This document shows, in pieces, positions 1-64,000 of a DNA stretch of 64,000 bases. The notes beneath the pieces are model-generated. The model did not search any database and was not told the DNA's origin. It was given only the letters and a program-made list of their open reading frames with translations. Made by a program: the position numbers and the translations under genes. The number at the start of each line of letters is the position of its first letter. Positions within the stretch are counted from its first letter, which is position 1. The DNA comes from Planctomycetota bacterium. Lineage in GTDB: Bacteria > Planctomycetota > UBA1135 > UBA2386. The DNA is taken from NCBI GenBank assembly GCA_965223545.1, contig OZ245006.1, forward strand, positions 5,280,001-5,344,000, given 5' to 3'.

Positions 1-1
1 G

Positions 2-1471
2 GACCTCGGCGCGGCTCTCGAGCAGCTCGAGCTGTGCCGCTCGCTGGTCGAGGAGACCGCCGAACCGGTCGACGTCAAGTGGGCCCAGGACAAGAAGCTG
101 GAGAAGGTCATCGGAGACCTGCGGACCTACATCGGCAACGCCGCGGCGCTGGAGCGCGTCGCTCGCGAGCTGGTGCTGGCCGGCGACTGGCGCCAGGCGC
201 GCGAGAAGCTGCTCGAGCTGACCAGCAAGTACGACATGACCGAGGTCGCCAAGCGGGCGCGCATCCCGGTGATGCTGACGTCGCGCCCGGCCGGCGCGGT
301 GATCGCGCAGGGCGGCAGGCCGCTGGTCAAGGTGGTGGACGGCGCGGAGGTCGAGCTGCGCACTCCCGCCGTGGTGTTCTGCCAACAAGAGATCGAAGAG
401 CGCTTCATGCTGCGGCACCCCGGCTTCAAGCCGGTGGTCGTCGACCTGCGGGCCGCCGAAGCGGCGGTCTCGCATCACGTGCTCAGCGTCGTGCCCGCCG
501 CGGTGATCGATTTCGGCGCGCCCGTGCAGACCGCACCCGGCGTGGGGCGCGATTACCTCGTCGCCGGTCTACAGGGTGGTCGTTTGGGAGTGGCGCGCAG
601 TGACGGCGGCGGCCGCCTGCCCGGCGTCCAACTCGAGGACCTGCGCGAAGTCGTGGGCCGCCCGGCCGTGGTCGGTGATCACTTCTACTTCCGCACCAAC
701 CAGTCCGAGATCGTCTGCCGACTCCTTTCGGGGCTGCAGCGCTGGGTGTCGGGCAACGGCGTCACCGCCGCTACCGATCCGGTCGTCGTCAACGGCCGCG
801 TGCTGTTCTTCGACATCGACGGTGGGCTGGTGTGCTTGGACGCCGACGACGGCAGCGAGTTCTGGCGGGCGACGATGCCGTCGCCGGCGGCCGGGCTGCC
901 GGCTGCCGAGGGGCGTCTGGTCCGGGTCGGAACCACCGCCGGCGAGCTGCTGCTGATCGACCTGGTGAGTGGCGCGGTCCTGCGGCAGTACTCGGGATTG
1001 CCCGGGTTCGGCTCGTCGCCGCTGTTGGCGCCCGCCCGGGTGGCCTACGGCACGGTCGAGGGTCGAGTCGCGCTGGTCGACGAAAAGCGCGGAGTCTTGA
1101 TCTGGAGCATGGACGTCGGGCGTACGCCTTCCACGGGTGAGATTGCCGTGGTCGGCGACAGCGTCGTGGTCCTCGCGCAGGGTGATCGGATCGTGCGCCT
1201 CAGCATGCTGGATGGCGCCGAGGCGGCTCAGTTCAAGCTGCCTGGTGCCCGGTTGTCCGGGCCCTTGGCAGTGGGGTCGCGGGTGTTCGTCACGGCGAGG
1301 GTCGTCGCGTCCGACCGCAGCCGGCAGGACGTGCTGATCGCCCTGGATGCGGAGACCATGCAGATCGCCTGGGAGTTCAGTGACGGTGGTCTGTTCCGGG
1401 GCCCGCTCGGGGCGGACGCAGAGTCCGTCTACCTGCCGGATTCCACGACGCGAGTCGTCCGATTCCAGTGA
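2..1471 (+). CDS. PQQ/BamB-like beta-propeller repeat protein (5' end lies outside the window)
   Basis: Frame is open from base 2 to TGA at 1471. Repeated propeller motifs such as 'LVCLDADDGSEFW', 'ALVDEKRGVLIW' and 'IALDAETMQIAW'. Confidence 0.75.
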   Translation, partial: DLGAALEQLELCRSLVEETAEPVDVKWAQDKKLEKVIGDLRTYIGNAAALERVARELVLAGDWRQAREKLLELTSKYDMTEVAKRARIPVMLTSRPAGAVIAQGGRPLVKVVDGAEVELRTPAVVFCQQEIEERFMLRHPGFKPVVVDLRAAEAAVSHHVLSVVPAAVIDFGAPVQTAPGVGRDYLVAGLQGGRLGVARSDGGGRLPGVQLEDLREVVGRPAVVGDHFYFRTNQSEIVCRLLSGLQRWVSGNGVTAATDPVVVNGRVLFFDIDGGLVCLDADDGSEFWRATMPSPAAGLPAAEGRLVRVGTTAGELLLIDLVSGAVLRQYSGLPGFGSSPLLAPARVAYGTVEGRVALVDEKRGVLIWSMDVGRTPSTGEIAVVGDSVVVLAQGDRIVRLSMLDGAEAAQFKLPGARLSGPLAVGSRVFVTARVVASDRSRQDVLIALDAETMQIAWEFSDGGLFRGPLGADAESVYLPDSTTRVVRFQ

Positions 1472-1566
1472 TGCGTGCGAATCCGCCGATAGTTCACTCG
1501 GCGTCGTGCCAACGGCGGTGTCTGCCGCCCGCGCGTCGCGGTCGAGCCCTTGTGACGGGAGTCTAG

Positions 1567-2688
1567 TTGGTCAAGCTGCTACAGCGCCTGAAGATCTGGC
1601 GAGAGCTCAAGCGCCTGGAGACCAAGGCGCGCGAGACGCCGTCCCCGACCACGTACGTGGATCTCGGCCAGGTCTACATCAACCTCGGCATGCACGATCA
1701 GACGTTGCGTGTGTCCGAGGAAGGGCTCGCGCTGTTCCCCGACTCGAAGGAGCTGCGCAAGCTCAACAACTTCGCGAAGAAGAGCCACCTCAAGACCCGG
1801 ATCAAGGAGCTGCGCACTCGGCTCAACAAGAGCCCCGACCCGGATCTGTACCGCGATCTCGCCGGGTTGTATCTCAACCTCGGCGACCACGGCGCCGTGC
1901 TCGGTACCTGCGAAGAGGGCGTCCGCCGGTTCCCGGACGACCCCGGCGCGTACTTGGTGATGGCGCGCGCGCGGTTGGAGGGCTTCTACCGCGACCTACG
2001 GGCGCACGATGGCATGGAGGCGGTGCGCTGCTTGGGCAAGGTCATCTCGCTCGAGCGCGACAACGCCCGGGCGCACAAGCTGATGGCCGAAGTGCTGTAT
2101 CGCGTCGGTGCGCTCAACCGCGCGGTGCACCACCTCAAGTTCTTGCGCGAGCTGGACTCGAGCGATTTCGAAGTCGAGGCGTTGTTCCGTCGTGCGGACG
2201 CCGAGGCCGACGGCGGGCAGAAAGAGGACGTCGACCAGCTGTTCCTCGAGGTCGAGGGGCGCCGGTTGCTGGCCCGCGGGCCGGTGGGAGAGCCGCCGCG
2301 CGATGCCAAGGGCGCCGCGCAGGACGCCGACGTCGGCTCGATCCGCGACTCGCTGGGCAGCATCGCGGAGATCCCCGGCGTCATCAAGGCGACCTACATC
2401 AAGGGTGCCAAGGCGTTGGTGAAGGGCCGGATCAAGAACGGCAAGGATCCGTTCCTCAAGTTGTCGCGCGTCGTGAGTCAGGCGGCGCAGCGGTCGTGCA
2501 AGCGGATGGATCTCGGCAACTTCTCCAAGGGTGTGGTCGACGGCGACTTCGGTCACGTCTGCATCTGCTGCTACGGAGACGTGGTCGCGGCGGTGCTGTG
2601 CACGTCCAACACCCCGCTCTCTCGGGTGATGAACGACCTGCAGGAGCTGGTCGCCAAGTCTCTCTACACCGCTGAGGTTGCCGGCTGA
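1567..2688 (+). CDS. TPR-repeat protein with C-terminal roadblock/LC7-like domain
   Basis: Helical TPR-like repeats ('YVDLGQVYINLG', 'YRDLAGLYLNLG', 'AHKLMAEVLYRVG'). The C-terminal ~120 aa ('LGSIAEIPGVIKATYI...') resemble a roadblock fold. Its stop overlaps the next start. Confidence 0.7.
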   Translation: MVKLLQRLKIWRELKRLETKARETPSPTTYVDLGQVYINLGMHDQTLRVSEEGLALFPDSKELRKLNNFAKKSHLKTRIKELRTRLNKSPDPDLYRDLAGLYLNLGDHGAVLGTCEEGVRRFPDDPGAYLVMARARLEGFYRDLRAHDGMEAVRCLGKVISLERDNARAHKLMAEVLYRVGALNRAVHHLKFLRELDSSDFEVEALFRRADAEADGGQKEDVDQLFLEVEGRRLLARGPVGEPPRDAKGAAQDADVGSIRDSLGSIAEIPGVIKATYIKGAKALVKGRIKNGKDPFLKLSRVVSQAAQRSCKRMDLGNFSKGVVDGDFGHVCICCYGDVVAAVLCTSNTPLSRVMNDLQELVAKSLYTAEVAG

Positions 2689-3053
2689 TGAGTCAAATCG
2701 CCAAGATCCTGCAGAAGATGGGCGATGTCGACGGCATCAAGGGAACCGCAGTGCTGACCGGCGATGGCATCATGGTCGCCAGCACGCTCGGCGAGGAGTT
2801 CCTGGACGACGTCGTCGCCGGGCTGAGCTCATTCTTGATCACCACGACCCGCCGCTCGCTGGGCGAGGCGGGCATGCCGACGGCGTTCTCCCGCTTCACG
2901 CTGAACTCGACGCACGGCAAGGTCGTGCTCGTCGAGCTGGGTGAGGCGTTCCTGGTTGTGATCACCAACCAGTTCGCAGATCTCGACCGCTGCTACGTGG
3001 ACATCGACGCCGCGGCGAAGAAGCTGCGCAAAGTGTCCAAGATCCAGGTCTGA
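2688..3053 (+). CDS. Roadblock/LC7 domain protein (MglB/MglC-like)
   Basis: 'DVDGIKGTAVLTGDGIMVAS' roadblock signature; 121 aa; next to mglA. Confidence 0.85.
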   Translation: MSQIAKILQKMGDVDGIKGTAVLTGDGIMVASTLGEEFLDDVVAGLSSFLITTTRRSLGEAGMPTAFSRFTLNSTHGKVVLVELGEAFLVVITNQFADLDRCYVDIDAAAKKLRKVSKIQV

Positions 3054-3296
3054 GACACGGCGGGCGTGCTCCCCGGCGCCGCATCCCGCACGGGGGGCGG
3101 CCTGCGGGTCGACCGCACCGTCCCGTCGTCGGCGCGGTCGAGTGTCGATTTGTGACGATCTGAGCGCGGCACCGCGAAGTGCCCTCAAGACGAGTCGCGC
3201 GAAAGACCGAAGAGGACCGCAGGTCACCGCAGGCCGGCTGTTCGGTCCGCATCACCGTGGGAATCGGGGCGGTGTGCCTGCAGGAGCAGGACAAGC

Positions 3297-4274
3297 ATGG
3301 TTCAGATCAACTTCGCTCTGAAGGAAGTCAACTGCAAGATCGTGTTCTACGGTCCGGGCATGAGTGGCAAGACCACCAACCTCGAGATCGTGCACCAGAA
3401 AGCGCCCGAGGAGAACAAGGGCGAGTTGACGTCTATCTCAACGGACGGCGACCGGACGCTGTTTTTCGACTTCATGCCTCTCGACCTCGGCAACGTGGCC
3501 GGGATGCGCACGAAGTTCCAGCTGTACACGGTTCCCGGCCAGGTCTACTACAACTCGACGCGCAAGCTCGTGCTGCAAGGTGTCGACGGCGTCATCTTCG
3601 TCGCGGATTCGGATCCCGAGAAGATGCCGGAGAACATCGAGAGCTACGACAACCTGATCGAGAACCTCCGCGAGTACGGCAAGGACATCCGCGAGCTTCC
3701 GCACGTCCTGCAGTACAACAAGCGCGACTTGCCGGGGGCGCTGTCCGTCGAGGAGATGGACCGGCAGCTCAACAAGTTCAGCGTGCCGACGTTCGAGGCG
3801 GTGGCGACGACGGGTGAGGGCGTCTTCCCGACGCTCAAGGTGCTGGCCGGCCTCGTGCTGGAGAGCATCGACCGGATGGACAACCGGCGCCCGACGCCGA
3901 AGCCCGCTGCCAAGCCGCAGGCCGCTGCGGCGCGCGCCGAAGGCGCGCCGGCGCAGGGTGGCCAGCAGCCGCAGCGGCGTCGCAAGCCGCAGCCCGGCGG
4001 CAAGGGCCAGGGCCAGCAGCGGCGCAAGGGCCAGGGCGGCGGCCAGCAGCGCCAACGTCCGACCCGCCAGGCGGCAGGCCAGCGCGGGGGGCGGAGCGCG
4101 CCGCAGCGCAAGGGCGGTCAGCGCGACGGCGGCAGCCGGCAGCGCCAGCGCCCGAACAAGAGCGAGGCGAGCTCGGGGCGCAGCGGCGGTGTGGCGATGG
4201 CGGTGGTCTTGACGTTGTTCTTGGCCGGGGCCGTTGCCGGGGCAGTCTTCTTCTTCATGCAGCAGCAGGGGTGA
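3297..4274 (+). CDS. mglA: MglA-family small GTPase with low-complexity linker and C-terminal hydrophobic helix
   Basis: 'KIVFYGPGMSGKTT' (G1), 'RTLFFDF', 'LYTVPGQVYY' (G3) and 'QYNKRD' (G4) match the Myxococcus MglA family. AGGA upstream. Confidence 0.92.
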   Translation: MVQINFALKEVNCKIVFYGPGMSGKTTNLEIVHQKAPEENKGELTSISTDGDRTLFFDFMPLDLGNVAGMRTKFQLYTVPGQVYYNSTRKLVLQGVDGVIFVADSDPEKMPENIESYDNLIENLREYGKDIRELPHVLQYNKRDLPGALSVEEMDRQLNKFSVPTFEAVATTGEGVFPTLKVLAGLVLESIDRMDNRRPTPKPAAKPQAAAARAEGAPAQGGQQPQRRRKPQPGGKGQGQQRRKGQGGGQQRQRPTRQAAGQRGGRSAPQRKGGQRDGGSRQRQRPNKSEASSGRSGGVAMAVVLTLFLAGAVAGAVFFFMQQQG

Positions 4275-4278
4275 TCGG

Positions 4279-4800
4279 ATGTCTGGCAACGGCATGAGTG
4301 CGAATGAGCGTTTGCGCCACGATCGGCTCACCTTCTACAAGGAGGACATCGATCAGATCGACAAGCTGCTCAACGAGTTCCTGCGTCTGTCGGGGGCCAA
4401 GTGCGCCGTTCTGATCGACAAGGAAGGCCACCTCGTCACCAGAGCGGGCGAGGTCAACACCGTCGACATGGACACGATCTCCGCGCTGGTCGCGGGATCG
4501 TTCGCCGCCACCAAGGAGATGGCCCGCCTGCTCGGCGAGGACGAGTTCTCCGCACTGTTCCACCAGGGTGAGCGGGACAACATCCAGCTGTCGCTGGTCG
4601 GCGACCGGACGTTGCTGACGATCTTGTTCGACGAGCGCACGACGATCGGCATGGTGCGGCTGTACGCGAGCGAGACCGCGAAGAAGCTGGCGACCATCTA
4701 CGAGCAGGCGCAGCGGCGCAGCGACGAGGGCGGCGGCCCCGAGCTCGACTCGGAGTACGGCGACGACGCCAAGCGGAAGCTGGAGAACCTGTTCGACTGA
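4279..4800 (+). CDS. mglB: MglB (roadblock-fold GAP of MglA)
   Basis: 'AKCAVLIDKEGHLV', 'SALVAGSFAAT', 'LLGEDEFSALFHQGERDNI' and a C-terminal 'LENLFD' helix are characteristic of MglB. Confidence 0.9.
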   Translation: MSGNGMSANERLRHDRLTFYKEDIDQIDKLLNEFLRLSGAKCAVLIDKEGHLVTRAGEVNTVDMDTISALVAGSFAATKEMARLLGEDEFSALFHQGERDNIQLSLVGDRTLLTILFDERTTIGMVRLYASETAKKLATIYEQAQRRSDEGGGPELDSEYGDDAKRKLENLFD

Positions 4801-4958
4801 TCGCGCGCGCACGCCGAGGTCGCGTGTCGTGTTTGCCGGCGGCGCACCCATCACGGGTGCGCCGTTGTCGTGTACGCCGCCGTTGTCATCCGCGCCGATG
4901 ACACTCGCACGAGGAGTGCGGCCAAAGCTGCACGGGCGGCTGCGTCGTTGCCAGGTCG

Positions 4959-5013
4959 GCGGCGTCGCCTCGAGAGTGTTGTCGCTGCTCGACGATTCGC
5001 GGCACCGGAGGCT
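4959..5013 (-). repeat. Dispersed intergenic repeat (inverted copy of 19605-19659)
   Basis: The reverse complement matches 19605-19659 at 49/55 positions by manual alignment. Confidence 0.8.
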
Positions 5014-5318
5014 TCGAGCGCCGTTCGTGCGCTCGAATCGCGCAAGAAAAAAAGAGAAAACCGCATGTTGGGACGCGGTTGGAGCGAATTGCTCATTCTC
5101 TCGTTCGGCACGCCACGGATAGCGGTCTGAGTAGCGATTCGCAAAGTTCGTCCCGAATGCGGGATCGCGTTATCCCCCGGCCACTGCGAGATTTCGGTGA
5201 ATCTCGCATGTGTTGGTGACGATTTACCGGGAGATGGGCGTGGCATCGGCGGCGTGCCGTCCACGCAGGCCCGCTCCGGGCCACCCCAACTCTGAAACCA
5301 GAACAGAGGACCGAGCGA

Positions 5319-5666
5319 ATGGCTGCTAAGAAGAAGGCGACCAAGAAGAAGACCGCCCGCAAGGCGACCAAGAGGAAGGCGACCAAGCGGAAAGCGGCGA
5401 AGAAGAAGGCCACCAAGAAGAAAGCGACCAAGAAGAAGGCCGCCAAGAAGAAGGTGACCAAGAAGAAGGCGAAGAAGAAGGCCAAGAAGAAGGCCACGCG
5501 CAAGAAGGCCACGAAGAAGAAGGCCACCAAGAAGAAGGCCAAGAAGAAGGCCACGCGCAAGAAGGCTGCGAAGAAGAAGACCACCAAGAAGAAGGCCAAG
5601 AAGAAGGCCAAGAAGAAGGCAACTCGCAAGAAGGCCACCAAGAAGCGGGCGACTCGTCGGGCCTGA
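5319..5666 (+). CDS. Histone H1-like lysine/alanine-rich nucleoid protein
   Basis: 115 aa made almost entirely of KKKAT/KKKAA/KKKAK repeats; GAGGA RBS upstream. Confidence 0.85.
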   Translation: MAAKKKATKKKTARKATKRKATKRKAAKKKATKKKATKKKAAKKKVTKKKAKKKAKKKATRKKATKKKATKKKAKKKATRKKAAKKKTTKKKAKKKAKKKATRKKATKKRATRRA

Positions 5667-5747
5667 TCGCCCGAGTCCGCCCATCGCTCGTCGTGCCCGG
5701 GAGTTGCGCCTGGGCAGCGGCGGGGCGGGTGGTGGAAACGACCGAGT

Positions 5748-5773
5748 GCGGGAGTGGCGACGGCCACTCCCGC
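5748..5773. terminator. GC-rich hairpin between convergent genes
   Basis: GCGGGAGTGGC-GACG-GCCACTCCCGC perfect stem, between the H1-like gene and metG. Confidence 0.45.
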
Positions 5774-5825
5774 CGCCGTTTAAGCACCGCCGACTTCGGG
5801 CGCCCGTTGGGGGGCGTCGCCGGGT

Positions 5826-7901
5826 CTATTTCACCCGGTCGCCGTCCGGGGTCTTGGCGGCGGGAGCGAGCAACAGCGGGCGTCCGTCGGCGTCTTCGGT
5901 GGTCAGCACCATGCCGTGCGACGCGATACCGCGCAGCTTTCGGGGCGCCAGGTTGGCGACCACGGTGACCCGCTTGCCCACCAGCTCTTCCGGGGCGTAA
6001 GCCTCGGCCAGCCCCGACACGATCTCGCGCTGCTCCGCGCCCAGGTCGACGGTCAGCACCAGGAGTCGATCGGCCTTGGGGTGCTTGGCGGCGCTGCGCA
6101 CCGTGCCGGCGCGCAAGTCGGTGGCGGCGAACGTGTCGAACGCGATCTCGGGCGCGAAGGCCTCCACGGCCGGCACCCGGTCTTTCGTCGCTGGCGTCGC
6201 GGCGGTGGCCGCCGCCGCCAAGTCGCGCAAGCGGGCGCGCTCGGCCTCGATCTCCTCGTCCGCGACCTTCGGAAACAGGACCGGCACCGCGCCGACGTGC
6301 AACGGTCCCTCGGCCAGCCGGGCCCCGCCGGCGTCGCCCAGCAGGGGCTCGCCTTGCACGCCGAGCGCGTCGAGCAAGGTGCGCGCGGTGCGCGGGAGGA
6401 CCGGAGCCCACAGGATTGCCAGGCTGCGGATCAGCTCGGCACAGACTCGCAGTGTCTGGCCGCAGCGCTCGGGCGACGTCTTTCGCGTCGCCCATGGCTG
6501 TTCCTGGTCGTAGAACCGATTGCAGTCGGCGCCGAGGGCCATGAGCCGCTGGCACGCGCGGCGGAACTGGAACTTGTGCAACAGTCCTTGCACTTCGACG
6601 GCGGCGCTCTCGGTCGCGCCGAGGATCGCGGCCTCGGCTGCGGACAGCGGGCCCAGCGGCGGCAGGATCCCATCGGTGAAGCGCTCGGCGAACCGCAGGG
6701 TGCGAGAGACGAAGTTGCCGAGGTTGTCGGCCAGCTCGCCATTGACGCGCGCCTGGAACTCGGTCCACGACCAGTCCGAGTCGGCGGTCTCGGGCATCAT
6801 GGCCGTCAGGGCGTAGCGCAGGGCGTCGGCCGGCACGCGCCACGCCAGGCTGTCCGCCGGGATGTACCAGCCGCGCGACGTGTTGAACTTGCTGCCCTCG
6901 AGGTTGAAGAACTCGTTGGCCGGCACGTTCTCCGGCACCACCCAGCCCGCCTTGCTCCCCCAGAGCATCGACGGGAACACGACCACGTGGAAGGTGATGT
7001 TGTCCTTGCCGATGAAGTGGTAGAGCTTGGTGTCCGGCGACTTCCAGAGCTGCTCGAACTCCGCCGCGCGGCCGCGCTCGGCGAAGTACTGCTGGCTCAT
7101 CGAGAGGTAGCCGATCGGGGCGTCGAACCAGACGTAGAGCACCTTGCCGTCGGTGTCGGGCAGCGGCACCGGCACCCCCCAAGGAAGGTCACGCGTGATC
7201 GGGCGTTCGCGGAGATCGCCGAGCGCTGCCTCGACGAAGTTCTGCACGTTGTCCTTCCATTGGCCGCGCTTGCCTTCGAACCAGCCCTGCAACCACTCAT
7301 CGCGGATTCGCGCCAGATCGAGATACCAGTGCCGACTCTCGCGCAGCACCGGAGGTTGGCCGTCCAATGTGCTTCTGGGCTCGATCAGCTTGCGCGCGTC
7401 GAGCCAGGAACCGCACTTGGGGCACTCGTCGCCGCGGGCGGCCGGATGCTGGCAGACGTAGCAAGTGCCCTCGATGTAGCGGTCGGGCAGGAAGCGCTCG
7501 AGCGTCGGGCTGTAGTACTGCTCCTCGGTGCGATCGAACACGTAGCCGTTCCGCCGTAGGTCCTCGAACATCTCCTGGCACAGAGGCCGGTGGTACGGAT
7601 TCCGGTGGTGGCCGGTGCCGGAGAAGATGTCGAACTCGATGCCGACCGCCTGCAGGGTGCGCAGGATCTCGGTGTGCCAGTGGTCGACGTAGGCCTCGTA
7701 GCCCTGTCCGGCTTGCTCGGCCTTGAGCGTGATCGCGACGCCGTGCTCGTCGGTGCCGCAGACGTAGTGCACGTCGTCACCGCACATGCGGCGAAAGCGC
7801 ACGTAGATGTCGGCGGGCAGGTAGGCGCCGACGACTTGGCCGAAGTGCACGGGCCCGTTGGCGTAGGGCAAGGCGCTGGTGACGATGATCTTCTCCGGCA
7901 T
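5826..7901 (-). CDS. metG: Methionine--tRNA ligase with C-terminal tRNA-binding domain
   Basis: 'TSALPYANGPVHFGQ', 'GTDEHG', Zn knuckle, 'LYVWFDAPIGY', 'FIGKDNI', and a C-terminal 'DLRAG...NLAPRKLRG..SHGM' domain. Confidence 0.97.
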   Translation of the reverse strand: MPEKIIVTSALPYANGPVHFGQVVGAYLPADIYVRFRRMCGDDVHYVCGTDEHGVAITLKAEQAGQGYEAYVDHWHTEILRTLQAVGIEFDIFSGTGHHRNPYHRPLCQEMFEDLRRNGYVFDRTEEQYYSPTLERFLPDRYIEGTCYVCQHPAARGDECPKCGSWLDARKLIEPRSTLDGQPPVLRESRHWYLDLARIRDEWLQGWFEGKRGQWKDNVQNFVEAALGDLRERPITRDLPWGVPVPLPDTDGKVLYVWFDAPIGYLSMSQQYFAERGRAAEFEQLWKSPDTKLYHFIGKDNITFHVVVFPSMLWGSKAGWVVPENVPANEFFNLEGSKFNTSRGWYIPADSLAWRVPADALRYALTAMMPETADSDWSWTEFQARVNGELADNLGNFVSRTLRFAERFTDGILPPLGPLSAAEAAILGATESAAVEVQGLLHKFQFRRACQRLMALGADCNRFYDQEQPWATRKTSPERCGQTLRVCAELIRSLAILWAPVLPRTARTLLDALGVQGEPLLGDAGGARLAEGPLHVGAVPVLFPKVADEEIEAERARLRDLAAAATAATPATKDRVPAVEAFAPEIAFDTFAATDLRAGTVRSAAKHPKADRLLVLTVDLGAEQREIVSGLAEAYAPEELVGKRVTVVANLAPRKLRGIASHGMVLTTEDADGRPLLLAPAAKTPDGDRVK

Positions 7902-7971
7902 CCCGGGACCATACGCCAGCGCCCCTGCCGCCGGGAGCGAGTTTCCGCTCTGGCCCGGGTGCGACGGCCGC

Positions 7972-8904
7972 TCAGTCGCGAGCGGGTGACCGCGGTGCGG
8001 GCTGCGCCAGGCTCGGCAGCTTGTCGAAGCGCAGATACAGGCTGGACACCGCCACCGCGGCAGTGGGCGCGAGGAGCAGTAGGTTGAAGAACGGCGTCAG
8101 CAGCGCGACCTGGAAGGCGAGTCCGAAGCCGAGCGCGCGCGGCCAGTTGCGGCGCACGGTGCGCACGCGTTGCTCGATGCTCGCTCCGCGGCGGGCGAAC
8201 GGCAGCTCGAACCACAGCAGTGCGTTGAGGAACGCGCTCGCGCAGAGCGCGACCGCCAGCCCGAGGTGGCAGAATGAGAGCAGCACGCAAGGCACCAGCA
8301 CGACCAGCTGCATCGCCAGGACCTGCGCAGAGGCCCGGACGTTGGCGGTGATGCCGGTCAGACCGCGCGGCGCCGCGGAGGCGGTGCTGCCGATCCCCAT
8401 CGAGCGCTCGACGGCCTCGGCCAGCGGCTCGAGGAACGGCGCGGTCAGCGTCTGCAGCACCGCCGGCACGATCAGCACGGCGAGCACGACGGTGAGGACG
8501 AACGGCTGGGTGCCGCGCGCGAAGCCGAGGCTGTCGCGCGCAGGCTCCAGCCACCCCCAGTCGCTGGCCGCCAGCCAATGCGCCAGCGGCACCAGTCCCC
8601 ACCAGACGCCGGCGGCGATGACCGCCATCGCCGCCGCGTTGGTGGCGCCCGCCGCTCCGAGTCGGCCGAAGAACTCCGGCCGGGTCAGCAGCCGAATGGC
8701 GGACAGCCAGAACTCGGCGAATCCCTGCACCAGGTCGAGCGGGGCGAGCCGCCGGCCCGGCCGCACCGGGGGGCCGAGCGGTGTCTCCAGAACCTGCCCG
8801 CCACAACGCGCGCAGGGCGCCGGGCCGCGGGGATAGCCGCACGCCAGGCAGGGTGGATCGCCTGGAGCGGGCTCTGGGTCCGGGGTTCGTTCCGCGGTCG
8901 CCAC
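7972..8904 (-). CDS. EI24/CysZ-like membrane protein with N-terminal CxxC..CxxC zinc ribbon
   Basis: 'APFLEPLAEAVE', several TM segments, 'TPFFNLLLL', and N-terminal 'CLACGYP...CARCG'. Confidence 0.7.
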   Translation of the reverse strand: MATAERTPDPEPAPGDPPCLACGYPRGPAPCARCGGQVLETPLGPPVRPGRRLAPLDLVQGFAEFWLSAIRLLTRPEFFGRLGAAGATNAAAMAVIAAGVWWGLVPLAHWLAASDWGWLEPARDSLGFARGTQPFVLTVVLAVLIVPAVLQTLTAPFLEPLAEAVERSMGIGSTASAAPRGLTGITANVRASAQVLAMQLVVLVPCVLLSFCHLGLAVALCASAFLNALLWFELPFARRGASIEQRVRTVRRNWPRALGFGLAFQVALLTPFFNLLLLAPTAAVAVSSLYLRFDKLPSLAQPAPRSPARD

Positions 8905-9002
8905 GGCGTGGAATGCTACTCGTCGGGTCGGGCTGGCACGGCTTCCTTCCGACCGTTGGCTTCCCTATCCTGCGCTCCTTTTTCTGTTCACGGTCGTTAC
9001 GA

Positions 9003-10169
9003 ATGAATCGGTTCAAGGGCGTCGACTTCTATCAGCTGGACGAGCTGTACACCGACGAAGAGAAGATGGTGCGGGACACCGTCCGCGAGTGGGTGGACGC
9101 GGAGTTCATGCCGATCATCGAGGAGCACAACCGCGAGGGTCGGTTCCCGTCCCACTTGGTGCCGCAACTCGGCGAGCTCGGTACGCTCGGTGCCAGCTTG
9201 GTCGGCTACGAGTGCGCGGGGTTGTCGCCGACTGCCTACGGGCTGATCTTGCAGGAGCTCGAGCGCGGCGACTCCGGGCTGCGGTCGTTCGTCTCGGTGC
9301 AGGGCTCGCTGTGCATGTGGCCGATCTACACGTACGGCAGTGAGGAGCAGAAGCAGAAGTACCTGCCGAGCATGGCCAAGGGCGAGCTGATCGGCTGCTT
9401 CGGCTTGACCGAAGCCGACTACGGCAGCAACCCGGGCGGAATGATCACGCGCGCTGTCGAAGATGGTGACAGCTACGTCTTGAACGGATCGAAGTACTGG
9501 ATCACCAGTGGCAACGTCGCGCAGGTCGCGGTGGTCTGGGCCAAGCTCGATGGCGAGATCCGCGGCTTCCTGGTGGACACCGACACCAAGGGCTTCTCCG
9601 CCAACGAGATCAAGAACAAGTTCTCACTGCGCGCGTCGGTGACCAGCGAGTTGGTGTTGGAAGACTGCCGCGTGCCGAAGAGCGCGATCCTGCCCGGTGC
9701 GGTCGGCCTCAAGGGACCGCTGTCGTGCCTCAACCAGGCGCGCTACGGCATCGCTTTCGGTGTCGTCGGCGCCGCCATGGCGGTCTACGACGAGGCGCTC
9801 CGTTACGCCAAGATGCGGATTCAGTTCGATCGTCCGATCGCCCGCTTCCAGCTGGTGCAGGACAAGCTCGTCTGGATGGTGAACGAAATCACCAAAGCGC
9901 AGATGCTGTGTTGGCGGCTCGGGCGCCTGAAGGAGTCCGGACAGCTGCACCACAGCCACGTCTCCTTGGCCAAGCGGAACAACTGCTGGATGGCGCTGGA
10001 GATCTGCCGCAAGGCGCGCGATGTGCTGGGCGCCAACGGCATCACCGACGAGTACCAGACGTTCCGCCACATGTGCAACCTCGAGTCGGTGATCACTTAC
10101 GAGGGAACGCACGACATCCACGCGCTGATCATCGGCAAGCAGATCACCGGCGAAGACGCGGTGACGTGA
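9003..10169 (+). CDS. gcdH: Acyl-CoA dehydrogenase, glutaryl-CoA dehydrogenase family
   Basis: 'ELERGDSGLRSFVSVQGSL', 'CFGLTEADYGSNPGGM', 'NLESVITYEGTHDIH'. Confidence 0.85.
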   Translation: MNRFKGVDFYQLDELYTDEEKMVRDTVREWVDAEFMPIIEEHNREGRFPSHLVPQLGELGTLGASLVGYECAGLSPTAYGLILQELERGDSGLRSFVSVQGSLCMWPIYTYGSEEQKQKYLPSMAKGELIGCFGLTEADYGSNPGGMITRAVEDGDSYVLNGSKYWITSGNVAQVAVVWAKLDGEIRGFLVDTDTKGFSANEIKNKFSLRASVTSELVLEDCRVPKSAILPGAVGLKGPLSCLNQARYGIAFGVVGAAMAVYDEALRYAKMRIQFDRPIARFQLVQDKLVWMVNEITKAQMLCWRLGRLKESGQLHHSHVSLAKRNNCWMALEICRKARDVLGANGITDEYQTFRHMCNLESVITYEGTHDIHALIIGKQITGEDAVT

Positions 10170-10203
10170 GTCCGCGTCTTCCGTAGCGAGGGCTGCAGCG
10201 CCA

Positions 10204-11256
10204 ATGCGTGTATTCGTGCTCGGTGGTCTCGGGTTCACCGGCCAGCGCGTTGTGCGTGCGCTGCGCGCCGTCGATGGCGTCGAGGTCGCGATCGGCTCGC
10301 GCGATGGCCGCGACGGCACGACCGCCTGTGACATCCTCGACTCGGCCTCGCGCCCGGCGATGCACGGGTTCGACGCGGTCGTCGACTGCACCGATGGCCG
10401 GGCGGCGCCGCCCGCCAAGGCCGCCGAGTTCTGCCTGCTGTCGGGCATTCACTATTGGTCGCTGGCCGCCGATCCACGCGTGGTCGAGGAGCTGTGGCTC
10501 GCGGCGCGCGCAGTGCCCGACCCGACCGGCAGCGCCATCCTCGGGGTCGGTGTGTTCCCCGGCCTTTCGACGTTGCTCGCGGCAGCGGTTGCGGCCGGCG
10601 GCCCGCCACCGCGGCGGCTGGAGGTGGGTGTCCGCTACAGCCCGTGGTCGCAGGCGGGCGACGGCGTCTGCGCGCTGATGGCAGCCTCGTTGGCCGAGCC
10701 GGCGGTGCGCTACGAGGAAGGCGAGCGAGTGCAGGACCCGCCGTTGACCGTCGGTGGCCGCTTTCGTTTCCACGGCCAGGAGTTCCACGCGCTCGGTGTG
10801 GGCCTGCCGGATGCCCTCTTGGCGCACTGGGGGCCGGGGGCGCCGAGCACCGGCTCGCTGGTCGTGCCGCGCCCCGGCCTGCCGGTCACGGTGCAGCGCC
10901 TACTCGCCCTGTTCGGCCCGTGGCCTCTGCTGCGCTTTGCCCCTACCCGATGGCTGGTCGGGCGTGCGCTGTGGCTGGTGCGCGGCGTGGCGCTGCGCTG
11001 GCGCGCCGTGCCGGTCGAGTTGGCCGCGGTCGCCGACCGCGGCGCCGAGACCCCCCGCGCCGGCTGGCTCCGGGTCAGCGACGGCTTCGCCGCCGCCGGC
11101 TGGATGGTCGCCGCCGCCATCGCGCAGACCAAGGCCGCGCCGCCGCCCCCCGGCGTCCACACCATCGACCGGATCCTGCGCCTCGACGACACCATCACTC
11201 GCATGCGATCCCTCGCCGGCGACACCCTCCACCTCGACCTCACCACCGACGCGTAA
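10204..11256 (+). CDS. Saccharopine dehydrogenase-like NAD(P)-binding oxidoreductase
   Basis: N-terminal Rossmann 'VLGGLGFTG', 'GVGVFPGLS', C-terminal 'PGV'. Confidence 0.7.
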   Translation: MRVFVLGGLGFTGQRVVRALRAVDGVEVAIGSRDGRDGTTACDILDSASRPAMHGFDAVVDCTDGRAAPPAKAAEFCLLSGIHYWSLAADPRVVEELWLAARAVPDPTGSAILGVGVFPGLSTLLAAAVAAGGPPPRRLEVGVRYSPWSQAGDGVCALMAASLAEPAVRYEEGERVQDPPLTVGGRFRFHGQEFHALGVGLPDALLAHWGPGAPSTGSLVVPRPGLPVTVQRLLALFGPWPLLRFAPTRWLVGRALWLVRGVALRWRAVPVELAAVADRGAETPRAGWLRVSDGFAAAGWMVAAAIAQTKAAPPPPGVHTIDRILRLDDTITRMRSLAGDTLHLDLTTDA

Positions 11257-11285
11257 GTACGGAGTCCGGCTCGATTCTCTCGCTT
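11257..11285. repeat. REP-like short intergenic repeat (copy also at 59192-59220)
   Basis: GTACGGAGTCCGGCTCGATTCTCTCGCTT vs GTACGGTGTCTGACTCGATTTTCTCGCTT: 25/29 identical. Confidence 0.65.
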
Positions 11286-11304
11286 CGCCCGATTTGCCCG
11301 TTGG

Positions 11305-13971
<2,667 letters not shown>

Positions 13972-13975
<4 letters not shown>

Positions 13976-14544
13976 CGCTGCCCCAGCTTGCGCAGGGCTT
14001 CCGCCCGCTTTTTTTGCGCTCGGTCGCGCTCGGCCTCGAAGTGCTCGGCGGGGAGGTTGTTGATCGCCTGGAACGACAGCGTCGTGTTGTAGACCTGCTG
14101 GAAGGCCGCCACGCAGCCGTTGAACGCGGTGATGTCGGCGACGTCGCTGCTGCCGTCCTGTCGCGTGCGCACCCACTCGCTGCCGTTGATGCGCAGCGCG
14201 AGCTGCGCCTTCGGGCGGCCCTGCGCCGCCGCCGAAGCGCGGTCGAAGAACTGCAGCTGATCCCACGCCGCGATCAGGCGGTTGAAGTCGTCCTGCGGCG
14301 CGTACTTCAGGTTGGCCGGTCGCTGCGCCGCCGCCGAGGCCTCGGCGAAGTCGGTGTTGCGGAGCGATAGAGTGACGACCCCGTCGGTGTAGACCGCCTC
14401 GACCCGAGGCGGCGCCTGCTGCTCGAGAGCGTGGCTCACCGAGTTCGGCAGCCGGCGCTCGATCGCGGCGGCATCCGCGGTGTCCGGAGAAGCGCAGCCC
14501 GCCGCCAGCGCGGCGGCCGCGAAGACTGTGGAAAGAGTGCGCAA
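13972..14544 (-). CDS. Lipoprotein of unknown function
   Basis: Signal peptide with lipobox 'LAAGC'; translationally coupled to kdsB. Confidence 0.7.
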
Positions 14545-14777
14545 GGCGGCGATCCTAGCGGTGCCCGTCGATCAGCTCCACCCACTTGCCGTGCCCCGGC
14601 GGCCGCCCGCGCGGGTCGAAACACAACCTGAGGCGTGACATGGGCTACCGGCATCCGTACCATGGGGGTTCAGCCGACGGGCGCGGCAGCGCGCGGCGGC
14701 AACGACAGTGCGGAATTCCGCGGGCGGCGGACCGCACCACGAGGCCTTGCCCCCGGGAAACGCTCGGGAGGGATCTG

Positions 14778-15590
14778 ATGAAGCGCAACGAGTCCATCTT
14801 GGTCTACGGTGTGACCGGGCTTTTGGTCGTGATCCTCGTCGTCGCCGTGGTGTTCGGCGAGGAGGCCACGCCCGCCCTCGCCGGCGGCGGTGACCCGTCG
14901 ACCGCGGCGGTCGATCTGGAGCAGGTGCTGGATTTCAACCCGGTGCAGGCGCTCGAGGGCGCCGGTGATCCCGAGGGCGAGAACGCCGCGCCGGAGTCGG
15001 GCGATGTGGACGGTGATGGCCCCCCAGTGGGCGGGGAGACCGGCGACGACGGCACGGTCGTCGACGACGGCGTGATCATCAGCCCGGATGGCTTCGCCGG
15101 CGTGCAGGCACCGCCGTCGGCCGAGCAGAACGCGCAGCTCGCGGAGACTTCCGAGCGACAGCGCGAGGCGGCCCTCACCCGGCGGGTCGGCGACTTCCGC
15201 GAGGTCACCGTCCGGCCCGGCGACACGTTCTCGGCGCTGGTGCTGCGCTGGTGTGGCAGCCTGGACCACCTGGGGATGGCCGAGGCGCTCAACGAGGATC
15301 TCGACTACGACCGGATGCCCACCGGCCGGGTCGTGCTGCTGCCGTGGGTCGACGACCAGCAGCTCTTGGCGTTGCGCGTCGACCATCGAGTGGCCGGCAC
15401 CAAGCTCGATCCGGACACCGGCCAGAGCTACCGGCTGCAGGCCGGTGACAACCTCTGGAAGATCGCGCTGCAGAAGACCGGTACTGACCGTGCCGCAGCG
15501 GGTTACGTGCGGCGGATCCTCGACCTCAACCCGGGGATCGTGCCCGAGAAGCTGCGCGAGGGGCAGGAGATTCGGCTGCCGCAGAACTGA
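14778..15590 (+). CDS. Membrane-anchored protein with two LysM domains
   Basis: N-terminal TM; 'VTVRPGDTFSAL' and 'YRLQAGDNLWKIA...LNPG...LREGQEIRLP'. Confidence 0.85.
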   Translation: MKRNESILVYGVTGLLVVILVVAVVFGEEATPALAGGGDPSTAAVDLEQVLDFNPVQALEGAGDPEGENAAPESGDVDGDGPPVGGETGDDGTVVDDGVIISPDGFAGVQAPPSAEQNAQLAETSERQREAALTRRVGDFREVTVRPGDTFSALVLRWCGSLDHLGMAEALNEDLDYDRMPTGRVVLLPWVDDQQLLALRVDHRVAGTKLDPDTGQSYRLQAGDNLWKIALQKTGTDRAAAGYVRRILDLNPGIVPEKLREGQEIRLPQN

Positions 15591-15617
15591 CGCTGCGCAG
15601 CGCCAGGAGCTGCGGTC

Positions 15618-16973
<1,356 letters not shown>

Positions 16974-17298
16974 GCGCGGATGGTAGCGCCGCGCAACCCG
17001 CGCTCCCACCGGGCGCCCGGCTCCGGCGAGGGGGGCTGAGCGGTTCTGGCGACGGATTCTCCGCGGCGGCGAGGTATGCTTCGCCGAAGCTACGCCCCCG
17101 TCCGGTGCCGGTTTCTCCGCCGCCTTGACGGGAGCGAGCCTAACCCTAGGATGGCGCGACTCTTGCCCCAGCCGATGCCCGTTCGGTGGGGCGGACGGCC
17201 CTAGCCCTCCAGGGCCACGCAACAACCCTTGTAAGCCTCTCCCTCGCACTCAGCCCTGCCCCGGGCAGGGATGCACCTCCCCAAGGAGCTCCGTTCAA

Positions 17299-19416
17299 AT
17301 GGCTCGTGTTTTTGCCAAGTCGCTCACCGGTATCGCAGCGGCGCTCGTGACCACCACTCTCGCCTCGGCGCAGAACGACGCGTTCGCCGAGGGCGTCAAG
17401 GCCTACCGGCTCGGTGAGCTCGAGCAGGCCAAGCAGAAGTTCGAGGAAGTGCTAGCGGCCGATCCCAGCCACGAGGACGCCTTCGATCTGTATCGCAAGA
17501 CGGACGCCGCGGTGTGGCAGGCGCTGTTGTTGGAGCAGGACGGCGGCATCAATCAGTTCGCGCGCCACATGCTCGAGCTCGCCAAGGTCGGTCGCTCCGA
17601 GCGCTCGCGCGACGCGGATGCGATCGCGGCGCTCGTCGAGCAGGCGACGGACGAAGCTGCGGACTTCCAGACGCGCTATCAGGCGGTGCTGAAGCTGCGT
17701 GGCGACCACGCCGAGTTCGCCGTGCCGGCGCTGGCGCGGGTATTGGGCGACGCCGATGCGGACAAGGGCCAGATCGCCGCGCAGGCGGCGCTGGTGGAGA
17801 TCGGCCGTGACGCGACGCCGGCGCTGATCGAGCTGCTGCGCAGCGACAACGACCTGTTGCGCCGCAACGTGGTCGCCGTGCTGGGCAACATCAAGGACGA
17901 GCGCGCGGTGCCGGCGTTGCAGCACGTCGCCGCCACCGACAGCAGTGATGTGATCCGCGAGACCGCGGCGACGGTCGTGGACCGCATGGGTGCGAGCGGC
18001 AACGCGTTGAGCAGCTTCTTGCGTCAGGCCGAGGGTTACTTGAGCGACAGCGGCGTGCGCGATGACGACCGCTCGCCCGTGACCTGGAGCTTCGGCGATG
18101 GCGAGCTGGCCGCGCACGACGTGCCCGCGGTGCTCTACAACTTCGAGCTGGCCAAGAAGGCCGCGCACGACGCGTTGGCCATCGCCCCGGACAGCGAAGA
18201 GGCGCAGACGCTGCTGGCGCGCGCCTACCTCGGGCAGGCCGCGGCGATTCGCGAGTCGTTGGCGAGCAACCCCGACGACGAGGCACTGGCTGGATTCGGC
18301 GGGCAAGTCGCCGGTTTGGTCAACACCGCCGCGGCGACCGGCGTCGACGTCGTCCGCCGCGCCGTCAACGACTCGATCGCGGGCGGCATGGGGCCGGTGG
18401 CGGTCGCCGGCATCGAGCTGCTCGGCCAGATGGAGAGCCGCGATGACCTGGACGGCTCGCCGCTCGTCGCCGCTGTTTCCAGCCCGAACAAGGAAGTGTC
18501 GTACGCCGCCGCCCTCGCCCTGGCCAAGGTCGGTGGCGCCGGAGTGCCGGCCGCCGGCAACGTGGTCGACAAGCTGGCGCAAGCGGTGGGCGAGAAGGCG
18601 GTGCTCAACATCCGCGTGATCGACTCCAACCCGGTGACGCAGTCCGCGGTGATGGAAGCCAGCCTGCCGCGCGGCACGCGCGTCGACGTCGCCGATTCGG
18701 CGGTCGCCGCGATGAACGAGATGTACCGCTTCCCCAACGTCGACGTGGTCGTGCTCAGCGAGAACACGTCCGACGCCTTGCCCGAGGCGATCATCGGCTT
18801 GATCCGCAAGCACAACGACATGGCCAAGGCGAAGATCTTGGTCATCGCCGAGGACGTCGACGCCGCCACCGAGCGCTTCGGCGACCGCATCGACGGCGCG
18901 ATCCAAGGCCCGGTCTCGGCGGACTCGGTGCGCGACGCCGTCAACTCCGCGCTCGAAGGTGTCGAGCTCGACGCGACCCAGCAGCGCGCGGCGCGCGCGG
19001 CGGTGGCCGCCAGCACGGCGCTGCAGAGCCTGGCCCGTGACAAGGTCGACATCAGCGGCGCCCTGGTGAGCCTGGCACAGCAGCTGACCCGCGAGGACGC
19101 GGTGGCGGTGCCGGCGGCGCAGGCCATCGGACACGGCGGTGGTGTCGAGGACGCCACGGCGCTGCTCGCCGCGATCCGCGGCGAGGGCAGCGACGACCTC
19201 AAGGTCGCGTGCGCCGAAGCGATCGGCAACATTCTCGGCCGCACTCCGGCGGCGCCGCAGGATCTGTTCGGCGCGCTCGTCGAGGTCGCGACCGGCGACG
19301 CGGAAGCCGGCCTCAGGGCGGCCACCGTGCGCGCGTTGGGCAAGGCCAAGGTCGATGCCCAGAGCAAGGCGAAGCTGATCGAAGCCCTGCGCGTGCGGCC
19401 GTCGGTGGACTCCTGA
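17299..19416 (+). CDS. Exported HEAT/TPR-repeat protein with an embedded receiver-like domain
   Basis: Signal peptide 'LASAQ', HEAT repeats ('PALIELL..LRRNVVAVLGNIKDERAVPAL') and a REC-like segment ('IRVIDSN...PNVDVVVL'). AAGGAG RBS. Confidence 0.7.
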   Translation: MARVFAKSLTGIAAALVTTTLASAQNDAFAEGVKAYRLGELEQAKQKFEEVLAADPSHEDAFDLYRKTDAAVWQALLLEQDGGINQFARHMLELAKVGRSERSRDADAIAALVEQATDEAADFQTRYQAVLKLRGDHAEFAVPALARVLGDADADKGQIAAQAALVEIGRDATPALIELLRSDNDLLRRNVVAVLGNIKDERAVPALQHVAATDSSDVIRETAATVVDRMGASGNALSSFLRQAEGYLSDSGVRDDDRSPVTWSFGDGELAAHDVPAVLYNFELAKKAAHDALAIAPDSEEAQTLLARAYLGQAAAIRESLASNPDDEALAGFGGQVAGLVNTAAATGVDVVRRAVNDSIAGGMGPVAVAGIELLGQMESRDDLDGSPLVAAVSSPNKEVSYAAALALAKVGGAGVPAAGNVVDKLAQAVGEKAVLNIRVIDSNPVTQSAVMEASLPRGTRVDVADSAVAAMNEMYRFPNVDVVVLSENTSDALPEAIIGLIRKHNDMAKAKILVIAEDVDAATERFGDRIDGAIQGPVSADSVRDAVNSALEGVELDATQQRAARAAVAASTALQSLARDKVDISGALVSLAQQLTREDAVAVPAAQAIGHGGGVEDATALLAAIRGEGSDDLKVACAEAIGNILGRTPAAPQDLFGALVEVATGDAEAGLRAATVRALGKAKVDAQSKAKLIEALRVRPSVDS

Positions 19417-19518
19417 TCGCGGCGAATCTTCGCCAAGCGTTCTTGGCTGCGCCGGGGCGCGTCGGTAACTTGCCGGCGCGCCCCGGCGCCGTTTCGGGCG
19501 GGCGGGGAGCCAACGGCT

Positions 19519-19593
19519 GCCTGAGTAGCTCAGCGGTAGAGCAACGCTTTCGTAAAGCGTAGGTCGTGAGTTCGATTCTCACCTCAGGCTCCA
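19519..19593 (+). tRNA. tRNA-Thr (CGT)
   Basis: Acceptor GCCTGAG/CTCAGGC, D-arm AGCTCAGCGGTAGAGC, anticodon arm ACGCT-TTCGTAA-AGCGT, GTTCGATTC T-loop, 3' CCA. Confidence 0.97.
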
Positions 19594-19598
19594 ACGCT

Positions 19599-19994
19599 GC
19601 GCTGAGCCTCCGGCGCCTCGAATCTTCGAGCTTCGACAACATTCTCGAGGCGACGCCGCTGCCATGGCGACGTCGCCGCGGCGCCGGAGGCTCGGAGAGA
19701 CAGTGCCTCCTGGCTCAGCGCGGCGGCGGATGGGTCGGACGTTCCAAACCGCTCCGGGAAAAGCGGCATCCGAGTTTGGTTGCGGCCGTGGCCGCGCTGA
19801 GCCTCGGGGTCCGCAGCTCTTCGCGCGGCGACAACCTTTCGGAAGGCTCGATGCCGCTGGAACTTCGACAACGCAGCTCCCGGAGGCTCGAAGACAACAC
19901 TGGCCTCTGGGCTCAGCGCGGCCGCCGGCGACCGCGGGACCCGCGACCGACGCTCGGGTCGCGGAATGCTCCGAGTTTGCGGCCGTGGCCGCGC
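19599..19994. repeat. Degenerate ~195-bp tandem structured repeat downstream of tRNA-Thr
   Basis: Each unit opens with GCGCTGAGCC (19599, 19794), contains CCGGAGGCTCG and GGCTCAGCGC (19712, 19910), and ends CCGAGTTTG..GCGGCCGTGGCCGCGC. Confidence 0.7.
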
Positions 19995-20017
19995 CGGGTC
20001 CCGTAGCATCTGGCCCG

Positions 20018-20737
20018 ATGCCCGACCCCGTGCCCGCACCGCCCGCGCTTGCCGAGCCCGGCCGCCGCTCCCGCTGGGTCGCCGAAGCGATCGCCACCTT
20101 TGCCTTGGTCTTCGCGGGCACCGGCGCGATCGTCATCGACGCCTCCACCGGCGCCATCGGACACCTCGGGGTGGCGATCACGTTCGGGCTGGTCGTGCTG
20201 GCGATGATCTACGCGGTGGGGGACGTGTCCGGTGCGCACCTCAATCCGGCGGTGAGCATCGCGTTCTGGGCCGCGGGGCGGCTCCCTGCCCGCGAGCTCG
20301 GCGGCTACGTCGCGATGCAGCTGCTCGGCGCGCTGGTGGCTTCCGGTCTGCTGCGCGTCCTGTTTCCGGAGCACGCGACCCTGGGCGCGACCGTCCCCGC
20401 CGGGTCCTACGGTCAGTCGTTCGTCCTCGAGGTGGTGCTGACGTTCTTGCTCATGTTCGTCATCCTCGGCGTCTCGCAAGGGCCCAAGGAACGCGGCTTG
20501 ATCGCCGGCATCGCGGTGGGCGCGACCGTCGGGCTGGAGGCTTTGTTCGCCGGGCCGATCAGTGGTGCTTCGATGAACCCAGCGCGAAGCCTCGCGCCGG
20601 CGCTGGTCGCCGGCCCGCTCGAGCCGCTGTGGATCTACCTCGTGGCCCCGACCCTGGGCGCGCTGCTGGCGGTGCCGCTGTGCCGGTGCGTGCGGGCCGG
20701 CAATTGCTGTGCGCCGGAAGGGATCCCGGCCCGTTGA
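20018..20737 (+). CDS. MIP family channel (aquaporin/aquaglyceroporin) with Cys-rich tail
   Basis: Two NPA motifs, 'SGAHLNPAVS' and 'SGASMNPARS'; C-terminus 'LCRCVRAGNCC'. Confidence 0.93.
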   Translation: MPDPVPAPPALAEPGRRSRWVAEAIATFALVFAGTGAIVIDASTGAIGHLGVAITFGLVVLAMIYAVGDVSGAHLNPAVSIAFWAAGRLPARELGGYVAMQLLGALVASGLLRVLFPEHATLGATVPAGSYGQSFVLEVVLTFLLMFVILGVSQGPKERGLIAGIAVGATVGLEALFAGPISGASMNPARSLAPALVAGPLEPLWIYLVAPTLGALLAVPLCRCVRAGNCCAPEGIPAR

Positions 20738-20871
20738 CGGCGCGACCGATGGTGTGGCAGGACAACATTTCGAAGGGCTCGCGAGTACCGGCGACCGGTT
20801 GTCGCATGCCCGCAGCCCACAAAGTGGAAACAGCTCCGCGAGTGCTCCTCATGTCCGACAGAGCTCATTTC

Positions 20872-21681
20872 ATGGTTCGGTCCCTGCCGTTGATCGCCCT
20901 GCTGATCACGTCTTCCTGCGCCTTCGGTTGGCGCGAGCCCGCCGTGTGGCTCGACGATGAGCAGACGCTGTCGATCGAGCCCGAAGCCGCCTCGTCGCTG
21001 CATTGCGAAACGCACAACGGTTTCGTCGCCGTCTCCGGAACCGGGTCGGCCGCGATCGACGTGCGCGTGTACCGCCGCGGTGGCGGTCGCGATGCTGCGG
21101 ATGCACGGGCTTGTCTGCAGGCGATCCGGGTCTTCAGCCGCCGCGAGGGGGACACCGTTCGGCTCGGCTGGGAGTGGGCGGAGCCGCGGGATCGCGACTG
21201 GGTCGGGATCGTCTCCTTCGACGTCCGCCAGCCGGCTGGATTGTCGCTGGCGGCCCAGACCCACAACGGCGAGATCCGCGTCCGCGACCTGAGCGGTGGC
21301 TCGGATCTATCGACCCACAACGGGGACATCACCGCGCAGGAGTGCGCTGGGCCGGTCAGTGCCGAGACGCACAACGGCGACATCGGCCTGCGCCGCTGCC
21401 GCGGCGTCGTCGCCCTGCAGACGCACAACGGCCGGGTGCGCGCCGAGCTCACCGACGGCCACGTGTCCGGCTCGATCGAGACGCACAACGGGTCCGTGCA
21501 GGTCAAGCTGGCGGAGGCGACCAACACGCGCATCGTGTGCGCGACCCACAACGGCGGCGTCAGCGCGGGGGTCAGCGGCGATCTGATCGCCGCCGGGCGC
21601 AACTTCTTGGTGATGGACCGCGGAACGCCACGCGATCAGCTGCGCATCGAGACCCACAACGGCTCGATCAGCGTGCGCTGA
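20872..21681 (+). CDS. DUF4097-like beta-solenoid lipoprotein
   Basis: Repeated 'THNG' motifs; lipobox-like 'ITSSC'. The start could alternatively be 20851. Confidence 0.8.
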   Translation: MVRSLPLIALLITSSCAFGWREPAVWLDDEQTLSIEPEAASSLHCETHNGFVAVSGTGSAAIDVRVYRRGGGRDAADARACLQAIRVFSRREGDTVRLGWEWAEPRDRDWVGIVSFDVRQPAGLSLAAQTHNGEIRVRDLSGGSDLSTHNGDITAQECAGPVSAETHNGDIGLRRCRGVVALQTHNGRVRAELTDGHVSGSIETHNGSVQVKLAEATNTRIVCATHNGGVSAGVSGDLIAAGRNFLVMDRGTPRDQLRIETHNGSISVR

Positions 21682-21734
21682 CACTGGATCACCACGGGGC
21701 TCGAGCGCCTTCGTGCCGTTATTCTCGAAGGCCC

Positions 21735-22397
21735 ATGTCCGATCGCCCTGAGTTCGTGCCGCTCGAGGATCCGTTCGTGCCGGCGGCGTCTGCCGAGACC
21801 GCGTCGGCGGAGCACTTCGCCATCATGCGGCGCCGCCGCTCCATCCGCGCGTTCTCCGATCGCCCCGTCAGCCGCGAGACGATCGAGAACCTGGTGCGCA
21901 TTGCCGGCAGCGCTCCGAGTGGCGCCAACAAGCAGCCATGGCGCTTCGTCTGCGTCCAGGATCCCGCCGTCAAGCGCGAGATCCGGCTGGGCGCCGAGCA
22001 AGAGGAGCGCGAGTTCTACAGCCGGCGCGCCAGCGCGCGGTGGCTGCGCGACCTCGCGCCGTTGGGCACCGACGAGCACAAGGAGTTCTTGGAGATCGCG
22101 CCTTGGCTGATCGTCGTGTTCAAGCTGATGCACGACGACGACGACGGGCAGGTCTACTACATCAACGAGTCGGTGGGCATCGCCGCGGGCATGCTGATCA
22201 CCGCGATCCACCTGGCCGGCTTGGCGACGCTCACCCACACGCCCAGTCCGATGAAGTTCCTGGGCCGCATCCTCGACCGCCCGGCGTTCGAGCGGCCGTT
22301 CTTGCTGCTGCCGGTGGGCTATCCGGCCGACGATTGTCAGGTGCCGGTGGCGGCGATCCGCCGCAAGCCGTTGGCGCAGATCATGACCGTCCGCTGA
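21735..22397 (+). CDS. Nitroreductase family, iodotyrosine deiodinase-like
   Basis: 'RRRSIRAFS', 'APSGANKQPW', 'AEQEEREFY', 'LTHTPSPMKFL', 'VGYP'. Confidence 0.85.
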   Translation: MSDRPEFVPLEDPFVPAASAETASAEHFAIMRRRRSIRAFSDRPVSRETIENLVRIAGSAPSGANKQPWRFVCVQDPAVKREIRLGAEQEEREFYSRRASARWLRDLAPLGTDEHKEFLEIAPWLIVVFKLMHDDDDGQVYYINESVGIAAGMLITAIHLAGLATLTHTPSPMKFLGRILDRPAFERPFLLLPVGYPADDCQVPVAAIRRKPLAQIMTVR

Positions 22398-23862
22398 GCG
22401 GGTGCCACACGCCTTCGCGCTCGGTGGCGCGCCCCTGCTCGGCCAGCATCTGCAAGCCGGCGAGCAGCGAGCGCGCCGCGTAGGCGTGCAGCTCGGGCGC
22501 GACGTCGTCGTAGACCACCGGTAGCAGGTCCGCGACCCGGGTGGGTGCTTGCAGGGCAGCCTCGAGCTTGCGCTGCCGTGCGGCGCGGTGGCGCAGATAG
22601 TGCTCGAAGACGGGGCTACCCTGGCGGGCGGCGGGGCCATGCGCTGGATACAGCACGCCGACCTCGAGTTCGCGCAGTCGTTCGAGGCTGCTCAAGTAGG
22701 TGGCCAAGTGGCCGTCGGGTGGGTCGATGATGATGGTCGACACGGTCGACACCATGTCGCCGGCGACCAGGGCGCGGTAGCGGCTCTCCAGATAGCAGAG
22801 GTGTCCCGGCGCGTGGCCGGGAGTGAACACGGCGGTCAGATGGTGGTCGGGCGAACCGTCCGGTGCCGTGCCGAGCGCCACTCGGTCGCCGTCGTTCAGC
22901 GGCGCCCCGCGCGGAACCGGCGGCGCGAGGCGCGACAGCGTCTCCGCGTGGCCGCGCACGCGCCGGTCGAAGCGCCGGCAGATGGCGTCGACCCCGCCGA
23001 CGTGGTCGGGATGGTGGTGGGTGAGCAGCACCTCGCCGAGCGCACGGCCCTCGGCCAAGAGCTCCTCGACGAGCGTCGCCAACCGGTCCTGCTCGTCCGG
23101 GTCGGCGGCGGCGGGATCGATCACGCAGAAACGGTCCTCGCCGACGATCAGGCAATTGGTCGTCGTCGCCGGCGGCAGCGTTTCGGTGTGCAGGCTGGCC
23201 ATGATCACGCCGGGCGAGAACTGCACGCGGTGCAGCGCCCCGCGGCGGTAGCCGTCGGCGAGCGCGCGGCTGGCGGCCAGGAACTCGTCGACGGAGGCGT
23301 CGCACAGCTCCTGCAACAGGATGAGCACCGGGGGCACGATCGAGACCTCGCCGCGCCGCCACGCGGCGAGGGCGTCGGCGGGCCGCCAAAAACGACCTTC
23401 GGTGAGCTCCCCAGACCAGACCGACGGTGCCTGTTCGGGCGGCAAGTCGGCGAGCACGAACAGCGTGTCGTAGCGCACCGGGGAGAACGGGGGGGTGCGG
23501 ATGCGGCAGATGTCGGTGATCGGCAGCGGTCGACCGGCCTGCAGCAGAGTGCGCCAGCCATCGGCCGAGCCCTCCAGCAGTGCGCGGCGCACGAGTTCGC
23601 GTTCGTCTTCGTTCGCGTCGCAGTCGGCCAGCAGGACGCCGGTTTCCTCGAACAGCTCGCGCATCGCGCAGTGCCGCAGCGAGTCCTCGTCTCGTTCGCC
23701 GCCCAGCTCGTGGTCGACGGCGTCGCGGACGCCACCGGGCAGCGCCCAGTAGCCGCCGAAGAAACGGAGCTCCGGCGCTCGGCTCACCAGCAGGACCTCG
23801 CGGTCGGCGCCGTCGCCACGCAGCAAGACGACCGCGGCGGCGTCTCGGTTGCGGGTCTTCAT
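22381..23862 (-). CDS. NUDIX hydrolase - metallo-beta-lactamase (LACTB2-like) fusion
   Basis: Nudix 'PGG...RELFEETGV'; MBL 'THHHPDHVGG', 'TPGHAPGH', 'GD', 'PAHG'. ATGA overlap with the ClC gene. Confidence 0.88.
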   Translation of the reverse strand: MKTRNRDAAAVVLLRGDGADREVLLVSRAPELRFFGGYWALPGGVRDAVDHELGGERDEDSLRHCAMRELFEETGVLLADCDANEDERELVRRALLEGSADGWRTLLQAGRPLPITDICRIRTPPFSPVRYDTLFVLADLPPEQAPSVWSGELTEGRFWRPADALAAWRRGEVSIVPPVLILLQELCDASVDEFLAASRALADGYRRGALHRVQFSPGVIMASLHTETLPPATTTNCLIVGEDRFCVIDPAAADPDEQDRLATLVEELLAEGRALGEVLLTHHHPDHVGGVDAICRRFDRRVRGHAETLSRLAPPVPRGAPLNDGDRVALGTAPDGSPDHHLTAVFTPGHAPGHLCYLESRYRALVAGDMVSTVSTIIIDPPDGHLATYLSSLERLRELEVGVLYPAHGPAARQGSPVFEHYLRHRAARQRKLEAALQAPTRVADLLPVVYDDVAPELHAYAARSLLAGLQMLAEQGRATEREGVWHPLSGRS

Positions 23863-25913
23863 GTGCGGACCTCTTCTGTGTAGTTCTGCACTCCGTGCCT
23901 CGGGCCGAGCACGACCAGTGCCATGCGGTCGGTCAGTCGCAGCTCTCCGTCGGGCAGGAAGCGGCGTTCGACGCCGTGCTCGTCGACTTCGATCACGACC
24001 AGCGGCAGCAGCCCGTGTCGTTCGAGCACGGGCTGACCCAGGCACGTTTGGCCGCGCAGCTCGGGGTGCACGGCCACGCGCGCCAGCTCGGTCTGCGGCG
24101 GCAGCTGGACGTAGGTGTCTTCGGCGGCGTCCTCGACCCGCAACCGCGCGCGCAGGTTGCGTTGCCCCAGCACTTGGTCGGTCAGCAGCGCGATGATGTC
24201 GCGGCGGGTGAGGCGGCCGACCAAGCGGTCGTCGCCGGGGCCGACCACGACCGGCAGCTCGTCGAGGTCGGGGTCGTCGAACAGCTCGAACACCTGCGCC
24301 AGTGTTTGCTCGGGATGCACGGCGGGGGCGGGGCGGGTGAGATCGCCGGCGATCACGATCGAGGCCAGCGTCGGGTCGTTGATGTAGGTCTTGATGTCGT
24401 GGATGTGGATGCGGCCGGCGAGCGATTCGGTCTCGTCCACGACGTAGATCGTGTCGCGGCGTTCGCCGGCGACCAGAGCCATGACCTCGCGGAAGGTGGC
24501 GGTGTAGATCAAGGACTGTGCGTCGGCGCGCATCACGTCGCGCACATAGTTGGTCTGCATCGCCAGAGCCTCGATGCCGCCGACCACGGTGTGGCCCTTC
24601 TCGCGCAGCTTGGCCATGAAGATCGAGTCCGGCTGCAGCATCCTCGCCATGAGGCTGGCGAGGATGCTGCAGATCATCACCGGCAGCACGAGCTCGTAGT
24701 TGCGCGTGAACTCGAACACCAGCAGCACGGCCGTGATCGGGGCGTGCGTCGTGGCGGCGACCAGGCCGGCCATGCCCACCAGCGCGAAGCCGGTGTGCAG
24801 GGCGGGTGAGCTGAGCTGGAGCCAGTGGTCGGGGAGCAGCAGCAGGATGCCGCTGGCGTAGCAGGAGCCGAGCGCGGCGCCGACGACCAGCGTGGGGGTG
24901 AACACGCCGCCGAGCGCGCCCGAGCCGATCGAGATGGACGTCGCCAGCGACTTCAGCACCATGATCAGGAGCAGCATGCCGACCGCGGTGTCGCCGCGCA
25001 GACTGATGATGTCGGTGACCACGGCTTGGCCGTTGCCCCAGACCTCGGGCCGCCAGATGCCGATCGCGCCGACGAGCGCCCCGCCGACCGGCAGCGCCAA
25101 CCACGGCGACCAAGCCAGGCGGCGAAAGGCGCGTCGCCCCTGTGCCAGCATCACGCGAAACCCCAGGGCGCCGACGGCGCAGATGCAGCCGAGCAGCACC
25201 GCGCAGCACACCAGGGTCGCGTCCATCATGCTGAGTTGGCTGACGGTCTCGACCTCGTACAGCGCGTGGCTGGCGATCTCCGGCCGCAGCGCGCGGTTGA
25301 CCAACGTGGCGATCACCGCGCTGACGACGATGGGCGCGAAGACGTCCATCGCGAAGTTGCCGAGCACGACCTCCATGACGAACAGCGCGCCGGCGATCGG
25401 CGCGTTGTAGGAGACCGCCATGCCGGCCGCGACGCCGCAGCCGAGCAGAACCGATCGGTCGCGGGAAGAGCAGCGGAACAGGCGGGCGAACGAGGATGCC
25501 GCGGTGGCGCCGAGCTGTGAGTTGGCGCTCTCGCGCCCGATGCTGCTGCCGGTGGCGATCGACGCGGCCGACGACAGAATCTGCTGGAGAGCGTGGCGCA
25601 GCCGGATGCCGCCCTTGCGAGTGATCACCAGATCCATCACGTCGCCGATGCCGAACGGCGCCGCGGTGTGGCGCAGGCCGAACAGGCAGGCGGCGGCCAG
25701 CAGCCCGCCGAGGGCTGGCACCACCACGCGTTGCCACGGCGTCAGCCGCTCGGCGGCTTCGAGCAGTGAGTCGCCCTCGACGACGCGCAGCAGCTGCCAC
25801 GCCTCGAGCAGACTCTGGAACAGGAAGCCCAGCAAACCACCCGCCGCGCCGACCGCGGCCGCGAGCAGGAACAGGCCGGCGGCCCGCGCGGGGGATCCCT
25901 TTGGCTTCGCCAT
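23859..25913 (-). CDS. ClC chloride channel/antiporter with CBS pair and TrkA-C-like tail
   Basis: 'GSSIGRES', 'YNAPIAGALF..E', 'GGVFTP', 'HAPITA...FEFT.NY'; CBS domains ('VRDVM', 'LPVV'). Confidence 0.9.
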   Translation of the reverse strand: MAKPKGSPARAAGLFLLAAAVGAAGGLLGFLFQSLLEAWQLLRVVEGDSLLEAAERLTPWQRVVVPALGGLLAAACLFGLRHTAAPFGIGDVMDLVITRKGGIRLRHALQQILSSAASIATGSSIGRESANSQLGATAASSFARLFRCSSRDRSVLLGCGVAAGMAVSYNAPIAGALFVMEVVLGNFAMDVFAPIVVSAVIATLVNRALRPEIASHALYEVETVSQLSMMDATLVCCAVLLGCICAVGALGFRVMLAQGRRAFRRLAWSPWLALPVGGALVGAIGIWRPEVWGNGQAVVTDIISLRGDTAVGMLLLIMVLKSLATSISIGSGALGGVFTPTLVVGAALGSCYASGILLLLPDHWLQLSSPALHTGFALVGMAGLVAATTHAPITAVLLVFEFTRNYELVLPVMICSILASLMARMLQPDSIFMAKLREKGHTVVGGIEALAMQTNYVRDVMRADAQSLIYTATFREVMALVAGERRDTIYVVDETESLAGRIHIHDIKTYINDPTLASIVIAGDLTRPAPAVHPEQTLAQVFELFDDPDLDELPVVVGPGDDRLVGRLTRRDIIALLTDQVLGQRNLRARLRVEDAAEDTYVQLPPQTELARVAVHPELRGQTCLGQPVLERHGLLPLVVIEVDEHGVERRFLPDGELRLTDRMALVVLGPRHGVQNYTEEVRT

Positions 25914-25956
25914 GTGCCGGCGAGAAGCGTAGCGCGCCCGCGCGACCACGCACGCG

Positions 25957-26026
25957 TGATGGTACGGAGCCAGGCTCCGTACTGTCGAACTTGATGGTAC
26001 GGAGCCAGGCTCCGTACCGCCGAACT
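25957..26026. repeat. Tandem pair of 35-bp palindromic REP-like units
   Basis: Two copies, 33/35 identical, each containing the perfect inverted repeat GTACGGAGCC-A-GGCTCCGTAC. Confidence 0.9.
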
Positions 26027-27446
26027 ACTGGCTTGGGGTGCCGCAGCAGGTGGCGTGTGGCTCGGTGTCGGTGTGCTCGCCGCAGTTTTGGAGCTCGTCG
26101 ACGGGGACGCGCCGGTCGGCGCCGATGACGGCGGCGATCGCGCTGACGTGTCCCTCGTGGGGCTCTCCGACGATGAGGTCGGTCGGCGCGTCGGCGGGCA
26201 GCGCGCCACCACCCTCGGCGGTGAGCAGGCGGATCGATGGTTGGCGGAGGCTCGGGCCGGTGCCGACGACCAGGGCCTGCTCGCCGCGGTCGAGCTCGAC
26301 GCGCGTTCCAATCGGATACAGGCCCAGGGCGCGGACGAAGAAGCGCAGCCAGCGCGGGTCGAAGCCGTCGCGCATGCGGTGCATGATCACGTACGCCTCG
26401 ACCGGCGTCATCGGCGCCTTGTACGGACGTGCAGCGGTGAGCGCTTCGAAGACGTCGCAGACGCGCACCAGCTTGCTGACCCCGCTCGGCTCGAACGGCA
26501 GCGCGGGCGTCGGATAGCCGCTGCCGCCGGGTCCCATGTGGTGGCAGAAGGCGGCGCCCACCGCGATCGGATCGACGCCGTCCTGCTCGAGCAGGATCTC
26601 GCCGCCCAGCCGGGCGTGCTCGGCCATCACGCGGCGCTCGTCGTCGTCGAGGGCGCCGGTCTTGAACAGCACGTCCTGCGGAATGCGCGACTTACCGATG
26701 TCGTGCAGCAGCGCGGCGGTGCCGGCCTGCGTCAGCTGCCGGTCGCTCGCCCCCGCTGCCCGGGCGACGTGCAGAGCGAGCAGGGTCACCCGCACGGAGT
26801 GGCCGACGGTGAAGTTGTCGATGTCGTCGTGCATCGCCAGGGCCAAGAGCTCGCTCGGCGCGCGGCCCATCAGCGCCATGGTGCGGTCGACGACCGATGT
26901 CGCCTGGTCGAGCTCGATCTCGTCGCCGCGATAGGCGTTGACGTGGTTGTCCTGGAGGAAGCCCGACAACGCCTGATAGCTGGTCAGGCCGGCGTCGGTC
27001 TCGCCGTCCTCGGCATCGCGGCCGTCGCGCACGAGGACGCCCACGTTGTGGATGCCCAGCCGCGCCAGCGCCGGCTGCAGGTTGGTGGGGGCAAAAGCAG
27101 CGCTCTCACCGGGGTCCATCAGCAGCGCGAAGAAGCGCAGGATCTCGTCGTCTTCGGCCGAGGGCGCCAGCTCGAGCGCGTCGATGCCGCGCTCGGCCAG
27201 CAGGCGCAGCAGTGGCGTCGCCTGCAGGGTCGTGCGCAGCAGGGTGTTGCCCGCGCACGTCAGCCGGTCGCCGCGCCGCTCGAGGCGGATCGCGCCGCTC
27301 TCCTGCTGCAGCAGGTCGACGGCCGCGCGCACGGCTGCGCGCGACAGAGCGTGCGCGCTGTCGTGCATCTGCAGCTGCACCACCAGGTCGACGAGGGCGA
27401 CGCCCAGCTGATCGACGCGGCCGTGGTGGGTGAGGGCCGTGGTCAC
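26025..27446 (-). CDS. HD-GYP domain cyclic-dinucleotide phosphodiesterase
   Basis: 'HSVRV', 'LLHDIGK', 'CHH..GSGYP', 'VCDVFEALTAARPYK'. GTGA overlap with the upstream gene. Confidence 0.88.
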   Translation of the reverse strand: MTTALTHHGRVDQLGVALVDLVVQLQMHDSAHALSRAAVRAAVDLLQQESGAIRLERRGDRLTCAGNTLLRTTLQATPLLRLLAERGIDALELAPSAEDDEILRFFALLMDPGESAAFAPTNLQPALARLGIHNVGVLVRDGRDAEDGETDAGLTSYQALSGFLQDNHVNAYRGDEIELDQATSVVDRTMALMGRAPSELLALAMHDDIDNFTVGHSVRVTLLALHVARAAGASDRQLTQAGTAALLHDIGKSRIPQDVLFKTGALDDDERRVMAEHARLGGEILLEQDGVDPIAVGAAFCHHMGPGGSGYPTPALPFEPSGVSKLVRVCDVFEALTAARPYKAPMTPVEAYVIMHRMRDGFDPRWLRFFVRALGLYPIGTRVELDRGEQALVVGTGPSLRQPSIRLLTAEGGGALPADAPTDLIVGEPHEGHVSAIAAVIGADRRVPVDELQNCGEHTDTEPHATCCGTPSQ

Positions 27447-28021
27447 CGATCCTCCGCCTGCTCGGCGGCCCGCAGCGCGCGCTCGGCGGCAGCGTGCAGG
27501 GTGCGGAACAACAGCGGCATGTCCGGTCGCCCCATCGCCTCGGCCAGCAGCCCCACCAGCTCGCCCAACACCGTGGCGTCGACCCCGCGCCAGGCGGCGA
27601 GGTCGCGCATCGCCCCGCGCAGCTCGGCGGTGGCGCGTTGCCGCGCGACCCCGCCGCCGCGCATCGAGATGTCGGCCAGGATCCACAGCCGCTCTTCGCC
27701 CAGCCGTTCGTCGAGGGGCGGCGCTGGGGCGCACTCGATCTCGGTCGTCGCCGCCGCCAGCGCGCGCAGCTCGTCGGCGCGGATCGGCGCGTCTTTGGAG
27801 CGGCGGGCCGGTGGGTCCTCGCGCCACGCGACCGGCTCGGCGCCGAGGCTCATGTGCCGCAAGAAGACGCTGGTGACCGCTTGATCGAGGATCTCTGCCT
27901 CGACCGACGGATCGCAAGCCAAAGTCGCCAGTGGCGCTCCGGTGGCGTTGGTCACGGGCCTCGGACCGTCCGTTCCGGCGGTCGGTTCGCTGGCCGGTTG
28001 CTTGCGTCGCGGGCCTGCCAT
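27443..28021 (-). CDS. Hypothetical protein coupled to the HD-GYP gene
   Basis: 192-aa ORF whose stop overlaps the HD-GYP start. Confidence 0.55.
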   Translation of the reverse strand: MAGPRRKQPASEPTAGTDGPRPVTNATGAPLATLACDPSVEAEILDQAVTSVFLRHMSLGAEPVAWREDPPARRSKDAPIRADELRALAAATTEIECAPAPPLDERLGEERLWILADISMRGGGVARQRATAELRGAMRDLAAWRGVDATVLGELVGLLAEAMGRPDMPLLFRTLHAAAERALRAAEQAEDR

Positions 28022-28213
28022 CCCGGTTCTCGCATCGGCCAGTGGGAAGGCCGCGGTTGACGGCGCCGCGGCGCGGCGTCCCAGAGCGGGACGCGCGACG
28101 CCTCAGAGCGGGGCCCGTGCTCGGAGCAGTGTCGCGAACTTCGACAGGGTTCGGCCAAAACGCTGGCCGCGGCGGCCGGTGGCTCGCGCATTGGCGTCAG
28201 CAGAGGAACCCAA

Positions 28214-29914
28214 ATGCAAGACCTTCGATCCCCCTTCGTCGCCGTCGCCGCGGCTCTCGCGGTCGCCTCTTCGGCCGCTTCGCAGACCTACTCGCGCGTG
28301 TACCGCGACGATACCCGAACCACCACGGTGGAAGCCGTCCGCCAGCTCGCCGATGGCAGTCTGGTGATGGCCGCCAACACGGATGGCAAGTACGCCGGGC
28401 TGGTGCGCATCGACGGCGGGGGCAACCCGGTCTGGCAGTTCACCTATGACGGACTGCCGAACGACCGCGGTCTGTTCTTCGACGTGCAGGAGAACGCGCT
28501 GCGCGACTTGATCGCGGTCGGCCACCGCGACTTCCACCCCTACTTCGGTGTGGTCTCATCGCAGACCGGCCAGCTGCGGCAGAGCTGGGAGACCAGTCAG
28601 GACCGCGGTTCGCTGCTGGCGGCGGTGCCGGACGCGACCGGCGGCTTCACCGCCACCGGTTGGATCACCGGCCCCCAAGGAGACGCCGACGTGCTCGTGG
28701 TGAAGGTCGACTTCAAGGGCAACGAGGTCTGGCAGCGCCGCATCGAGATCGCCGGTGGCGACGAGTTCGGCGATGCCATCCAGCACATCGGCGCCGACAC
28801 CTTGATCGTCGGCCGGACGGCGTCGGTCGGAGTCGGCGGCAACGACCTGTTGTTCCTGTTGGTCAACCAGTTCGGTGACACGATGTGGCAGCGGACGGTC
28901 GGCACGCAGGGCCAGGACGGCATCGCCGGTACGCCGGTGGTCGCGAAGAGCAGCGATGGCTCGTTCTTCGTCGTCGCCGGCCGGGACACCCAGGGCTCTC
29001 GGGGCGACGACGTCTGGCTTCTCAAGCTCAGCGCGAATGGCTCGGTGATGTGGGAAGTGCTGTTCGACGCCGGTGTCGATGCGCCGCGATCGGTGTGCGC
29101 GACCGCCGACGGCGGCTGCGCGATTCTGGCGGACACCAAGGCGGTCGGCAGCACCGACTCGGATCTGTGGCTGATCAAGGCGGACGCGCTTGGCGCGACC
29201 GAATGGGAGCGTCGCTACGGCAGTGCCGTGCCGGACACCGCGGTCGACCTGGTCGCCACGCGGGACGGCGGCTATGCCTGCGTGGCGCGCACCACGGGCT
29301 TCGGTGCGTCGCCCGCGCCGGGCAGCTGGGTGTGGACCCTGCGCCTGGACTCCCGCGGCCTGATCGGGCAGCGCTGCCACGTGGCGGCTTCCGTGGCGTC
29401 GCGCAACAGCGGCTGGATCCGCACTGGCACCACCATCTCCACCACGGTGGGAGCGGCGATCCCGGTGGTCGGTGGCTTCGGGCTGTCGTTCCTGATCGAC
29501 GGCTTCCCCACGCTCATCGAGGCGGTGCAGTGCGCCACCAATGGCGGCGCGTGGACCGATCTCGCCAACGCGACGCCAGGCACCGGCGGGGCGCCCGAGC
29601 TGGCCGGCTCGGGCACGATGTGGCCGGGGACGCGCTTGAACTTGGTGCTCAACGGAGGCTTGCCGGCCACGCCGGGCGTGCTGCTGCTCGGCACCCAGAC
29701 CGCCTACGTGCCCGCTGCGGGGATGACGATCGTGCCGCTGCCGGCGGCGACGGTGCCGCTGCCGGCGGTGCCGGCCAACGGCCACACCACTTGGGGTTTC
29801 ACTTGGCCGCCGGGCGCCCCCGCCGGCCTCGAGATCTTCAGCCAAGTGCTGCTGGTGGATCCGGCCGGTCCGCAGGGCTTCGCCGCCACCAATGGCGTGC
29901 GCGGCCGCAGCTGA
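28214..29914 (+). CDS. Secreted beta-propeller repeat protein with C-terminal beta-sandwich-like domain
   Basis: Signal peptide 'AASQ'; repeats of 'DVLVVKVD.KGNEVW', 'DVWLLKL..NGSVMW', 'DLWLIKAD..G..EW'. Confidence 0.75.
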   Translation: MQDLRSPFVAVAAALAVASSAASQTYSRVYRDDTRTTTVEAVRQLADGSLVMAANTDGKYAGLVRIDGGGNPVWQFTYDGLPNDRGLFFDVQENALRDLIAVGHRDFHPYFGVVSSQTGQLRQSWETSQDRGSLLAAVPDATGGFTATGWITGPQGDADVLVVKVDFKGNEVWQRRIEIAGGDEFGDAIQHIGADTLIVGRTASVGVGGNDLLFLLVNQFGDTMWQRTVGTQGQDGIAGTPVVAKSSDGSFFVVAGRDTQGSRGDDVWLLKLSANGSVMWEVLFDAGVDAPRSVCATADGGCAILADTKAVGSTDSDLWLIKADALGATEWERRYGSAVPDTAVDLVATRDGGYACVARTTGFGASPAPGSWVWTLRLDSRGLIGQRCHVAASVASRNSGWIRTGTTISTTVGAAIPVVGGFGLSFLIDGFPTLIEAVQCATNGGAWTDLANATPGTGGAPELAGSGTMWPGTRLNLVLNGGLPATPGVLLLGTQTAYVPAAGMTIVPLPAATVPLPAVPANGHTTWGFTWPPGAPAGLEIFSQVLLVDPAGPQGFAATNGVRGRS

Positions 29915-29930
29915 CGCTGCCGGGCGGCCA

Positions 29931-31616
29931 CTACAGCCGGATCTCGTGCGCGTCGGTGGCCGCGAACACTCCGTTCGCCGGGGCCGGCAGTCCCAGGCTC
30001 GCCGGCGCCGCTCCCGGCAGCGCCAGCGTCTGGAAGAACAGGCTGACCCCACTCAAGCCCGCGGGAACCGGCATCGCCCAGCGCCAGCCGCCGGGCAGGA
30101 CGAGGGCGCCGCTGAACGGCGAGCCAGTGCCGTTGGCCAGCGGGATCAGGAAGCCCGGGTCGAGCGCGAAGCCGGGAATCGTCGGCGCCGGCAGCCCCGT
30201 CGCGGTCAGTGTCGGGGACGCCAGCAACAGCAGCGGAGCGTAGTCGAACGTGCCCTGTGGTGAGTGCACGTGCAGGGTCAGCAGCTCGCCGGCGGCACCG
30301 TTCTTGACGTCGTGCAGCGGGCCGCCGCTGAACAGCGGCGCCGCCGAAGGCCCGTGGACCGCGGACAGTAGCTCGAAGTCCTCGGCGGTGCCCGGGTAGT
30401 TGCCGCGGCGCGGCGTGATGTTGCGGTGATGGGCGAAGCCCTCCGGTCCGCCGCCGCGGTAGAGGCCGAACACGAGGTCGGTCCGCGAATCGCGATCGAA
30501 GTCGGCGGCCACCACCGCGAAGCCCTCGGCCGTGGGCGTCGAGATCGTCATCGGCACCACGCCGCCCGCCAGCCCGGACCCGGTGCAGCCGAGGGGGTCG
30601 AAGCAGCCGCGGCCGTCATTGAACCAGAGGTTGGCCCCGCCAACCCGTTGGATCGCGACGATCAGGTCCAGGTCGCCGTCACCGTCGAGGTCGCCGGGCG
30701 CGATGTCCTGCGCCCACTGGGTGGGCGCGTCGTAGCGCTGTGGGATGAAGCTGCCGCGGCCGGCGTTGATCAGTACGACCATCGGAGCGGGCGTGCCGGT
30801 CGAGAAACCGACCGCCGCGCCGGCGATGTCGTCCCGGCCGTCGCCGTCGAAGTCCGCCACCGCGAGGCGAGCGATGCCCGTGTGGCCCACCGCGATCGCC
30901 ACCGGGGCGGCGAAGCCGCCGCTGCCGTCGTTCGCGCGGGAGTAGAAGGTGCCCAAGTGCACCTGGATGATGTCCGGGGTGCCGTCGTCGTTGGCGTCGC
31001 CGATCACGATCTCCGGCGCTGTGGTCGAGCCGCCGAAGGTGGGGCCCGCGGATGTGATCGTGGCGAACAGGCTGGCGCCCGGGCCGCCGCGGGCCAGCAG
31101 GGCGGCGCCGAACCCGTCGGCGGCGACGACGTCGTCGATGCCGTCCCGGTCGAGGTCGGCCACCGCCAACCGCGAGCAGTTGGTCGACAGAGTGAACTCC
31201 GTGGGGCTGCCCAGCGCGAAGCTGCCCGAGCCATCGCCGAGATAGGCGCGGAGTCTGCGCGCGCGCGGGATCACGGTGATCAGGTCGAGGTGCCCGTCTC
31301 CATCGACGTCGCCGTGGCCGATGTCGCCGACGTCTTCGGTCAGGGTGCTGGCGGCGGCGCCGAAGTTGCCGTTGCCGTCATTGAGGACCACCGACAGGCC
31401 GGCGCGCGCGCCCGTGGTCCCCCACGTGCCGCCAAAGGCGAGGTCGACGGCGCCGTCGCCGTTCCAATCGCCGGCGGTCGCGCGCGGATAGCCGGTGGGC
31501 AGGGTGCGCTCGATGGGCGCGGCGAAGGTGGCGGTGCCGGCCTGAGCCATCGCGCCGGCCGCCGAGACGTGAAGCGCGCAGAGCAGCGCGACGGTACCGT
31601 TCGTGTTTCGATGCAT
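29931..31616 (-). CDS. Secreted FG-GAP/VCBS repeat protein
   Basis: Multiple 'GDWNGDGAVDL', 'DVDGDGHLDL', 'DFDGDGRDDI' motifs; signal peptide 'AMAQ'. Confidence 0.85.
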   Translation of the reverse strand: MHRNTNGTVALLCALHVSAAGAMAQAGTATFAAPIERTLPTGYPRATAGDWNGDGAVDLAFGGTWGTTGARAGLSVVLNDGNGNFGAAASTLTEDVGDIGHGDVDGDGHLDLITVIPRARRLRAYLGDGSGSFALGSPTEFTLSTNCSRLAVADLDRDGIDDVVAADGFGAALLARGGPGASLFATITSAGPTFGGSTTAPEIVIGDANDDGTPDIIQVHLGTFYSRANDGSGGFAAPVAIAVGHTGIARLAVADFDGDGRDDIAGAAVGFSTGTPAPMVVLINAGRGSFIPQRYDAPTQWAQDIAPGDLDGDGDLDLIVAIQRVGGANLWFNDGRGCFDPLGCTGSGLAGGVVPMTISTPTAEGFAVVAADFDRDSRTDLVFGLYRGGGPEGFAHHRNITPRRGNYPGTAEDFELLSAVHGPSAAPLFSGGPLHDVKNGAAGELLTLHVHSPQGTFDYAPLLLLASPTLTATGLPAPTIPGFALDPGFLIPLANGTGSPFSGALVLPGGWRWAMPVPAGLSGVSLFFQTLALPGAAPASLGLPAPANGVFAATDAHEIRL

Positions 31617-31765
31617 GCGTTGAGTTCGGGATCGGGTCGGGGTCGTTCTCCGTGCGATCGGGCGTGCGGCGACGCGCACCGATTTTCTGGATTTTCCACG
31701 CCCACGCGTTGGCCCCGCCGGCGGCGGCGGCGGTCCAGGCATACAATCCACCGTAAGGCGCCCCC

Positions 31766-32305
31766 ATGAACCAACACGGAGCATCCCCACCGTCGGACGA
31801 AGAGTTGCTCGAGCGCGCCATGCCCACGCTGCGTCGGCTGGCGGACGACCTCTTGGCGCGCGATCGGGTCGATCACACGCTGCAGCCGACGGCCTTGGTG
31901 CATGAGTTGTACCTCAAGTTGATGCGGCAGCGCGGCTTCGAAGGCCTCGACGAGGACCGCCTGCTGGCGATCGCCCGGCGGGCGATGCAGCAGATCTTGA
32001 TCGACTACGCGCGCGGTCGGAGTGCGGAGAAGCGAGGCGGTGGCAGAAGCCGCGAGGCGGACTCTGCTGCGGCTGCCGTGGCGCATCGCGACCAAGGCGA
32101 CCTGCCGGAGCGATTGCGCGCCGCGGTCGACCGCTTGCGCGAGCACCACCCGCGCGCGGCCGAGGTGGCGCGGTTGCGCATCTTCGAGCCGGTCACTTTG
32201 ACCGAGATCGCCGAGCGCATCGGAGCCGCCCTGCGCACCGTGCAAAAGGACTGGCGCTTTGCCTGGAGCTGGCTCGAGCGCGAGCTCGAGCTCCGCCCGC
32301 GATGA
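31766..32305 (+). CDS. ECF sigma factor, kinase-associated type
   Basis: 'HTLQPTALVHELY', 'MQQILIDYAR...KRGG', and a sigma-4 HTH 'EIAERIG..RTVQKDW'. Confidence 0.9.
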   Translation: MNQHGASPPSDEELLERAMPTLRRLADDLLARDRVDHTLQPTALVHELYLKLMRQRGFEGLDEDRLLAIARRAMQQILIDYARGRSAEKRGGGRSREADSAAAAVAHRDQGDLPERLRAAVDRLREHHPRAAEVARLRIFEPVTLTEIAERIGAALRTVQKDWRFAWSWLERELELRPR

Positions 32306-34656
32306 CCGACCGGCGCTTCCAGCGCCAGCTGCGCGAGTGGTTCGACCGGATCGAAGCGGCGCAGCGGAGCGAGTGGCCTGACTTGCTCGAGCGCGCCGAG
32401 TGCGACGCCGCCGGGTTGCGTGCGGAGCTCGAGGCGCTGCTGCCGGTCGACGCGCTGCCGGACGCCATCGGCGGCTACCGCGTGCTCGGTCTGCTCGGGC
32501 GGGGCGGGTTCAGCTCGGTCTACCGCGCGGCACAGGAGCACCCGGTGCGCCGCGAAGTCGCCATCAAGGTGCTTGACCGCGGATCCGATCCCGCTGCCCT
32601 GCGGCGGCTGCTTTCGGTCGAGCGCGCGGCGCTCGAGCAGCTCGATCACCCGGGCGTGGCCAAGATTCTCGACGTCGGTGAGACCGAAGCCGGCCAACCG
32701 TTCTTGGTCATCGAGTACGTCGAGGGCGACAGTCTCGTCGAGCACTGCCGTCGCCGTGGAATCGATCTACGCCAGCGCATCGCGCTGATGCTGGAGGTCG
32801 CCGAGGTCGTGCGCCACGCGCACAGCGCGGAGGTCATCCACCGGGATCTCAAGCCGACCAACATCATGGTGCGCGCCGTCGACGGCTCGCCGGTCGTGCT
32901 CGACTTCGGCATCGCCAAGCACCTGACCAAGCCGTCGACCGGGATGACCGGCCAGCTGCTGCTCGGCACGCTGGGCTACATGGCGCCGGAGCAAGTGTTG
33001 GGCCAGCCCGCGCGCACCGCGGTCGACGTCTACGGGCTCGGGGCGACGCTGTTCGAGTTGGCGGCCGGGCGGCCGCCGGTCGCCGGCCGGTCGGACCTCG
33101 ACGTCGCGCACTCCGTGTTGCACGAACCCGCGCCGCGGTTGGCCCGGTCGGCGGCGACGCCCTGGTTGGCCTCGGCGCCCGCCGCCCTGCGGCGCGATCT
33201 CGACATCGTGCTACAGACCGCATTGGCCAAGGAGCCCGAGCGGCGGTACGAGACGGTCGCCGCGTTTGCCGCCGATCTGCGCCAGTTGCTGGCAGCCGCG
33301 CCGGTCGCCGCCCATCCGCCCAGCTGGCAGTACCAGCTGCGCTGTTTTGCGCGCCGGCACCGCGCCGTCGTGCTCGCGGCCGCCGCGGTGGTGATCGCCG
33401 TGGTGGGGGGCGTCAGCGCGTTGGTGTACGGGTTGGGCCAGGCGCGTGCCGAGCGTCGCGATCAACAGGCGATCAACGCGTTCTTGTTCGAAGACGTGCT
33501 GGCCCCGGTGTCCATGGACCGTCTCGGCCCCAGGGTGACCGGCCTCGACCTGATGCGGCAGGCCGGTGCGCGCATCGACCAGCGGTTCTCCGCCTCGCCC
33601 CATCTCGCGCGGCGGCTGCACCTGACCTTTGCCGAGCTGATGACCGAGATGCAGGCGTTCACCGCGGCGGACGAGCACCTCGACGGTGCGGCGCGGCTGC
33701 CGGCGGTGGATGCGGCGGATCGTCTCCGGCTGCCGGTCGCCCGCGCCGGGCTGATGTTGCAGCGCGAACAGAACCAGCAGGCCCTGGCGCGGCTGCCGGG
33801 CTTGGTCGAGGAGTGTGTGCAGGCGTTGGGCGAGCTCCACTCGCTGTCGCGGCGCGCGCTGCTGGCCCACGCGCAGGCTCGGCTGGCGGTCGACGAGTTC
33901 GCTGCAGCCGAGGAGCTCGCCGGGCGTGCGCTCGCCCTCCATGGCCGAGTGGGCGATGCACCCATCGCGGAAGTCCGCGCCGCCGGGGTGTTGGCATGGG
34001 CGACGGGGGGCAGGGGCGACACCGCTGCCGAGATCGGCTTGCTCGAAGAGGCGCTGGCGCGCGTCGATGCGCTGGCGACGCCGGCGCGGGGGTTGCTGAC
34101 CGAGATCTCGCACAACTTGGGCGTGACGCATTTGGCGGCCGGAGAGGTCGACCGTGCCGTTCCCCATCTGCAGCGCGCCGCGGAGGTCGCGGCAGAGATC
34201 TTGCCGGCGCAGCACGGCAGCCGGATTGCCATCGAGGATGCCCTGGCGGGCGTGCTGTTCGCGCGCCGCGACTACGCCGAAGCCGCCGCGCTGCGGCGCC
34301 GCCTGGTGGTCGAGCGCACCGCGTTGCTGGGGGCGACCGCCGAGCCGACGCTGCGCACCCGGCTCAACTTGGGCCTCTCGCTGCAGGCCGCCGGTGAGGC
34401 GGCGGCGGCGATCGACTGCCTGGAGGAGGCGTTGGCCGCCGCGCGCGGGGTCGAGGCGCCACCGGTCTTGGTCGCCAGGCTGGAGAACGGCCTGGCGCAC
34501 GCGCTGGTCGACCAGGACCGGGACGCCGAGATCGTCGGTCTCCTGGTGTCGGCTGTGCCGGTGCTGCGGCGCTATCTCGATGCCACGCATCCGACCGTGG
34601 TGGCCGCCGTGCGGCTCGCGGCGCGCTATCCGGAGACTGGCATCGGCGGACCCTGA
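32302..34656 (+). CDS. Hanks-type Ser/Thr kinase with TM segment and C-terminal TPRs
   Basis: 'LGRGGFSSVY', 'VAIK', 'IHRDLKPTNI', 'DFGIAK', 'GTLGYMAPEQ'. ATGA overlap with the ECF gene. Confidence 0.93.
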   Translation: MTDRRFQRQLREWFDRIEAAQRSEWPDLLERAECDAAGLRAELEALLPVDALPDAIGGYRVLGLLGRGGFSSVYRAAQEHPVRREVAIKVLDRGSDPAALRRLLSVERAALEQLDHPGVAKILDVGETEAGQPFLVIEYVEGDSLVEHCRRRGIDLRQRIALMLEVAEVVRHAHSAEVIHRDLKPTNIMVRAVDGSPVVLDFGIAKHLTKPSTGMTGQLLLGTLGYMAPEQVLGQPARTAVDVYGLGATLFELAAGRPPVAGRSDLDVAHSVLHEPAPRLARSAATPWLASAPAALRRDLDIVLQTALAKEPERRYETVAAFAADLRQLLAAAPVAAHPPSWQYQLRCFARRHRAVVLAAAAVVIAVVGGVSALVYGLGQARAERRDQQAINAFLFEDVLAPVSMDRLGPRVTGLDLMRQAGARIDQRFSASPHLARRLHLTFAELMTEMQAFTAADEHLDGAARLPAVDAADRLRLPVARAGLMLQREQNQQALARLPGLVEECVQALGELHSLSRRALLAHAQARLAVDEFAAAEELAGRALALHGRVGDAPIAEVRAAGVLAWATGGRGDTAAEIGLLEEALARVDALATPARGLLTEISHNLGVTHLAAGEVDRAVPHLQRAAEVAAEILPAQHGSRIAIEDALAGVLFARRDYAEAAALRRRLVVERTALLGATAEPTLRTRLNLGLSLQAAGEAAAAIDCLEEALAAARGVEAPPVLVARLENGLAHALVDQDRDAEIVGLLVSAVPVLRRYLDATHPTVVAAVRLAARYPETGIGGP

Positions 34657-34724
34657 CCGGCCGGGCGCCGTGGCGCCAAGGGTCTCCCCTTGTGCCGCGC
34701 GCGTCGATCGCCACGATCACGGCC

Positions 34725-35906
34725 ATGGACCGGATCTGCATCGTCGGGGCCTGCCGGACGCCGATCGGCAAGTTTTTGGGCACGTTGTCGCCGCTCGGTG
34801 CCGTCGATCTCGGTGCCGCCGCGGTGCGCGCCGTCTGCGATCGCGCCGGCGTGCCGGCGGCCGACGTCGACGAGGTCATTCTCGGCCAGGCGCGTCAGCT
34901 GGGCTCTGGCCCCAACCCCGCTCGGCAGGTGGCGATCCGCGCCGGCGTGCCCGAGACCGCGCCGGCGATGACCATCAACAAGGCGTGCGGCTCGAGTCTC
35001 AAGGCCGTCGACCTCGCCCGCGCAGCGCTGCTGTTGGACGGCCGGCGCATGGTGGTGGCGGGCGGCATGGAGAGCATGACCAACATCCCGTTCCTGTTGC
35101 CGCAGATGCGCCACGGCTACCGGCTGGGGCACGCGCGCGCGGTGGACGGCAACTACCGGGATGGCTTCACCTGCGGCATCCTCGACGAGCCGATGGGGAT
35201 GACGGCCGAGTACTTGGCCGACGACTACGGCATCGACCGGGACGAGCAGGATCGCTACGCGGTGCGCAGCCAGCAGCGCGCGGAGGCGGCGCAGAAGGCC
35301 GGCGCGTTCGCCGCCGAGATCGTGCCGATCGAGGTGCCCGGCCGGCGCGGCGCGGTGACGACGCTGGCGCACGACGAGCACGTGCGCCACGGCGCCACCG
35401 CCGAGGGCATGGCCAAGCTGCCGCCGGTGTTTCGCGCCGAAGGCGGCACGGTGCACGCCGGCAATTCCTCCGGCATCACCGACGGCGCCGCCGCGCTGTT
35501 GCTGACGACCGAGGCCGAAGCCGAGCGCCGCGGGCTGACGCCGCTGGCGTTCGTCGGTGCCTCGGCGGTCGCCGGGGTCTCGCCGCGCATCATGGGAATC
35601 GGCCCGGTGCCGGCGGTGCGCGCGCTGTGTGAGAAGAGCGGGCGCGCGCTGGCCGATTTCGACTTGATCGAGCTCAACGAGGCGTTCGCGGCCCAGGTGA
35701 TCGCCTGTGACCGCGACCTGGGCCTCGATGCCGACAAGCTCAACGTGCACGGCGGGGCGATTGCCCTGGGCCACCCGATCGGCGCCACCGGCGCGCGCAT
35801 CGTCGTCACTTTGCTGCACGCGATGAAGCGTCACGACGCGCGGCACGGCCTGGCCACCCTTTGTATGAGCGGTGGAATGGGGATGGCGGTCGCGTTCGAG
35901 CGCTGA
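34725..35906 (+). CDS. Acetyl-CoA C-acyltransferase (thiolase)
   Basis: 'TINKACGS', 'GNSSGITDGAAA', 'NEAFAAQ', 'GHPIGATG', 'LCMSGGMG'. Confidence 0.95.
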   Translation: MDRICIVGACRTPIGKFLGTLSPLGAVDLGAAAVRAVCDRAGVPAADVDEVILGQARQLGSGPNPARQVAIRAGVPETAPAMTINKACGSSLKAVDLARAALLLDGRRMVVAGGMESMTNIPFLLPQMRHGYRLGHARAVDGNYRDGFTCGILDEPMGMTAEYLADDYGIDRDEQDRYAVRSQQRAEAAQKAGAFAAEIVPIEVPGRRGAVTTLAHDEHVRHGATAEGMAKLPPVFRAEGGTVHAGNSSGITDGAAALLLTTEAEAERRGLTPLAFVGASAVAGVSPRIMGIGPVPAVRALCEKSGRALADFDLIELNEAFAAQVIACDRDLGLDADKLNVHGGAIALGHPIGATGARIVVTLLHAMKRHDARHGLATLCMSGGMGMAVAFER

Positions 35907-36045
35907 AGTCCTCGCCGGCGTTGAGGCGGTCGCCGTGCCGCCCTACATTGGCCCGCGCCGGAGCCGTGGCCGAGGCTGGTGCTCGGTCGGAGGCTTCGAT
36001 TCTGCCCTGTCGAGGGCATGGTCGAGGGCACTGATGATTTTGCCG

Positions 36046-36981
36046 ATGAACACATTCTGCAGCTTGGTGGTCGCCGCGGTCGCGGCGGCCGGTCTCTCCG
36101 GGCAAGACGCCGTCAAGGCGACGTTGAGCCCCGTCACTGAAGTGCTGTCCGTGGGGCAAACCGCGGAGTTCGTCTTGCGCGTCGAAGTGCTGGAGGACAC
36201 CGAGCTCAGCGCGACGGTGTTGTCGGGCATGCAGCTCGAAGTCGTGGTCGGGGATGCCGCGCCGGCGATGATCGGCCGCGCCCTCGACGGCACGGTGAAG
36301 GTCGCGGCGGGCACCGTCGTCGAGCGTCGGCTCGCGGTGGACGTGCCCGCGCCGGCGGAGGCGGGCACCGGCTTGACGCGGGTCGGGGTCACCTGGCCCG
36401 GAATCTCCGGGGCGACCACTTCGCTGCGCATCGCGCCCGACCAGAGTGGCATCGACGTCGAGACGCTCGACCTCGAGAAGACCCAGGTCCTGCTGGTGAC
36501 CAATTTCGGCAGCATGACCGTCGGCTTCTTGCCGGACGACGCGCCGAACCACTCCAAGAACTTCATCAAGCTGGCGAAGTCCGGCTTCTACGACGGCACG
36601 CGGTTCCACCGCGTGATGCGCGGCTTCATGATCCAGGGCGGTTGTCCCAACACCAAGGAGGGCGCGACCGGAACGCCCGGTACCGGCAACCCCGGCTACA
36701 CCATCGATCGCGAGGTCAGCGATGTCCGCCACAACCGGGGCGTGCTGTCGATGGCGCGCGGGCCGGACCCGAACTCCGCCGGCAGCCAGTTCTTCGTCCT
36801 GCACGGGGCGGCGCCGTGGCTCGACGGCGAGTACTCCGCGTTCGGCAAGTTGGCGGCGGGCGAGGACACGCTCGACAAGATCGCCGACGTTCCCGTCACC
36901 GCAAGTCCCACCGGTGAGGCATCGGTGCCGACCGTGGCCGTCCATCTGCACCGCGCGATCGTGTTGCCGGTCGCCAAGTGA
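36046..36981 (+). CDS. Exported cyclophilin-type peptidyl-prolyl isomerase with extra N-terminal domain
   Basis: Signal-like N-terminus; 'FYDGTRFHRV..FMIQGG', 'LSMAR..NSAGSQFF'. Confidence 0.9.
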   Translation: MNTFCSLVVAAVAAAGLSGQDAVKATLSPVTEVLSVGQTAEFVLRVEVLEDTELSATVLSGMQLEVVVGDAAPAMIGRALDGTVKVAAGTVVERRLAVDVPAPAEAGTGLTRVGVTWPGISGATTSLRIAPDQSGIDVETLDLEKTQVLLVTNFGSMTVGFLPDDAPNHSKNFIKLAKSGFYDGTRFHRVMRGFMIQGGCPNTKEGATGTPGTGNPGYTIDREVSDVRHNRGVLSMARGPDPNSAGSQFFVLHGAAPWLDGEYSAFGKLAAGEDTLDKIADVPVTASPTGEASVPTVAVHLHRAIVLPVAK

Positions 36982-37570
36982 AGCAGGAGCGATTGATGAT
37001 CGATCTCGACAATCACGACCTCGGCACTCTCGAGGCCGTGTTCGCCACCGACAAGGGTGAGCTGGTGTTCGGCTTCTACCCCGAGCAAGCGCCGGGGCAC
37101 GTCAAGAACTTCCTCGAGCTCGCGCAGAAGGGCTTCTACGACGGGCTCGCCTTCCACCGCGTGGTGCGCAACTTCATGGTGCAGGGCGGATGTCCCAACA
37201 CACGTGAGGGAGAGGGCGGCATGCCCGGCACCGGGGGGCCCGGCTACCAGATCGATGCGGAGTTCAGCGACCTGCCGCACCATCGCGGGGTGCTGTCGAT
37301 GGCGCGCAGCCGCGATCCCAACTCGGCGGGCAGCCAGTTCTTCATCGTCCACGCCGAGCACGCCACCCACCTCGATGGCCAGTACACGGTGTTCGGCTTC
37401 ATGAAGGACGGCCACGACGTGCTCGACGAGTTGGCGGGCGTCGACGTCGACTTCGGTCCCGGCGGCGAGCGCAGCGTGCCCAAGGAGCGCATCGGCCTGC
37501 AGTCGGTATCGGTGCGCGAGGCGCCGGCCGAGGCACCCGCCGACGGCGGAGCGACTGAGGGGGAGCAGTC

Positions 37571-37574
<4 letters not shown>
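36978..37574 (+). CDS. Cytoplasmic cyclophilin-type peptidyl-prolyl isomerase
   Basis: 'FYDGLAFHRV..FMVQGG', 'SAGSQFF', 'HLDGQYTVFG'. Confidence 0.92.
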
Positions 37575-38337
<763 letters not shown>

Positions 38338-38356
<19 letters not shown>

Positions 38357-39561
38357 GCAGCGACGGCGGGCCCTCGCCGTTCGGCGAGCTCGTCGCGGCG
38401 CCATCGGGATCTCCGCTGGCGTTGCTGCACTCCGGCGGCCGTGGACCCAGCCACCTGTTCGTCGACCCCGTCGAGGCGCTGACGGTGGTGGCGGCCGATT
38501 GGCCGATCGCATGGGAGCAGCTCGAGGCGTTTCTCGCGCGTCACGCGCAGCGGGCTTGTGTCGGCTATCTCGGCTACGACCTGCGCGATGCGGTCGAGCC
38601 GCTGCCGCGGTCGATCGAGGAGGACTTCGAAGTGCCGGTGTTGCACTTCGCCGCTTACGACGGCCGTCGAACCTGGCCCGCCGCGCCGGTCCCCGCGCCG
38701 GCGTCGACGGGCGATTCCGCGCATGACGTGCGCCCGCATACGAGCCGCGCGGACTACGAGCGGCGGGTTGCCCGCGTCGTCGAGCACATCCGCGCCGGCG
38801 ACTTGTTCCAGGCCAATCTGACCCAACCGTTCTCCGGCGAGTACCGCGGCGACGCACGCCAGCTGTTTTGGCGACTCTGCGCCGCGAGCCCGGCACCCCA
38901 GGCGGTCTACCTCGAGACCGGCACCGGGGTGGCGGTGCTGTCGTCGTCGCCGGAGGAGTTCTTGCACCTCGACGGCCGGGCGGTGCGCACCCGGCCGATC
39001 AAGGGGACGCGGCCGCGCGCCGCCGACCCCGCGCGCGATGCGGCCCTGCTGGCGGCGCTGCGCCGCAGCGAGAAGGACCAGGCGGAGCTCGCGATGATCG
39101 TCGACCTGATGCGCAACGACCTGGGCAAGGTGGCGGAGATCGGCTCGGTGCGCGTCGGTCCGTTCCCCGAGCACGACACGTTTGCCCAGGTGCACCACCT
39201 GTTCGCCACGGTCTCGGCGACGCTGCGCAAAGACGTCGGCATCGTCGACTTGCTGCGCGCGACGTTCCCGCCCGGCAGCATCACCGGGGCGCCCAAGCTG
39301 CGGTGCATGGAGCTGCTCGAGGAGCTCGAGCTGGTGCGGCGCGGGGTCTACACCGGCGCGATTGGTTGGATCGGTCCGGGTGCGAGGCTGCACCTCAACG
39401 TCGCCATCCGGACGATGGTGGTCCGCGAGGGGCGGGTGCGCTTCAACGTCGGCGGTGGGATCACCGCCGACAGCGACCCCGCATCCGAGTACGAGGAGAC
39501 GCTGCACAAGGCCGCCGGCATGCTGCGCGCGCTGGGGTGCGAGCCCGAGGGGGTGGAGTGA
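38338..39561 (+). CDS. pabB: Aminodeoxychorismate synthase component I (chorismate-binding)
   Basis: 'GDLFQANL', 'SSSPEEF', 'PIKGT', 'MIVDLMRNDL', 'PPGSITGAPK'. Start position approximate; followed by a pabC-like gene. Confidence 0.8.
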
Positions 39562-40385
39562 GTGTCGCCGCACGCCGTGTGTGGCTCGACGGCGTGTGGG
39601 TTCCCGCTGGTACCCCCGGCGTCCCGGTCGACGACCCCGGCTTCTGCCTCGGGCTCGGCCTGTTCGAGACGATGGGCGCCGAGGGCGGAGAGCTGCCGCT
39701 GTGGGAGGCCCACTGTCGGCGGCTGGCGGCGAGCGCGGCGGTGTTCGGCTTGCCGCCGGAGTTTCCGGCCGAGCTGCGCGTGGCCGCTGCCGCGCTGCTG
39801 CGACACAACGGCCACGAAGACGGCATCCTGCGGTTGTCGCTGGCGGGTGCGGCCGGCGGCGGGGCGCGCTGGTCGATGACGACCCGCGACCGCTCGCGGC
39901 GGCCGGCGCCGGTGCGGCTCAGCGCGGTGCGCACCGGGCGTTCGCCGGCCGACCCGACCTTGGCGCACAAGTGCGCTTCGCGCGCAGCCCTGGTCATTGC
40001 CCAGCGGCGCGCCCTCGCGCGCGGCGCCGACGACGCGCTGCTCCTCGATACGAAGGGCCGCGTCCTGGAGGCGGGCAACGGCAACGTGTTCTGGATCGGA
40101 GTCGACCGCGTGCTGCGCACGCCGCAGGCCGACGGTGCGCTGCTGCCGGGCATCGCTCGCGGTGTGCTGCTGTCTGCCTGGGCGGGAGACGGCGGCGATG
40201 TCGAAGAGGTCGACAGCGGAATGGATGATCTGGATCGGGCCGACGTGATCTTGGTCACCAACGCGGTCTACGGCCCGCGGATTGCCGTGCTCGGCGACGG
40301 TGCCGCGCCGACCGAGCGCGGGGCGGAAGCCGCCGAGCGCGCCGCGGTGCTGTGGCGTCGCCGTCTGGATGCGGAGTCGCGGTAG
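39558..40385 (+). CDS. pabC: Aminotransferase class IV / 4-amino-4-deoxychorismate lyase
   Basis: 'GLFETM', 'H.RRL', 'AHK', 'LEAGNGNVF', 'LLPGIAR'. Confidence 0.75.
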   Translation: MSVAARRVWLDGVWVPAGTPGVPVDDPGFCLGLGLFETMGAEGGELPLWEAHCRRLAASAAVFGLPPEFPAELRVAAAALLRHNGHEDGILRLSLAGAAGGGARWSMTTRDRSRRPAPVRLSAVRTGRSPADPTLAHKCASRAALVIAQRRALARGADDALLLDTKGRVLEAGNGNVFWIGVDRVLRTPQADGALLPGIARGVLLSAWAGDGGDVEEVDSGMDDLDRADVILVTNAVYGPRIAVLGDGAAPTERGAEAAERAAVLWRRRLDAESR

Positions 40386-40451
40386 CGCATCGGTTGGCCG
40401 CGCACGCCGGTTCACTCAACCTGGAGCCGGCAAAGCGCCGATGGCGTCGGC

Positions 40452-41033
40452 ATGGCGAAGACGGCGCAACGGATCGAGACTCCCTCTCCCTCTCCGACCG
40501 CTCCCCGCGAGCGTCGGCCCTTCGCGCGACTCGAGCCGACCACCGGCTCGGCCGCGCTGCCCGGTGAGCTGCACCAGGGCCTCACCAATCTCGAGCTCTG
40601 TGTCGGCACGCAGATCGCGATGCTGACCCGAGCGCTCGTCACCTACACCCTGACGGCCGGTCGGGCCGACACCATCGGCCGTCGCACGCCGCCGACGATC
40701 AGCGTGCTCAACCGCCGCCGCCGCGCCGCACGCCTCTGGATCCAAGCGATCCTCGCCGGCCGCGTCGACGACGACACCCGGCACACGGTCGCCACCTCGT
40801 TGATGCCCAAGCTGATCGGTTGCGGCCCCGAGATCCACCGCGCCGAGCGCGCGGGCGAGCTCCTCGTCGAGTACGTGCGCGGCGCCATGCACGCGGCCAT
40901 CCTCGATCGTCCAGCGGCCAACCTGGTCCCCGAAGCGGCGGCCATCCACGCCCTGGACACCGTGCTGGCCAACCACCTCGACGCCTTCGTCCAAACCGCG
41001 CGCGCCCGCCGCCAGGCGGCGCACACCGAGTAG
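40452..41033 (+). CDS. Hypothetical helical protein (possibly protoglobin-like fold)
   Basis: 193-aa ORF followed by a terminator. 'LWIQAILAGRVD' is only weakly reminiscent of protoglobins. Confidence 0.5.
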   Translation: MAKTAQRIETPSPSPTAPRERRPFARLEPTTGSAALPGELHQGLTNLELCVGTQIAMLTRALVTYTLTAGRADTIGRRTPPTISVLNRRRRAARLWIQAILAGRVDDDTRHTVATSLMPKLIGCGPEIHRAERAGELLVEYVRGAMHAAILDRPAANLVPEAAAIHALDTVLANHLDAFVQTARARRQAAHTE

Positions 41034-41061
41034 CGCGCAACCCAAACCCCGAGGCCCGTCC

Positions 41062-41108
41062 CGGCGCGCGGCCCCCCCGGGCGGTGGGGGCCGCGCGCCG
41101 TTTCTTTC
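41062..41108 (+). terminator. Rho-independent terminator
   Basis: 15-bp stem CGGCGCGCGGCCCCC/GGGGGCCGCGCGCCG followed by TTTCTTT. Confidence 0.8.
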
Positions 41109-41163
41109 GCCGCCTCGCCCTTGCGGCGACGGTGGGGCACGCCTAGAGTTCCCCGCCCCCTGC

Positions 41164-41240
41164 GTACCGGTAGCTCAATTGGATAGAGCACCTGACTACG
41201 GATCAGGAGGTTGGGGGTTCAAGTCCTCCCCGGTACGCCA
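41164..41240 (+). tRNA. tRNA-Arg (ACG), integration target
   Basis: Acceptor GTACCGG/CCGGTAC, anticodon arm CCTGA-CTACGGA-TCAGG, GGTTCAAGTCC, 3' CCA. Confidence 0.97.
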
Positions 41241-41307
41241 CTCCAAGTGCCGGTGACATCGAAGGTTGTCGCCGGTCCTTGTTGAGTCTCGGTCCAGTGC
41301 TTCAGCG

Positions 41308-41330
41308 GCTGAGGTAGGGAATAGGTAGGT
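41308..41330. promoter_or_regulatory. Putative integrase arm-type binding site (left)
   Basis: GCTGAGGTAGGGAATAGGTAGGT matches 58893-58915 at 22/23; both copies lie just inside the att cores. Confidence 0.7.
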
Positions 41331-41388
41331 TGTCCGCGATTCTACCTGGTGGCGTCCCGTCCTGCGACGATCCCGCGCCGACCGCCGC

Positions 41389-41976
41389 ATGGATGCGCAG
41401 CGCGGGGTAGCGTTGCGTATGAGGGGAAACCGCAATGAACGGTCGGGAACGGTCGCCGGTGAACGGTGGGCACGGCACTACGTCAGCCGGAGCGAGGCGC
41501 TGGACGTGATCAGCAGGCGCGGCGACAACCTCGCCTTGCCGCGCTGCGTCGCCGAGGACCCCGACGAGTGGGCGGGCGTTGTCAACCCGTCGCGCGAGTT
41601 CGTCGCCGCGTTCTACAGGGCCGCCACCGACGTGCTAGAGAACGAGATCGCCGAGGAGATGATCTTCGCGGGGATCCCGCACGAGGGTTTGTGGGTCACC
41701 AGTCTTGACCGCGCCTGGATCCGGCCAGAACGTGCGGCCGAGGCGGTAGCCTGGCTCCGCGAGCGCGGCGTCCGTCCGCGCAAGGGCAAGTTCAAGAGCC
41801 GAGAACTCGGCCGGGCCCTGCGCCGGCTCGGCGTGGACTTCGCCGACGACCCCGTTCTGTGGTCTGACGGTGCCTTGTTCGAGATCGACTCGCGTCTCAG
41901 AGTGAGCCGAAAAACTCACAACCCGGGCCGTCGCCTGGTGGCCCGTTCCGACCCGGGCTATAATCAAAGAAACTAG
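41389..41976 (+). CDS. Hypothetical protein (element)
   Basis: 195-aa ORF with coding-like GC3; start uncertain. Confidence 0.5.
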   Translation: MDAQRGVALRMRGNRNERSGTVAGERWARHYVSRSEALDVISRRGDNLALPRCVAEDPDEWAGVVNPSREFVAAFYRAATDVLENEIAEEMIFAGIPHEGLWVTSLDRAWIRPERAAEAVAWLRERGVRPRKGKFKSRELGRALRRLGVDFADDPVLWSDGALFEIDSRLRVSRKTHNPGRRLVARSDPGYNQRN

Positions 41977-42114
41977 TTGCAGCCCGGGCCTGCCTCGCCC
42001 GGGTGATCGCGAGCAAGTGGAACGAGCGGGCGGCGATGGCGTCGCAAAAGGCCGCTCTTAGTTGGGGCTTCGATGTAGCGGCTCGTGGCAGAAACCTGAG
42101 AAGGAATCTGTCAG

Positions 42115-42339
42115 ATGAACCGTTCCGAGAACGCTGTCGCCCGATGGGTGGCGACAAAGGCTGCCGCGACATACGTCGGTCTGCACGAAGACACGCTTAG
42201 AAAACTCCGCCGCACGGGCGGCCCGCGCTACGCGCGCGTCGGGGGCGCAATCCGGTATGACATCCGCGAGTTGGACGCCTGGATGGGCGAGCAAACGTTC
42301 GCCAGCACCGCCGAGGAAGCGGCAGGGGGTGCCAAGTGA
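42115..42339 (+). CDS. AlpA/excisionase-type HTH protein
   Basis: 'AAATYVGLHEDTLRKLRRTGGPRYARVGGAIRYDIRELDAW'. Confidence 0.85.
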   Translation: MNRSENAVARWVATKAAATYVGLHEDTLRKLRRTGGPRYARVGGAIRYDIRELDAWMGEQTFASTAEEAAGGAK

Positions 42340-44951
42340 GCGACCTCGAAGAAAGGGACGACGCCGCACAGGCCGGGAATGACCTGCGCGACGCCACGGG
42401 TTCCATTGAGCAGGATAGGCCAATTGAGACCGGGTCTCAAGGGCGAGAGGAAGCGCCGAAAACCGCGGCTGGCGACGCCGCTGACGCCGGTAGCGCGCTG
42501 AAGACCGACACCATCGCTGCGGTTGACTTCTTGCAGCAGTTCCGCCCCGGGGGACCGTGGCTGCTGTGCGCGTTCCACGAGAGCCGGCCGGAGATGCCGG
42601 CGCGCGAGTTCGGTCCGGACGAGGTCGAGGCGATGGTCCGGTGGATCGAGGAGTGGAACGCCGCCGAGTTCAACGTCTACTTCCACGTCAACAGCACGCG
42701 CCCGAGGCTCAGCAAGAAGGCCGAGAAGGCCGACGTGGTCAGCATCGACTGGTTCCACGTCGACGTTGACCCCGAGGACGGCAAGGACCTGAACGAGGAG
42801 CGTGCTCGGATCCTCAAGGACCTGCGCGAGGACTTCGCGAGCATGGGCCTGCAGCGCCCGTCGGCCATCGTCTTCTCGGGCGGGGGGTATCAAGCCTTTT
42901 GGAGGCTTGATACGCCGATCGAGGTCCGCGGCGACATCAAGGCCATCGAGCAGGCCGAGCGCTACAATCGCCAGATCGAGGGACTGCTGGGCGCGGACAA
43001 CTGCCACAATGCCGACCGCATCATGCGAGTGCCAGGGACGACGAACTGGCCGAACGCGAAGAAGCGCAAGCGCGGGCAGGAGCCAGAGCTGGCCGAGGTC
43101 GTCGAGTTCGAGGACGCCGCCTACGAGCTGTCGAAGTTCGTGCAGGCCGTCGACCGCCAGGAGCGCGGCGCGTCGATCGGCGGCGGCATGAACCGCCCGA
43201 CGGTCGAGCTACCGTCCGGAAACGTGAAGCGGATCCCGCCCGAGTTCCTGCTGGACGCGCTCAAGCATTACGGGATCAGCGACGAGGACAACATTGGCCG
43301 CGTGATCCGCGACGGTGAGGACACCGAGGCGCCGCCGGTGCCTGGCGCCGACCGCTCGCGCTCGGGCTGGTTCCTGCACGCGGTCTGCGAGCTGGTCCGG
43401 CACAACGTGCCCGACGAGCTGATCTACGCCATCGTCACCGACCCGGCCTACGACATCAGCCAGCACCCGATCGGCCAGGGCCGCGGGCGCGACCGCGCGG
43501 TGAAGCGCGCGCTGGTGAAGGCCAAGGAGTCGGTGGAGTCCGACGACTTGGCGATGCTCAACGACGGCTACGCCTTTATCGAGTCCGTGGGCGGCCGGGC
43601 CCGTATCATGTGCGAGCGGGCGAACGAGGCCAGCGGCAGGCGCGAGATCGAGTTCCTGCTGCCCGACGGCTTCAAGATGATGTGGAACAACCGCAAGGTG
43701 ATCCTGGTTGTCGGCAAGGACGAGAAGGGCAACAACAAGTACGACGAGGTGCCGCTGGGCAAGTTCTGGCTCGGCCACAAGCACCGTCGCACCTACCGCG
43801 GCGTGACGTTCTGGCCCGGGCGCGAGTTCGAGCAGGAGCTGAACCTGTGGCGCGGCTTCAACGTCGACGCGGTGCCCGGCGACTGCGACCTGTTTCTGGC
43901 GCACGTCCGCGACAACATCTGTCGCGGCAACGAGGAGCACTACGACTACCTGCTGCACTGGATGGCGAACGCCGTGCAAGACCCCGGCCAGCCCGGCCAG
44001 GTCGCGATCGTGCTACGCGGCGGGCAGGGCACCGGCAAGGGCGTGTTCGCGCACACCCTCGGGCACCTGTTCGGGATCCACTACAAGCACGTCGTGAACC
44101 CCGACCACATCATGGGGCAATTCAACAGCACCCTGCGCGACGCCGCGTTGGTGTTCGCCGACGAGTGTTTCGTGGCCGGCGACCGCCGGCAGGAATCCGC
44201 GCTCAAGACCCTGATCACCGAGGACCGGCTGCGCACCGAGGCCAAGGGCCTCGACTCCGTGGAAACCCGTAATTGCGTGCACCTGATCATGGCCACCAAC
44301 CAGGACTGGTCGATCAGCGTCGACTGGGACGACCGCCGCTTCTTCGCCCTCAACGTCGGCGACGACCGGAAGCAAGACACGGCGTACTTCAGGGCGATCC
44401 ACGAGCAGATGAAAGCCGGCGGCTACGAGGCCCTGATGCACCGACTGCTGACCATGGACCTGCGCGATTTCAACGTCCGCCAGTGCCCGAAGACGGACGA
44501 GCTGCGGCGGCAGCAGGTGAACTCCCTGGACGGCACCCTGGAAGGGGAGTGGCTGGAGTGCTTGATCCGTGGCGAGCTACCGACCGGCGACATCGACGCG
44601 CGCGGCTTCGTCACGATCGAGACCGGGAAGCTGCTCGCTGCGTGGGAGCTGCGGATCGGCAACAAGGCGGCGAAGGCCAACGCTCTTCGGGCGCTGCTGC
44701 ACGCGCCGCAGGGCAATCACGTCAAGGACGACGAGGATGACGAAGGGAACACGGGCATGGGCTTCAAGAGGGTCACGACCAGCCCCCGAGGGTACGTCAT
44801 CCCCCCGCTGGCCGAGGCGAGGCGGCGCTACGACGAGCGCCGTTGGCGGATCCAGTGGGACGACGGTGATAAGTGGGCAGTGGTCGAGATCGACGGGCAG
44901 CGCCAGCGGTCGGTCATCGTGCGGGCCGAGCGCGAGGGCGAGGCGTTCTAA
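42336..44951 (+). CDS. Primase (RepB'-like AEP) - SF3 helicase (DUF5906-like) fusion replication protein
   Basis: 'NVYF', 'HVDVD', 'PSAIVFSGGGYQAFW', 'RIMRVPGT.N'; Walker A 'GGQGTGKG', Walker B 'VFADE', 'IMATN', 'DDRRF'. Confidence 0.85.
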   Translation: MSDLEERDDAAQAGNDLRDATGSIEQDRPIETGSQGREEAPKTAAGDAADAGSALKTDTIAAVDFLQQFRPGGPWLLCAFHESRPEMPAREFGPDEVEAMVRWIEEWNAAEFNVYFHVNSTRPRLSKKAEKADVVSIDWFHVDVDPEDGKDLNEERARILKDLREDFASMGLQRPSAIVFSGGGYQAFWRLDTPIEVRGDIKAIEQAERYNRQIEGLLGADNCHNADRIMRVPGTTNWPNAKKRKRGQEPELAEVVEFEDAAYELSKFVQAVDRQERGASIGGGMNRPTVELPSGNVKRIPPEFLLDALKHYGISDEDNIGRVIRDGEDTEAPPVPGADRSRSGWFLHAVCELVRHNVPDELIYAIVTDPAYDISQHPIGQGRGRDRAVKRALVKAKESVESDDLAMLNDGYAFIESVGGRARIMCERANEASGRREIEFLLPDGFKMMWNNRKVILVVGKDEKGNNKYDEVPLGKFWLGHKHRRTYRGVTFWPGREFEQELNLWRGFNVDAVPGDCDLFLAHVRDNICRGNEEHYDYLLHWMANAVQDPGQPGQVAIVLRGGQGTGKGVFAHTLGHLFGIHYKHVVNPDHIMGQFNSTLRDAALVFADECFVAGDRRQESALKTLITEDRLRTEAKGLDSVETRNCVHLIMATNQDWSISVDWDDRRFFALNVGDDRKQDTAYFRAIHEQMKAGGYEALMHRLLTMDLRDFNVRQCPKTDELRRQQVNSLDGTLEGEWLECLIRGELPTGDIDARGFVTIETGKLLAAWELRIGNKAAKANALRALLHAPQGNHVKDDEDDEGNTGMGFKRVTTSPRGYVIPPLAEARRRYDERRWRIQWDDGDKWAVVEIDGQRQRSVIVRAEREGEAF

Positions 44952-44997
44952 CGCGACCTCGTGGCGACCTGGCCGGAAGGTCGAGTGCGCTGAAACC

Positions 44998-45204
44998 CCC
45001 GATTCTCGCTCGTTCTCGGGGGTCTACTCAACCTGCGCACCCTGCGCGCCCGGCTCGCGCGAGTTGCCCGAGAATCGGGAGGCCCCCTCTCTACCAACCC
45101 CCTCTATTTGATTGAGTAGGTTGAGTAGGCTGAGCAGGCGGCTGAATTCGCAGTCCTCAGGGCCTCTCGCGCCCCTCAACCTGAGCGCAACCTGCTCGAC
45201 CTGG
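44998..45204. promoter_or_regulatory. Putative replication origin with 9-bp iterons
   Basis: TTGAGTAGG-TTGAGTAGG-CTGAGCAGG at ~45112-45138 and inverted CTACTCAACCTGCGCACCCTGCGC at ~45024, flanking a short AT-rich core directly after the primase-helicase gene. Confidence 0.65.
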
Positions 45205-45801
45205 CCGCCCTTGGCGTTGCCGTTCTCTTGGGCAACCAGGGCTTCCGCGCGGCCCAAGGGTCAGCAAGCGCGACCTGAGACACGGCCGCGGAGGTTTGAG
45301 ACGACTTGGAGCCACGCGGCTGCCCAGGACCCAACCAGCTGCCGACACGGTGTGAACCGTCATCGGCGTCGTAGATGACCGCGCGGGCGCGCTACGGCGC
45401 CGCAGGTACGCGCTGCACGGGCGCGAGGCTGCAGATGCCGTGGTTTCGAGCCACAACCACAGCGCTGTCCCGCGCCCTGCGTCCCGCCCTGGCACCTAGT
45501 CCACATTCCACCGCCAGAATCCAACAGAGCGCCATACAGCACCTTTCTGGGCGACGCTACAGCGCCGCACCCCGGGCCCCGTCCGTCGTTTCGCGTGGGA
45601 CACACTACCGACACCTTCACCGAGCCGCCGGCGCGGCGTGTGAACCGCGCGCGGTCGCCCCGCTCGACCACAGCGAACGTCTCACCCCGAGCCACGACTG
45701 CCGCGCCGGACCGTCCAACACCACCGACCCGTCAAGCGCGCCGCCGAGTTCATTCCGTAGAATGGGTCCGCACGGCGCCACACGCGGCGGTAGTTTTCCG
45801 C

Positions 45802-46479
45802 ATGGGGAACGACACTGCATTCGCCTACTGCCGGGTGTCCGGCACCGGCCAGCTCGACGGGCACGGCCTGGAGCGCCAGGAGGACGCCGTGAGGCGCTTC
45901 GCGCGCTCGCGGGGCCTCGGCATCGTCGAGGTGTTCCAAGACGCTCACACGGGCACAGAGGCGGACAGGCCGGCCTTCAGCGCGATGCTCGCCGCCCTCC
46001 GCGCCAACGGCACCAAGACGGTGATCGTCGAGTCCATGGACCGCGTCGCCCGCTCGCTGTCCGTGCAGATGGCGCTGATCGCCGCGCTGGAGAGCGAGGG
46101 CGCGGCCCTGATCTCGGCTACCACCGGGCAGGACGTGGTCGCCGAGGTCCGCGACGACCCGATGCGCGAGGCCATGGTCCTCATGCAAGGCGTGTTCGCC
46201 CAGGTCGACCGCAAGATGACCGTGCGCAAGCTGCGGGCTGCGCGCGATCGAAAGCGTGAGGCCGAGGGGCGCTGTGAGGGCGTCAAGCCCTACGGCACGA
46301 TGCCCGGCGAGGACGAGGCCATGGCCATCATCCGCAGGGGCAGGCGGGCCCGGCGCTCGTGGTCCCGCATCGCCGAGGACCTGAACGCAGCCGGCCACCA
46401 CACCCGCGGACGCAAGCACAGCCCTCCGCGCCCATGGACCGCCGACGACGCGCGCGGCGTGTGGCGGCGGCGGCGCTAG
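45802..46479 (+). CDS. Serine recombinase (resolvase family)
   Basis: 'AYCRVS...Q', 'RPAF', 'VESMDRVAR'. Confidence 0.88.
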   Translation: MGNDTAFAYCRVSGTGQLDGHGLERQEDAVRRFARSRGLGIVEVFQDAHTGTEADRPAFSAMLAALRANGTKTVIVESMDRVARSLSVQMALIAALESEGAALISATTGQDVVAEVRDDPMREAMVLMQGVFAQVDRKMTVRKLRAARDRKREAEGRCEGVKPYGTMPGEDEAMAIIRRGRRARRSWSRIAEDLNAAGHHTRGRKHSPPRPWTADDARGVWRRRR

Positions 46480-46489
46480 CGTCGACCGA

Positions 46490-46610
46490 GACAACCTAGA
46501 TCCCGACACCGCGCGCTGCGCAAGGGCAGCAAGGAGCGCGGCACCGAGCCCGGCGCACTGTTCGTACCCGTCAACCGCGGCGGTCGGGTGCGCTCTGGGG
46601 CGCTCAGACC
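46490..46610 (+). pseudogene. Tyrosine recombinase remnant (central part)
   Basis: Translates as 'RKGSKER-GTEPGALFVPVNRGGR', resembling the Xer-type K-box and 'PGPLF' region; no start codon. Confidence 0.5.
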
Positions 46611-46826
46611 GCGGCGTTCTGGCGCGTCGGCTTGGTCACTCTAGACAGAAGACACCTTCTGTCAGGTCTGAATCCCCACGGTTAGTCGTTCATGGGAGGA
46701 CAGCCTCTCCGGCGATACCGGACCGCCCACAAGTCTCATTTCTTCGCGTATGCCCGGCTCGCCCGACGTCGCCACGACGCCCCCTCGTCGGAACGCCCTT
46801 CAAGAAGAAGTGTTCCAGCCAGAGTC

Positions 46827-47175
46827 CTAGCTCGTACCGGATTGCCGTTGTTCCCCCTTCGGAGAGAACACAGTGAACTGAATCCGAGAGATGGTCTCCT
46901 GCCTAGCTTCTTTTGAGGCCCTCCGCGCCCGCGCCAATACCCAGGACTGTGAGGCCCGCCTTACCCTCTTTGCCCGTGGTATTGGACACCGTCACCGCGA
47001 TGTCAAACCGAATGTCACCCATCATCTCTCGCATCTCGCTGTTGGCGAGTTCTTCGACCTGGCGGCTATCGACTCCCTGTGCGTCCTCTTCACGAAAGAA
47101 GACCTCCTCTGCGTGTTCCTCGATGGCCATCCGCACTTGAGAAAGGGCGCTGCGAACGAACTCTCTGAGTTCCAT
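46827..47175 (-). pseudogene. Frameshifted small conserved protein (Trypco2-like)
   Basis: 'MELREFV...IRFDIAVTV...GLTVLGIG' stops at 46903, but a one-base shift continues as 'SKEARQETISRIQFTV', the expected family ending. Confidence 0.55.
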
Positions 47176-47326
47176 TCGGACTACTACAGCATTCGCCGGC
47201 CGCGTACGCGAGTGGGAATCCCCGTGCGCTGGCCCCGCTCATCCACAGCTGCGTCAAACCGTACGGCACCTTCGAACTTCGAACTCAACATGAAGAAGCG
47301 GTTGCCTCATGACCTGCCAGTAGAGC

Positions 47327-47527
47327 TTGCTGCTGGTCCCACGACAACTGCACCCGCACGCCCTGCGGCACGCATTCGCCGTCGGGCTGACCCGCGAGGG
47401 TCACTCGATGCCCGCCGTGCAGCGCCAACTCGGGCACGAGCACCTGAACACCACCGCGACCTACCTGGCGTCCCTGGGCGAGGACGAGGCCGCCGAGGCC
47501 GTGGCGCGGCGGGCGTGGTCGCTGTAG
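47327..47527 (+). pseudogene. Tyrosine recombinase C-terminal remnant
   Basis: 'HPHALRHAFA...VQRQLGHEHLNTTATYL' carries the HxxR, LGH and catalytic Tyr motifs without the N-terminal part. Confidence 0.75.
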
Positions 47528-47601
47528 GGCCGTCGCCAAGGTGCTCTGGCCAGGCCAAATTCGCTCCAGTCCTACACGCAGATTGACCGAACGCACTTCG
47601 C

Positions 47602-48381
47602 ATGCCGGCAACTCGCGCTGTGGTCCTCTTCTCGCTGCTCTTCGCGCCCGGGTGCCACCTGCTGTCCTCGGTGCAGCCAACGGAGGAGCAGCTGGCGACC
47701 GCCGACTTCGGGCCCGCCCCAACGGCTCAGGAGACGGTCGACGCGATCCGTTTCGACGTTCGCACCTTCCGCAAGTTCGAGGGCGTGCCGATCACCTCCC
47801 TTCGAGTGGATCATGACGAGCCCGAGCAGGCGTGGGTCGGTGAACGCCCGATTGGCGCCGCCGACCACGAGTTTCGGTTTGGTTGGCGCGTCAACGCGAC
47901 CATCTCGTCGCCGTCCTACACACTGACGAGGTCCTTCCTCCTAGCCAAGCGCCCTCACGGCTTCGGCGCGCTCGCACGCGGGCAGGAGGGCCGCTGGTGT
48001 TTCTCTCCGTACATCGAGAACCTCAACCGAGAGTTGGCAGCGCGAGGCCCCGCGGACTCAGAGTTCGCGTCCGCCGACTTTGGCTCAACGCCGAGTGGTT
48101 ACGAACAGCACCTCACCGGCGCGATCAAAGGCCAGTTGAAAGACCCCGATTCGGCTCGCATCAGATTCGCCGCACCTCGAAAGACCTGGGGCCGAGTGGT
48201 CGGAGTCGAAGGGACTGAGTTCGGTTGGAGTGTGACGGCCTTAGTCAACGCCAAGAACAGCTACGGCGGTTACGTCGGCGAGAAGCCGTGGTCGTTCATG
48301 TTCCGCGACGGTCGAGTGGTGTCTGCGACTCCGCTCGGCAGCGGTTTTGAACTGGGCCACGCTGCCGCGCCCGCGCGGTAG
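47602..48381 (+). CDS. Lipoprotein with internally duplicated domain
   Basis: Lipobox 'APGC'; two halves ('ADFGPAP..FGWRV' and 'ADFGSTP..LKDPDSA..FGWSV..NAKNSYGGYVG'). Confidence 0.75.
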   Translation: MPATRAVVLFSLLFAPGCHLLSSVQPTEEQLATADFGPAPTAQETVDAIRFDVRTFRKFEGVPITSLRVDHDEPEQAWVGERPIGAADHEFRFGWRVNATISSPSYTLTRSFLLAKRPHGFGALARGQEGRWCFSPYIENLNRELAARGPADSEFASADFGSTPSGYEQHLTGAIKGQLKDPDSARIRFAAPRKTWGRVVGVEGTEFGWSVTALVNAKNSYGGYVGEKPWSFMFRDGRVVSATPLGSGFELGHAAAPAR

Positions 48382-48392
48382 ACGGCGGCGAC

Positions 48393-48836
48393 CTACAGCT
48401 CCAGGCGCGTGATCTGCCGCAAGCACTCGCAGAAGCAGTCGTCATTCCGCCACACCAGGTCGCGCACCGCGGCCCGGCGATCGCGCCGGAAGTGCACGGC
48501 CGCGTGCAGGTCGACGTAGCGCGCCAGGTCTCCGGGCGTGACGCGACCCCTTTGCATGATGCCGTCGATCATCGTCATGACATGGAGATCACCCAACTTC
48601 ACGGGCGGCGCTCGATCGGCCACGTTCACGCCAGCAGCGAGCAACAGTAGCCCCTCGAAGTCGGCGTCGCGCTCGTCGAGCAGGGACAAGAACGCGCGCT
48701 CGGTGCAACCGTCGTGGAAGTCGGTCGCCACGGCGTCGACGAGTTCGCGGAACGCGCCGGGTGGATTCCCCGTCGGCCGGAACTCCAGCGCCGCCCTGGC
48801 GCTGGCGCGAGCCTCAAGACACCTTCTGGTCACCAA
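48393..48836 (-). CDS. Hypothetical protein (element)
   Basis: 147-aa ORF overlapping the end of the upstream HTH gene. Confidence 0.45.
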   Translation of the reverse strand: MVTRRCLEARASARAALEFRPTGNPPGAFRELVDAVATDFHDGCTERAFLSLLDERDADFEGLLLLAAGVNVADRAPPVKLGDLHVMTMIDGIMQRGRVTPGDLARYVDLHAAVHFRRDRRAAVRDLVWRNDDCFCECLRQITRLEL

Positions 48837-49215
48837 GTTCCCGAAACTCCTCTAAGGCGCGACGCAGCACTTCGCGCTGCGCGGCAGTCATATCACACGG
48901 GCGAACCCTGTCAGGGACGTTTGGCACCCGCTCCAGCCCAACGGCTCGCGCCGCGAGTTCGAGCCGCCCGGTCCGGCGCAAGGCGACGCAGAACGCCTCG
49001 ATCTGGGCATCCGACAGCGCCAACGGGTCACGGTTCGACCGCGCCGTTGCTTCCTGCGCTGCTTGCACCAGCGCCCAGAAGTCCGGGTCCGAGTCGGCAA
49101 GGCGGTAAACGTGCGGTCGGTGGAGCCCTGCGGCTCGCGCCGCCGCGACCATCGTGGCGCCGTTACGCAACTCCCTTAGCAAGACCTGCTTCTGCTCCTC
49201 TTTCGAAATAGCCAT
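48814..49215 (-). CDS. HTH protein, terminase small subunit-like N-terminus
   Basis: 'LLRELRNGATMVAAARAAGLHRPHVYRLADSDPDF', with a second HTH-like repeat 'ELAARAVGL'. Confidence 0.6.
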   Translation of the reverse strand: MAISKEEQKQVLLRELRNGATMVAAARAAGLHRPHVYRLADSDPDFWALVQAAQEATARSNRDPLALSDAQIEAFCVALRRTGRLELAARAVGLERVPNVPDRVRPCDMTAAQREVLRRALEEFRELGDQKVS

Positions 49216-49311
49216 TTGAGAAAAGGTCCCGCCGCCGCGCCCCAGAAACACACGCGGCGGCGGAACAACTAACCAGTCCTAGAGATTATTGGCCAAACCC
49301 GTGCCGGCTTT

Positions 49312-49347
49312 CAAATCACCTGCAATCAGAAAACTTCAGGTGATTTG
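49312..49347. promoter_or_regulatory. Inverted-repeat operator in divergent AT-rich intergenic region
   Basis: CAAATCACCTG-N14-CAGGTGATTTG (perfect 11-bp inverted repeat), plus a third CAGGTG just downstream. Confidence 0.6.
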
Positions 49348-49379
49348 TTTTTCAGGTGTCGTTTGGGCGACACTCCAAC

Positions 49380-50129
49380 ATGCGAACGAAGACAGAGCGT
49401 AGCACCGTGGCATTGAAGGCTGCCTATCTCGAACTGCTCCAGCGCGGCGCGACCACCACCAGCGCCGCACAGACCCTCGGAATCGCCAAGTCGCTGCCGG
49501 CCACCTGGGCGTGCCGGGACGAAGTTTTCAAAATCGAGCGTGACCGGCTCATTGAGCGAAACAAGTCAGGCGTGCCGGATGCCGAACAAGTCGCCTCCTG
49601 GCACGCGGAGCTGGAGCAACTGGGCGCCGAGCGGCTTGAAGTCGAGGCCACCCGCGTCGCACTGGCATTGCCCGCCAAGATGGGCGACGCCCAGGCACAG
49701 CGCAGGATGGACGCCGCCCAGCAGCGCCTCTCCCAGATCGACGAGGCGGCAGACGGGCTGAAAGTCGTGCTTGCCGGCGCCGACCGCGCGATGGCTGCTG
49801 CCCGGGCTGAGGCCGAGGCCCGCGCCGTCGAGGAAGCGCGCGCTGAGGCGGCCGCGATTCGCGCCAAGCGCCACGCCAACGCTCAGCGCTTCGACGCGCT
49901 CGTCGCCGAGCTGGGCGAGATCGTCCAGCGAGAGCGCGAACTTGGCGGGCAAGAGCAGTCATTCGCTCGCAAGGCGGGTTACCGCACCGCTCCGACGAAT
50001 CAGGCGCAGTTCCAGCAGGCCGTTCTGGCATGTTCACTCGATCTTGCCGATGCCATCGGCATCCCGAGGAGCCAGCGCACCAGAACCATCCGGCCCCTTG
50101 CGGCCTCGATGCAACCGAGGGCGTCGTGA
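49380..50129 (+). CDS. HTH plus coiled-coil protein
   Basis: 'YLELLQRGATTTSAAQTLGIAKSLPATWACRDEVF', followed by a long Ala/Glu/Arg coiled coil. Confidence 0.65.
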   Translation: MRTKTERSTVALKAAYLELLQRGATTTSAAQTLGIAKSLPATWACRDEVFKIERDRLIERNKSGVPDAEQVASWHAELEQLGAERLEVEATRVALALPAKMGDAQAQRRMDAAQQRLSQIDEAADGLKVVLAGADRAMAAARAEAEARAVEEARAEAAAIRAKRHANAQRFDALVAELGEIVQRERELGGQEQSFARKAGYRTAPTNQAQFQQAVLACSLDLADAIGIPRSQRTRTIRPLAASMQPRAS

Positions 50130-50467
50130 AGACCTTGCGCGACATCGAGGCCATGAGGGACCAAGCCCGGCGGACGCCCGGCCCGGAGGGCAGCAAGCTG
50201 CTCGATGAGGCAGCGGTGCACTTGTCGGACCTCGCCGAGCAGATGAGCACCATCCGATCCGCGGCGCTCCTGGAATGCGCGCACTGCCGCCACGAGATTG
50301 AAGAGCGCTTGATCGGCCCAGACCCCGTTACGGCCCTCCAGCGCTACCTCGTGGGCATGGCGCGAGTTCACGGCATCTCTACGCGCGAAATGCTGATCTT
50401 GGCGCTGCAGAACGGCGACGAGCTGCTTGCCGAACTCTCGCTGCACGCGTGGGGCCTGGCGCTGTGA
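50126..50467 (+). CDS. Hypothetical protein (element operon)
   Basis: GTGA overlap with the upstream stop. Confidence 0.55.
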   Translation: MKTLRDIEAMRDQARRTPGPEGSKLLDEAAVHLSDLAEQMSTIRSAALLECAHCRHEIEERLIGPDPVTALQRYLVGMARVHGISTREMLILALQNGDELLAELSLHAWGLAL

Positions 50468-50760
50468 GTGCACACCTCGAAGCCCTCGCGTCAGTGATTC
50501 AGGCGCGTCGCGCTGGGCGACCGTGGAGCGCTCGGCGCATTGCCGAGGCCACGATCCGATACATCCGCGGCGAATGCCGCGACTCGGGTGTCGACGTCAG
50601 CGATTGGGCTGACGGCTGGCTCCGTGGCGACGAACAGCCGCGCGCTCGCCTGGACATCCTTCGAACATTTCATGACGAACTTAGCTTCGCAACAAGGACT
50701 GACACCAATGGACGAAACCACCATCATCAAGCGCGCGCGAGCGCTAATCTCGACCACTGA
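50464..50760 (+). CDS. Hypothetical protein (element operon)
   Basis: GTGA overlap with the upstream stop. Confidence 0.45.
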   Translation: MSAHLEALASVIQARRAGRPWSARRIAEATIRYIRGECRDSGVDVSDWADGWLRGDEQPRARLDILRTFHDELSFATRTDTNGRNHHHQARASANLDH

Positions 50761-51127
50761 CAACTCCTCCGGGCTGACGCACCACGACATCGACCGGGCG
50801 ATGGAATCGCTGGCGAAACACTCTGCCCGCGCAGGTGAGACCGCAGCCAAAGCCTACGTGCGACTCCTGCTCGACCAGCCCGACGACGACATGACCACGC
50901 TGGCCAAGGCGCGCGAGATGCTCGCGCCAAATGCTCCGAGCGCCCCCGAGGCGCTCGTCGCTGACGCGGAAGCCGAACTCGACGCCTATATCGGCTCGGT
51001 CGCCCGGGCTGGCGAGACAGCGGGCCAAACGATGGCGCGACTCGAAAAAGCCCGCGATGGCGGTTTTGAGCGCCGCTACACCTTGCTGGCGGACGCCCGA
51101 CGCCACGCCCTGCGGAACCGGCGATGA
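50708..51127 (+). CDS. Hypothetical protein with internal 'ARAGETA' duplication
   Basis: AAGGA RBS; 'ARAGETAAKAYVRL' and 'ARAGETAGQTMARL'. Confidence 0.6.
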   Translation: MDETTIIKRARALISTTDNSSGLTHHDIDRAMESLAKHSARAGETAAKAYVRLLLDQPDDDMTTLAKAREMLAPNAPSAPEALVADAEAELDAYIGSVARAGETAGQTMARLEKARDGGFERRYTLLADARRHALRNRR

Positions 51128-51362
51128 CGACCACCGAAGCAGAGCGGGAACGCCGTCGCCATTACGACATGCTCTACCACGCCCAGGCTGCGGGCCAGAA
51201 GTGGGCCGCACCGGCGCGCTGTGGGAGTTCGCCGGCGACATCGCCATCACGCTCGGCGAGGGGCGCGACCCAGCGGCACTGTGGCGCCGCATCGGTGGCG
51301 AGCCGTACCGCGAGCGCGACTACGTCGTGGAGTTCCTCCGTGCCGCGATGGCCACCACCTGA
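51124..51362 (+). pseudogene. Small gene with probable frameshift near 51205-51215
   Basis: ATGA-coupled start; GC3-rich coding switches frame mid-gene and ends at TGA 51362, before a hairpin. Confidence 0.45.
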
Positions 51363-51373
51363 CCGAACAACAA

Positions 51374-51423
51374 GCCGCTCGCCGGGGGTTCTTTTCTTCG
51401 TTCTGTTTGACCCGGCGGGCGGC
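51374..51423. terminator. Hairpin between convergent transcription units
   Basis: GCCGCTCGCCGGG ... CCCGGCGGGCGGC with a T-rich loop. Confidence 0.45.
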
Positions 51424-51620
51424 ACATTTCTCGCTTACCGCCGGCATCGACGAGCGCGTCCTGCCCGACAGGTGGGACGGGGAGGCTGCTGGCCCTCACG
51501 GAGTCCGCGTGGAGCCATGGAATCGAGCGCGCCATGCTGCGCGGGCGCGAGCCGATTGACCCCGCCAGCACACGCACACGTCGCCGCAGTCCGCGAACTC
51601 CGTGGATGGTGATCGAACGG

Positions 51621-53030
51621 TCAACTCGCCGGAGACTCCTCGTCCCCGTCACCACAGAGCTGCGCGACGATCTCGCGGGCGGTCTGGACGGCGTCGCCGT
51701 CCTCGTAATCGATCCTGATCGGGAACGCGGTGACCGCGGGCTCCGACAGGTTGCTGGCCGTGACCCTGCACGTGATCGTGCCACCGGTCACGTCCCGCTC
51801 GGCGAACACCAAGAAACGGAACAGCGTGGGCTCGACTCGGTGCCGAAGCACCTCGCATTCCAGCACGTGTCGGGCGTCGCGATCATTAGGCACGGGCTTG
51901 TAGTAGAAGTTGTGCGGGTCCCTTCTTTCTTGCTGAAACGAATTGAGGGCGGCCAACGCGCGTGGAGAGGGGTGGGGGTCAAAGAGCGATCTCAATTGAT
52001 CGTAGGTCGATCTGACCGCAGGCGGCACGGGAGGACTTGGCAGAGAGCTTGACGCCATGCGTCGCTGAGCCTTGTCGAGGGGATAGAGAAACACCAAGCC
52101 GTCGGACAGCCAGAACTCCAGTTGCGATTCTCTCGCGGGCGCGCCACCGGTGTTCTCGATCTCGATCGTGATTTCCGCGCATCGAGTCTTCGCGCTCAGT
52201 TGCTTCGGGAGGCTCGTTAAGCGCCGCTCGATCGACTGGACCCACTCGGGGTACTTGCTGCCCTGGTACTCTTCGATCTCACTCGACGACGGCGGCTGGA
52301 ACTTGCCAAGTTCCCAGAGCGCACCGACGGAGCGGGCATCGTGGAAGTCGAGCTTGACCGGGAACCGCCTCTTCACGTGTTCGACCAGCTCTGCGATCAG
52401 CGCGTCGGGGAGCGTGGCGTGTCTCACGACGTGAATCGTGGCACGCTCCGTTCTCAGCGCGATCTGGATCGCCGGCGAGGCGCCTTCAAGCAGCCGCACG
52501 CGGCGCTCCAATCGCGCGACCTGTTTCTGGTGCGAGTCGGGTTCCGGCTCCGCGAGCCAGCCGTCGGGGATGCGCAGCCACTTCAAACCCTGAGCGTTGG
52601 CTGTGTGCAACGCCACGGTGTCGTGGCTGAAGAACGTCAGTTCGTCATCTCGCCCGTGCGCGATCGCCTCAGCGACGATCCGGTCATCGGGGTGCGCTAG
52701 GTCTAGGTCCGGCGCCGGAACGGGGCGCGCGCCGGACAGTACCACATCGACTCTCGGTCCCGACTCGCGTAGAACGACGGGCTGGCCCGCGGCTTCGAGT
52801 AGTTGTCTGAACAGCCCGGAACTCAGATTCCGCGCCCGCCTGTTTCGTCGCCCCTTACCGTCGGACTTGAAGCGGTCCACCTCCCTGACGACGCTCCGCC
52901 CGAGCACGATTTGCACATGCCCTCCATGGCTGGGCAACTCGCGCCATGGCAGTTCTGGGAGGCTTCTGCACTCCATCAGGAAGTTGGTGTCGGGGAACAG
53001 GGCTAGCATCCGCGAAGGCTGTTCCGCCAC
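51621..53030 (-). CDS. PIN-domain protein with long C-terminal extension
   Basis: 'FPDTNFL', 'VVREVDRFK', 'PDDRIV', 'SHDT' provide the acidic PIN residues. Confidence 0.8.
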   Translation of the reverse strand: MAEQPSRMLALFPDTNFLMECRSLPELPWRELPSHGGHVQIVLGRSVVREVDRFKSDGKGRRNRRARNLSSGLFRQLLEAAGQPVVLRESGPRVDVVLSGARPVPAPDLDLAHPDDRIVAEAIAHGRDDELTFFSHDTVALHTANAQGLKWLRIPDGWLAEPEPDSHQKQVARLERRVRLLEGASPAIQIALRTERATIHVVRHATLPDALIAELVEHVKRRFPVKLDFHDARSVGALWELGKFQPPSSSEIEEYQGSKYPEWVQSIERRLTSLPKQLSAKTRCAEITIEIENTGGAPARESQLEFWLSDGLVFLYPLDKAQRRMASSSLPSPPVPPAVRSTYDQLRSLFDPHPSPRALAALNSFQQERRDPHNFYYKPVPNDRDARHVLECEVLRHRVEPTLFRFLVFAERDVTGGTITCRVTASNLSEPAVTAFPIRIDYEDGDAVQTAREIVAQLCGDGDEESPAS

Positions 53031-53117
53031 CTAGCGCTGGACCATCGTTCGGTATAAATGAGTTCTCCATATGGGTTTATGGAGAATCCTCGCTCTGCTG
53101 GGCTCAAGGGGGTGCCC

Positions 53118-53146
53118 TTGACATGTCGACAGGTTTGTTGTATATT
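53118..53146 (+). promoter_or_regulatory. Sigma-70 promoter of the XRE-ImmA operon
   Basis: TTGACA-N17-TATATT, overlapped or flanked by TGTCGACA and TGTCAACA; AAGGAG RBS downstream. Confidence 0.8.
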
Positions 53147-53184
53147 CTTGTCAACACGCAAATGCAACTACCAAGGAGCCCACG

Positions 53185-53550
53185 ATGACCCGATTCGGAT
53201 CGCTTCTCCGGGACCACCGGCGGCGGGTCGGGCTGACGCTCAGGGCGTTCGCCGCCGATACCAACCTCGACCCGGCCTACGTCTCTCGCATCGAGCGCGG
53301 CGTGATCTCGCCGCCGAAGGACGACCTGAAGGTCGCGCTGCTAGCCGAGGCTGTCGGCTTGAACGAGGGTAGCGCCGAGTGGCAGGAGTTCAAGGATGCT
53401 GCGGCGCTGGACGCGGGTCGCTTGCCATCGGATCTCGCCTCGGACGAGGCGCTGCTGAACAAACTGCCCATCCTATTCCGCACGGCGCGCGGCGAGCGGC
53501 CAACCCGCCAGGAGCTGACCGACTTGTACGAGTTCCTGAAGGACAAGTGA
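53185..53550 (+). CDS. XRE-family HTH regulator
   Basis: 'FGSLLRDHR..GLTLRAFA...DPAYVSRIERG..SPP'. Confidence 0.88.
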   Translation: MTRFGSLLRDHRRRVGLTLRAFAADTNLDPAYVSRIERGVISPPKDDLKVALLAEAVGLNEGSAEWQEFKDAAALDAGRLPSDLASDEALLNKLPILFRTARGERPTRQELTDLYEFLKDK

Positions 53551-54179
53551 GCTACCAGCGCCGCGACTACGACGAGCTGCGCCGAATCGTCGATCAGTTC
53601 CTGGAAAAGCACCACCCGAGCGGGCGCCTCCCGATCCCCATCGAGGAGATCGTCGAGTTCCAGCTAGAACTCGATATTGTGCCCATTCCCGGGCTGCGCG
53701 ACCGGTGTCAGTCGGAGGCGAACGGTTTTCTCGCTCGTGGGCGTGACGCGATCTTCGTGGACCAGTTTGTCGCCCAGCAGCGCGAGAACCGCTACCGGTT
53801 CACGCTGGCGTATGAAGTGGGGCGCTACCTGCTCCAGGAGTCGATCGTTGGCACGTGCAAGATCCATAGCCTGGAGTCGTACTTGGAGTGGCACGAGAAC
53901 TTGCCCGACTCCGTGTGGAAGAATGCGAAGTTCGAGTGCTACGACTTCGCAGGGCTCCTGCTCGTCCCGACGCCGCACCTCAACCGGGAAGCGCGGCACG
54001 CGCGCGACCGGGCTTTTGAGCGTCTGCGAGTCGCTGGCCGCGAACCCGAGGAGCACCTGGCGACGATCTGGTCGAGCGTCACCGCCTATCTTGCCGACAG
54101 CGTTTTCCAGGTGTCGAGCGAAGCGATGAAGCGAAGGCTTCGACGTGAGAACCTGATCCCTGCGGACCTGGAGCTGTAA
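53547..54179 (+). CDS. ImmA/IrrE-family metallopeptidase homolog with degenerate HExxH
   Basis: 'LPIPIEEIVE', 'IFVD', 'NRYRFTLAYEVGRY', 'E..DFAGLLLVP', 'FQVS.EAM..RL'. GTGA overlap with the XRE gene. Confidence 0.8.
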   Translation: MSYQRRDYDELRRIVDQFLEKHHPSGRLPIPIEEIVEFQLELDIVPIPGLRDRCQSEANGFLARGRDAIFVDQFVAQQRENRYRFTLAYEVGRYLLQESIVGTCKIHSLESYLEWHENLPDSVWKNAKFECYDFAGLLLVPTPHLNREARHARDRAFERLRVAGREPEEHLATIWSSVTAYLADSVFQVSSEAMKRRLRRENLIPADLEL

Positions 54180-54448
54180 TCACGTCCGCGCTGAATGGCA
54201 GCCGGCTGTGTCGTGGTTTGTGGAGACTCGCGCCTGACAAAGCTCGTCACGTCCTCCGCTACCTGGCCGGCGACTGCTGGACGAGGTAGTCCGGCCCGAC
54301 CTGTGCGCTCGGCGGGGCGATGATCAGGCCCGCGAGAACCACAACGGCACGACACTCGGCTTGCCAGCGAGCCTGATTCGCCTGCGACGAGCGAGAGGGT
54401 AGCAATCCTCATTCGAGGCGTCGGCGGCCGACTGTCGATAGTGGTGGC

Positions 54449-55117
54449 ATGGGGAACACGACCGATCCGGCTGTTGGCGACGAGTTGTGCCTCATGAGCG
54501 GCCACTTCGTCGCCGCGGCTCGCCAACATCTCGACAGTGTGAAGAAGTGTGAGGGGGCGAAGCAAGCGCTGGACCAGGAGCGATTTGCGCTCAGCGGCAT
54601 CATCTGCGCGGCGAGTGCGTTAGATGCAGTGATGACCGAGGCCAAGGCGCTGCGCCGACTGGACGCCCCCCACGGCATCGCGCCGGCGATCGTTGCTCTG
54701 AACGATCAACCGGCTAAGCCGGTTCTCGGGCTGCTCAAGTTTGTGCCCGAGGCTGATCAGCCGAACCCGGGCGACAGGCAATTCCGCGAGGTGTGCGCCG
54801 CGTACTTCCTCCGAAACAAGTTCGTCCACTGGGACGCCGTCTGGGCGCGGCCGTGGCCGCAACGCCTACACGACCTGGGCGTCGACTGGAAGGCCCGCGA
54901 CCCTCTCTATCGAGCAGCAACAGGCAAACCGGCTCCCTCGCGCCCCGTCTTCCCCGACGACGTGCTGTGCAGCGAGGGCGTCGCGTGGGCCATCGACGCC
55001 TGCACCGCATTCCTGCGCTGGTGGTCCTCGATGGCACGCACAAAGCCGTGGTGGGAAGGCGGGATAGTGCCCGCCAAGGTGATGATTGCCCGGGTGTCAC
55101 GCCGCCCGTCTCTGTAG
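54449..55117 (+). CDS. Putative HEPN-like protein
   Basis: Helical protein with 'LRNKFVH' (Rx4H) and an upstream 'SGIICAASALD' helix. Confidence 0.55.
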   Translation: MGNTTDPAVGDELCLMSGHFVAAARQHLDSVKKCEGAKQALDQERFALSGIICAASALDAVMTEAKALRRLDAPHGIAPAIVALNDQPAKPVLGLLKFVPEADQPNPGDRQFREVCAAYFLRNKFVHWDAVWARPWPQRLHDLGVDWKARDPLYRAATGKPAPSRPVFPDDVLCSEGVAWAIDACTAFLRWWSSMARTKPWWEGGIVPAKVMIARVSRRPSL

Positions 55118-55602
55118 CAGGTCCGCGGTGGACAGCGAACTAGTTGGCGACCTTCTGATGCAGCCTGTTGTTTGCCTTCGGAGGTCACCCCACGTCGCGC
55201 TTACGCTTCACGCCCGCCTTCTCCAGGAGCAGGTCCGCGATCTTCTCCACGCAATCGCGCAGGTGGTCCAGCGAAGGGTGAACGTAGGTGCGCGTGCTGT
55301 TGCCGCGCGCCTTGGGCTTGGTGTGGTTCATCAGGATCGCCAGGTCGATCTCGCGCAGGAACGCCTCGTGCCCTGCGGTGGCGAACGTGTGCCGCAGCCG
55401 GTGGGGGCTCGGCAGGGATGGCAGCTTCTTGCCGGCTGCGTCGTAGCGTTGTGCGCGGGCGTCTTGCACGCAAGTGACTTGCCCCGTGCGGTTGCGCGTG
55501 GGGAACACGAAACCGCCATCGCCGTCGGTGAACAGCACTTGGTTTGTAAGCGTCCGGTGACGCCATGGCGGCCAGCGGTTGAAGAGCGACCGCCGACGCG
55601 TC

Positions 55603-57156
55603 TCAGCAGGACTGGCCGGCAGCGCGTGCCTTCGCCCAGCCCCAGGGCGTGAGTTCGGCGATGCGCGACGACGGCGTGGTGGCGACAGCGACCAAGACGT
55701 CCTCGAGGTAGCGCTCGACGTTGACCTTCGCCAGCTTGCAGCTGAGCACGATCGAGTAGAGGCGAGCTGCCACGTTGCCACCCTTCTCGCTGGCGAGCGT
55801 CATCCAGTTCTTCCGGCCCGTCACGACGTGGCGCAGGTCACGTTCGGTGTCGTTGTTGTGGATCGGCAGCCGGCCGTCGTCGAGGTGCGCGAGCAACGGG
55901 TCCCGCTGCCGGATGGCGTAGCTCACCGCCTTGCGAAGCAGTTCGTTGCCCGCGGTCGCCGGATCCTCCTGGAGGCCGAACACGATCTCGTAGAGGCTGT
56001 GGAGCACCGCTTTGGATCTGCGGCTACGAACGGTCTCACGCAGTTCGATGAGGGCTTCACGGGTCAGGTTCCGATCCTTCGCTCGGGACAGTACGGCGCG
56101 CTCGATCCAGAAAAGCCTCTGGATCGGTCGCAGCGCCAAACCAGCCCGTGATGCACCAGCAGTGAGCGCATCCCGAAACTTCCGACGGGCGTGCGCCCAG
56201 CAGCCAGCCCGCGTGATCGCGTTCTGCTGCGCTTTCGGGTTCACACCGTCGTAGCCATCGGTCAACAATGTCCCGGACCACGCGCCGAGAAAAGCGTTGG
56301 GCCCCTTCGCGGATCGATTGTCCCTGAAGTCGGCCACGACCATCTCGTTGGGGCTGCCGCGAGCGTTCCGCCAGGCCCAGAGCACACCGCGCCGGGTGCC
56401 CTTCTGGCCTTCCAGTCGCACCCTGATCGGGGTCTCGTCGGCTTGAAGAACATCTTCTTGAAGCAGCTGGCGCCGCATCTCGGCCAGGATCGGACGCGCC
56501 GCGATCTCGTCGAAGCGCGCCAGCATGTCCCACATGGTCTGCTTCGGGACGTGCGCCCCGAAGCGGCGGAAGATCCCCTGCAGGCGGTTCAGCGGCAGGT
56601 GGTCGCCGTACTTCGCTGTGACAAGATGCGCGTAGACGGAGGGCTCGTACTTCGCCTTCTCGACGACGCCGGCAGGCATCGACGCCATCTTCATCCTGTG
56701 CCCGTGCGGGCACGCGTACTTGTTGCGCACGTAGCGCTTCACGACCAACCGCGCTGGGATGATGTGGCCACGCTCGGTGACGTCAGTCCCGATGCAGTGC
56801 ATGGCCTCGCCGCACTCGGGGCAGCAGCGCTCCGCTTCCGGCACGTCGACCTCGACGACATGCCGATCCAGGTGCTCGGCGAACTGACCGCGACCGTGAC
56901 CGCGCTTCCGCTTCTTCTTCGGGTCAGGCTTCGCGAGTTCGCTCGACTGCTCCGCTTCCTGCGCCTGCTTCTGCAGCTCTTCGAGCTGCGCGACGCCGGC
57001 CTCGAACAACAGCAGTTGGTTCGGATTGATGTGCTCGCGGCGCCGTCCGAACGTGCGCTGCTTCATCAGTTCGAGCTGCCCGCGAAGGCGCTCGATCTCG
57101 GCGCGCAGCTTGACGATCGTCGAGTTGGCTTCGTCGAGGTCCGTGAGCGGCGTCAC
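55603..57156 (-). CDS. tnpC: IS66 transposase TnpC
   Basis: Leucine zipper, 'CPECG', 'HLPLNR', 'ADET', 'TDGY', 'CWAHARRKF', 'NNDTERDLR..GRKNW'. Confidence 0.95.
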   Translation of the reverse strand: MTPLTDLDEANSTIVKLRAEIERLRGQLELMKQRTFGRRREHINPNQLLLFEAGVAQLEELQKQAQEAEQSSELAKPDPKKKRKRGHGRGQFAEHLDRHVVEVDVPEAERCCPECGEAMHCIGTDVTERGHIIPARLVVKRYVRNKYACPHGHRMKMASMPAGVVEKAKYEPSVYAHLVTAKYGDHLPLNRLQGIFRRFGAHVPKQTMWDMLARFDEIAARPILAEMRRQLLQEDVLQADETPIRVRLEGQKGTRRGVLWAWRNARGSPNEMVVADFRDNRSAKGPNAFLGAWSGTLLTDGYDGVNPKAQQNAITRAGCWAHARRKFRDALTAGASRAGLALRPIQRLFWIERAVLSRAKDRNLTREALIELRETVRSRRSKAVLHSLYEIVFGLQEDPATAGNELLRKAVSYAIRQRDPLLAHLDDGRLPIHNNDTERDLRHVVTGRKNWMTLASEKGGNVAARLYSIVLSCKLAKVNVERYLEDVLVAVATTPSSRIAELTPWGWAKARAAGQSC

Positions 57157-57186
57157 TCCCTCTGATTAACACAAACCGGAGACGGA

Positions 57187-57567
57187 TCAAGTCACGGCCA
57201 GTCGTTGCAGCACCTGATCGCGAACTTCTCTGCGTCGCGCGCCACGGAGGTCGATGCCGTCCAACAAGAGCGCGAGATCGCTACTCGCAATCTCGAATCG
57301 GCTGTTGTTCTCAGCCGAGCGATCGAAGACCTGAAAGCGGCCGCTCGTCAGTCGCTTCGCCAGCACCCAGTAACCGGACGGCTCCCACACCAGTGCCTTC
57401 ATCATGGTCCGGCGCTTGTTGAAGAAGAGGAAGAGGTGACCAGATTGCGGGTCGTGGTCGACCACGTCGATGACCGCACCGGACAGACCACTGAAGCTCT
57501 TCCTCATGTCCACCGGCTTCCGGCAAACGAAGATCTTGACTTGCGGCGAGGGCGGAAAGCTCAGCAT
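57187..57567 (-). CDS. tnpB: IS66 accessory protein TnpB
   Basis: 'PVDMRKSFSGL', 'LFLFFNKRR', 'KRL..GRF', 'LLLDGID'. Confidence 0.93.
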   Translation of the reverse strand: MLSFPPSPQVKIFVCRKPVDMRKSFSGLSGAVIDVVDHDPQSGHLFLFFNKRRTMMKALVWEPSGYWVLAKRLTSGRFQVFDRSAENNSRFEIASSDLALLLDGIDLRGARRREVRDQVLQRLAVT

Positions 57568-57905
57568 GGCAGCAAGACTCCGAGCAGCCGTCGGAGCGTC
57601 GCCTCGTCGAAGTCGCGCTGCACATCGACAACCGCGCCCGACGGCACCCGCAACTCAATGGCCGCTGCTCGTCGCGGCGATGGGGCCGCAGCGACCACCA
57701 GCTCCCCGAAGTCCGACACCGCCGGCGCGGACGTGGGCGCCGCCGCAGCTCGGGCTTGCCGCCTTGCCCAGTAGATGCGGTTTGCGTTGACTCCACGCCG
57801 GCGCGCGAACTCGGCGACCGTCACGCCTGAGTTGTCCAGCTCTTGAAGCAGCTCGCGCATCTCCGCCCGAGCCCACACGGGGATTCTCTTCGTCATCCGC
57901 CGCAT
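57561..57905 (-). CDS. tnpA: IS66 TnpA HTH protein
   Basis: 'SGVTVAEFARRRGV...YW'; first ORF inside the IS. Confidence 0.85.
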   Translation of the reverse strand: MRRMTKRIPVWARAEMRELLQELDNSGVTVAEFARRRGVNANRIYWARRQARAAAAPTSAPAVSDFGELVVAAAPSPRRAAAIELRVPSGAVVDVQRDFDEATLRRLLGVLLPC

Positions 57906-58892
57906 CCTGCCGATCCGCCAGCGGCTTTCGAGATGCCTTCACCGGACGCTTACCTTGGTTTTCCTCTTCGCGGCGGCGAAGTATGTCCAACACGAACTCG
58001 CACACCGGCACCGTGAACGCCTTCCGCGCGCCGCCCTTGGGGTTCGGCCGGAACACCGTGCCGGCGTTCAGGTCCAGGTGCTCCCACCGAACCGACTTGC
58101 CGTCGTTCCGGCGCAGCCCCGTGAACAGGTAGAACAGCTGCAGGTCGCGCAGCACCGGGTTGCGCATCTCGTTGACCGCGGCCCACCACGCGGGCAGGTC
58201 ATCCCAGGCGATCGGGTCGTCCCGCTCGCGTTCCTGGTGGAACACGACGGCCTTCACCGGGTTGCGAGGAGGGACGTGTTCGTGGATCCGCGCGGCGGTG
58301 TTCCAAGCAGCCCGAACGTGGCGCAGCACTCGGTTGGCGATGTAGATGCCGTGCGCCTTGGTCAGGCTCTTGTGGATGCTCCGGCAGGCCGTGCCGTCGA
58401 GGTCGAGCAACGGGCGCCGCATCCGGTCGGACAGGTATTTCTCCGTTTCGTGCTCCATGTGCCCGATCGACACCGGCGACCGCTCCTTCGCGCGCATGTC
58501 TTCCAGGTGCAGATTCACGGCGTCGCCCAGCGTGATGGCTTGCTGCTCCGCGACCCGGGCGGCGTCGCGCGCGCTACGCTTGGCCTCGTTGGGGTTTTCC
58601 CCGGTGTCCATGTCGACTTTCAGCGCCCGGGCGCGCTTGCGGGCCTGATCGACCGTCCAGGGTCCGTAGCGGCCGATGGTGACCTTCACGGACTTGCCGT
58701 GCAGGTCACGCTGGAGGATGAAGGTCGCGTTGATCTGGCCAGGTCGGCGGGGGTGCCGAACGCGGATGCCAAGCCCGGCTTCCAACGTGTCCCAGAACAC
58801 GATTTCGCGCTTTCCGGGCGCGGGTGGATCCAACCTCCTGATGGAGGCGTCAGAGAGTTTGAGGCGGCGGGCGAGGTAGGTCATAGGTAGGC

Positions 58893-58915
58893 GCTGAGGT
58901 AGGGAATCGGTAGGT
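58893..58915. promoter_or_regulatory. Putative integrase arm-type binding site (right)
   Basis: GCTGAGGTAGGGAATCGGTAGGT, with further GGTAGG copies over the integrase start codon. Confidence 0.7.
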
Positions 58916-59023
58916 GATGGCGTCCCGCTTGAACCCGCGGGAACACTCGCCACTCCACCTATCCCTTTGTCCTCGGTCGCCTTAGCACGTCGGGACCCGC
59001 AGCCGCCCGCTCCTGGTCGTCCA

Positions 59024-59069
59024 ACTACGGATCAGGAGGTTGGGGGTTCAAGTCCTCCCCGGTACGCCA
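59024..59069 (+). repeat. attR: duplicated 3' part of tRNA-Arg
   Basis: ACTACGGATCAGGAGGTTGGGGGTTCAAGTCCTCCCCGGTACGCCA, identical to 41195-41240. Confidence 0.97.
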
Positions 59070-59191
59070 ACATCAGCTGGCTAAAGCCAGCAGATGTTGT
59101 CGTTCCGGTGAGGACTTGTTCTCGCCGGCCGGCGCCGCTTCGCGGCTTGTTCGGCGAGTTCAAGTCCTCGCGCGATCGCGGGCTACGGTAT

Positions 59192-59220
59192 GTACGGTGT
59201 CTGACTCGATTTTCTCGCTT
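59192..59220. repeat. REP-like short repeat (copy of 11257-11285)
   Basis: 25/29 identity. Confidence 0.65.
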
Positions 59221-59225
59221 GCGCG

Positions 59226-60992
59226 ATGGCGATGCGTGTCTTCCTGCTCTTCTCGATCCTGGTTCCGCTCCTCGCGTGCTCGCCACACGCGCAGGACGAG
59301 GCCGAGTCCGTCAGTCTGTCGGTGGATGAGATCTACGGCCGCGTGGCTTCGGTCAGGTCGGTCGAACTCGATCGGGATGTGACCGCGACGGTCGCGTATG
59401 GCCGCGGGCTGAGGCTGGACTGTGCGGCGAACGGGGTCGGGATCGCGGCCGTGGTGATCTGCTTCGCGGAGGATGGGCAGGTGTGGATCGCGGCGCGGGA
59501 TACCGACGGCTACGCGATCGAGCGCAGCAGCAGCCGGTATCGGAAGGTGGACGCGCTGCTCTACCAGCTCGGGCGCACGCCGGTGCTCGTGGTGGCGCGG
59601 TGGACTTGGTCCGAGGACGGCGCGGCGCTGACGATTCGGGTTTCGACGGATCTCGCGTTCAATGCCGAGCGGCGCGCGTGGGCGCGCGCGCGGAGAAGCG
59701 AGGGGGCGAACACGGCGATCCTCTTCCGCAACAGTGCGCCGGTGGCGGCGGCGGAGCTCTCGGAGGACGAGCGGGTTGCGGGGTTCTGCCGGCTGTGGAG
59801 CGAGGTGAAGTACAACTTCGCGTTCTTCGACCAAGTCCCGGAGCTCGACTGGGACTCGGTCTTGCTCGAGACGCTGCCCGCGGTGCGGGCGGCGCGCACC
59901 GCACCTGAGTACTACGCGGTTCTCGAACGGTGCGTCGCGCGGCTGCGCGACGGGCACACCAGTGTGTACGGGCCCGGCGTCGGGGTGCGCGGCGATGCTC
60001 GTCTGCCGCTGACGCTCGCGTTCGACTCCGAGGGAAAGCTGCGTATCGACCGCGTCGTGGCCCTCGAGGATGTGAAGGGCGAGGAGATGCGCGGTGAGAT
60101 CGAGGCCGCGGCGCTGCGGCGCGGCGCGGTGATCACGCATTGGGACGGCCGTCCGGTCGAGCAGCTGCTCGACGACGAGGTGCGCCCGCGGATCTGCGCC
60201 TCGACACCGCAGAGTCGGGACGTCGAGGCAGCCATTCGCCTCTCGGCCGGGGAGTACGGATCGCGCGTGGCGCTGCGCGTCCTCGATGTGGGCGCGGAAA
60301 CTGCCCGCGAAGTGGTCTTGCGGCGAGCGCGCTATCCGGTGGCGCGCAGCGGCACCGATCGGTTCGTCGTTCGCGAGCTCGAGCGCGGCGTGCTCTACGT
60401 CAACCTGCCATCGTTCGGTTCGCGGCAGGTGGTCGAGCAGTTCGAGCAAGAGCTGCCCCGCATCCGCGCGGCCCGGGCTCTGATCCTGGATGTGCGCGCC
60501 AACGGTGGTGGCAACTCCAGCCACGGTTGGAGCATCGTCAGCCACTTGATCGACGCGCCGATCCCGACCACCGCGTGGCGGACGCGGATGCACCGGCCGG
60601 CCTTTCGCGCGTGGGGTCGCGCGCCGGAGTGGCACCGCGGGGAGCCCGGGCGCATCCAAGCAGCGAGCGACCCCTTTCTCGGTCCAGTCGCCGTGCTGAC
60701 CGGTCCGCGGACGTTCAGCGCGGCCGAGGACTTCGTCGCCGTGCTCCACGCCGCCGCGCGCGCGACCGTCGTCGGTCGCCCGACCGCGGGTTCGACCGGC
60801 CAGCCGATGCGGATCGAGCTTCCCGGGGGTGGCGGTGCGCGCATCTGTACGAAGCGGGACGCCTACCCCGACGGTCGTGAGTTCGTCGGTGTCGGTATCC
60901 TTCCCGACGTTGTCGTCGACCCACTGCTCACGCCCGAGCGCGACGACCCGGAGCTCGCCCGCGCGCTGCGGGTCGTCCTCGCGGCGCTATAG
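59226..60992 (+). CDS. S41-family peptidase, probable lipoprotein
   Basis: Lipobox 'LLAC', 'LWSEVKYNF', 'LRDGHT', 'LILDVRANGGGNS', 'TFSAAEDF', 'GVGILPDV'. Confidence 0.9.
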   Translation: MAMRVFLLFSILVPLLACSPHAQDEAESVSLSVDEIYGRVASVRSVELDRDVTATVAYGRGLRLDCAANGVGIAAVVICFAEDGQVWIAARDTDGYAIERSSSRYRKVDALLYQLGRTPVLVVARWTWSEDGAALTIRVSTDLAFNAERRAWARARRSEGANTAILFRNSAPVAAAELSEDERVAGFCRLWSEVKYNFAFFDQVPELDWDSVLLETLPAVRAARTAPEYYAVLERCVARLRDGHTSVYGPGVGVRGDARLPLTLAFDSEGKLRIDRVVALEDVKGEEMRGEIEAAALRRGAVITHWDGRPVEQLLDDEVRPRICASTPQSRDVEAAIRLSAGEYGSRVALRVLDVGAETAREVVLRRARYPVARSGTDRFVVRELERGVLYVNLPSFGSRQVVEQFEQELPRIRAARALILDVRANGGGNSSHGWSIVSHLIDAPIPTTAWRTRMHRPAFRAWGRAPEWHRGEPGRIQAASDPFLGPVAVLTGPRTFSAAEDFVAVLHAAARATVVGRPTAGSTGQPMRIELPGGGGARICTKRDAYPDGREFVGVGILPDVVVDPLLTPERDDPELARALRVVLAAL

Positions 60993-61315
60993 TGGTGGAC
61001 GCTGGTCGGCAAGCTTGCCGATCCTCGACTTGGCTGGTGCTCCAGAACGTCCCCGTCCTCGTGCAGGCCGTGTTGGACCCAACGCGCTTCGCCTCGCGCC
61101 GATCTCATGCCGCCCGTGCTCCTTACGCCCGGCCGATGAGTCTGCCGGGACCGCCCGAGTTCGGTTGAGCGCATCTCGGCATGACGGCAGGTTCGCCAGG
61201 ATCTGTGAGACAGTGCCATCCAGCCAACACATGGGGACACCACGGGTCTGCTTCTCATCGCCTCACTGCTCGGTGCAGTTCGTCCGCGAAGCGAGAACAA
61301 GGATCGGAGGTGCCC

Positions 61316-64000
61316 ATGCTTGCCAACCAATCGTCTCCGTTCGGGTGTCGTTTCGCTCGAGTTCTGCTCGCGCTCGGGTTGAGTGGGTGCCCACTCGCAG
61401 GTCAAGTCGGTCCTCGGGTTCTGCTCGACCTCAACCCCGTCCCGGTTGGCGTCCAGAGGTCGTCGGCGCCCGCAGAGTTCGCTTCGTTGGGTAGTTGGGC
61501 CTATTTCAGGGCGCGCAACCCGGGCCTCGGGACCGAGCTCTACCGCACTCTCGGCGTGCCGGGAAGCACGGTGTTGGCGGGAGACCTGGTGCCGGGAAGC
61601 GGCAGCTCGTCACCCAGCTCGTTGACGGTCGTGGGCTCGCGGCTGTACTTCGCGGCAGGTTCCGGCCAAGGCAACGAGCTCTGGAGCACGGATGGGCAGT
61701 CCACTCCCGTGATCGTCGCTGACATTCACCCCGGCCCGAGTTCGAGCCGCCCAGCCAACCTGGCTCGTGCGGGGGGTGCGTTGTTCTTCTCCGCCGACGA
61801 TGGCGTGAGTGGGAGAGAGCTGTGGCGGTCGGATGGGACGTCTCGCGGGACATGGCTCGTGCGAGACATCGCGCGTGGGTCCCTTGGCTCGGACCCCGCT
61901 CCCCTCGCCGAGCTCGGGGGGAAGCTGATGTTCTATGCGACGACGGGTTCGCTTGGCCGAGAGCTCTGGGTGTCTGACGGCACCGCGCGGGGTACGTCGC
62001 TCGTCCGTGACATTCGCCCGGGACCGGCGACATCGACACCGGTCATTGGCAATGCTGTCGTCCTCGGCAGCCGGATGCTGTTCGTGGCCAACGACGGTGC
62101 TGCCGGCTCGGAACTGTGGCACACGGATGGAACCACGGCCGGAACGTCGCTCGTGCGCGACATCAACCCGGGAGCCGGATCGTCGTCGAACCCGACGGAC
62201 TTGGCGGTGGTCGGCCGCCACGTCTTCTTCACTGCGAGTGATGGAGTGAACGGTCGTGAGCTATGGCGGACGGATGGGACCGCGATGGGCACCGTGATGG
62301 TGGCCGACTTGGTGCCGGGCAAGGGCGGCTCCACCCCCTCGTCGCTAGTGGCGCTCGGCGCCTCGGTTCTGTTCGTCGCGCGGGAGGCCAGCACCGGCAC
62401 CGAGTTGTGGATCAGCGACGGGACCGCCGCCGGGACACGGTTGGTGGTCGACTTGGCCCCAGGGGTTGCTGGCTCCGCGCCGAGTTCGCTGACCGTTGTC
62501 GGCAACCTCGCGTTCTTCCGAGCCGACGACAGGTCGGGTCAGGGCCAGGAGATGTGGGTGACCGATGGCACTGCTCGAGGGACCACTTCGCTCGGCGACC
62601 TCCACCCCGGCCAGAGATCCTCGACGCCCGACCAGTTGCATGCGCACGGTCAGTTTCTCCTCTTCGCAGCGCAGGACGGAGTCGCGGGCCTCGAGCCTTG
62701 GGCGTCGGATGGAACGGCGATGGGTACGAGGCAGATCGCAGACCTCTCCACCGCTGGTTCCGCGAGCTCCATGGTGACCTCCGCGGTCGCACTGAATGGT
62801 CGAACCTACTTCGGGGCCGACGATGGGGCCACCGGTTCCGAGCTGTGGACGACGGATGGCACCGCGGCCGGCACGGTGCTCGTGCGGGACATCAGCCCCG
62901 GTAGCGCCGGGTCGCGACCCGCGTCGCTCGTGCGCGTCGACGATGTCTTGTTCTTCAGTGCGCTCGATCCCGTCGTTGGCCGTGAGCTGTGGGTCAGCGA
63001 CGGAATCGGTGCCGGGACTCGGTTGGTGGCCGACCTGGTGCCGGGTAGTGCCGGGGCCAGCCCGACGAACCTGCTCGCATTGCGCGGGCGTCTTTTGTTC
63101 AGTGGAGAGACTCCGGCGAGCGGCCGCGAGCTTTGGGTCAGCGACGGCACGGCGATCGGTACGCAGCTTCTCGCCGATGTCTACCCGGGATCGGGCAGCA
63201 GTGTCCCGAGCGAGCTCGCTGCGATCGGAGACCTGGTGTACTTCGCCGCGAGCACGCCGGCCGAGGGCACCGAGGCCTGGGTCAGTGATGGGACCCCGGG
63301 GGGCACGGCTCTACTCCGGGACGTGCTTTCGGGCCCATACGGTTCTGCTCCCGCTGGGTTCACTCGTGCGGGACGCTGGGTCGTGTTTGCGGCGCACGAT
63401 CTCGCCAGTGGTCGAGAGCTATGGAGGACCGACGGTAGCGCTGCCGGTACGACGCGGGTCGCCGACCTCGTCCCCGGGTTCTTCTCGAGCTCGCCCGAGT
63501 CGATCGTGCGCATGGGGGACCGCGCGGTTTTCACCGCAACGGTCCCCCTCGGTGATCGGGAGCTGTGGATCACCGATGGAACCGCCGCCGGGACCTCGCG
63601 CGTCGCCGATATCCGGCCGGGTCTGGTGGGAAGTGATCCCGCGATGCTGACCCGGTTGGGTCATCGCGTCGTGTTCGTTGCGGACGATGGGGTCTCCGGC
63701 GCCGAGTTGTGGATCTCGGATGGCACCGCTGCCGGAACTCGATTGGTGTCGGATATCAACCCCGGAGTCGCGGGCGCCGGTATCGCGAACCTGACCGCGA
63801 TCGGCGAGCGATGGGTCTACTTCTCGGCGCACGACGCGAGGGGTGATCGAGAGTTGTGGATCTCCGACGGGAGTGCTGCCGGGACCAGGAAGTTCGATCT
63901 CTTGCCGCTCGGATCGTCTGCGCCGCGCGAATTCGTCCTGGCCGGCGATCACGTGTTCTTCAGTGCGACGGACGCCAACTTCGGCGACGAACCGTTCGTG
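61316..64000 (+). CDS. Secreted ELWxxDGT-repeat beta-propeller protein (runs off the window)
   Basis: ATG after GGAGG, signal-like N-terminus, many ELW(S/R/V/H/I)(S/T)DGT repeats. Absent from the ORF track, presumably because no stop lies inside the window. Confidence 0.9.
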   Translation, partial: MLANQSSPFGCRFARVLLALGLSGCPLAGQVGPRVLLDLNPVPVGVQRSSAPAEFASLGSWAYFRARNPGLGTELYRTLGVPGSTVLAGDLVPGSGSSSPSSLTVVGSRLYFAAGSGQGNELWSTDGQSTPVIVADIHPGPSSSRPANLARAGGALFFSADDGVSGRELWRSDGTSRGTWLVRDIARGSLGSDPAPLAELGGKLMFYATTGSLGRELWVSDGTARGTSLVRDIRPGPATSTPVIGNAVVLGSRMLFVANDGAAGSELWHTDGTTAGTSLVRDINPGAGSSSNPTDLAVVGRHVFFTASDGVNGRELWRTDGTAMGTVMVADLVPGKGGSTPSSLVALGASVLFVAREASTGTELWISDGTAAGTRLVVDLAPGVAGSAPSSLTVVGNLAFFRADDRSGQGQEMWVTDGTARGTTSLGDLHPGQRSSTPDQLHAHGQFLLFAAQDGVAGLEPWASDGTAMGTRQIADLSTAGSASSMVTSAVALNGRTYFGADDGATGSELWTTDGTAAGTVLVRDISPGSAGSRPASLVRVDDVLFFSALDPVVGRELWVSDGIGAGTRLVADLVPGSAGASPTNLLALRGRLLFSGETPASGRELWVSDGTAIGTQLLADVYPGSGSSVPSELAAIGDLVYFAASTPAEGTEAWVSDGTPGGTALLRDVLSGPYGSAPAGFTRAGRWVVFAAHDLASGRELWRTDGSAAGTTRVADLVPGFFSSSPESIVRMGDRAVFTATVPLGDRELWITDGTAAGTSRVADIRPGLVGSDPAMLTRLGHRVVFVADDGVSGAELWISDGTAAGTRLVSDINPGVAGAGIANLTAIGERWVYFSAHDARGDRELWISDGSAAGTRKFDLLPLGSSAPREFVLAGDHVFFSATDANFGDEPFV

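What the first reader, a model, noticed from the sequence alone, without database searches (positions are those of the whole stretch)
3297..4274. Tail-anchored MglA GTPase
Seen: a complete MglA G-domain (~195 aa, with the catalytic Arg in RTLFFD and Gln in TVPGQ). It is followed by ~105 aa of Q/R/G/P-rich disordered linker and a 23-aa hydrophobic stretch (VAMAVVLTLFLAGAVAGAVFFFM) ending 4 residues before the stop. Known: Myxococcus MglA is a soluble single-domain protein positioned by partner proteins. Inference: this is a Ras-like GTPase tethered by its own tail anchor, an unusual topology in a lineage known for elaborate membranes and polar growth.
Basis: partly seen in the sequence, partly recalled or inferred. 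Interest (0 to 1): 0.75.

Follow-up and report, generated by a model that had tools for sequence, protein, structure and literature searches.

The report
Tail-anchored MglA GTPase of Planctomycetota
A bacterial Ras-like polarity switch (MglA), known as a small free-floating protein, is here tied to the membrane by a floppy leash and a terminal membrane helix; this design is conserved across many uncultured planctomycete lineages, where some relatives swap the helix for a different membrane-binding tip, and it appears not to have been studied.

Summary
Real and conserved, not a read-through. ORF 3297-4274 (325 aa) is a Group-1 MglA with every catalytic residue in register (G21, R53, T54, Q82, NKRD), a 103-aa basic disordered linker and a 23-aa hydrophobic helix ending 4 residues from the stop. 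81 of 82 complete unique orthologues have such a tail; 79 of 81 obey the positive-inside rule. It lies in a conserved module: DUF4388-TPR-TM-propeller, TPR-roadblock, roadblock, MglA, MglB. In 8 of 8 module copies of one low-G+C class, and in 40 of 88 distant non-TM relatives, the leash ends instead in a basic amphipathic MinD-like motif, which supports membrane tethering. Two large Planctomycetota classes showed no MglA (0 of 61, 0 of 41), so the link to model budding planctomycetes is probably wrong. The reference survey excluded MglAs over 240 aa; ten literature searches found no description. Best reading: a membrane-confined GTP switch, probably steering pili or surface motility (output inferred). 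This scan reported the same family before on other DNA. New variant of a known kind.

The parts
3297..4274 (+). mglA-like gene, 325 aa: G domain + linker + tail anchor
3297..3881 (+). Group-1 MglA G domain (aa 1-195); G21, K25, T26, R53, T54, F56/F57/F59, TVPGQ78-82, NKRD141-144
   Evidence: G21, K25, T26, R53, T54, T78-Q82, N141, K142, D144 invariant in 71 aligned orthologues
3882..4190 (+). basic low-complexity linker, aa 196-298, predicted disordered; sequence poorly conserved, length 73-273 aa in orthologues
4191..4259 (+). predicted transmembrane tail anchor, aa 299-321, followed by 4 polar residues
4279..4800 (+). MglB (roadblock), 4 bases after the mglA stop; putative GAP
   Evidence: Pfam Robl_LC7 E 3.4e-15; PDB MglB 6h5b E 4.6e-29
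2688..3053 (+). small roadblock protein, 121 aa, not MglB-like
   Evidence: Robl_LC7 E 1.8e-07; best PDB hits are generic roadblock proteins, E 3.5e-06, none named MglB or MglC
1567..2688 (+). TPR protein, 373 aa, with a C-terminal region that clusters with the small roadblock protein
   Evidence: TPR_14 E 5.7e-13; same BLAST cluster C2 as the roadblock; the roadblock fold of this region is inferred, Pfam does not call it
1..1471 (+). 3' part of a 1066-aa gene that begins before the window: DUF4388/PATAN + TPR, one TM (aa 462-480), then a PQQ-type beta-propeller

Best explanation
A catalytically intact Group-1 MglA GTPase that is permanently inserted in the inner membrane by a C-terminal tail anchor, with the G domain in the cytoplasm on a roughly 100-residue flexible, basic leash. 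SHOWN (sequence level): intact active site; conserved linker-plus-helix layout; N-in charge asymmetry; coupling to mglB and two more roadblock-type genes; anchor replaced by an amphipathic motif in some lineages. INFERRED: because it cannot leave the membrane, its GTP/GDP cycle does not relocate it through the cytoplasm as in Myxococcus. Instead the cycle switches partner binding in two dimensions: MglB dimers turn it off, the TPR-roadblock/roadblock pair is a second regulator or adaptor, and the membrane-spanning DUF4388-TPR-propeller protein is a landmark or sensor. The likely output is spatial control of type IV pili or surface motility (about 45% for this last step). Insertion is probably post-translational via a YidC-type insertase (inference).
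For: Catalytic residues in register with MglA, which match the Group-1 definition, Arg next to G2 Thr and TVPGQ (PMC4316618 passages; PMC3199381 passages). Tail conserved in 81 of 82 complete unique orthologues, the window's own protein included. Uncharged run 19-29 aa, C-tail 0-8 aa, more K/R before than after the helix in 79 of 81, equal in 2. Among 84 classified phylum-wide loci, 54 tail-anchored and 7 with TM plus a longer C-tail. Anchor swap: 40 of 88 non-TM relatives end in a basic F/L-F/L-x-x-L/F-F motif, against 0 of 1720 internal cut points of the same proteins. 8 of 8 module copies in the class of G067 end in a basic amphipathic motif, hydrophobic moment 0.70-0.85, with no TM. Module conserved. 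The genome encodes PilM, many PilB/PilT-type ATPases, MreB and three YidC-like genes. PATAN/DUF4388 domains bind PilB and PilC in Synechocystis (10.1101/2021.06.11.447907 passages).
Against: No experiment shows membrane insertion, GTP hydrolysis or any partner binding. The module MglB keeps the A64-equivalent but has Glu at the G68-equivalent of the MglA-binding patch in 97 of 105 matched ORFs (not de-duplicated), so its GAP interface may differ. No pilus or motility gene is part of the conserved neighbourhood, so the output is indirect inference, and the genome has 8 DUF4388 loci. One complete orthologue (L020) ends at 207 aa, about 75 bases before its contig end. 48 of 151 representative proteins have neither anchor by my rules. 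The helix is Ala/Gly-rich and moderately hydrophobic.
Confidence: 0.78

Rival explanations
1. Same tethered switch, different output: it marks membrane domains for envelope remodelling, shape change, division or prey engulfment rather than pilus placement, working like Rag GTPases on the roadblock-heterodimer Ragulator or like membrane-bound Rabs.
For: Three roadblock-type proteins and a bitopic TPR/propeller protein travel with the GTPase. No tubulin/FtsZ was found in this 91%-complete genome. The module was not found in two large classes but is present in 9 of 9 genomes of a low-G+C class with 2-11 MglA-family matches each. A preprint gives about 34-39% G+C for the predatory classes and places them as sister to the shape-shifting 'Saltatorellus' clade (10.64898/2026.10.26.761892 passages).
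Against: Class names are hidden by the tool, so the match to the predatory and shape-shifting clades is inferred from G+C and family structure only. Presence across so many families argues for a general function. All characterised Group-1 MglAs in the listed papers act on motility, pili or predation.
Confidence: 0.3
2. The hydrophobic C-terminal helix is not membrane-spanning but an oligomerisation or partner-binding helix, and the protein is soluble.
For: The helix is rich in small residues; A312, A314 and G315 are conserved in 90% or more of 40 aligned orthologues, which suggests helix-helix packing.
Against: 19-29 residues with no charge, basic residues only on the N-side. Some orthologues carry 40-100 extra residues after the helix, as in a bitopic protein. 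Replacement by an amphipathic membrane-binding-type motif.
Confidence: 0.06
3. Assembly or read-through artefact: a normal 195-aa MglA whose stop was lost.
For: The linker is low-complexity in a high-G+C genome, where long open frames arise by chance; L020 ends at 207 aa.
Against: 81 of 82 complete orthologues; an identical contig in a public run; the stop sits 4 bases before mglB.
Confidence: 0.01

Closest known systems
Group-1 MglA with its GAP MglB (Myxococcus xanthus, PDB 6h17/6izw/6h5b; Thermus thermophilus, PDB 3t12)
   Same: G domain aligns without gaps, same numbering, intrinsic Arg53 finger, Gln82, TVPGQ; adjacent mglB.
   Different: 130 extra residues with a linker and a TM anchor; gene order mglA-mglB, against the mglBA order written in PMC3199381; two more roadblock-type genes and a bitopic DUF4388-TPR-propeller gene; Glu at the MglB G68-equivalent.
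MinD C-terminal membrane-targeting sequence (amphipathic helix)
   Same: The alternative tail tips in relatives are basic, aromatic and amphipathic, at the extreme C-terminus behind a flexible linker. MinD uses such a helix (PMC6771821 passages).
   Different: The window's protein has a full TM helix. The likeness of the motif letters to MinD's is recalled, not aligned here; membrane binding of these tips is untested.
Eukaryotic membrane-anchored small GTPases (Rab, and Rag on Ragulator; tail-anchored Miro and TM-anchored SR-beta are recalled)
   Same: G domain + hypervariable linker + C-terminal membrane anchor; roadblock partners (PMC10933270 passages).
   Different: Bacterial MglA-type catalysis with an intrinsic Arg; a peptide anchor rather than prenylation; almost surely convergent (inference). 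PMC10933270 reports that Asgard Rab-like proteins lack the C-terminal extension.
MglA-TPR effector systems (SgmX in Myxococcus, the Bdellovibrio TPR partner) and PATAN/DUF4388 pilus regulators
   Same: TPR and DUF4388 domains are encoded beside mglA. PMC4316618 notes occasional PATAN neighbours of Group-1 MglA.
   Different: Here they are fused to a roadblock region or to a TM-propeller; no binding shown. SgmX papers were seen as search listings and abstract starts only.

Membership tests
Group-1 MglA (Wuichet & Sogaard-Andersen, PMC4316618) | Intrinsic Arg finger next to the G2 Thr | tested here: met
   R53-T54, invariant in 71 of 71 aligned rows
Group-1 MglA | G3 motif TVPGQ | tested here: met
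   T78-Q82 invariant in 71 of 71
Group-1 MglA | P-loop G1 and NKxD G4 | tested here: met
   G19, G21, G24, K25, T26, N141, K142, D144 invariant
MglA family | Coupled to an mglB within four genes | tested here: met
   mglB at 4279-4800, E 4.6e-29 to M. xanthus MglB
MglA family as surveyed | Single-domain protein of 150-240 aa | tested here: not met
   325 aa; the survey excluded sequences over 240 aa. Its Table 1 counts 488 MglA-subclade sequences, of which 449 are small.
MglA family | GTP hydrolysis stimulated by MglB | not testable with these tools
   Needs a biochemical assay
MglB GAP | Small residues at the alpha-2 patch (M. xanthus A64/G68) | tested here: inconclusive
   A64-equivalent kept, G68-equivalent is Glu
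Tail-anchored membrane protein | Single hydrophobic helix within about 30 aa of the C-terminus and no other TM | tested here: met
   aa 299-321, 4 aa from the end; hydropathy scanned on the tail, the rest is the soluble G domain
Tail-anchored membrane protein | N-in topology (positive-inside) | tested here: met
   79 of 81 orthologues
Tail-anchored membrane protein | Actual post-translational membrane insertion | not testable with these tools
   Needs fractionation; YidC-like genes present
Myxococcus polarity module (RomR/RomX, MglC, Agl-Glt gliding) | Presence of RomR/RomX and the gliding machinery | not tested
   Not searched; the small roadblock has no MglC-named PDB hit

The most novel reading that the evidence does not exclude
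The five-gene module is a bacterial counterpart of membrane-bound Rab/Rag switches: a tethered Ras-like GTPase with three roadblock partners and a transmembrane scaffold that defines membrane domains in the shape-shifting and predatory branch of Planctomycetota. It is absent from the model classes. In the low-G+C class that may be the engulfing bacteria, the permanent helix was exchanged for a reversible amphipathic tip and the MglA family expanded to as many as 11 copies. That would make it a missing regulator of bacterial crawling and phagocytosis-like uptake; the recent screen for that machinery omitted small GTPases.
Probability: 0.17. Interest if true: 0.92.

Novelty: new variant of a known kind. 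Interest (0 to 1): 0.62.

Why it matters
Bacterial Ras-like GTPases are described as soluble and positioned by partners, and a C-terminal membrane anchor on small GTPases has been proposed as a eukaryotic innovation (PMC10933270). A phylum-scale bacterial subfamily with linker plus anchor, and with two interchangeable anchor chemistries, shows convergence on that design. It also changes how the polarity switch must work, since a TM-anchored MglA cannot oscillate through the cytoplasm. It gives a concrete, testable candidate regulator for the unexplained crawling, shape-shifting and engulfment of deep-branching planctomycetes.

Tried and rejected
Complex prediction of TPR-roadblock + roadblock + MglA G domain + GTP gave 'no answer' (score 0.00, mark 0.32); it is no evidence either way. 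Run search: no RNA holder listed, so expression is untested. Cluster look-up of 10 representative proteins gave no accessions and two generic names, so the taxa of the large amphipathic-tip clade stay unknown. Supplements of PMC4316618: three files searched for planctomycete names with 0 hits, but file 1 could not be searched and may hold the per-genome tables. Promoter scan: 0 sigma-70-like sites and 2 terminator-like sites against 1.4 expected by chance. The AlphaFold model is unreliable for residues 1-90 and was not sent to a fold search. The tree (FastTree, 217 of 228 G domains, midpoint root, no AU test) puts most amphipathic-tip proteins in one clade (66 rows, support 0.90) and three (L211, L212, P0081) among TM-anchored rows; this suggests repeated swaps but gives no direction. 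Rows dropped: 14 of 96 unique orthologues open at contig ends; L152 and L170 missed by the motif search, so 84 of 86 phylum loci were classified; L253, L273 and L280 not printed. L232, counted as tail-anchored, is really an MglA-pentapeptide-ion-channel fusion. L213 and L214 have weak TM tails that my rule scored as 'other'. The representative library is clustered on full length, so short canonical MglAs are under-counted and those numbers are not frequencies. NCBI class labels of the MAG records (for example 'Brocadiaceae') were not trusted for taxonomy.

Full report
OBSERVATION. The ORF runs from ATG 3297 to TGA 4274 on the + strand and gives 325 aa. Residues 3-192 align without gaps to Myxococcus MglA (PDB 6h17, E 8.6e-73). 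The numbering is identical: G21, K25, T26, R53, T54, F56/F57/F59, T78-V-P-G-Q82, N141-K-R-D144. These are the residues that PMC3199381 (passages read) names as catalytic, and that PMC4316618 (passages) uses to define Group 1. Residues 196-298 are a basic low-complexity linker. Residues 299-321 are uncharged with mean hydropathy 2.47, reached by 0 of 10,000 shuffles of the tail, and QQQG follows. AlphaFold2 gives coil for the linker and a confident helix at 298-323, but a poor N-terminal half of the G domain. One public contig spans 2600-5000 with no difference; it may be the source of the window.

CONSERVATION. 54 of 61 related genomes, the window's own included, had a match. From 130 loci I obtained 96 unique proteins. 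14 run off a contig end; of the 82 complete ones, 81 end in a hydrophobic helix 0-9 residues from the stop (window included; length 294-495, median 328). The exception, L020, stops at 207 aa about 75 bases before its contig end. In those 81 the uncharged run is 19-29 aa and the linker 73-273 aa (median net charge +17). K/R are more numerous before than after the helix in 79 and equal in 2. So the linker letters drift, while its character and the anchor are kept. Named records with this gene are Planctomycetota MAGs.

DISTRIBUTION. In an even sample of the phylum, 144 of 251 genomes matched at E 1e-20 or better. Of 84 loci classified (86 fetched): 54 tail-anchored (one of them a different fusion, L232), 7 TM with a 40-100 aa C-tail, 2 amphipathic tip, 9 other, 8 open, 4 short. 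The set includes some paralogues outside the module. Two large classes gave nothing: 0 of 61 genomes at 95% completeness or more and 0 of 41, with queries that match elsewhere. A third class gave 11 of 31, patchy by family and mostly a short 195-aa type. The tool hides class names. From four large families with many closed 5-9 Mb genomes I infer that the first is Planctomycetia; that is inference, not a result.

ANCHOR SWAP. Among 150 representatives from a 1.8-billion-protein search plus the query, 52 are tail-anchored, 8 have a TM with a longer tail, 40 end in a basic motif with two pairs of large hydrophobic residues, 48 have neither and 3 are short. The motif is at the true end in 40 of 88 non-TM proteins and at 0 of 1720 internal cut points. 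It resembles the MinD membrane-targeting helix (described in PMC6771821, passages; the likeness of letters is recalled). Within the same operon context, L211 and L212 carry it. In the class of G067 (9 of 9 genomes positive, 2-11 matches each) all 8 copies flanked by both mglB and the small roadblock lack a TM and end in a basic amphipathic motif; the ninth genome is 59% complete. Two different chemistries at the same position behind the same leash are the best indirect evidence that the job of the tail is membrane attachment.

MODULE. The gene order is DUF4388-TPR-TM-PQQ-propeller (1066 aa, TM at 462-480), TPR protein with a roadblock-like end (1567-2688), small roadblock (2688-3053), mglA, mglB (4279-4800; E 4.6e-29 to Myxococcus MglB). 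Among 61 distant loci including the window's, the roadblock cluster occurs in 49, MglB in 45 and the large protein in 37. Across 160 overlapping loci, 96 hold all five genes within the fetched flanks. 77 of 106 long homologous ORFs of the large protein have exactly one TM by a strict rule, 28 none and 1 two. MglB keeps the A64-equivalent but has Glu at the G68-equivalent in 97 of 105 matched ORFs, a departure in the patch known to bind MglA. The genome encodes MreB, PilM, 17 PilB/PilT-type matches over the cut-off and three YidC-like genes; no FtsZ/tubulin was found (91% complete).

MECHANISM. Shown: an intact Group-1 active site, a conserved leash and anchor, N-in charge bias, and linkage to MglB and two more roadblock-type genes. 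Inferred: insertion after translation, G domain in the cytoplasm, and a GTP cycle that gates partner binding in the plane of the membrane rather than pole-to-pole relocation. MglB is the likely off-switch, the TPR-roadblock/roadblock pair a second regulator or adaptor, and the bitopic protein a landmark or sensor. For the output I put about 45% on pilus or surface-motility control, because PATAN/DUF4388 domains bind PilB and PilC in Synechocystis (10.1101/2021.06.11.447907, passages) and characterised Group-1 MglAs regulate pili and motility (listings). I put about 30% on membrane remodelling, shape change or division, and the rest on other outputs.

LITERATURE. Ten searches found no description of a TM- or tail-anchored MglA. 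None of the 20 papers listed that contain 'MglA' contains 'tail-anchored'. PMC4316618 excluded MglAs over 240 aa and does not contain 'planctomyc' in its main text; one supplement was unreadable. The term 'Mgl' occurs 0 times in the Saltatorellota preprint (10.1101/817700), in PMC11032199, in PMC11481906 and in the 2026 predatory-planctomycete preprint. That preprint states that 'small GTPase' entries were omitted from its eukaryotic phagocytosis gene list, and gives about 34-39% G+C for the predatory classes (10.64898/2026.10.26.761892, passages). All papers were read as term passages only; the library lacks most subscription journals. The loci of the class of G067 have 31-40% G+C, so this class may be that group; untested by name.

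EARLIER SCAN NOTES. Seven earlier reports describe the same tail-anchored family and module on other genomes, and four describe MinD-like tips on MglA in other phyla. I had reached both readings before seeing them (notes). They are not independent support.

VERDICT. Observation confirmed and interpretation supported, with the lineage context corrected. It works like MglA and meets the Group-1 catalytic and coupling criteria, but fails the single-domain size criterion: a new variant of a known kind, apparently undescribed. Interest 0.62.

Noticed in passing
L051:5908-7653 (G000:C1:8045500 region): Second MglA-like gene, fused to a HisKA/HATPase_c histidine kinase. In 17 of 17 homologues read, the Arg finger is replaced by Ala or Ser while TVPGQ and NKxD are kept: a GTPase-kinase fusion common in this order.
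   Followed up: partly
G067, G128, G096 (loci L241-L267): MglA-family expansion in low-G+C genomes: 11, 11 and 15 matches, many in long frames of 600-1300 aa.
   Followed up: partly
L232:2766-5576 (-): 936-aa fusion of an MglA G domain, pentapeptide repeats and an Ion_trans_2 channel domain.
   Followed up: partly
window 5319-5666 (+): 115-aa Lys/Ala-rich repeat protein (KKKATKKKA-type), histone-H1-like by recollection; no Pfam match.
   Followed up: no
window 4279-4800 and orthologues: Module MglB has a conserved Glu at the position of M. xanthus G68, inside the MglA-binding patch.
   Followed up: partly
G000:C1:732153, 5123646, 5589337: Three YidC-like (60KD_IMP) genes in open frames of 648, 950 and 1429 aa.
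   Followed up: no
G000:C1:49021-49500 (-): A second DUF4388 protein in a 1242-aa frame, scoring as high as the module's large protein; possibly a paralogue.
   Followed up: no
L197, L200, L203, L208, L213, L218: In these loci the large DUF4388-propeller gene is absent from the flanks and other conserved genes (clusters C11-C13, C16, C17) surround the four-gene core.
   Followed up: no
P0140, P0145, P0147, P0148: Another long MglA type whose C-terminus looks like a small folded beta domain rather than an anchor; no Pfam match for P0140's tail.
   Followed up: no
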